This document shows, one piece after another, positions 1 through 16,064 of a stretch of 16,064 bases of DNA. Within the stretch, counting starts at the first letter, position 1; each line of letters begins with the position of its first letter. Source of the stretch: Promethearchaeota archaeon (GTDB lineage Archaea > Asgardarchaeota > Lokiarchaeia > Sigyniarchaeales > SOKP01); the NCBI GenBank assembly GCA_048939015.1, contig JBHLPW010000087.1, forward strand, positions 1 through 16,064, in the 5' to 3' direction. Under the pieces are notes generated by a model. It saw only the letters and a program-made list of their open reading frames with translations. It did not search any database and was not told where the DNA came from. A program made the translations under genes and the position numbers.

Positions 1-42
1 ATGAAAATAGAGTCTTAAACAAATAAAAAGAGTATAAATTTA

Positions 43-1692
43 TTGAGTCTATGGAAAAAGATAGCAAAAAATGAAATTCGCATCAAGACAAGTCGATTTA
101 GAAATCATAGAAGATTATTCATTGTCTTAATTTTTTCTGTCTGTTTTTACTGGGGTGCTTTTATTGGTCCATATTTTATGGATGCAATTATTCCTGAAGT
201 GGTTAAAGAATATTCTTATCAATTTGAAACATTAATTGTTCAACTAATCGAGTTTACTTTTGTTTCATTATTTTTAGTTTCCCTAATGTATCCCCTTTTT
301 GTATTATTTAGAAAATCAGAAGTTATTAATAAAGAGATTATTCTAGCAACTCCAGTTAAATCAGTCGATATTATTTTTGGTGAATTTATAGGTCATATAC
401 CATTCTATTCTTTATTTATTTTAATTGTTGGTCCATTTGGATTAACATTAATTTTACAAATCAATCCAAATATGAACATATTACATTATTTAGTTTATTA
501 TTTATGTATTTTTACCCTTTACATGTTTGGGTCTTTAATAGGAAAATTTATTTCTAATTGGGTTGAAAAGGTGTTAGGACATAAGAGAGTAACAGACTTT
601 AGTAATTTTTTTCTTTTATTGATTTCCATTATAGTTATCACAATATATTATTCCTTTCAATTTATGTTCAATTTCATAAAAATCCATCCTGAATTTAAAG
701 GAATTTTCTTATTCTACCCCTCGTTTTGGTTTTCAAATATTATTCTATATTTTGTTAATTTTACATTAGTTGGATCATATTTTCCTAATATTTGGATTAG
801 TATTATACTTGCAATAACAGTTCCTATTTCTATTTCTTATTTTTTTTATAGAAAAGCCAACTTTTTTTGTGATCTAAACATTTTAGCTGAAAAGGACTCA
901 AAAACAATTAATAAAGAAAATTATTTTTATAATATCATCAAAAAAGGCACCCCTAGAGATTTTAAAGGTTTAGTAACCATTCAATTTAAAGTATTCTTAA
1001 GAAAAAAAGAGAATATATTGAAATTAGTTTATATGATTGGAACTATAAGTGTTCTGGGAGTATTAATATATATTTCTTTTAAAACCCAAATTTTTTCATT
1101 AATTATTGAACCATTAAATATTCCGATAATAATTCAAACAAGGTTTGATAAAAATGCAATTATATTTATATTATCTTGGATGGGAGGCTTGATTTTTGGA
1201 ATATTTATGGGTATGCATGATTTTATTGGTTCAAAAGAAATATTATATGTATATAAAAAATCTATAAGAGGAACCAAAGCACTTCTTTATTCACTCATAT
1301 ATGAAACATTAATTATTTTAATTTTCTATGCTATTTTCTTGACAATTTTTTTCTCTATTATCTACCAAATAGATTCTGTAGTCTCTCTACTATTTTTTCT
1401 AACATATATAATAAACAGTGAAATAATATTTATTCAATCAATTGGAATTCAATGTATTAGACCAATATTCGGGGAATACCAAAAAAATTTGTTTATCAAT
1501 AACTACTTAATTATTTTTATTCAAATTGTTTCATTCTTATTATCACTCTTTATTTTTCTTTATTCTCTATCAATTCTACTAAGCCCTTATTTAGTGCTTA
1601 TCTTAACTATTGTTTTTAATCTTGGAGTTTCAGGATTAATTACATTTTTTATTATGTATTTGGGGAAAAAAAGGTTAGATAAAATTGAATGA
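43..1692 (+). CDS. Polytopic membrane protein, putative ABC-2-type exporter permease (two fused ~6-TM halves)
   Basis: 549-aa ORF with TTG start and about 12 hydrophobic segments. Each half opens with a basic amphipathic helix (IAKNEIRIKTSRFR; LVTIQFKVFLRKKEN). ILATPVKSVDIIFGEF resembles the LLxxP loop of ABC-2 permeases. No ATPase subunit in the window. Confidence 0.6.
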   Translation: MSLWKKIAKNEIRIKTSRFRNHRRLFIVLIFSVCFYWGAFIGPYFMDAIIPEVVKEYSYQFETLIVQLIEFTFVSLFLVSLMYPLFVLFRKSEVINKEIILATPVKSVDIIFGEFIGHIPFYSLFILIVGPFGLTLILQINPNMNILHYLVYYLCIFTLYMFGSLIGKFISNWVEKVLGHKRVTDFSNFFLLLISIIVITIYYSFQFMFNFIKIHPEFKGIFLFYPSFWFSNIILYFVNFTLVGSYFPNIWISIILAITVPISISYFFYRKANFFCDLNILAEKDSKTINKENYFYNIIKKGTPRDFKGLVTIQFKVFLRKKENILKLVYMIGTISVLGVLIYISFKTQIFSLIIEPLNIPIIIQTRFDKNAIIFILSWMGGLIFGIFMGMHDFIGSKEILYVYKKSIRGTKALLYSLIYETLIILIFYAIFLTIFFSIIYQIDSVVSLLFFLTYIINSEIIFIQSIGIQCIRPIFGEYQKNLFINNYLIIFIQIVSFLLSLFIFLYSLSILLSPYLVLILTIVFNLGVSGLITFFIMYLGKKRLDKIE

Positions 1693-1699
1693 GCGTTTT

Positions 1700-1972
1700 T
1701 TAATATTTACTTTTATATTGCTTAATTTTTTTAAAAACTCTATAGAATGTATCCATTATTATAGGAATAGACAAAATAACAAATCCAATTGGATTAAATA
1801 TCATATAATGAATAATTTTTGTAAGAATTTCAATGGTACTAAAAGAAAGTAAATGAAAAATAAAAAACATAAAAATTGCTGATCCAAATACTATTAAAAA
1901 GAAGTTAGATTTCACACTTGATATAAAAAGGATTATAATTATTAAAAAGATAATAGAATCTGCAAATCTCAT
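1700..1972 (-). CDS. Small hypothetical membrane protein (about 3 TM)
   Basis: 90-aa ATG ORF with hydrophobic stretches and a basic C-tail. It fills the gap between convergent genes without overlap. Confidence 0.5.
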   Translation of the reverse strand: MRFADSIIFLIIIILFISSVKSNFFLIVFGSAIFMFFIFHLLSFSTIEILTKIIHYMIFNPIGFVILSIPIIMDTFYRVFKKIKQYKSKY

Positions 1973-2046
1973 AATGTAAATCTGAATAATTAATTTATTA
2001 TTATTTTAAAATTTGAAAAAAAAGAAAAAATTATAATTTATTAATA

Positions 2047-2136
2047 TTATCGATTTTTCTTACGAATATAATAGATTATACCAATGATAGATATTGGAAA
2101 CACTAGCATTAATGTAGCAATTTCATATCCCGGAAT
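2047..2136 (-). other. C-terminal sorting signal (IPGY-TM-basic; Loki-CTERM/PGF-CTERM-like)
   Basis: EIPGYEIATLMLVFPISIIGIIYYIRKKNR* has the motif/TM/basic-cluster layout of archaeosortase-type sorting signals. Confidence 0.7.
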
Positions 2137-3753
2137 CTCTTGCTCTTCAGAATATAAATTAATACTTGCTGCTACAACACCATCAGAAGATAAGGTAGCA
2201 TGATTGAGAAGTCCATTTGAATTCCAATTTGCTTCTGCTTCATAAGCATCTTCATTTCCAGTCAAAGAAATTGTGCCATCTGTCGTAACAGACGCCCAAT
2301 CATAATTATTAGCAACAATTAAACCTTGAGTAAAAGCGAATTGATCATAGAGTGCTAATTGCGGATTTAAATATGTTGATGGATCTACAATATATCCTTG
2401 TGATGTGAAATTAAGGATAGTTTGTAATATTATTGTTACTGTTGATTCACTTGAAACTGGGTCTGCCATGAATAGTGAACTGGATCCTGAGAAGAGATCT
2501 TCTAAATTAGTCCAAGTTTCCATATCCATACTAATAGAGATTGTCATGTCTATTGGTGTTGCATTTTGACCACCCAAAGATGACTGAATTTCAGGATTAA
2601 TTTGATCTATTGCAATTTTTATTCCCATGGTTGATGGAAAACCACCCACTGAAGCAAAAGTTGTTTTAAGTGTATCCCATTGAGGCAAAACATAAGAATT
2701 CCATTGTGTTATAGCATATGTAAGTTGTTCATCAGCTAAATCCAGAATTGTCATAGTATCCCAACCTGAAGGTAAGCCTCCTGACATATTTGCTTCATAA
2801 AGTGCCATATTAAGCCCCCAATTGACAATTGTGGTCATGTTAGCGCCTTCAAGTCCAGGATCCATTGATACAAGACTATAATTCAAAAACGCTCCCATAT
2901 TATCGATAAAGGTTGAAATTGGCTCAGATTCCCATCCCGGAGGAGAAGTACTGTTGATCATATACCATAATCCGTCTATTGCATAGGAAAGATTAACGTC
3001 CCATACCTCAGAAGGTATCATAAATGAAAGGAATTCATCCATTGTAAATGTATCAGCTCCAGGAGGTAACATCATGTAAGCTGTTGATAATAATTGATCC
3101 ATCATTACATAAGGCAAAAAGCTTTCTGATAATACAGGAACAGAATCAACTACAATAGATTCCAATAATTCTTGTAAAGTCATGTCATGCCATCCACTTG
3201 GTAAAAGCCCCATTAATAATGTACTGTTTAATTCATTTAAAGCAAGGTCTAACATAAAGGGGAGAGGCTGATCCTCCCAACCAATAGGAAGAGTCTCATT
3301 AAGCCCATCAATTATAACACCGACAAAAGAAGAATAATTTAAAGATTGCCAATTTACAGGGATTTCTCCCGAAAGAAATGTTGAATTAAATTTAGTAATA
3401 TAATGATCCAATGTTTCATCTAAAAATTCAGAAATATTTAAACCCTCCCACCCTTCAGGTACCATATATGATAAAAGAGTAGTAGATATATTTTCCATAA
3501 TTTCTGGAAGTGTCATAGATTCGAAGCCGTAAAATTCAATATCTGATACTCTAGATTGTATTTCAGTTAATAAGTCATCAACATTTTGGACTGCATTGTC
3601 GATCCCATCAATGTTTAAATTAATCCTCCATTCATATTCTTGTCCTTCTTGTACACCCACATAACCAGCTGGTTGTCCTACTGCAAAAGTTCCAAAAGGA
3701 ATAAATAGTAAAATACCTATCGTTAATAATATCAGTATTTTAAATTTTTTCAT
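2047..3753 (-). CDS. Secreted, membrane-anchored surface glycoprotein with Loki-CTERM-like sorting signal and internal PxGW repeats
   Basis: N-terminal signal peptide (MKKFK plus hydrophobic core), acidic body, many N-x-S/T sequons, and C-terminal EIPGY + TM helix + RKKNR. Confidence 0.8.
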   Translation of the reverse strand: MKKFKILILLTIGILLFIPFGTFAVGQPAGYVGVQEGQEYEWRINLNIDGIDNAVQNVDDLLTEIQSRVSDIEFYGFESMTLPEIMENISTTLLSYMVPEGWEGLNISEFLDETLDHYITKFNSTFLSGEIPVNWQSLNYSSFVGVIIDGLNETLPIGWEDQPLPFMLDLALNELNSTLLMGLLPSGWHDMTLQELLESIVVDSVPVLSESFLPYVMMDQLLSTAYMMLPPGADTFTMDEFLSFMIPSEVWDVNLSYAIDGLWYMINSTSPPGWESEPISTFIDNMGAFLNYSLVSMDPGLEGANMTTIVNWGLNMALYEANMSGGLPSGWDTMTILDLADEQLTYAITQWNSYVLPQWDTLKTTFASVGGFPSTMGIKIAIDQINPEIQSSLGGQNATPIDMTISISMDMETWTNLEDLFSGSSSLFMADPVSSESTVTIILQTILNFTSQGYIVDPSTYLNPQLALYDQFAFTQGLIVANNYDWASVTTDGTISLTGNEDAYEAEANWNSNGLLNHATLSSDGVVAASINLYSEEQEIPGYEIATLMLVFPISIIGIIYYIRKKNR

Positions 3754-3939
3754 AATTAGTTCAGTTGTTTTTTTTTATTTTCTTTTAATAGATTTGAGAT
3801 TTTAATATTATTATCCAAATCCGCTTATTTAAATTTATATCAATTTATATTTGCTTTTTAATACATCAATAAATTACAAAAATGGAGTGGAGTATAAGAA
3901 ATAATATAACTTTTAAAATCATAATTATCCTACTTATTC

Positions 3940-4653
3940 ATGAAAATGAAATTTGAACGATATGAATCTAGATTTAAAGCAGGAGAATTATTAGCAGAAT
4001 TTATTGAAACCAAAATAAAAGAGAATATAAAACAACAAATTCATGCTTCTCAATTTTTCTGTTTTGCAATTCCTAATGGGGGAGTACCTGTTACAGAAGG
4101 ATTTTGTTCCAAATACAAATTGAATTATGATTTGTTGATCGTTCGGAAGATTAAAATTCCTTTTAATACAGAAGCAGGTTTTGGGGCTGTAACGACTGAT
4201 GGGACTGTATTAATCAATAATTCGTTATTAAACAGACTCAATTTATCAGAGAATGAAGTAAAAAATTCAATCAATATAACCAAAAATGAGATTTATGAAA
4301 GAATTAAGTTTTATAACAAAGAATCAAATTTAACGCATTTTTATAACCATTATATTAAAAAAAAGAATATTTTTTTACTCGATGATGGACTGGCTTCAGG
4401 ATTTACTATATTAGCAGCGATAAAAATGATTAAAAAATATAATCCTTCAAATATATTTATTGCTGTTCCTACGGCACCTTTAAGAACAATAAAGAAAATT
4501 GAACTTGAAGTAGATGAGGTTTTTTGTCCTAATATTAGGCAAGTATTGTGGTTTGCCGTTGCTGATGCATATAAGAACTGGTATGATGTTCCAGAATCAG
4601 AAGTATTAAAGATAATTAGTAATTCTCCCTATTACATAACTAATTTAAAATAA
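3940..4653 (+). CDS. Type I phosphoribosyltransferase family protein
   Basis: PRPP-binding loop IFLLDDGLASGFT, plus AIPNGGVPV, IVRKIKIPFNTEAGFGAV and AVADAYKNW, typical of the stand-alone PRTase family. Confidence 0.9.
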   Translation: MKMKFERYESRFKAGELLAEFIETKIKENIKQQIHASQFFCFAIPNGGVPVTEGFCSKYKLNYDLLIVRKIKIPFNTEAGFGAVTTDGTVLINNSLLNRLNLSENEVKNSINITKNEIYERIKFYNKESNLTHFYNHYIKKKNIFLLDDGLASGFTILAAIKMIKKYNPSNIFIAVPTAPLRTIKKIELEVDEVFCPNIRQVLWFAVADAYKNWYDVPESEVLKIISNSPYYITNLK

Positions 4654-4722
4654 AATAATAGCTTAAAGAGCGACTACTGAAGAAATAACTCATGAATAAA
4701 AGAAAAGTAAAAAAAATATAAA

Positions 4723-4989
4723 TTAAGCACTTTCCAATTTGAACAAGATAGAAGAGTGAGGGATATAGAACTCGTCCTTTTTCTTAATGACTACCGTATG
4801 GAAATATTCAGCAAGTCCGAGGAAACCACGGATAACAGATTCATCCTCCTCGAATCTGAAAATTACAGAAGCGATAGCAGCCCCTGTGCTGAAATTCACT
4901 TTATCATAAACTCTTTCGTCAATTAGAGGAATTTTAAGCTCATTTACAATTTCATATACCCGTTTAATGAACAGTTCTCGCTTAGGCAT
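4723..4989 (-). CDS. Hypothetical protein (88 aa, soluble, alpha/beta pattern)
   Basis: Clean ATG ORF, more GC-rich than its flanks, with globular amino-acid composition. Divergent from the 5255 gene. No family recognised. Confidence 0.7.
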   Translation of the reverse strand: MPKRELFIKRVYEIVNELKIPLIDERVYDKVNFSTGAAIASVIFRFEEDESVIRGFLGLAEYFHTVVIKKKDEFYIPHSSILFKLESA

Positions 4990-5254
4990 TTTTATAAAAA
5001 CCTTTTTATTTTATTCCAATTGAAATAATAATAATTTTTAACCTTACTAATGAAATATTTTATATAATATTATTAGTTTAGGTTTTTTAAAAATTAGCTT
5101 TTTTTTAGATTTACGTAATATTCCAGTATATAGAGTCAATAAAGAATGGAATAAAATTATATATACTTATTAATATAATTAAAATATAAAGATTATAACT
5201 AGTAATTTTTATTTTTATCATAAATTCATTAGTATTAGAGGATTTGAGTAGATC

Positions 5255-5965
5255 GTGGTTTCAAAAGAACAGAAAAAAATAGAACGTGTTATTAATTTTA
5301 TGAAAAAAGGTTTAACCTCCCTTGCAGATGATCTAGAGGAGACTGTAAAAGGAATAAATGATTTTATCAAATCATTAGCTAAAGCTCAGAAAGATTTAAA
5401 AGAAGTATCTGTTGTTGAAGAAGTTCATACTGTAAGTACTTCCTCTAAAAAAATAGTAACACCAACAAGTGAGGGTGCAAAAACTGCTGCTGCATCAACA
5501 TTATTTTCTTTGTTAAGTAGTGGCGGGAGTGCTCCAACTACTCCAGGTTCGGTACCTGCAGTTGCTACCGCAGCTCCAACACCTCCCTCGGGAGGAGGAC
5601 CTCCTAAAGCTCCTGCTGGTGGTGGACCCCCTAAAGCTCCTCCTGGTGGAGGACCCCCTAAGCGTCCAGGTTTACCCCCTGCTCCAAAATTACCTCCTGC
5701 AGGTGGTGCACCTCCTATAGCTCCTCCTGGCGGAGGCCCTCCCAAAGCTCCTGGTGGAGGCCCCCCTAAAGCTCCTGCTTTTGCTAAAAGACCTGCAACA
5801 GCCCCTGGCACTCCTCCTGCAGCACCTGGTGGAACACCTCCACCCGCGCCTTCCATGCCTGCTGCTCCTGCTGTAGCATCCCAAGCCGGAGGTGGTTTGG
5901 GTTCACTAAGAGATGAAATGCTTGATGAATTGAATCGCTTGAAGAAAATTATGAGAGGAGAATAA
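5255..5965 (+). CDS. Coiled-coil / proline-rich / C-terminal WH2-like protein (candidate actin regulator)
   Basis: GTG start with AGAGGA at 5237-5242. Heptad repeat at aa 9-51, Gly/Pro/Ala-rich region at about aa 90-205, and C-terminal SLRDEMLDELNRLKKIMRGE. Synonymous variation among the repeats supports this frame. The CDS is secure; the function is inferred. Confidence 0.75.
   Translation: MVSKEQKKIERVINFMKKGLTSLADDLEETVKGINDFIKSLAKAQKDLKEVSVVEEVHTVSTSSKKIVTPTSEGAKTAAASTLFSLLSSGGSAPTTPGSVPAVATAAPTPPSGGGPPKAPAGGGPPKAPPGGGPPKRPGLPPAPKLPPAGGAPPIAPPGGGPPKAPGGGPPKAPAFAKRPATAPGTPPAAPGGTPPPAPSMPAAPAVASQAGGGLGSLRDEMLDELNRLKKIMRGE
5591..5776 (+). repeat. Coding repeat GGGPPK(A/R)P x5 plus degenerate copies
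   Basis: ggaggaggacctcctaaagctcct, ggtggtggaccccctaaagctcct, ggtggaggaccccctaagcgtcca, ggcggaggccctcccaaagctcct and ggtggaggcccccctaaagctcct differ mainly at third codon positions. Confidence 0.9.
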
Positions 5966-5974
5966 AACCTTCGC

Positions 5975-5993
5975 TTTTTGTTTTTTCTTTTTT
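5975..5993 (+). terminator. Putative archaeal oligo-T terminator
   Basis: tttttgttttttctttttt begins about 10 nt after the 5965 stop. The AT-rich background lowers specificity. Confidence 0.45.
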
Positions 5994-6062
5994 AAAATAA
6001 CCACTATTTCTTTATATTGAATTGAAAAGAATTTTGAATTACTAATTAAAAAGCTATCATAA

Positions 6063-6809
6063 ATGTCTGATAACTCATATTTAATTTATGATGATAGGAC
6101 TCCTATTATTGTCCCAAAACGGATGATGATCTTTGCTGGTCACCCAGATGATGAAATAATATCTTGTGGGGGAACACTCCTAAAATATCAAAAACTTGGA
6201 ACCGATATAACTATCATTATTGCTACAACTGGTTTAGGAGGTTATGCCAAGGAAAAACATAAAGATAATATAGCTGAAAGAAGGGAAAAGGAATTAAAAC
6301 TAATAAAATCCTTATTAAATTGTGAGATTATTGAGTTAGAGTACTCAGAGTTACAAATTGATAGATCTAAAATTTCTCAGATTACTAATCTTATACGGAA
6401 TTATAAACCTCAAGTAATATTACTGCCTCATTATTCTGATTTTCACCGTATTCATAGAAATCTGTCATTAATTACACGAGAGGCAATTTATCATTGCAGT
6501 ACTGGTAAGGCATATGGTGGTCATCAAAAAAGTTGGACTCCTTTGGGAGTATTTTATTATGAATCTCCCTCATGCAAATTTCAATATATTGAGGGATCAG
6601 TTTTTATTATTGTTAATATCGAGAATTATTGGGAAAAAAAAAAAGAAATTTTCAATCAAGTTTATGTATCCCAAAAAGAAATATTAGAAAGAGTCCTTGA
6701 TTGGGCAGAGGATACTGCTATATTGAGAGGAAATGAAATTAACGCTGGTTATGGTGAAGCTTACATTCCTGAAACTACATATACTCCTTTAAAAATTCTA
6801 TTAATATAG
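6063..6809 (+). CDS. PIG-L/LmbE family deacetylase
   Basis: FAGHPDDEIISCGGTL metal motif, ATTGLGG, RREKE helix, IRNYKPQVILLP, second His motif DFHRIH (canonical HxDH), and C-terminal YVSQ...GEAY. Confidence 0.9.
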   Translation: MSDNSYLIYDDRTPIIVPKRMMIFAGHPDDEIISCGGTLLKYQKLGTDITIIIATTGLGGYAKEKHKDNIAERREKELKLIKSLLNCEIIELEYSELQIDRSKISQITNLIRNYKPQVILLPHYSDFHRIHRNLSLITREAIYHCSTGKAYGGHQKSWTPLGVFYYESPSCKFQYIEGSVFIIVNIENYWEKKKEIFNQVYVSQKEILERVLDWAEDTAILRGNEINAGYGEAYIPETTYTPLKILLI

Positions 6810-6887
6810 AAGTACGGAGATTTTTTTAATAATTAAAACAATATATTAGATATAATAATTTAAGCTAAATTTCAACTATATTTAGGC

Positions 6888-8009
6888 ATGGGAAACATAA
6901 CAGTTGTTCTTGATATAGGTCAGTTCAGCACAAAAATTGGATTTGCGGGTGAAGATTCACCATCACAAGTCTTCTTAACAATGGTAGGAACACCCAAATA
7001 TCAAAGTGTTGATGTTAGTTATGAATCTAAACATTCACGGGAAGATGAAATATATGTAGGAGATGAAATTCAATCAATTGGATTATATAAAATTTCCCAT
7101 CCTATTGAAAAAGGAATTGTTGTAGATTGGAATCATTTTAAGAACATTATTGATTATATTTTCTACAATTTGAGAGTGGATCCAACTCTTGTCAATGTAT
7201 TATTAGCGGTCCATCCATTATTTCCTTATAAAGATTTAGAGAAAATATTTCAGTTATTTTTAGAAAAATATCAATGCATGGCTTTTTATCCTGTATTAGA
7301 TTCAATGCTGACGTTATATTCAGGAGGTTTTCAAACAGGATTAATCGTGGAGATAGGAGATAGTAATACCCGAATAGTACCAATTTATGAGGGATATAAA
7401 CTAGAACATGCAGTACGGATTCTAGATATTGGAGGAAGAGTTTTAACTCATTATATGGAACAGATTTTGGAATCCATTGGTTGGTCCGTTGACTCTTCTA
7501 TTAGACGGGAACTTGTAAGAGTCTTAAAAGAAAAAGCATGTTTTGTTTCCTTAGATTATAAAGAAGACATAAAACGGAGTGAACAATATGAAAAAGAATA
7601 TTCTCTCCCAGACGGTTCTACGATCTCACTTAATAAAGAAAGATTTATTGTTCCAGAAATATTATTCAAGCCGACTTCAGAATTAGAAGAAGTTTCATTA
7701 CCAGCAGCAATAATGGATGTAATTGAAGAATGTGATTTAGATATCCGTCCAGACTTATTGAACAATATATTTCTCTCAGGCGGATCCTCCATGTTTCCTA
7801 ATATGAAATCCCGTATGTATCAAGAATTAGAATTGGAATTAGCAAGGCGTAAGAAGAAAAATTTAGGTATTCGAATTATAGCTCCAATGGAAAGAACTTT
7901 TTCTGTGTGGATTGGCGGTTCAATCTTAGCGATGATCCCTGAATTTTCGCAAAATTGGATTTCTCGTGCTAAATATTTTAATGAAGGAATACCACCTAAT
8001 CTTCTTTAA
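6888..8009 (+). CDS. Actin family protein (divergent Asgard actin-related protein)
   Basis: Colinear with eukaryotic actin: KIGFAGEDSP, YVGDE, PIEKGIVVDW, FYNLRVDP, VPIYEGY, LDIGGRVLT, KEKACFVSLDY, YSLPDG, ERFIVPEILFKP, CDLDIRPDL, LSGGSSMFP, APMERTFSVWIGGSILA. Confidence 0.95.
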   Translation: MGNITVVLDIGQFSTKIGFAGEDSPSQVFLTMVGTPKYQSVDVSYESKHSREDEIYVGDEIQSIGLYKISHPIEKGIVVDWNHFKNIIDYIFYNLRVDPTLVNVLLAVHPLFPYKDLEKIFQLFLEKYQCMAFYPVLDSMLTLYSGGFQTGLIVEIGDSNTRIVPIYEGYKLEHAVRILDIGGRVLTHYMEQILESIGWSVDSSIRRELVRVLKEKACFVSLDYKEDIKRSEQYEKEYSLPDGSTISLNKERFIVPEILFKPTSELEEVSLPAAIMDVIEECDLDIRPDLLNNIFLSGGSSMFPNMKSRMYQELELELARRKKKNLGIRIIAPMERTFSVWIGGSILAMIPEFSQNWISRAKYFNEGIPPNLL

Positions 8010-8125
8010 AATATCATAATTTATACCGGTGAAATATCCATATAACATTAAGATATTACATTTTGTTAAATAAATACTCTCAATATTAAATCATATTATT
8101 ATTATTTTTAAAGAGATAACTAAAT

Positions 8126-8467
8126 ATGGAAAAATTTGATGATAATAGGTATTATAAACCAAGCTATTCACATTTATTTAATAAAATAAAGGACATTAAA
8201 ACCCCTATAAAAAATGAAATCTTAATTGCACTCCTCGATGGTCATTGGCATTCAGAATTAGAATTAATAAGAGTCACTAAAAAACAGCATGGATTTGTAG
8301 GTCCTGTAACACTGGGAACTATGATACATGGTTTAAATCATACTATTAAAAATAATTATCTTCAGAAAAAAATCGTAAATGGTAAGTTATTTTATAAAAT
8401 ATCAGACAATTATGTGGGACTTACACGAGCAGCGTATAGATTTGACTCAAATGATTTTCTGAAATAA
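8126..8467 (+). CDS. Hypothetical protein, probable winged helix-turn-helix
   Basis: KNEILIALLDGHWHSELELIR (helices 1-2), GPVTLGTMIHGL (helix 3) and YLQKKIVNGKLFYKIS (beta wing) fit the wHTH pattern by eye. Confidence 0.55.
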   Translation: MEKFDDNRYYKPSYSHLFNKIKDIKTPIKNEILIALLDGHWHSELELIRVTKKQHGFVGPVTLGTMIHGLNHTIKNNYLQKKIVNGKLFYKISDNYVGLTRAAYRFDSNDFLK

Positions 8468-8501
8468 GATAAAACCCTATTAAAAATATTTCAAGGAAAA
8501 C

Positions 8502-8978
8502 CTAACCTTTTTTTAAAGTTTTCAATGCTATGATATTCAAGAGTAATATCATAATAGTAAAATAATATCCAAATCCAACTACATAAAGAAATAATGCGAA
8601 ATTCATTAGTAGTATAAAGAAAATAATGATTCCGAAGATCAAGAGAATTATACTTAAGAGGAGAATATTAATTTGAAATAACTTTATAGAATTACTCAAT
8701 TTTACTTTATTTGTTGATGCAAATATTGAACATATTCCAATATAAAAAAACATTATCCATATACCTGCAGATATAATTACTTCTGAGATATTTCCTCCTA
8801 CTGCTGTATATGCCATATTTCCATTGATCAAATAACCCCAGGAGTAACATTCTAAATTATTTAGAATAAAAATACTAAAAGATAGTTCCAAATTTTCTGG
8901 CGGATAAATTGGAATTTTAGCTACAAATGATAAAATTAGAGTAAAAATTCCAGCAACGATTCCTGATTTTATAGTCAT
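8502..8978 (-). CDS. Four-TM membrane protein
   Basis: 158 aa: TM1, a long loop, TM2, a short basic loop, TM3, GFGYY, then TM4. Confidence 0.7.
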   Translation of the reverse strand: MTIKSGIVAGIFTLILSFVAKIPIYPPENLELSFSIFILNNLECYSWGYLINGNMAYTAVGGNISEVIISAGIWIMFFYIGICSIFASTNKVKLSNSIKLFQINILLLSIILLIFGIIIFFILLMNFALFLYVVGFGYYFTIMILLLNIIALKTLKKG

Positions 8979-8994
8979 TTATCATGCCTCTTTC

Positions 8995-9495
8995 TTATTC
9001 AATTGGATGTTTCCAATAGCCTATTATAGCAATGATTAGATCTAATATTAAAATGTAAAACCCATAATTTAGAAAAATAAAAATATCTAAAATGTTTATA
9101 AAGGTTCCAAGAATTTCTAAGCTTAAAATTGGAATTCCAATGATTATATATAAGATAATTATGATTATAATAATAAAATTAAATAACATTAATTTCTTGC
9201 CTATTGGATTTTCTTTAAAAAAGCCTACTATTATTAAAATCGTTGCTGATGGCATTAACACAATAAATAAAACTCCTGTTAATAAATTGGCCTCAAACCA
9301 AGTTTGAAATACTCCATTTGTAATTACACCCAAAAAAAACAAGTGGCTATTTTGATAAGAAATTAATTGAATGGGTATTCTCACATAGAAATTTACATAA
9401 GGATTTTGAAATTGAAAATAAAAACCAAGTGGTATAAATTGTAGAAAAAATAAAGTATTTGTTAGGATTAAACAAAGAAATCCAAATTTATTCAT
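8995..9495 (-). CDS. Four-TM membrane protein, likely distant paralog of 8502-8978
   Basis: 166 aa with the same topology and NYGFY before TM4. Only 16 nt separate it from the next gene. Confidence 0.7.
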   Translation of the reverse strand: MNKFGFLCLILTNTLFFLQFIPLGFYFQFQNPYVNFYVRIPIQLISYQNSHLFFLGVITNGVFQTWFEANLLTGVLFIVLMPSATILIIVGFFKENPIGKKLMLFNFIIIIIIILYIIIGIPILSLEILGTFINILDIFIFLNYGFYILILDLIIAIIGYWKHPIE

Positions 9496-9551
9496 GTTAT
9501 TAGATTTGAATGTTATAATATTTGCTTTTTATAATAATAATAAATTATTTT

Positions 9552-11696
9552 TTATTTTTTTATGCATCTCCCTTTGATGATTCTATATTCCTCACATTTT
9601 GAACAGAATCCTTTGTCTGATTTCTCTTTAAAACTTTCATTCCAACATTTTGGGCATAAATAATAAGTCAGAAGCTTATTGTTTTTATTAAGTGTAACTT
9701 CAAATATATTAAAATTACAAATTGAACATACTGATTCTAATAATTTCAACTTTCCATTTTTTGGTAAAGATAAGTATTGCTTACAGTTATCATCAGAACA
9801 AACTAAGAATCTCTTGTTTTTTAAATTTATGAATTTCATCGGGTTTTTATCACAAAAGGGGCAATATGAAGTGGTAAGTGGGATAGTATATTCAATCTTA
9901 TAATCATTAATTTTGGTAACTAATTTATGTTTGTTTACAAGAAATTTATCAAATAGCTGTAGAAACTCATGTCTTACTTCATCTATAACATTTCTCATAT
10001 CTCGTTTATTATTTTTAATTTCCTCTAACTTTTGTTCCACATCCTTAGTAAATTGAGGTTTTAAGAAAGGTAACCATACTTCTATTAAATTTTCAATAAT
10101 AAATTTACCCAAATCCGTTATATTATAATTATATTTTACTCTTTCTATTAATCTTCGGGTTTGTAGTAATTTTATTATAATTGGTCTTGTTGATTTTGTA
10201 CCAAGGTGATTTTTTTCCATTAACTTAAGTAGGGTTGTATCTGTATATGTAGGAGGAGGTGTTGTCTCTTTTTGAAGAAATTTTATTTCCTTTATAGGAA
10301 GTACATCATCAACGATTTGGATTTCTGAATCATATTTTGGTTTAAGAAATGGAGCAATTTCTAAGAATCCAGGTGAAATTAATGAAACAATTTGAGATAT
10401 AAATTGCTCATCTTTTATCAGAATTTCTAACCTTTGCTTTGATTCTAAAGCATCTTCTCCAAAAAGTGCAAGATAATGGCGAGCAAGAATATTATAAACT
10501 TTTTTCTGCAATTCATTCTCAAGTCTTAAATCATTAAGCTCTAAACTTTCTATAGGAGTAATAGGAGGATGATCTCCCATATCTTTGGTTCCACTCGTCG
10601 GGTCAATTCTATTATTCATTATCAATTTTTTTGTATAATTTTGAAATAGTGAATGTAAAGTAAATTTCTGTAATATATTACTGTGATTAAAATCTGATTT
10701 ATAAACATCACTATCAGTTCTTGGGTAAGAGATTATTTTATTTAGATACAAAGAGTTCATTGTTTGCATTGCTAAACTTGCAGGTATCCGTAATTGTTTA
10801 GTTAATAGTACTAATGCTTTTGATGTATTCAATGGTTTTGGTGGAGATTTTTTTACGATATTTTTCGAATTATCTAAGATTTTTCCAATAACTTCATCTT
10901 TTATTTTTTGATATATTTTTCTCGCAATGTTTTCTTGTTCTTTCTTAAAAGGATTATGTTGGTGATGAGCTTGAATAACGAAACTTTTATTTAGCAAATC
11001 AGCATCTATTAGAAAATAAGGTTCGGGTTTAAAGTTAATTATTTCGAGTGCTCTAAGATATATTAAATAGAGGAGACTAGTCTGAACACGTCCTATAGAT
11101 GTAAATTTAACTTTAAATTTATTCAATAATAAGCGAAGTGTATTTGTAACTTCTCGAGTAGCAGAAAAACCTATAAATGCATCGATAATTGCTCTTGCTT
11201 CTCCAGATTCACCCCAAGAATATTTGGGTTTTATAAGATTGTTAAATTTATTAATAATTTCATTTTTTTGTAAAGAACTAAGCCACATTTGTGAAACCGT
11301 AATATTTGGATTCATTTTTTTTATAAATGGAAGCGCATCGAAAAAACCTATATTACATCCTTCAATATCAGCATCAGTACCGATTATACAATGATTAGAA
11401 ATTTTAGAATATTCTTTCAAAGTTTTTATATAGGAATAAGCATAATTATTAGGTACTTTTTCAATAGCAGAGGGATTAGTTATAATTTCTCGTGGAGCAG
11501 GTTTGGTCCAGCTCTTGAAAGCATCTGTATTTCTATATTCAAGTATATGTCCTCTTAAAGGAATTACATAAATATCTTTTGATATTACCAAATAGATTTT
11601 CAACTTTTTTGTCTTTTCTATAACTTTAACCGGTCCTAATGCCTGTGCTATTGCTTCTGCTGCTTTATTTTTTTCTGTGATTATTAAAGTTGTCAT
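9552..11696 (-). CDS. topA: DNA topoisomerase type IA with C-terminal zinc ribbons
   Basis: TOPRIM motifs LIITEK, GHILE and GTDADIEG; SIGRVQT; catalytic ISYPRTDS; DHPPITP; LGTKSTR; C-terminal Cys pairs (CPFC, CSDDNC, CSIC, CPKC, CSKC). Confidence 0.93.
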   Translation of the reverse strand: MTTLIITEKNKAAEAIAQALGPVKVIEKTKKLKIYLVISKDIYVIPLRGHILEYRNTDAFKSWTKPAPREIITNPSAIEKVPNNYAYSYIKTLKEYSKISNHCIIGTDADIEGCNIGFFDALPFIKKMNPNITVSQMWLSSLQKNEIINKFNNLIKPKYSWGESGEARAIIDAFIGFSATREVTNTLRLLLNKFKVKFTSIGRVQTSLLYLIYLRALEIINFKPEPYFLIDADLLNKSFVIQAHHQHNPFKKEQENIARKIYQKIKDEVIGKILDNSKNIVKKSPPKPLNTSKALVLLTKQLRIPASLAMQTMNSLYLNKIISYPRTDSDVYKSDFNHSNILQKFTLHSLFQNYTKKLIMNNRIDPTSGTKDMGDHPPITPIESLELNDLRLENELQKKVYNILARHYLALFGEDALESKQRLEILIKDEQFISQIVSLISPGFLEIAPFLKPKYDSEIQIVDDVLPIKEIKFLQKETTPPPTYTDTTLLKLMEKNHLGTKSTRPIIIKLLQTRRLIERVKYNYNITDLGKFIIENLIEVWLPFLKPQFTKDVEQKLEEIKNNKRDMRNVIDEVRHEFLQLFDKFLVNKHKLVTKINDYKIEYTIPLTTSYCPFCDKNPMKFINLKNKRFLVCSDDNCKQYLSLPKNGKLKLLESVCSICNFNIFEVTLNKNNKLLTYYLCPKCWNESFKEKSDKGFCSKCEEYRIIKGRCIKK

Positions 11697-11881
11697 TATT
11701 ACTTTATAATACTGCTTTAAATTGCTACTTTTTAATTTTTAAGAAAGAACATAATTTCATTACAATTAATTAAATTTCTGGTTATTAATTAAAAAAAAAT
11801 TAGATTATATTGATTTTTAATTATTGTAATATATTTGAACTTTAATTTTACCGAAAATAGAATAAATTAGATATATTGAAA

Positions 11882-14800
11882 TTAAAACGGTAATGTAAAT
11901 GAAAATTTCGAACCTTTATTATCACCCTCAGAATTTGCCCAGATTTCACCTTGATGAGCATTTATTATTCCCTTAGTTATATAAAGCCCTAATCCAGTTC
12001 CAGAATCCTTAATACTTATATGATCATTAATAATAGGAGGCTTAATTCTTTCAAATTTCTTAAATAATCTTCCAATTTCATCTTGAGCTAGACCAATTCC
12101 ATTATCTTTTATCTCAAAAATATAATGGTCCTCTTTTTTTTCAGAAGATATCTTTATCCAACCATAATCTGGAGTGAATTTTATCGCATTTGAAAGTAAA
12201 TTTGTAAATACAGTGAAAATTCTTGTTTGATCTATGTTCAAAATAATTTCATGATCGATATTTAGTATTATTTCAAGATTCTTTTCATTGATCAAATAAC
12301 TGAGTTCATCAAGACAATCACTAATGATTTTACTAATATTAATAGTCTCTTTTTGTAACTTTAACTCATTTTCATCTATTTTCAATACATCTAAAAGTTG
12401 ATCCATCAAAATTTCTAATCTATTCACATTCCTTTGTACAGTTAATAAATCCCTTGTAATTTCGGCGTTAAGTTGATTTCGATATTTCATCAAAATATAA
12501 TCAGTATATCCAGAAATCGAGATTAATGGAGTTTTTAATTCATGAGCTGCCATTGTTATGAAATCATTCTTAACTTTATCAAGCTTTCTCAATTCAATAT
12601 TCTGTTGCCTTAATTTCATTTCTGATTCTTTTAATTCTTGTTCCAATCTGAATTTTTCAGTAATATCAGAAAAGGTTCCTTCAATAAGCATAGGATTGCC
12701 ATTTTCATCTCGTTTTAGGTGAGCATTTACTTGTATTACTATATTCTCTCCATTTTTTTTTTTTAACTGGAACAATATAATTTCTTATTACTCCATTTTG
12801 TTGTAATAGTTTATCATATCTCTCTCTATCCTCTGGTTTTTGCCAAGAAAATGGAGGTGATTGTCCAATTAAATTTTCATTAGGATCATACCCGGCTATC
12901 CTACAAAATGCTGGATTATGGTATAATATATTTCCTTCCCACTGTATCATATAATATCCTTCATCTAAATTAGTTATCATATTTCTGAAATTTTTCTCGG
13001 ATTCAATGAGTTGATTTTCCATTTTCTTACTCTCAGTAATATCTCGTATAATTGTGATTACTTGATTAACACGATTTTCACTAAATATTGGAATCTTCCT
13101 TGTTTCAGTGAAAATTTCAGTTGTATTTAACAAAATACTTCCCTCTGTAATAAGAGTTTCTCCACTTTCAAAAACTAATTTATATTCTTCGTGTATTTCA
13201 TCAGGTAAGAAAGGAAAAGCATCAAAAACATTCAGACCTACAATTTTTTTATCGATATCTAGATTTCTAAGCCAAGAATCAAATGCAGAATTAGCGAGAA
13301 TTATATTTAAGTTTTTGTCAATAACATGTAAGGGATCGCTCAATGAATTAATTGTAGTTCGATATTGTTGTTCCGATTTGATTAAGTCTTTAGTTCTTTC
13401 TAGTACTTTTTGCTCCAAATCTCTATTCAATATTCGAAGTTCTTCTTGAGAGTTCTTCAATTCCTCTTCCGCTCGTTTTTTTTCAGTAATATCTTGTATA
13501 ATTACTTGAAAAACAGTCTCATCTCCAATTTCAACGAGAGAATCCTCTACGTTAATCCACATTAGAGAACCACTTTGCGATTTGGCAATTTGGACTTCAA
13601 GTGGTTCTGGGATAATACCTTGCAATAGATATTGATATCTATCTTTAAGTAAGGGTAAGGTTTTTTCAGGTTTTATATTTAGATCTAAAAAATTTTTATT
13701 AATTAAAGTCTCTATTTTTCTATTAAATAATTTCTCAGTAACAGGGTTACAATCGATTATTTTTCCTTTCCTATTAATTAATATAATTGAATAAGGAGAT
13801 TTCTCGAATAAATGTCGATATTTTGTTTCTGATTCTTTTATTTTTTGTTCAGCATTCTTCTTATCAGTTATATTTTGTATAATCGCTTGGGTTAATATTT
13901 GGTCACCGATATTTACAAGTGAACTAGTGATTGAAAGCCATATTTTTGTTCCATCAACTCGAGTTATTTGAAATTCTAATGGTCCTAGTTTTTCTCCTGT
14001 TAAAAATCTCTTAAATCGATTCTTTAATATATTTATGAGATAATCAGATCTTTTTAACACAGATAATACATCAGAAAATTTTCTTCCTATCAAATCTTTT
14101 ATTTCTAAAGTTGATAGTAAATCATTCATAGTTGAATTACAATCGACTATTACACCTTCTTCATCCATGAGCCAAATAGCATAAGGAGAACTCTCAAATA
14201 AATGACGATATTTCTTTTCAGATTCTTTTAATTTTTGTTCAGCCTGTTTACGGAGAGTTATATCTCTCGCTAAATTTAATATTTTTTGTACTTTCCCATT
14301 TTCCTTCAATGGTACAGAATTTACTTCATATTCAAAAATTTCTCCACTATAGGCTTGTGCTTTTATTTCAACACCTTTGATCTCTTTACCAGAAATTATA
14401 AGTTCTCCAATTTTTCTTAACTCGTCAAGATTTTCTCCCACATAAAACTTTGAAAAATTAATACCACGAACTTCATTTAATGTTGTACCAATTCTTTCCA
14501 GTAAAGCAGGATTCATATCTAAAATATTTCCTTTAGTATCTGTAATAAATATATAATCTGGACTAGCATTGAAAATAGTCCGATATTTCTCTTCAGATTC
14601 TTTAATTTTTTGTTGTAAAATATATTTCTCTGTAATATCTCTTGCTAAGCCATTAAAGCCAATTTTATTCCCTTCTGAATCATAGCTTAAATACACAGAA
14701 GATTCGCATGTTACTAAAGCTCCATTTTTTTTCTTAAACTGATATTGGAATCCAGACTGGGGCTTTGAGGTACTAAAAACTTGACTATAAACATTAAAAA

Positions 14801-15830
14801 TTTTATCTTTATTTTCTTTATCAACAAAGTTTTGGTAATTTGAATTAAGCAACTCATTTTTCGAGTAACCAATAAGTTCAACAAACGCATCATTGAAAAA
14901 TGTAAAATTTCCTTCTAAATCAACTTCAAAATATGTTTCCTTAATATTTTCCAGGATTCCACGATATTTTTCTTCTGATTCCTTTAACTTTTGTTCTGCT
15001 ATTTCACGTATAGTTATATCTTCATATGTGACAAGTATTCCAACAACTCCTCCTTTAGGGTCATGTAAAGGAATACGATTTATCTCAAACCAAGTTTGTT
15101 TACCATTAACTAAAGTCATTGATTCTACAGTATTATATTCAGCAGAATTATTCTTCATGACTTCATTTTCTTTACTTTTAATAGATTTCACATTATCCTT
15201 AATCCATATTATATCTTCATCAGTACTCCCAATGATGCTAGTTGGTTCTGATATATGGTTTAGGAGGGCAAAATTCTTATTACAACCCATATAAACCAAG
15301 TTTGTGTCTTTCCAATAAATAAGTTGAGGTATATTGTCCAATACTAATTCTAACATTTCCCTTGTTTTCTGAGCAACACTTTTTCCTTCGCGTGTTTGGA
15401 GTAATTTCCAAAATTGAATTTCTGGCACATAATCTGCTAATTCACCGAATCTTGCTTGGCTCCTTTGCATTTTGAACTCAAGATCCTTAAATTTTGTTAT
15501 TTCTCTGCAAATTAGAAGAACTTTTTTTTTATCATCCTCATTATCTCTAAAACTTTTCCCTTTAACCTCGAACCACTTAAATGGATTACCTTTATATTTA
15601 ATTTGTGCATCTATAACTCCAAAACCAGTTTTATAAATATTTTTTATTAGCCGATTTACTCCTTTCAAATCATCAGGATGAATAAATTCATTAAAATTTC
15701 TTTTTGATGTAAAATCCTCAAAATTGATATATTCACACTGGTTTTTACCATTAATAATAAATATCAGATCATCAATATTTTCAGAAAATATTTGACCAAT
15801 TTTACTGTAACTTTCAAATGTGCTTGTCAT
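11882..15830 (-). CDS. Cytoplasmic multi-PAS (about 8) sensor histidine kinase, interrupted by a one-base frameshift at 12753-12764
   Basis: ORF 12705-15830 holds tandem PAS domains with ESEEKYR/RDIT linkers. ORF 11882-12775 finishes the last PAS and carries the H-box AAHELKTPL, N-box NLLSNAIKFT, G1 DNGIG, F-box LFKKF and G2 GTGLGL. Removing one A joins them into a 1315-aa protein. Confidence 0.9.
12753..12764 (-). repeat. A12 homopolymer at the kinase frameshift
   Basis: Twelve consecutive T on the + strand. A11 would restore the reading frame. Confidence 0.9.
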
Positions 15831-16005
15831 TTCTTACAATTACCCCATACATCATTTTAGATTTTTATTAATCCAACAATTTATCATAAAATTTATCCTT
15901 TCTTATGAAAAAATTAGACATATTTAAATATATTTTTTATCTATTTAGAAATCATTAAAGTTAATTTGTACAACAATAGAATGATAAAAAAAAAATCAAT
16001 TATTT

Positions 16006-16064
16006 TTAGCTTAACCCAAATCGCTTGTCCATCCCCTCATAAATTTCCTCATCTTTTCCTGTCT
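16006..16064 (-). CDS. Possible 3' end of a gene entering from beyond the window
   Basis: Purine-rich open frame ...TGKDEEIYEGMDKRFGLS*, followed by a T10 tract on the - strand (15986-15995). An alternative frame is also open and the fragment is too short to identify. Confidence 0.35.
   Translation of the reverse strand, partial: TGKDEEIYEGMDKRFGLS

Follow-up and report, generated by a model that had tools for sequence, protein, structure and literature searches.

The 16,064-nucleotide stretch analyzed here (hereafter, the window; positions 1–16,064 of contig JBHLPW010000087.1 of the Promethearchaeota archaeon assembly GCA_048939015.1) encodes a 236-aa protein (gene 1, P0001; positions 5255–5965, forward strand) that is a real, broadly conserved and previously undescribed Asgard protein. 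We tentatively interpret this Pro-rich tether protein as the soluble form of an Asgard-wide modular family of tethering adaptors and, by analogy with arcadin-2, ParR and WH2 domains, propose that its C-terminal helix docks in the hydrophobic groove of actin; we put the probability of this combined reading at roughly 0.35. Asgard archaea form dynamic actin-filled protrusions, and to our knowledge no Asgard actin nucleator, elongator or membrane-linked recruiter has been found so far. The lokiactin regulators named as of late 2025 are profilins and gelsolins only (10.1101/2025.11.30.690169). The gene 1 family, present across Asgard archaea and known in soluble and membrane-anchored forms, is a concrete candidate: it combines an anchoring module, a Pro-rich spacer and a putative docking helix to which the first half of the WH2 pattern applies. 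If the terminal helix binds actin, regulated, site-directed actin assembly would predate eukaryogenesis; if it instead binds Vps4 or the product of an adjoining gene, FAM1, the pair would still constitute a conserved two-gene Asgard module of eukaryote-like short linear motifs that is named in no database.

Gene 1 opens a run of four genes, all on the forward strand and separated by gaps of 97, 78 and 116 nt, followed by a PIG-L/LmbE-family deacetylase (gene 2, PF02585; 6063–6809), a divergent actin paralog, 'ActinB' (gene 3, PF00022; 6888–8009), and a small, possibly winged-helix protein (gene 4; 8126–8467); this anatomy, which had been described in the initial annotation, is confirmed. The oligo-T tract reported after gene 1 is present as well, as a T-rich stretch at 5970–5993 on the forward strand which, on inspection of the sequence, is likely an archaeal terminator signal, and a scan for bacterial-type terminators detected nothing at this tract. 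Upstream of the four genes, outside the interval first described and on the reverse strand, lies FAM1 (4723–4989), a gene for an 88-aa alpha/beta protein.

The order of parts that had been assigned to gene 1, a coiled coil, a Pro-rich region and a C-terminal helix with LKKI, is correct according to both the sequence and an AlphaFold2 model. The protein has a GTG start and the N-terminus MVSKEQKK, as in its homologs. A heptad-like helix of 47 residues (aa 4–50; 5264–5404; pLDDT 85–93, about 90) is conserved across the order and presumed to be an oligomerisation or anchoring module; it is followed by a short amphipathic helix with the motif AAxxLFxLLSG (aa 72–88; 5468–5518), which is predicted less strongly (pLDDT about 60). 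Residues 89–214 are modeled as disordered and include a Pro/Gly/Ala spacer of ~120 residues with GGGPPKAP repeats (5537–5884; pLDDT 44–57), a local GC-rich island (GC 0.39–0.41 versus about 0.25–0.30 in the flanks) within which lies the motif LPPAPKLPP (aa 140–148; 5672–5698). The presumed docking peptide is a continuous amphipathic helix that includes RLKKIM (the end helix; aa 215–234; 5897–5956; pLDDT about 90). The protein ends three residues past this helix (…KIMRGE) and contains no tryptophan, and its proline runs are of three residues at most, so that classical profilin sites are absent.

Matches to the gene 1 family were detected in 245 of 400 Asgard genomes of the phylum, homologs are present in 38 of 41 relatives, and the protein collection holds about 200 homologs or clusters; because of this number and the near-invariant N- and C-terminal ends, gene 1 is not a chance feature. 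The protein is unannotated and lacks any Pfam domain, yet is strongly conserved, and when 1.8 billion cluster representatives were searched with a profile of aa 1–95, just 38 were retrieved and no known family was reached. Among 17 diverse members of the order, A79, A80, L83 and L87 are invariant, as are the prolines of LPPAPKLPP, and the spacer differs among homologs in length and repeat type. The end helix follows the pattern hydrophobic-x-x-L-[RKQ]-x-E-M-[LM]-x-E-[LIM]-x-R-[LI]-K-x-[ILF]-[MF], in which L218, M222, E225 and R228 never vary and E221, L229 and K230 hardly do (17 members, phylum-wide). Across the family it is much better conserved than the spacer, as expected for a docking motif with a slowly evolving partner. 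Soluble proteins of full length are encoded in Odin-sized genomes and in four other families, and membrane-anchored forms, in which an N-terminal transmembrane anchor and a coiled coil are fused to the same spacer and end helix, were found in families f13, f16, f18, f28 and f31.

The cross-class genomic partner of gene 1 is FAM1, not the neighbouring actin gene. Of 17 loci with gene 1 homologs, 10, belonging to several families and classes, have FAM1 next to the homolog, and the phyletic range of FAM1 largely coincides with that of the soluble forms; it was not found in two families with membrane-anchored forms (0 of 22 in f16 and 0 of 12 in f18). The AlphaFold2 model of FAM1 has a pLDDT of 92.6 and a pTM of 0.84, a fold search produced no match (Foldseek E>0.3; best VIA Z 4.4), and none of the 396 FAM1 homologs belongs to any Pfam family. 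FAM1 has no known link to actin.

The end helix had been taken for a WH2 domain. RxxLLxxI is the helix pattern of WASP-family WH2 domains, in which LKK[TV] forms an extended segment about 5–7 residues past the last hydrophobic residue of the helix. In gene 1, this helix pattern is matched by R219, M222, L223 and L226, with LKK following, and the corresponding positions are maintained phylum-wide (R/K/Q at 219, invariant M at 222, L/M at 223 and L/I/M at 226). Nevertheless, membership in the WH2 family (PF02205) was rejected on the grounds of profile, spacing, predicted conformation and the variability of LKK. The whole protein gave no WH2 match at E<=1, and residues 190–236 alone gave none at E<=10, a search in which the HMMER filters may lose very weak matches; the helix is separated from LKK by 2 residues (L226 to L229 = 3) versus about 5 in WASP-type WH2; the model helix is continuous through LKKIM, with I232 and M233 on its hydrophobic face; and LKK is not fixed in the family, where LKS, LKA, LRE, IKE and LKT also occur. 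Gene 1 thus shares with WH2 proteins (WASP/WAVE, WIP, thymosin beta-4) a basic residue, RxxLLxxI and LKK plus an aliphatic residue after a Pro-rich region, but its motif is the extreme C-terminus. The proposal of a WASP/WAVE-type nucleation-promoting factor (NPF) likewise had to be abandoned because neither a C helix nor an acidic, tryptophan-bearing A tail is present. Ena/VASP and the bacterial mimics BimA, TARP and VopL follow the logic of multivalent actin recruiters, and gene 1 resembles them in joining a helix for oligomerisation to a Pro-rich tract and to one short helix that is a putative actin binder; however, compared with Ena/VASP, the order of parts is reversed, the long helix being N-terminal rather than C-terminal, EVH1 and all other Pfam domains are absent, and a site for F-actin is lacking. 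Overall, what survives of the original interpretation is a genuine Asgard protein with a layout resembling that of actin-assembly factors, but not the operon-like locus, the WH2 domain or the WASP-type NPF.

Under the tethering adaptor reading, the N-terminal module, either with FAM1 or swapped for a membrane anchor, would fix or oligomerise the protein, the Pro-rich spacer would supply reach, and the end helix would serve as a docking peptide for a highly conserved partner, most likely, by analogy, the hydrophobic groove between actin subdomains 1 and 3. Lokiactin, which every Asgard lineage possesses, is for that reason a likelier target than the neighbouring paralog, although the paralog may bind the end helix too; gene 1 would thereby recruit or sequester actin monomers at a defined place. 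Such an adaptor would not work with the adjacent actin paralog as one operon, nor would it be a WASP-type activator. A precedent is arcadin-2 of Pyrobaculum (PDB 5LY3; PMC5173319), in which an unstructured linker of non-conserved sequence likewise joins a structured N-terminal part to a small conserved helix at the extreme C-terminus, and whose gene also lies close to one of the actin family; the last 17 residues, which form the terminal helix, suffice to bind the hydrophobic groove of crenactin, with a Kd of 31 nM (PMC5173319). Gene 1 has this layout, with a non-conserved linker between its core and a conserved extreme C-terminal helix. The two proteins differ in that they show no sequence similarity, that arcadin-2 binding needs a tryptophan absent in gene 1, and that arcadin-2 is crenarchaeal and, unlike gene 1, has no Pro-rich repeats, membrane-anchored variants or FAM1-like partner. 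As cited in the same source (PMC5173319), ParR of the ParMRC plasmid partition system is another small adaptor, whose C-terminal helix inserts, as that of arcadin-2 does, into the hydrophobic groove of an actin-like ATPase encoded alongside; but ParR acts on ParM and its N-terminal fold binds DNA, whereas here the DNA-binding candidate by the actin paralog is gene 4. In favour of docking in actin are the conservation and spread of the end helix, its resemblance to the WH2 helix pattern and to the arcadin-2 layout, and the closeness of gene 1 to the actin paralog in family f1 and to the PIG-L gene in family f3; against it stand the departures from WH2, end-helix profile matches in the PDB to generic coiled coils alone, the loss of linkage to the paralog outside f1 and FAM1 as the cross-class neighbour. 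Also against it, among the rows of the Lokiarchaeum ossiferum lokiactin co-immunoprecipitation with a log2 ratio >= -1.06, the tags expected for the gene 1 homolog (GNAMCCOK_00617-00623) and for FAM1 (00426-00428) are all absent, the mapping of either set being uncertain by about one gene. A bolder version of the docking reading is rather doubtful. In it, the invariant end helix would be a proto-WH2 that truly binds the actin groove, and the family would be the so far missing Asgard factor by which actin monomers reach membranes or other sites and are led to assemble. The soluble form would work with FAM1, the other form being membrane-anchored, and the family would be an archaeal antecedent or analog of WH2/Ena-VASP-type assembly factors.

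It is rather unlikely that the end helix does no more than pair, in a coiled coil or helical bundle, with another copy of itself, the N-terminal helix or FAM1, in which case FAM1 and gene 1 would form a structural or scaffolding module unconnected to actin or ESCRT. In the end helix, residues 215, 222, 226, 229 and 233 are hydrophobic and of a/d type, while E225 and K230 fall on g and e, the arrangement of a parallel zipper, and the end-helix profile matched only generic coiled-coil heptads in the PDB, with GCN4 zipper heptads (EVARLKKLM) and M-protein repeats at the top and no actin binder. The genomic association of FAM1 with the soluble forms points in the same direction, as does the abundance of FAM1 and of a gene near the position of the gene 1 homolog in L. 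ossiferum proteomes, where the mapping of tags is uncertain. However, ordinary coiled coils drift, yet four residues of the end helix are invariant phylum-wide, and the AlphaFold2 model (pTM 0.22) gives no indication of an intramolecular bundle. Furthermore, the end helix is retained where a membrane anchor replaces the N-terminal module and FAM1 was not found, and therefore the N-terminal helix, or FAM1 alone, is an unlikely partner.

A role in ESCRT recruitment appears improbable. The end helix would in this case be a MIM1-type motif for the MIT domain of Vps4, which is encoded in the genome, or of another MIT protein, and LPPAPKLPP would be MIM2-like, so that the family would recruit the ESCRT disassembly ATPase to a membrane or other site in IST1 style. 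Like the MIM1 of ESCRT-III proteins, the end helix is amphipathic, lies at the extreme C-terminus and has hydrophobic residues at i, i+4 and i+7 with K/R after them (M222, L226, L229 and K230), and IST1 also has a Pro-rich linker ahead of its C-terminal motif. With respect to the MIM1 pattern (D/E)xxLxxRLxxL(K/R), the triad and the lysine are present and the arginine is replaced by the invariant glutamate, as in the ESCRT-III protein of the same genome (C10:9984-10631). This protein, which ends in ELEKELNRLKS and has ELNRLK in common with gene 1, was the top non-self match when the end-helix HMM was compared with the C-terminal 40 residues of 4307 ORFs of the genome, but the match is weak (E 0.16, 8 aligned positions), the ESCRT-III C-termini of other lineages score mostly near zero against this HMM, and in the reverse search, with a profile built from the C-terminal helices of Asgard ESCRT-III proteins, gene 1 comes only at rank 447 of 3573. 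In Asgard archaea, Vps2/24/46 proteins reportedly bear C-terminal helices that are rich in Leu and MIM1-like, and Vps20/32/60 proteins bear MIM2-like motifs rich in Pro (PMC7240154). Against this reading, the end helix is better conserved than ESCRT-III MIM1s and no ESCRT gene is found among the conserved neighbours of gene 1. Gene 1 was also rejected as an ESCRT-III protein itself because it lacks the Snf7 core (no PF03357); the two Snf7 proteins of the genome are encoded elsewhere.

The description of the interval as an actin-regulatory locus does not hold: the linkage of gene 1 with the actin paralog is real in family f1 but restricted to this one taxonomic family, and when synteny was checked across Asgard, the neighbourhood with the paralog was not kept beyond it. 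Nearly all of the about 117 f1 genomes keep gene 1, (PIG-L), the actin paralog and gene 4 in this order, with gene 1 lying 130–1100 nt upstream of the paralog, as part of a syntenic block of roughly 10 genes in which a phosphoribosyltransferase and the 88-aa gene precede gene 1 and a topoisomerase follows gene 4. Within f1, insertions of 1–3 genes separate gene 1 from the paralog, in some genomes a 1319-aa gene or three opposite-strand genes, and the linkage of the two is no tighter than that with the topoisomerase or the phosphoribosyltransferase. In the sister family f2, they are 44–100 kb apart or on separate contigs; in family f3, gene 1 adjoins a PIG-L gene; and homologs in other classes adjoin no such actin. 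PIG-L is located immediately upstream of the paralog in f1 and f2/g5, with a 1-nt overlap or a 15-nt gap, and is translationally coupled to it in f2/g5; the tight partners of the actin paralog are PIG-L and gene 4, not gene 1. According to the initial proposal, the four genes act together in actin regulation: gene 1, an oligomerised WH2 protein, would gather the Arp-like actin encoded nearby into a nucleus, and the set would foreshadow NPF/Arp systems. This is very improbable, in spite of the gene order in f1 and the Arp-like traits of the paralog, given these separations, insertions and partners, the many lineages with gene 1 homologs but without this paralog, the T-rich tract directly 3' of gene 1, the lack of a C/A region and the lack of an ARPC4 (PF05856) match in this 95%-complete genome, a search in which no control genome gave a match either.

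The identification of gene 3 as an actin homolog is secure (PF00022, 4.2e-92, residues 5–367), and its best solved relatives are eukaryotic actins (3e-87). It is one of three actin-family genes of the genome and is 42% identical to lokiactin, which is encoded on another contig. Compared with this lokiactin, the catalytic and phosphate-loop residues of actin (S14, G15, Q137, G158 and H161) are not retained, with Q/E/A at 14, F/Y at 15, D/G at 137, S/A at 158 and R at 161; these changes at the nucleotide site are conserved in 12 orthologs from two families, and the orthogroup-wide loss of Q137 and H161 together with the bulky residue at G15 fits a non-canonical, Arp-like role. Gene 2 is a deacetylase as predicted, with PIG-L (PF02585) matched at 5e-22 over the whole model, but its scores fall short of the BshB1, MshB and Mca equivalog cut-offs. 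The winged helix-turn-helix assignment of gene 4, which has no Pfam match, is plausible but no firmer than that because the match of its ortholog profile to the winged-helix protein AspA is borderline (E 0.04); gene 4 is adjacent to ActinB, downstream and co-oriented, in 7 of 7 f1 loci.

The protein encoded by gene 1 (5255-5965, forward strand; 236 aa) is best regarded as a modular tether that belongs to an Asgard-wide family and is paired with FAM1, a small protein encoded next to it. The AlphaFold2 model of the gene 1 protein, built on a 17-sequence alignment, consists of a long helix (residues 4-50, pLDDT about 90), a weaker helix (residues 72-88) that leads into a disordered stretch of Pro, Gly and Ala, and a helix at the C-terminus (residues 215-234, pLDDT about 90; hereafter the end helix) that includes RLKKIM, in agreement with the order of coiled coil, Pro-rich region and C-terminal helix with LKKI proposed in the initial annotation. 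The pTM of the model is 0.22 and the protein therefore lacks a globular fold. Homologs were detected in 38 of the 41 close relatives and in 245 of the 400 sampled genomes of the phylum; they also occur in about 200 protein clusters, every one of which is labelled 'hypothetical'. Run against 1.8 billion proteins, the profile of the N-terminal 95 residues retrieved just 38 cluster representatives and pointed to no known family, neither the complete protein nor either of its ends matched WH2 or any other family in Pfam or NCBIfam, and no description of the family was found in the searched literature. Gene 1 thus represents a real, broad and unnamed family of Asgard archaea. An antisense ORF of 143 aa at 5425-5856 (reverse strand) mirrors the Pro-rich coding region as Gly/Pro-rich sequence (CCN versus GGN) and is almost certainly not a gene.

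Alignment of the homologs from the same order showed that the first 50 and the last 22 residues are nearly invariant, whereas the spacer differs in length and repeat type around fixed short motifs, namely AAxxLFxLLSG (78-90), LPPAPKLPP (140-148) and F-AKRP (176-180). Among 17 members from across the phylum, L218, M222, E225 and R228 of the end helix never vary, and E221, L229 and K230 are almost as constant. Soluble forms of full length also occur in several further families, among them genomes of 1.4 Mb (Odin-sized). In the families f13, f16, f18, f28 and f31, the Pro-rich spacer and the end helix are joined instead to an N-terminal transmembrane segment and a different coiled coil. Because the transmembrane segment is followed by basic residues, the remainder of these anchored variants is predicted to be cytoplasmic. 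The invariant end helix would be an independent, portable docking unit that serves as a docking peptide. The genes flanking the anchored variants, which encode ribose-5-phosphate isomerase, a KH-domain ATPase and a LOR/scramblase-like protein, offered no functional hint. A single metagenomic protein of 549 aa (P0250) unites the complete gene 1 module with a transmembrane segment and with a TIR-like domain at the C-terminus, a fusion that may come from reading through two genes.

FAM1 is encoded by an 88-aa ORF (4723-4989, reverse strand) divergent from gene 1. Its homologs adjoin those of gene 1 in 10 of the 17 loci, drawn from the families f1, f2, f3, f5, f6, f7, f19 and f21, with an orientation that differs between loci. 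Altogether, 396 homologs were found, with no Pfam or NCBIfam family. The fold is confidently predicted (pLDDT 92.6) as a helix, two strands, a helix and three strands; searches for structural relatives (Foldseek against the PDB, and VIA wide) returned nothing above noise, and the C-terminal beta-alpha-beta-beta-beta part is weakly similar to half a glyoxalase module (Z 3-4). The ESM Atlas look-alikes of FAM1 and of the end helix were limited to their own cluster or to meaningless single-helix matches. The phyletic range of FAM1 (f1-f7, f19-f21, f26, f27 and one genus of f31; 181 of the 400 genomes) largely overlaps that of gene 1 in its soluble form, and FAM1 was not found in f16 (0/22) or f18 (0/12), where the gene 1 forms seen are exclusively membrane-anchored. 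This complementarity is imperfect because genus g76 possesses both FAM1 and an anchored form. The distribution suggests that FAM1 acts together with the N-terminal module of gene 1. The FAM1 gene is intact in the window; in four congeners (G208, G217, G205 and G002), a single in-frame TAG falls within the profile match close to the N-terminus, which may reflect recoding, an alternative start or decay.

The single most likely mechanism for the end helix, to which we assign a probability of roughly 35%, is binding to an actin's hydrophobic groove. This suggestion comes from analogy with the prokaryotic adaptors arcadin-2 and ParR, which bind the groove of their own actin through a conserved helix at the extreme C-terminus, located after an unstructured linker (PMC5173319). 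Furthermore, R219, M222, L223 and L226 fit the RxxLLxxI pattern of WH2 helices, and LKK comes next. The earlier identification of a WH2 motif itself did not hold: there is no WH2 profile match, the spacer between the helix and LKK is too short, the helix is predicted by AlphaFold2 to be continuous, and LKK varies across the phylum-wide members. These four features also count against groove binding, and the PDB profile matches of the end helix included no actin binders, only coiled-coil heptads.

In the cultured relative Lokiarchaeum ossiferum (G171), the gene 1 homolog adjoins the acyltransferase UYP44327.1, from which, with the published tag table, its tag was deduced, and FAM1 is UYP44135.1; they correspond approximately to GNAMCCOK_00620/00621 and 00427, respectively, a mapping uncertain by about one gene (10.1101/2025.11.30.690169). 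The products of 00427 and 00621 are abundant proteins in the proteome data of this preprint (10.1101/2025.11.30.690169). None of the tags 00617-00623 and 00426-00428 is among the rows of the lokiactin co-immunoprecipitation with a log2 ratio of at least -1.06 (10.1101/2025.11.30.690169), which, given the uncertain mapping and the cut-off of the rows, speaks only weakly against a stable complex with lokiactin, the canonical actin.

Second to the actin groove ranks the tentative possibility that the end helix makes a plain coiled-coil contact or a contact with FAM1, as its heptad pattern and GCN4-like PDB profile matches would suggest; however, such a contact fits poorly with invariance across the phylum and with a helix that persists after exchange of the N-terminal module. 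A MIM1-like function is distinctly unlikely. The genome encodes a Vps4 MIT domain (contig C10, about 9.58-9.78 kb). When the end-helix HMM was run over the last 40 residues of each of 4307 ORFs from the same genome, the top non-self match was an ESCRT-III protein (E 0.16; ELNRLK is common to both), and MIM1- and MIM2-like motifs have been reported in Asgard ESCRT-III proteins (PMC7240154), but the reverse profile of Asgard ESCRT-III helices placed gene 1 just 447th of 3573, and most ESCRT-III proteins from other lineages scored near zero against the end-helix HMM. A whole-genome motif scan identified a sole other ORF with an end-helix look-alike, FLRDEMIHELNNLRDLI, located internally in a 163-aa protein with Cys-rich zinc-ribbon-like motifs (contig C6, 5967-6458).

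The initial annotation combined genes 1-4 into a candidate actin-regulatory unit comparable to the NPF/Arp systems. The four co-oriented ORFs are indeed present, with gaps of 97, 78 and 116 nt: gene 1 is followed by gene 2 (6063-6809), a deacetylase by its PIG-L match, gene 3 (6888-8009), an actin homolog by its match to the actin family, and gene 4 (8126-8467), an ORF without a family, all on the forward strand. The T-rich tract after gene 1 is there as well; a scan for bacterial-type promoters and terminators, of a type unsuited to archaea, yielded only background level in this very AT-rich window (GC 0.22-0.41; the parent genome is 4.86 Mb and 95% complete). The sources given for homologous proteins assign the window to the Promethearchaeota, the Asgard archaea, within the class Lokiarchaeia.

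The positions of gene 1 homologs were compared with those of the actin-paralog orthologs across the relatives. In f1 (13 genera; actin-paralog orthologs 62-95% identical), gene 1 lies upstream of the actin gene, in the same orientation, in nearly every genome with both on one contig, at about 130-280 nt when they are direct neighbours, at about 850-1100 nt with PIG-L in between, the commonest state, and at 2-6 kb in the remaining state. In six f1 loci fetched from other genera, the whole run of phosphoribosyltransferase, FAM1, gene 1, PIG-L, actin, gene 4, (two transmembrane proteins), topoisomerase and PAS kinase is syntenic, and insertions separate gene 1 from actin in two of them (L050, by a 1319-aa gene; L049, by three genes on the opposite strand), so that the linkage is block synteny among relatives rather than a special coupling of these two genes. 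In f2, a distance of 44-100 kb separates gene 1 from the actin ortholog, or the two occupy different contigs, and in f4, where gene 1 homologs are present, the best actin matches are lokiactin only. The proposed four-gene unit of the NPF/Arp type is very improbable. No match to Profilin (PF00235) or ARPC4 (PF05856) was found in this genome, and no control genome matched either of them, which makes these negatives uninformative.

The tight pairs are PIG-L/actin and actin/gene 4, not gene 1/actin. The actin gene is directly beside gene 4 in 7 of 7 f1 loci, and PIG-L and actin in f2/g5 share 1 nt or leave a gap of 15 nt; the sequence indicates that they are translationally coupled in this other family. 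The PIG-L/actin pair, which joins a sugar or amide deacetylase to an actin, spans 6063-8009 in the window, 5695-7566 in L053 and 5031-6913 in L058. The genome has three actin-family genes in all, with its lokiactin on contig C12 (about 153.35-154.49 kb). The actin paralog in the window shares 42% identity with lokiactin, and its orthogroup carries conserved replacements relative to lokiactin (N12 to I/M, S14 to Q/E/A, G15 to F/Y, H73 to K/N, Q137 to D/G, G158 to S/A and H161 to R), including phosphate-loop and hydrolysis residues, along with a distinct, conserved C-terminus, GIPExLL. Judging by these substitutions, the protein probably does not form polymers with normal ATP hydrolysis; 'Arp-like' is apt in the loose sense of a divergent, probably non-canonical ATPase. 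For gene 4, the proposed winged helix received borderline backing from a match of the ortholog profile to AspA (E 0.04), an archaeal centromere-binding winged-helix protein, and none from Pfam or NCBIfam. The succession of an actin-like ATPase and a candidate small DNA-binding adaptor is reminiscent of the ParM/ParR arrangement.

The third actin-family gene (contig C69; L003, 1477-2991) encodes 504 aa; beyond residue ~330, the actin fold is interrupted by a long insertion with zinc-ribbon-like motifs (CxxC...CxxC). It has orthologs of about 500-560 aa throughout the order. Small GTPase genes occur near the genes discussed here in several loci (L054, 6780-7364; L056; L057; L027, 5260-5811; L037, 396-1319): in two f2 genera, the gene immediately upstream of the actin paralog is of the Ras family, in g5 a Ras-family gene adjoins the gene 1 homolog, and in f18 an Arf-like gene adjoins a membrane-anchored variant. 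This recurrence may be due to chance because Asgard genomes are rich in such genes. Finally, a PAS-array ORF and a histidine-kinase ORF (11882-12775 and 12705-15830, respectively; reverse strand) overlap by 71 nt in different frames where relatives have single, longer PAS-kinase genes, which suggests that the split results from a frameshift or homopolymer error.

Follow-up and report, generated by a model that had tools for sequence, protein, structure and literature searches.

The protein encoded at 5255–5965 (+) of the window (the whole 16,064-nt stretch of DNA analysed here) ends in a strongly conserved amphipathic helix, hereafter the tail, which is not a canonical WH2 motif. On balance, we favour the view that this tail is a docking helix which a mostly disordered, Asgard-specific scaffold presents on a tether to a conserved cytosolic partner. 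Evidence for this view comes from the conservation and predicted structure of the tail and from its occurrence on N-terminal regions without detectable homology; three other explanations, involving actin, the Vps4 ATPase and self-association, are weighed against it below.

Protein layout and genomic neighbourhood

The 236-codon ORF (P0001) belongs to an uncharacterised family whose orthologues are present in 38 of 41 relatives and in 129 of 301 genomes of the phylum. Database searching gave 228 homologues; among the 120 listed there is no Pfam domain, and the named ones are all called 'hypothetical protein'. The features of the locus are the following:

4723–4989 (−): 88-aa protein with a predicted small alpha/beta fold (AF2 pLDDT 89.5, pTM 0.80), divergently adjacent to the ORF
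5255–5965 (+): ORF P0001, 236 aa, GTG start, member of the Asgard-restricted uncharacterised family
5264–5413 (+): predicted long N-terminal alpha-helix, aa 4–53 (AF2, pLDDT >90)
5477–5527 (+): second short conserved motif, AKTAAASTLFSLLSSGG, aa 75–91, identified in the alignment (consensus [DEA]-x-[LV]-[FWI]-x-x-[LF])
5537–5893 (+): Pro/Gly/Ala-rich disordered tether, aa 95–213, of GGGPPKAP type with five GGGPPK units
5897–5953 (+): predicted tail helix, aa 215–233, continuous and amphipathic (AF2, pLDDT about 94)
5966–5995 (+): T-rich tract CTTTTTGTTTTTTCTTTTTT, read immediately 3′ of the stop codon
6063–6809 (+): PIG-L family deacetylase (PF02585, 5e-22), separating the ORF from the actin paralogue
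6888–8009 (+): actin-family paralogue, Arp-like, 373 aa (PF00022, 4e-92)
8126–8467 (+): 113-aa protein with no Pfam match, downstream of the actin paralogue and co-conserved within family f1

The N-terminal helix of 50 residues is a probable coiled coil or oligomerisation stalk, a reading drawn from one long predicted helix; Pfam matches in this region are weak and of the generic coiled-coil type only. AF2 gives a weak helix at aa 74–88, in the region of the second motif. The tether (119 residues, of which 41 are Pro, 25 Ala and 24 Gly; Pro runs reach 3 at most) contains the conserved short motifs LPPAPKLPP (5672–5698) and AFAKRP (5777–5794), and its length and repeat number differ among close orthologues, which are 220–305 aa long. 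An ESM Atlas look-alike search with the whole protein returned no usable match. The 143-aa ORF at 5425–5856 on the opposite strand was dismissed as no more than a shadow that the GC-rich Pro/Gly codons cast. The T-rich tract may be an archaeal oligo-T terminator, in which case the ORF may form its own transcription unit; we word this cautiously because T runs are frequent in a genome of 27% GC.

In the window's taxonomic family, and in that family only, an actin paralogue is found one to two genes downstream of the ORF in each of the eight genera sampled; elsewhere among the sampled families, the family gene has no actin gene closer than about 5 kb. The adjacency persists where the intervening PIG-L gene is missing, as is the case at the same position in several orthologous loci. 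This paralogue is not the main lokiactin, the best actin of the genome being encoded on contig C12 (426 bits). The gene for the 88-aa protein adjoins the family gene in at least seven families (f1, f3, f6, f7, f16, f23 and f25) and is about 3 kb off in f2, in varying orientation, and its by-family phyletic pattern is that of the soluble family. In a conserved-neighbour analysis of 11 families it alone was common across deep lineages, the others being housekeeping genes. It is missing from f11, f18 and f20, all of which have tail-bearing proteins; since such proteins exist in lineages without it, the 88-aa protein is more likely to bind the family-specific N-terminal parts than the tail. Fold searches with it (Foldseek against PDB, VIA-align wide and Atlas) gave a best PDB Z of 4.4 and no informative cluster, leaving its fold with no clear relative among known ones.

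Conservation, predicted structure and portability of the tail

Positions 5903–5962 encode SLRDEMLDELNRLKKIMRGE, the C-terminus of the ORF (codon 217 begins at 5903; the TAA stop codon occupies 5963–5965), directly 3′ of the segment AGGGLG and the Pro-rich tract. The preliminary description had read R-x-x-M-L-x-x-L followed by LKKI after a Gly linker and a Pro-rich tract, with a two-residue spacer before LKK; both observations were confirmed in this ORF, where only N-R separates L226 from L229. LKKI alone is unremarkable, since it occurs 206 times among the 7311 ORFs of this genome, whose proteome is rich in Lys and Ile; the complete motif, searched genome-wide as a relaxed regular expression, gave one match and is therefore unique.

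The motif is conserved in orthologues and is the best-conserved element of the protein, far above chance expectation. It is near-invariant in 31 orthologues from eight genera, pairs of which differ on average by 8.4 synonymous codons over 22 codons; so many synonymous changes with almost no replacements point to selection acting on the peptide. Averaged over pairs from 13 deep lineages, identity reaches 0.58 in the tail, compared with 0.27 in the N-terminal helix and 0.12 in the linker. Alignment of 26 sequences of the soluble family from ten GTDB families shows invariant L218, M222, E225 and K230 in the tail and R228 in at least 90% of sequences, with P144 and P147 also invariant, and the tail is recognisable phylum-wide.

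In the AF2 prediction the hydrophobic face of the tail helix is formed by L215/L218/M222/L226/L229/M233, and its conserved polar residues are R219, E225, R228 and K230. The hydrophobic moment is 1.52, compared with 0.73 ± 0.37 in shuffled sequences, and the hydrophobic stripe (i, +3/4) continues across LKKIM to I232/M233. The one continuous helix that had been offered initially as an alternative to WH2 is thus backed by AF2 and by the periodicity of conservation. In the model of the full protein the tail helix does not pack on the remainder (pTM 0.22). A PDB sequence-profile search with the tail returned only helices of GCN4, M-protein and IL-4 (E 0.14–10), the best matches being 'EVARLKKL' of GCN4 and 'AELERLK' of M-protein (E 0.14–0.3), and no chains of WH2–actin or MIM–MIT complexes.

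Sequence comparison shows the tail to be a portable module. A sister pan-Asgard family (P0002 type, about 150 aa; in this genome on C105, L041:7306-7767:+) is present in 133 of 201 genomes, and in the profile–profile alignment of both families the tails alone match (hhalign Prob 93.8%, E 1.8e-7). The sister family is likewise built of an N-terminal coiled coil, a Pro-rich tract and a homologous tail (LRxx[IM]xxELKxLF...), but its N-terminal regions have no detectable homology to those of the family studied here; it also differs in having a KRK basic cluster after the tail, true PPPPP(P) runs, a wider spread and no linkage to the 88-aa neighbour. Variants of about 320 aa with an N-terminal transmembrane helix terminate in the same tail. 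Longer proteins bearing the tail were searched for and none was found (weak evidence), and a comparison of Loki-type with Odin-type genomes revealed no conserved neighbours of the sister family. A gene beside one sister-family member (G078) that looked like a gelsolin proved to be a small ORF coding for a Zn ribbon, which matches the Zn tail of the two-domain gelsolin.

Candidate partners of the tail

A WH2 motif consists of an amphipathic helix of two to three turns, a flexible linker and an extended LKK[TV], and occupies the subdomain 1/3 cleft of G-actin. The tail shares with it (PF02205; WASP/WAVE, thymosin-beta4, Spire and the VASP GAB) an amphipathic Phi-Phi-x-x-Phi helix with Arg before it and L-K-K after it, and a position just 3′ of a Pro-rich region. 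However, the WH2 identity that had been put forward failed in every defining feature that could be tested: HMM match, linker, LKK[TV] and helix continuity. The tail has neither an acidic/Trp segment nor a WH2-type linker between helix and LKK, the 19 residues from 215 to 233 being predicted as one uninterrupted helix. In orthologues the second Lys of LKK is replaced freely (K, S, E, G, A or T, as in LKSI, IKEI, IKGM, LKAL and LKTL); L229 (L/I) and K230 are kept, and at the fourth position, where WH2 has T/V, stands I/L/M/F with M/F after it. No match to the Pfam WH2 model was obtained with the whole protein (E ≤ 1), with its last 37 residues (E ≤ 10) or in 16 orthologous tails and 19 sister-family proteins (E ≤ 10), bearing in mind that HMMER filters may drop very weak matches; at E ≤ 10 the WH2, VASP_tetra and DAD-type models all gave none on the protein, its tail and the same two sets. 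The WH2-like elements previously described in Asgard archaea are only the linkers LVDV/LKDV/LRRV of two-domain gelsolins (PMC9433394). These LKxV motifs come from the same organisms as the tail, but they are extended linkers between two gelsolin domains, whereas the tail stands free as a helix at the C-terminus of a protein that has no gelsolin domain.

It nevertheless could be argued that the tail is a compact WH2/DAD-like G-actin-binding element, making with the Pro-rich tract and the stalk a primitive assembly factor like Ena/VASP or the formin tail. We consider this unlikely. Eukaryotic actin assembly factors combine an oligomerising helix, a Pro-rich region and a C-terminal amphipathic helix with basic residues, and the proposed layout would parallel that combination; the sister family, with its PPPPP(P) runs, its homologous tail within about 15 residues and its KRK cluster, and the neighbouring actin paralogue, adjacent even where PIG-L is missing, point in the same direction. 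Since gelsolins and profilins are the only regulators of Asgard actin reported, a factor of the Ena/VASP or formin type is still missing. On the other side stand the WH2 mismatches just described (HMM, linker, second Lys and the I/L/M/F + M/F positions), the continuous AF2 helix, the restriction of the actin adjacency to one family and the putative T-rich terminator after the ORF. Moreover, Loki profilins are reported, in a statement quoted in PMC8410842, to lack poly-Pro binding, and the Pro runs of this protein do not exceed 3. The Pfam profilin model had no match in the genome, a search that a control showed to be uninformative. A broader version, in which the tail would be an archaeal actin-binding element operating in a single-helix, non-WH2 mode, and both families, membrane-anchored variants included, would supply the actin assembly or membrane-tethering factors so far missing from Asgard archaea, is likewise improbable in our estimation.

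The tail might instead interact with MIT domains as a helix of MIM1 type, recruiting the Vps4 ATPase or being handled by it in the manner of the C-terminal helices in ESCRT-IIIB/CHMP1–3 or IST1; to this possibility we assign low probability. As in the MIM1 of ESCRT-III proteins (CHMP1–3/Vps2, IST1 and Asgard ESCRT-IIIB), an amphipathic helix at the very end of the protein follows a flexible linker (often Pro-rich in MIM1 carriers), positions 0, +4 and +7 are hydrophobic (M222, L226 and L229) and +8 is basic (K230). The genome's own ESCRT-IIIB, encoded beside Vps4, ends in ...IAELEKELNRLKSDQ and has 'ELNRLK' in common with the tail; it was the top non-self match when a tail HMM was run against the C-termini of the 7311 ORFs (rank 2, E 0.33). 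In three small-genome families the sister family lies 5–9 kb from the Vps4/ESCRT cluster. Asgard ESCRT-IIIB tails have the pattern E-Phi-x-x-E-Phi-x-[KR]-L-[KR] in common, and the tails of Asgard Vps2/24/46 have been called MIM1-like (PMC7240154). However, the reverse search is weak, an HMM of ESCRT-IIIB tails placing the ORF protein 153rd of 7311, and the tail-to-tail hhalign comparison (Prob 4.5%, E 0.009) is not significant. Relative to the eukaryotic consensus that was tested, (D/E)xxLxxRLxxL(K/R), the charges are swapped at −3 (R219 for an acidic residue) and +3 (E225 for Arg), the latter being E in Asgard ESCRT-IIIB tails also, and two additional hydrophobic residues beyond LKK make the helix longer. 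The Snf7 core is absent (no Pfam match; family against ESCRT-IIIB N-terminal helices, hhalign Prob 5.9%); there are eukaryotic MIM carriers outside ESCRT-III, so that a missing Snf7 fold is compatible with MIT binding. MIM peptide chains did not appear in the PDB profile search, over 250 kb separate the gene from Vps4 in every closed or large-contig genome of f1, f2 and f23, and MIT domains are present in large families without tail-bearing proteins; MIT is near-universal (186 of 201), and its phyletic profile does not discriminate. Overall, the resemblance to ESCRT-IIIB MIM1 tails is weak.

Self-association, by which the tail would cross-link stalks into higher-order assemblies or condensates, is doubtful. 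The continuous amphipathic helix with hydrophobic spacing 3-4-4-3-4 comes close to the C-terminal heptads of GCN4 (EVARLKKL[VM]), the source of the best PDB profile matches, and since the tail resembles a generic coiled-coil segment it might self-associate or pack on another helix of the same assembly. However, 19 residues are short for a stable coiled coil, and the AF2 model shows no intramolecular packing. The tetramerisation coiled coil of VASP has about 35–45 residues; given the shortness of the tail helix and the lack of a PF08776 (VASP_tetra) match in the protein, its tail and 16 orthologous tails, the suggested analogy with VASP tetramerisation is not supported. Ena/VASP proteins (EVH1, Pro-rich region, EVH2 with GAB/FAB, and C-terminal tetramerisation coiled coil) resemble the present protein in combining an oligomerising helix with a profilin-type Pro-rich tract and in being largely disordered, with short helices that serve as binding elements. 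They differ in order, the stalk being N-terminal here, and in EVH1, for which there was no match either. The Pro runs here have at most 3 residues, and no homology was detected. The invariance of polar residues (E225, K230 and R228) and the portability of the tail onto unrelated N-termini, some of them membrane-anchored, fit a common external partner better than self-association.

Proposed function and significance

We therefore return to the tethered docking helix. The scaffold would comprise three parts: an oligomerising N-terminal helix, a Pro/Gly tether of 120 residues with short motifs, and the tail helix. The latter would be a short linear interaction module docking in trans in a groove of a conserved cytosolic partner, through a face made of L218, M222, L226, L229 and M233 and framed by the charges of R219, E225, R228 and K230. 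The stalk, or in some lineages the transmembrane anchor, would together with the tether present the tail multivalently or at a membrane. Docking in trans and the identity of the partner are both what we infer. A tentative candidate is a member of the actin family, either lokiactin or the Arp-like paralogue next to the ORF, which a single helix would bind in a non-WH2 mode; a Vps4 MIT domain bound in MIM1 style is an improbable one and the tail itself a poor one, and the remaining expectation goes to something else. This ranking is based on lineage-restricted synteny and weak motif resemblance.

Asgard archaea possess dynamic actin networks. Only profilins and gelsolins have been reported as regulators of their actin, and we know of no described Asgard nucleator, elongation factor or membrane tether. 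If the tail did bind actin, both tail families would anticipate in function, or parallel, Ena/VASP, formin tails or WASP-family proteins, with a coupling to the Arp-like actin paralogue in genomes of Lokiarchaeaceae type. The analysis defines two uncharacterised Asgard-restricted families, in roughly 40–65% of the sampled genomes, which share a C-terminal helix under strong selection, borne by a long Pro-rich tether, and are sometimes membrane-anchored. Whichever the partner may be (actin, Vps4 or a new one), the tail offers a compact and easily tested handle on how cytoskeletal or membrane-remodelling machinery is arranged in these organisms; were the partner actin, it would speak directly to how the actin assembly factors of eukaryotes arose.

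The locus and the layout of the protein

The window is AT-rich (about 24–30% GC) and has a single GC-rich island, at 5500–5900, which is due to Pro/Gly codons of the ORF at 5255–5965 (+), encoding 236 residues. An antisense ORF (5425–5856, minus strand, 143 aa, Gly/Pro/Ala-rich) mirrors these plus-strand codons and was rejected as most likely no gene.

Features of the locus and of the 236-residue protein
3940–4653: phosphoribosyltransferase, neighbour gene
4723–4989 (−): s88, an 88-aa ORF, neighbour gene
aa 4–53 (+): long helical region in the N-terminal part
aa 75–91 (+): motif 2, AKTAAASTLFSLLSSGG, short and conserved, upstream of the tail
upstream of the tail (+): Pro/Gly/Ala tract of 119 residues, with five GGGPPK units and Pro runs of at most 3
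5672–5698 (+): LPPAPKLPP in the Pro-rich tract; conserved across families as LPPAPK[LM]PP
5777–5794 (+): AFAKRP in the Pro-rich tract; conserved across families as [AS]F[AM][KQ]RP
5966–5995: T-rich run CTTTTTGTTTTTTCTTTTTT, directly 3' of the ORF stop codon
6063–6809: PIG-L deacetylase, between the genes of the Pro-rich protein and the actin paralogue
6888–8009: actin-family protein (PF00022, 4e-92), neighbour gene
113-aa ORF, neighbour gene

The LPPAPK[LM]PP pattern amounts to PxxP plus a Lys and is MIM2-like or SH3-ligand-like. Since the top-scoring (426 bits) of the three actin-family genes in this genome (4.86 Mb, 125 contigs, 7311 ORFs) lies on a different contig, the actin-family neighbour is a paralogue and not the main lokiactin. 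The T-rich run may be an archaeal terminator that sets the ORF apart from the genes for PIG-L and the actin paralogue; its position after the stop codon makes co-transcription with the latter uncertain.

Conservation and predicted structure of the C-terminal helix

The preliminary description had placed a WH2-like motif at the C-terminus, with one continuous oligomerisation helix (VASP-like) as the alternative. The motif reads exactly as claimed: codon 217 begins at 5903, and 5903–5962 translates to SLRDEMLDELNRLKKIMRGE, followed by TAA. The 7311 ORFs of this Lys/Ile-rich genome hold 206 instances of 'LKKI' alone; a relaxed pattern of the whole motif matches this ORF only. Orthologues are present in 38 of the 41 close relatives, and 129 of the 301 genomes sampled across the phylum have one. 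The final 20 residues are identical in 20 same-genus orthologues, and the Pro-rich tract varies in length and sequence. A set of 31 orthologues spanning 8 genera shows on average 8.4 synonymous codon differences per pair over 22 tail codons and hardly any replacements, which indicates selection on the tail peptide. The tail is still recognisable in deep lineages (ISGLRDEMLKELKRLKSIMKGEK, IAGLRNEMMAEIKRIKEIFES, ITDLRNAMMTELSRLKKLFAAEE and KSSLQSEMLAEMERLKALMGGD), an Odinarchaeum-type genome included (VSSLKSEMLKELKRLKKLMTGMT). Apart from Pro columns, only L218, M222, E225 and K230 are invariant in an alignment of 26 sequences, where R228 is conserved in at least 90%. Compared pairwise, 13 lineage representatives have an average identity of 0.58 in the tail, 0.27 in the N-terminal helix, 0.23 in motif 2 and 0.12 in the linker. 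Among the 120 listed of 228 database homologues, from Promethearchaeota, Lokiarchaeota, Odinarchaeota, Hermodarchaeota or Thorarchaeota MAGs, Pfam domains are absent and any name given is 'hypothetical protein'. These results confirm the motif and add weight to the observation.

A WH2 assignment finds no support. The full protein and its C-terminal 37 residues, 16 orthologue tails and 19 members of the sister family all failed to match WH2 or VASP_tetra in Pfam, even at E ≤ 10. In WH2 domains a linker between helix and LKK lets LKKT lie extended along actin; this linker is absent from the tail. The second basic residue of LKK is free across orthologues (LKSI, IKEI, IKGM, LKAL, LKTL) and the two positions after it are always bulky hydrophobics (IM, LF, LM, IF, MF, FM), a conservation pattern that therefore does not fit LKK[TV]. 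AlphaFold2, run with the orthologue alignment, predicts one unbroken helix at 215–233 (pLDDT about 94) and an N-terminal helix at 4–53 (pLDDT >90), with everything between them disordered. On the former helix the conserved hydrophobics 215, 218, 222, 226, 229 and 233 form one stripe, and the hydrophobic moment is 1.52 versus 0.73 ± 0.37 for shuffles. The hits of a PDB profile search were all generic coiled-coil helices (GCN4 EVARLKKL, M protein AELERLK), with WH2 and MIM peptides absent, so that one continuous helix is the supported structural reading. The Pfam result, the missing linker, the wrong LKK[TV] conservation and the predicted continuity of the helix all speak against WH2.

Proteins sharing the tail, and the neighbour s88

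A second protein of the same genome (L041:7306-7767:+, contig C105, 153 aa) combines an N-terminal coiled coil and a PPPPPP-containing tract with the C-terminus SLRGAIMGELKQLFAKRKGQSG. Its family, hereafter the sister family, occurs in 133 of the 201 Asgard genomes sampled and has the tail pattern [LIV]-R-x-x-[LIM]-x-x-E-L-K-x-[LA]-[FL]-x-[KR]-[RK]. When the profiles of the two families were compared, the tails alone aligned (LRDEMLDELNRLKKIMRG versus LRGAIMGELKQLFAKRKG, Prob 93.8%, E 1.8e-7). Two further taxonomic families have, in place of the soluble family of the 236-residue protein, proteins of about 320 aa (L052:5034-6035:+ and L054:4998-5954:-; range about 320–350 aa). They run from an N-terminal transmembrane helix through basic residues, a helical cytoplasmic region and a Pro-rich tract to the same tail, and so present this tail in membrane-anchored form. 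The helix thus occurs with three N-terminal settings, which favours a shared external partner over packing on its own stalk; AF2 gave no intramolecular packing of the tail (pTM 0.22).

Sister-family proteins (about 150 aa) have a conserved acidic-aromatic N-terminus (MAEEFxxF...; DDDFIxEEFEWAL in one other taxonomic family), true PPPPP(P) runs and a KRK cluster after the tail helix. The acidic/aromatic motif, poly-Pro and helix are reminiscent of parts of nucleation-promoting factors, although their order differs.

The strongest association found is that between the soluble family and s88. Across the numbered Asgard taxonomic families (f1 being that of the window), the two genes adjoin in f1, f3, f6, f7 (Odinarchaeum-type), f16, f23 and f25 and lie about 3 kb apart in f2, in orientations that differ by lineage (divergent, convergent or tandem). 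Their by-family distributions are near-identical, s88 being present in 62/68 genomes of f1, 6/7 of f2, 4/4 of f7, 3/5 of f12, 16/19 of f16, 6/6 of f23 and 3/3 of f25, in 3/76 of f11 and nowhere else. On this adjacency and phyletic pattern, s88 is likely a physical partner of the soluble-family protein. Because tail-bearing proteins exist in lineages lacking s88 (f11, f18, f20), it more likely binds family-specific N-terminal parts than the tail. Its predicted fold is small, alpha/beta and confident (AF2 pLDDT 89.5, pTM 0.80; a helix plus beta-alpha-beta-beta-beta), with no convincing relative in PDB or Atlas fold searches (best Z 4.4). Some genomes of the window's family carry 2–4 s88 paralogues.

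Candidate partners of the tail

The gene order s88, ORF, (PIG-L), actin paralogue, 113-aa ORF is kept in each of the 8 genera sampled from the window's family; PIG-L is present or absent even within one genus, and the flanking genes adjoin either way. In other families the soluble-family gene has no actin, gelsolin or ESCRT gene closer than about 5 kb, the single exception being a gelsolin four genes away in one f16 genome. The sister family is found 5–9 kb from a Vps4/ESCRT-III cluster in the small-genome families f7, f19 and f25, with unrelated intervening genes, and about 480–770 kb from Vps4 in f12, f20, f23 and f11; for the soluble family the distance is about 270–790 kb (f1, f2, f23). 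Just upstream of one sister-family gene (genome G078, contig C43) is a small free-standing Zn-ribbon ORF, L159:8541-8696, which matches the C-terminal Zn tail of the two-domain gelsolin in the window's genome. Roughly 4 kb separate this ORF from a compact group of ESCRT genes (for a PH-like protein, two ESCRT-III proteins, Vps4 and Vps25).

A main rival to an actin-family partner is the MIT domain of Vps4, to which the tail would bind as a MIM1-type helix. As the last element of the protein, the tail follows a flexible linker, and its conserved residues match the MIM1 pattern (hydrophobic 0/+4/+7, basic +8). The ESCRT-IIIB of this genome, whose gene lies beside that of Vps4, ends ...IAELEKELNRLKSDQ and is the first non-self C-terminus among 7311 ORFs for an HMM of the family tail, though at E 0.33. 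Asgard Vps2/24/46 tails have been termed MIM1-like by Lu et al. (PMC7240154), and ESCRT-IIIB tails of 18 other Asgard genomes read I-x-E-L-E-K-E-I-K-K-L-K-E. However, an HMM built from these 18 places our protein at rank 153, hhalign of the family and ESCRT-IIIB tails finds the expected register but at Prob 4.5%, and any E/K-rich amphipathic helix would yield the same likeness. The resemblance, though weak, is genuine; we consider a MIM1 identity unlikely. A PF04212 search of the genome gave an MIT domain above the Pfam cut-off in Vps4 alone; five sub-threshold MIT-like matches, in ORFs of 465–2124 aa, may be TPR-like repeats.

In the literature searched, the only Asgard WH2-like elements are LVDV/LKDV/LRRV linkers within two-domain gelsolins (PMC9433394; bioRxiv 10.1101/2025.11.30.690169), and Asgard poly-Pro motifs receive general mention only (PMC8410842); our search for an Asgard actin factor that promotes nucleation or is rich in proline returned nothing relevant. 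Self-association is the other main rival. Family-level synteny and architecture make an actin-family protein the leading candidate partner, by a small margin. In the best-supported mechanism, the tail would act as a tethered C-terminal docking helix common to two Asgard-specific scaffold families.

What the first reader, a model, noticed from the sequence alone, without database searches (positions are those of the whole stretch)
6912..7373. Actin homolog with a degenerate ATPase site (possible Arp-like pseudo-enzyme)
By-eye alignment to eukaryotic actin: P1 loop DNGSGxxK -> DIGQFSTK (S14->Q12, G15->F13); Q137 -> D138 (7299-7301); P2 loop DSGDGVTH -> EIGDSNTR (G158->S159, H161->R162 at 7371-7373); H73 -> K; TEAPLNP -> AVHPLFP. 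Established: Q137 and H161 position the water for ATP hydrolysis, and S14/G15/G158 contact the phosphates. Inference: this is not the conserved filament-forming lokiactin but a paralog with changed or lost hydrolysis, suited to a nucleating, capping or scaffolding role.
Basis: partly seen in the sequence, partly recalled or inferred. Interest (0 to 1): 0.7.

Follow-up and report, generated by a model that had tools for sequence, protein, structure and literature searches.

The report
Lokiarchaeal actin paralog with rewired ATPase
This gene encodes a strongly conserved second actin of one group of Lokiarchaeia whose ATP-splitting and phosphate-release residues are all replaced, so it is probably an ATP-binding, Arp-like helper protein and not the filament-forming lokiactin; the function is untested.

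Summary
Window 6888-8009(+) encodes a 373-aa actin-fold protein (Pfam Actin 309 bits; AF2 pLDDT 92; about 41% identical to actin).

The same genome carries a canonical lokiactin elsewhere. The window protein belongs to a separate, tight clade found only in two families of one Lokiarchaeia order. It is the ortholog of the published but uncharacterised 'ARP' UYP44126.1 of Ca. Lokiarchaeum ossiferum.

The changed residues are fixed in more than 120 orthologs: S14Q, G15F, H73K, N111F, Q137D, D154E, G158S, H161R, R177I. The gene is under strong purifying selection (dN/dS about 0.04). Its nucleotide pocket is as conserved as lokiactin's, so the site is remodelled, not decaying.

The phosphate back door, D-loop, hydrophobic plug and lateral contacts are relaxed or replaced. 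The barbed-face groove is conserved but differs from actin's.

Best reading: an ATP-binding, Arp-like paralog that has lost actin's polymerisation-coupled ATPase clock. This is inferred, not shown. Any nucleating or capping role is speculation, and an origin by in-order duplication of lokiactin is not rejected (AU p=0.08).

The scan noted the same feature in at least 7 other genomes. Verdict: a new member of a known kind, of moderate interest.

The parts
6888..8009 (+). CDS of the actin paralog (373 aa plus stop), P0001; ortholog of Ca. L. ossiferum UYP44126.1
   Evidence: Pfam Actin 309 bits. AF2 pLDDT 92, pTM 0.89; actin Z 46.8, 41% id; both published qPCR primers of UYP44126.1 lie in the L. 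ossiferum ortholog.
6912..6935 (+). Phosphate-1 loop D9-K16, DIGQFSTK (actin D11-K18, DNGSGMCK): N12I, S14Q, G15F; D11, G13 and K18 are kept
7014..7049 (+). D-loop region: residues 43-49 have low model confidence, and residues 50-54 are a 5-residue insertion relative to actin. This is the most variable part of the clade.
   Evidence: gap in the alignment; pLDDT below 50 at 43-49; entropy ratio 1.95.
7110..7112 (+). K75 at the position of actin H73 (sensor loop, phosphate gate)
7206..7226 (+). Pro-rich loop AVHPLFP (actin TEAPLNP): T106A, E107V, A108H, N111F
7299..7301 (+). D138 (GAT) at the position of actin Q137, which holds the nucleophilic water
7350..7373 (+). Phosphate-2 loop E155-R162, EIGDSNTR (actin DSGDGVTH): D154E, G158S, H161R; G156 and D157 are kept
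7419..7421 (+). I178 at the position of actin R177 (phosphate back-door gate)
7671..7700 (+). Hydrophobic-plug equivalent P262-L271 (PTSELEEVSL): acidic, with no hydrophobic tip
   Evidence: consensus lines.
7842..7859 (+). Basic insert ARRKKK (4 residues longer than actin and lokiactin), conserved in the window's family
7776..7799 (+). Adenosine-pocket motif SGGSSMFP (actin G301-G302 region), retained
8126..8467 (+). Context: conserved downstream 113-aa gene, weakly winged-helix (ArsR/AspA/TubR-like). It is adjacent to the paralog throughout the window's family and absent next to it in the sister family.
   Evidence: pLDDT 64; best E 1.3e-3, TM about 0.5.
6063..6809 (+). Context: conserved upstream PIG-L family de-N-acetylase gene
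5255..5965 (+). Context: conserved coiled-coil / Pro-rich (GGGPPKAP repeats) protein with an invariant C-terminal helix ...LRDEMLDELNRLKKIMRGE (P0271). It lies two genes upstream in the window's family only.

Best explanation
The gene encodes a lineage-restricted actin paralog, an 'Asgard ARP' and the ortholog of L. ossiferum UYP44126.1. It keeps the actin fold and very probably still binds an adenine nucleotide. It has lost actin's polymerisation-coupled ATPase and phosphate-release timer.

Shown:
- It is a separate, strongly selected clade beside a canonical lokiactin.
- The adenosine/ribose pocket and the core phosphate-binding residues are kept (D11, G13, K18, G156, G182, R210, K213, E214, G301, G302).
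- The water-activating triad (Q137, D154, H161), the phosphate-loop residues S14, G15 and G158, and the back-door gate (R177, N111, H73) are all replaced by other fixed residues.
- The D-loop, plug, lateral contacts and back door are relaxed or replaced, while the barbed-face groove stays conserved.

Inferred:
- ATP is bound but hydrolysed slowly, or not in a polymerisation-coupled way.
- The protein does not build canonical dynamic F-actin-type filaments on its own.
- It acts through its conserved barbed-face groove on a partner, most plausibly lokiactin or an actin regulator, as an Arp-like subunit. A pointed-end nucleator or cap is one option.
For: Identity and clade:
- Pfam Actin 309 bits.
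- AF2 pLDDT 92. The best structural matches are conventional actins: TM 0.90; Z 46.8, rmsd 1.1, 41% id, against Arp3 27%, Arp4 25-27% and crenactin 21%.
- The own genome has 3 actin-family genes. The canonical lokiactin lies on another contig.
- Clade X is monophyletic at 100* with a long stem (0.7-0.8), apart from lokiactins.
- Orthologs occur only in family f1 (62-95% id) and sister family f3 (46-57% id) among 400 Asgard genomes.
- The UYP44126.1 qPCR primers match the L. ossiferum ortholog (PMC9834061).

Selection:
- dN/dS median 0.044 over 239 pairs.
- Replaced residues are fixed in 123 orthologs.
- Pocket entropy ratio is 0.43, versus 0.41 in lokiactin.

Loss of the actin clock:
- Q137D, D154E and H161R hit exactly the residues whose triple-alanine mutant has no measurable ATPase (PMC9646518).
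- R177I, N111F and H73K remove the back-door hydrogen-bond network (PMC10643162). These positions are relaxed in X (ratio 1.22) but tight in lokiactin (0.31).
- The sister family goes further: D157 becomes A or S, and Q137 becomes G.

Filament surfaces:
- D-loop ratio 1.95, lateral set 1.59, an acidic plug, and no HRKCF tail.
- The groove is conserved within X (0.65, p about 0.02) but matches lokiactin at only 10 of 19 positions, against 17 of 19 between lokiactin and actin.

Expression of the ortholog: PMC9834061 reports transcripts for all four L. ossiferum homologues, with lokiactin severalfold highest.
Against: - No biochemical data exist for any member of the clade.
- The replacements are chemically competent. 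Asp at the Q137 position could act as a general base. An acidic residue at the equivalent position is, from my memory and not tested here, the catalytic residue of ParM (E148), MreB and Hsp70. Arg at 161 could stabilise the gamma-phosphate.
- A pocket as conserved as lokiactin's fits an active, altered ATPase as well as a constitutive ATP binder.
- The protein has no Arp-type large insertions and is closer to actin than to any solved Arp, so polymerisation is not excluded.
- The residue sets used for the interface statistics come from my knowledge of F-actin, not from a lokiactin filament model.
- The published lokiactin co-IP in L. ossiferum names profilin, gelsolins and an ARF GTPase as enriched, and no ARP (PMC13716822). 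This is weak evidence, because the supplementary table was not available.
Confidence: 0.55

Rival explanations
1. It is a second, independently polymerising cytomotive actin with alternative catalytic chemistry: Asp138 as general base, with Arg162 and Gln12 on the gamma-phosphate. It forms its own filament system with different kinetics. In the window's family this might be coupled to DNA through the adjacent winged-helix protein, in the manner of ParM/ParR or TubZ/TubR.
For: - The pocket is under selection as strong as in lokiactin, and the replacements are polar or charged and fixed.
- Overall shape is closest to conventional actin, with no large insertions.
- The gene order, actin-like gene followed by a small winged-helix gene on the same strand, is conserved throughout family f1.
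- Weak fold matches of that neighbour include the centromere-binding adaptors AspA and TubR.
Against: - The D-loop is the most variable region. The plug is acidic, lateral contacts are relaxed and the C-terminal tail is missing.
- Asp138 is not conserved clade-wide: it is Gly in the L. ossiferum group, where D157 is also lost.
- The winged-helix neighbour is absent next to the gene in the sister family. Its model is of low confidence (pLDDT 64) and its matches are weak (E at least 1e-3) and generic ArsR-type.
- No iteron or centromere-like repeat array lies in the flanking intergenic DNA.
Confidence: 0.22
2. It is a non-cytoskeletal actin-fold subunit of a larger complex, comparable in logic to nuclear Arp4 to Arp9. 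Constitutively bound ATP would be structural, and the protein would serve as a scaffold unrelated to lokiactin dynamics.
For: - The P1 loop pattern D-I-G-Q-F-S-T-K resembles, from memory and not tested here, the G-S-Y type P1 loop of nuclear Arps.
- Structural Z-scores to Arp4 are high (41.4-41.7).
- ARPs are not named among the lokiactin co-IP partners.
- A DNA-binding-like neighbour is present.
Against: - Sequence identity to solved nuclear Arps is only 20-27%, against 41% to actin.
- There are none of their insertions.
- The barbed-face groove, the actin-ligand site, is conserved.
- No partner complex has been identified.
Confidence: 0.13
3. It is a decaying or redundant duplicate of lokiactin with no specific function (a true relic pseudo-enzyme).
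For: - The catalytic residues of actin are absent.
- It evolves faster than lokiactin: 49% versus 77.5% identity between the same two genomes.
- An origin by duplication of lokiactin inside the order is not rejected (AU p=0.0835).
Against: - dN/dS is about 0.04.
- The frame is intact in nearly all of about 120 genomes. Only two orthologs carry a single stop.
- The replaced residues are invariant, and the pocket is the most conserved region.
- The L. ossiferum ortholog was among the four homologues whose transcripts were assayed by RT-qPCR (PMC9834061).
Confidence: 0.03

Closest known systems
Ca. Lokiarchaeum ossiferum actin homologue UYP44126.1, one of three 'ARPs' in Rodrigues-Oliveira et al. 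2022 (PMC9834061)
   Same: Ortholog. It is the best hit of the window protein in that genome (49% id) and sits in the same 100%-supported clade. The published qPCR primers lie in the gene. It shares G15F, S14Q and H161R and the actin-length architecture.
   Different: The L. ossiferum group is more diverged at the site: Q137 is G (not D) and D157 is S or A. Its conserved neighbour is a Ras-family GTPase gene, not the PIG-L and winged-helix genes. No function is published for either protein.
Lokiactin (conserved Asgard actin; filament structure and cytoskeleton shown in L. ossiferum)
   Same: Actin fold, similar length, the same adenosine-pocket motifs, and presence in the same genome.
   Different: - 40.5% identity and a separate clade.
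- Found in two families of one order, not phylum-wide.
- All catalytic and back-door residues are changed.
- The D-loop, plug, lateral contacts and tail are not conserved.
- It evolves several times faster.
Eukaryotic actin-related proteins (Arp2/3 as nucleator; Arp4 and Arp8 as ATP-binding, poorly hydrolysing subunits; Arp7/9 as degenerate)
   Same: It works on the same logic: an actin-fold paralog beside a polymerising actin, with altered nucleotide chemistry and altered filament surfaces.
   Different: - Orthology to any Arp class is not shown. The identity from structural alignment is 20-27% to solved Arps against 41% to actin.
- It lacks their class-specific large insertions.
- It is probably a lineage-specific archaeal invention (AU test).
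ParM/MreB-type bacterial actins
   Same: An acidic residue sits at the position of actin Q137 (stated from memory for ParM and MreB). In the window's family a small DNA-binding-like gene lies downstream.
   Different: Structural identity is only 10-15%. There are no centromere-like repeats. The acidic residue is not conserved across the clade.

Membership tests
Actin family (Pfam PF00022) | Profile match above the curated threshold over the whole domain | tested here: met
   309.3 bits against a cut-off of 27; residues 5-367 on profile positions 6-401 of 410.
Actin family (Pfam PF00022) | Four-subdomain actin fold | tested here: met
   AF2 model pLDDT 92, pTM 0.89. Foldseek TM 0.90 to actins. 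VIA Z 46.8, rmsd 1.1 over 340 residues.
Lokiactin (conserved Asgard actin) | Groups within the lokiactin clade and is the genome's lokiactin ortholog | tested here: not met
   The genome's lokiactin is a different gene. X forms its own 100* clade outside the lokiactins and is 40.5% identical to the own lokiactin. Caveat: descent from the order's lokiactins is not rejected (AU p=0.0835).
Lokiactin (conserved Asgard actin) | Canonical actin catalytic and phosphate-gate residues (S/T14, G15, H73, N111, Q137, D154, G158, H161, R177) | tested here: not met
   All nine are replaced. They are invariant in 14 lokiactins.
Lokiactin (conserved Asgard actin) | Present across all Asgard classes | tested here: not met
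   Orthologs occur only in families f1 and f3 of one order, among 400 genomes.
Eukaryotic Arp classes (Arp1-Arp10) | Orthology to one named class in a phylogeny | tested here: inconclusive
   Only one named Arp2 and some unnamed Arp1-like representatives were available, and X does not group with them. No named Arp3-10 sequences could be obtained.
Eukaryotic Arp classes (Arp1-Arp10) | Class-specific insertions relative to actin | tested here: inconclusive
   The only length differences are a 5-residue D-loop insertion and a 4-residue basic insert. Solved Arps align at 20-27% identity.
Pseudo-enzyme (inactive ATPase) | Catalytic residues replaced | tested here: met
   Q137D, D154E and H161R, plus S14Q, G15F and G158S. 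Roles per PMC9646518.
Pseudo-enzyme (inactive ATPase) | Loss of catalytic activity | not testable with these tools
   Needs ATPase and phosphate-release assays on purified protein.
Pseudo-enzyme (inactive ATPase) | Relaxed constraint on the former active site | tested here: not met
   The pocket is the most conserved region (entropy ratio 0.43, p about 0.001; lokiactin 0.41). Only the phosphate back door is relaxed (1.22).
ParMRC/TubZRC-like segregation module | Centromere-like repeat array next to the filament and adaptor genes | tested here: not met
   Only chance two-copy AT-rich matches in 5900-8700.
ParMRC/TubZRC-like segregation module | DNA-binding adaptor encoded next to the actin-like gene | tested here: inconclusive
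   The neighbour model has pLDDT 64. The best matches are ArsR-type winged helices including AspA and TubR, at E 1e-3 to 1e-2 and TM about 0.5. The neighbour is absent in the sister family.
Arp2/3-type nucleation machine | Accessory subunits (ARPC-like) and an activator that binds the Arp | not tested
   ARPC-like genes were not searched. A partner test with the neighbour's C-terminal helix was run; see Tried and rejected.

The most novel reading that the evidence does not exclude
The paralog is an archaeal, single-subunit functional analogue of Arp2/3 or a pointed-end cap. Locked in an ATP-like state, it would use its conserved barbed-face groove to template or cap lokiactin filaments. It would be controlled by the neighbouring Pro-rich protein with the invariant C-terminal helix in the window's family, and by the adjacent Ras-family GTPase in the L. 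ossiferum group. That would be regulated actin nucleation evolved independently of, or before, the eukaryotic machinery.
Probability: 0.12. Interest if true: 0.85.

Novelty: new member of a known kind. Interest (0 to 1): 0.45.

Why it matters
Asgard archaea build a lokiactin cytoskeleton, and cultured Lokiarchaeia use it for protrusions and crawling. The only regulators with experimental support are profilins and gelsolins. What the Asgard 'ARPs' do is unknown.

This work defines one ARP clade precisely:
- its range: two families of one Lokiarchaeia order;
- its ortholog in a cultivable organism: UYP44126.1;
- its signature: Q12, F13, K75, H109, F112, D138, E155, S159, R162, I178;
- the pattern of what is kept (nucleotide pocket, barbed groove) and what is released (phosphate gate, D-loop, plug, lateral contacts).

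This turns the vague label 'ARP' into concrete assays: nucleotide binding without a hydrolysis clock, and an effect on lokiactin nucleation or end dynamics. If the protein does regulate lokiactin assembly, it would show that actin/Arp division of labour arose repeatedly, or already in archaea.

Tried and rejected
1. Partner test. The paralog was folded with the last 42 residues of the Pro-rich neighbour P0271, both as alignments. Score 0.00, no verdict. This is not evidence for or against binding.

2. Phyletic co-distribution of P0271 with the paralog. P0271 relatives are broader. There are full-length matches in families f5 and f7 and weaker ones in other classes. P0271 is adjacent to the paralog only in f1, and 44-273 kb away in f3. 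The two are therefore not a tight co-inherited pair.

3. Expression. No RNA holder is listed among public runs, only sediment metagenome DNA.

4. Centromere-like repeats around the gene pair. Only chance AT-rich two-copy matches.

5. Protein Atlas feature search. It returned generic actin clusters and nothing further.

6. Pfam on neighbours. No family for the 113-aa, 158-aa, 166-aa, 236-aa, 549-aa and 568-aa products.

7. 'Careful' IQ-TREE run. It did not finish on one CPU, so the quick mixture-model tree and FastTree were used instead.

8. Phylogeny with named Arp1-10 and a crenactin root. This could not be built. The representative library carries no names and only the best 150 hits are returned. 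A name look-up of 10 representatives gave one Arp2 and two Hodarchaeota actins.

9. Geometry of D138, R162 and F13 in the model.

10. Supplementary Table 2 of PMC13716822 (lokiactin co-IP). I did not look for it: the tool description says no supplements are held for papers added after Aug 2026, and this paper is dated Sept 2026. Presence of UYP44126.1 could not be checked.

11. Source labels. The best hits are labelled as Thor-, Odin-, Heimdall- or Hermodarchaeota MAGs. This suggested a wide range. The genome search does not support it: orthologs occur only in two Lokiarchaeia families of the species-representative set.
Full report
**What is there.** The window has low G+C (0.22-0.39). ORF 6888-8009(+) encodes a 373-aa protein, P0001. 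It matches Pfam Actin at 309 bits over its whole length. It aligns end to end with yeast and other actins (E about 1e-87).

An AlphaFold2 model built on a 55-row alignment is confident: pLDDT 92, pTM 0.89. Only residues 43-49 in the D-loop are poorly defined.

Foldseek finds conventional actins first (TM 0.90, 40-42% identity). An exhaustive search of non-redundant PDB representatives ranks the matches as follows:

| Match | Z | Identity |
|---|---|---|
| Actin | 46.8 (rmsd 1.1 Å) | 41% |
| Arp3 | 42.1 | 27% |
| Arp4 | 41.4-41.7 | 25-27% |
| Crenactin | 36.4 | 21% |
| Arp8 | not quoted | 20% |
| Arp7/9 | not quoted | 19-21% |

The protein has actin's size and shape and none of the large Arp insertions.

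**The observation.**
- P1 loop DIGQFSTK for DNGSGMCK.
- K75 for H73.
- AVHPLFP for TEAPLNP.
- D138 for Q137 (GAT at 7299-7301).
- EIGDSNTR for DSGDGVTH, with R162 for H161 (CGA at 7371-7373).

With actin numbering, the full set of changes at positions invariant in both lokiactins and eukaryotic actins is N12I, S14Q, G15F, H73K, T106A, E107V, A108H, N111F, Q137D, D154E, G158S, H161R and R177I. K336, which already varies among lokiactins, is T here. Retained positions are D11, G13, K18, G156, D157, G182, R210, K213, E214, G301, G302, S303, M305, F306 and R335.

**It is a paralog, not lokiactin.** The genome (4.86 Mb, 125 contigs) has three actin-family genes:
- A canonical lokiactin on another contig, with DNGTG, H73, TEAPLNP, Q137 and DIGDGVAH.
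- The window gene.
- A 504-aa paralog with a double zinc-ribbon insert.

The window protein is 40.5% identical to its own lokiactin and 42.6% to a eukaryotic actin. Lokiactin is 56.7% identical to that same actin.

In a library clustered at 50% identity the whole family collapses into one cluster (757 bits). The next hit scores 369 bits.

FastTree (117 rows) and a site-heterogeneous quick IQ-TREE (59 rows) both recover the clade with full support and a long stem (0.7-0.8). It lies apart from a monophyletic lokiactin group.

An AU test does not reject a tree in which the clade is united with the lokiactins of its own order (ΔlnL 18, p=0.0835). Given the narrow distribution, a lineage-specific duplication of lokiactin followed by fast divergence is as good an origin as an ancient paralog.

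**Distribution and identity with a published protein.** Among 400 species-representative Asgard genomes:
- Orthologs at 62-95% identity occur in nearly all 134 genomes of the window's family.
- Orthologs at 46-57% occur in the 14 genomes of one sister family.
- Everywhere else, only lokiactin-level hits appear (43-46%).

The sister family contains a closed 6.04-Mb genome. Its ortholog carries both RT-qPCR primers that Rodrigues-Oliveira et al. designed for L. ossiferum actin homologue UYP44126.1 (PMC9834061).

That paper places UYP44126.1 among 'ARPs' and reports lower transcript levels than lokiactin. It gives no function. Da Cunha et al. likewise split 'asgardactins' into five clades without functional analysis (PMC8850707). 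So the clade is known to exist, but its active-site signature has not been discussed in the papers I could read.

**Remodelled, not decayed.**
- In 123 orthologs of the window's family the new residues are essentially invariant: Q12 96%, F13 99%, H109 100%, F112 98%, D138 99%, E155 99%, S159 100%, R162 100%.
- Within the genus, dN/dS has a median of 0.044, range 0.021-0.110, over 239 pairs.
- Only two of about 120 orthologs carry an in-frame stop.

Column entropies in 43 non-redundant clade members give the following ratios to the protein mean:

| Region | Clade X | Lokiactin |
|---|---|---|
| Nucleotide pocket | 0.43 (p about 0.001) | 0.41 |
| Phosphate back door | 1.22 | 0.31 |
| D-loop | 1.95 | 0.99 |
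| Lateral set | 1.59 | 1.10 |
| Barbed-face groove | 0.65 (p about 0.02) | 0.45 |

The barbed-face groove is conserved within the clade. Its consensus equals lokiactin's at only 10 of 19 positions, whereas lokiactin and actin agree at 17 of 19.

Three further differences show in the consensus lines:
- The plug is acidic (PTSELEE...).
- A conserved basic insert (ARRKKK) is present.
- The HRKCF tail is missing.

The sister family is more degenerate. D157 is A or S, and in the L. ossiferum group Q137 is G. H161R and G15F/Y are universal.

**Mechanistic reading.** In F-actin:
- Q137 holds the nucleophilic water.
- D154 and H161 activate it through a bridging water.
- Q137A is slow, and the Q137A/D154A/H161A triple mutant has no measurable ATPase (PMC9646518).
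- Phosphate leaves through a gate made by R177, N111 and the H73/G74 backbone. S14 switches between G74 and G158 (PMC10643162).

The paralog has changed every one of these side chains while keeping the adenosine pocket and the core phosphate-binding residues. The most economical inference has three parts. It still binds ATP or ADP. It no longer runs actin's polymerisation-triggered hydrolysis and delayed phosphate release. Its pointed-face and lateral filament contacts are no longer maintained. A conserved barbed-face groove points to a retained protein ligand.

That is the logic of an Arp. I put this at about 0.55. Which partner, and whether it nucleates, caps or scaffolds, is not shown.

**The main rival** (about 0.22) is an active ATPase with alternative chemistry that forms its own polymer. 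Asp at the Q137 position could be a general base. From memory, ParM, MreB and Hsp70 use an acidic residue at the equivalent position. The strong conservation of the pocket is equally compatible with this.

Arguments against it are the variable D-loop, the acidic plug, and the loss of Asp138 and D157 in the sister family.

A relic duplicate is contradicted by the selection data.

**Surroundings.** In the window's family the gene order is conserved down to 62-64% identity of the paralog:
1. PRTase
2. 88-aa gene
3. coiled-coil / Pro-rich protein
4. PIG-L deacetylase
5. paralog
6. 113-aa gene
7. topoisomerase
8. PAS histidine kinase

The Pro-rich protein (P0271) ends in a helix that is invariant across at least four Lokiarchaeia families (consensus LR[DE]EML.EL.RLK[KS]IM[RK]G). 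Earlier first-reader notes call it WH2-like. The spacing to LKKI is shorter than in WH2 domains. My single complex prediction gave no verdict.

P0271's family is broader than the paralog's. The two genes are 44-273 kb apart in the sister family. If P0271 is an actin ligand at all, it more likely serves lokiactin in general.

The 113-aa neighbour folds weakly (pLDDT 64) as an ArsR-type winged helix. Weak matches include the centromere-binding AspA and TubR. No repeat array is present.

In the L. ossiferum group the conserved upstream neighbour is instead a Ras-family GTPase (142 bits).

**Verdict.** The function remains inferred.

The scan's first readers noted the same signature in at least seven other genomes. 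These are orthologs of this clade. It is a new member of a known, uncharacterised kind (Asgard ARPs), of moderate interest, and it can be tested directly through the cultured ortholog.

Noticed in passing
window 5255-5965 (+); also L094-L102: A 236-aa protein with an N-terminal coiled coil, GGGPPKAP-type Pro-rich repeats (the G+C-rich island of the window) and an invariant C-terminal amphipathic helix. The helix consensus LR[DE]EML.EL.RLK[KS]IM[RK]G holds across at least four Lokiarchaeia families at 33-44% overall identity. No Pfam family. It could be an actin-ligand, membrane-binding or coiled-coil motif.
   Followed up: partly
window 8126-8467 (+): A conserved 113-aa protein directly downstream of the actin paralog in the window's family. 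The model has low confidence (pLDDT 64) and an ArsR-like winged-helix topology. Weak matches include the centromere-binding proteins AspA and TubR.
   Followed up: partly
L003 1477-2991 (G000 contig C69); orthologs L055-L058: Third actin-family paralog of 504-555 aa, with a double zinc-ribbon module inserted in the C-terminal part of the actin domain. It also lacks Q137 and H161 (T and W in this genome). It is conserved in both Lokiarchaeia families examined.
   Followed up: partly
L039 5326-5895, L040 3091-3681, L042 5280-5864: In the L. ossiferum group a Ras-family small GTPase gene (Pfam Ras 142 bits) lies directly upstream of the paralog's ortholog on the same strand. This is conserved in three genera. 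A Zn-ribbon/RING-like 452-494-aa gene lies divergently beyond it.
   Followed up: partly
window 11882-15830 (-): The PAS-rich histidine kinase is split into two overlapping ORFs (297 aa and 1041 aa, overlapping at 12705-12775). In related contigs the gene is called as one product of 1185-1193 aa. This may be a frameshift or a homopolymer error.
   Followed up: no
G229:C137:1813-2919 and G234:C142:30078-31187: Two orthologs of the paralog carry a single in-frame stop (TAA, TAG) in otherwise intact genes.
   Followed up: no
hits P0008, P0014, P0016, P0083: Close orthologs (74-89% id) are labelled by their sources as Hermod-, Thor-, Odin- or Heimdallarchaeota MAGs. Among 400 species-representative genomes the clade occurs only in two Lokiarchaeia families. 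The source labels look unreliable.
   Followed up: partly
window 8502-9495 (-): Two tandem genes of 158 and 166 aa without a Pfam family. They are conserved next to the locus in a close relative (L004) and absent from the more distant L006.
   Followed up: no
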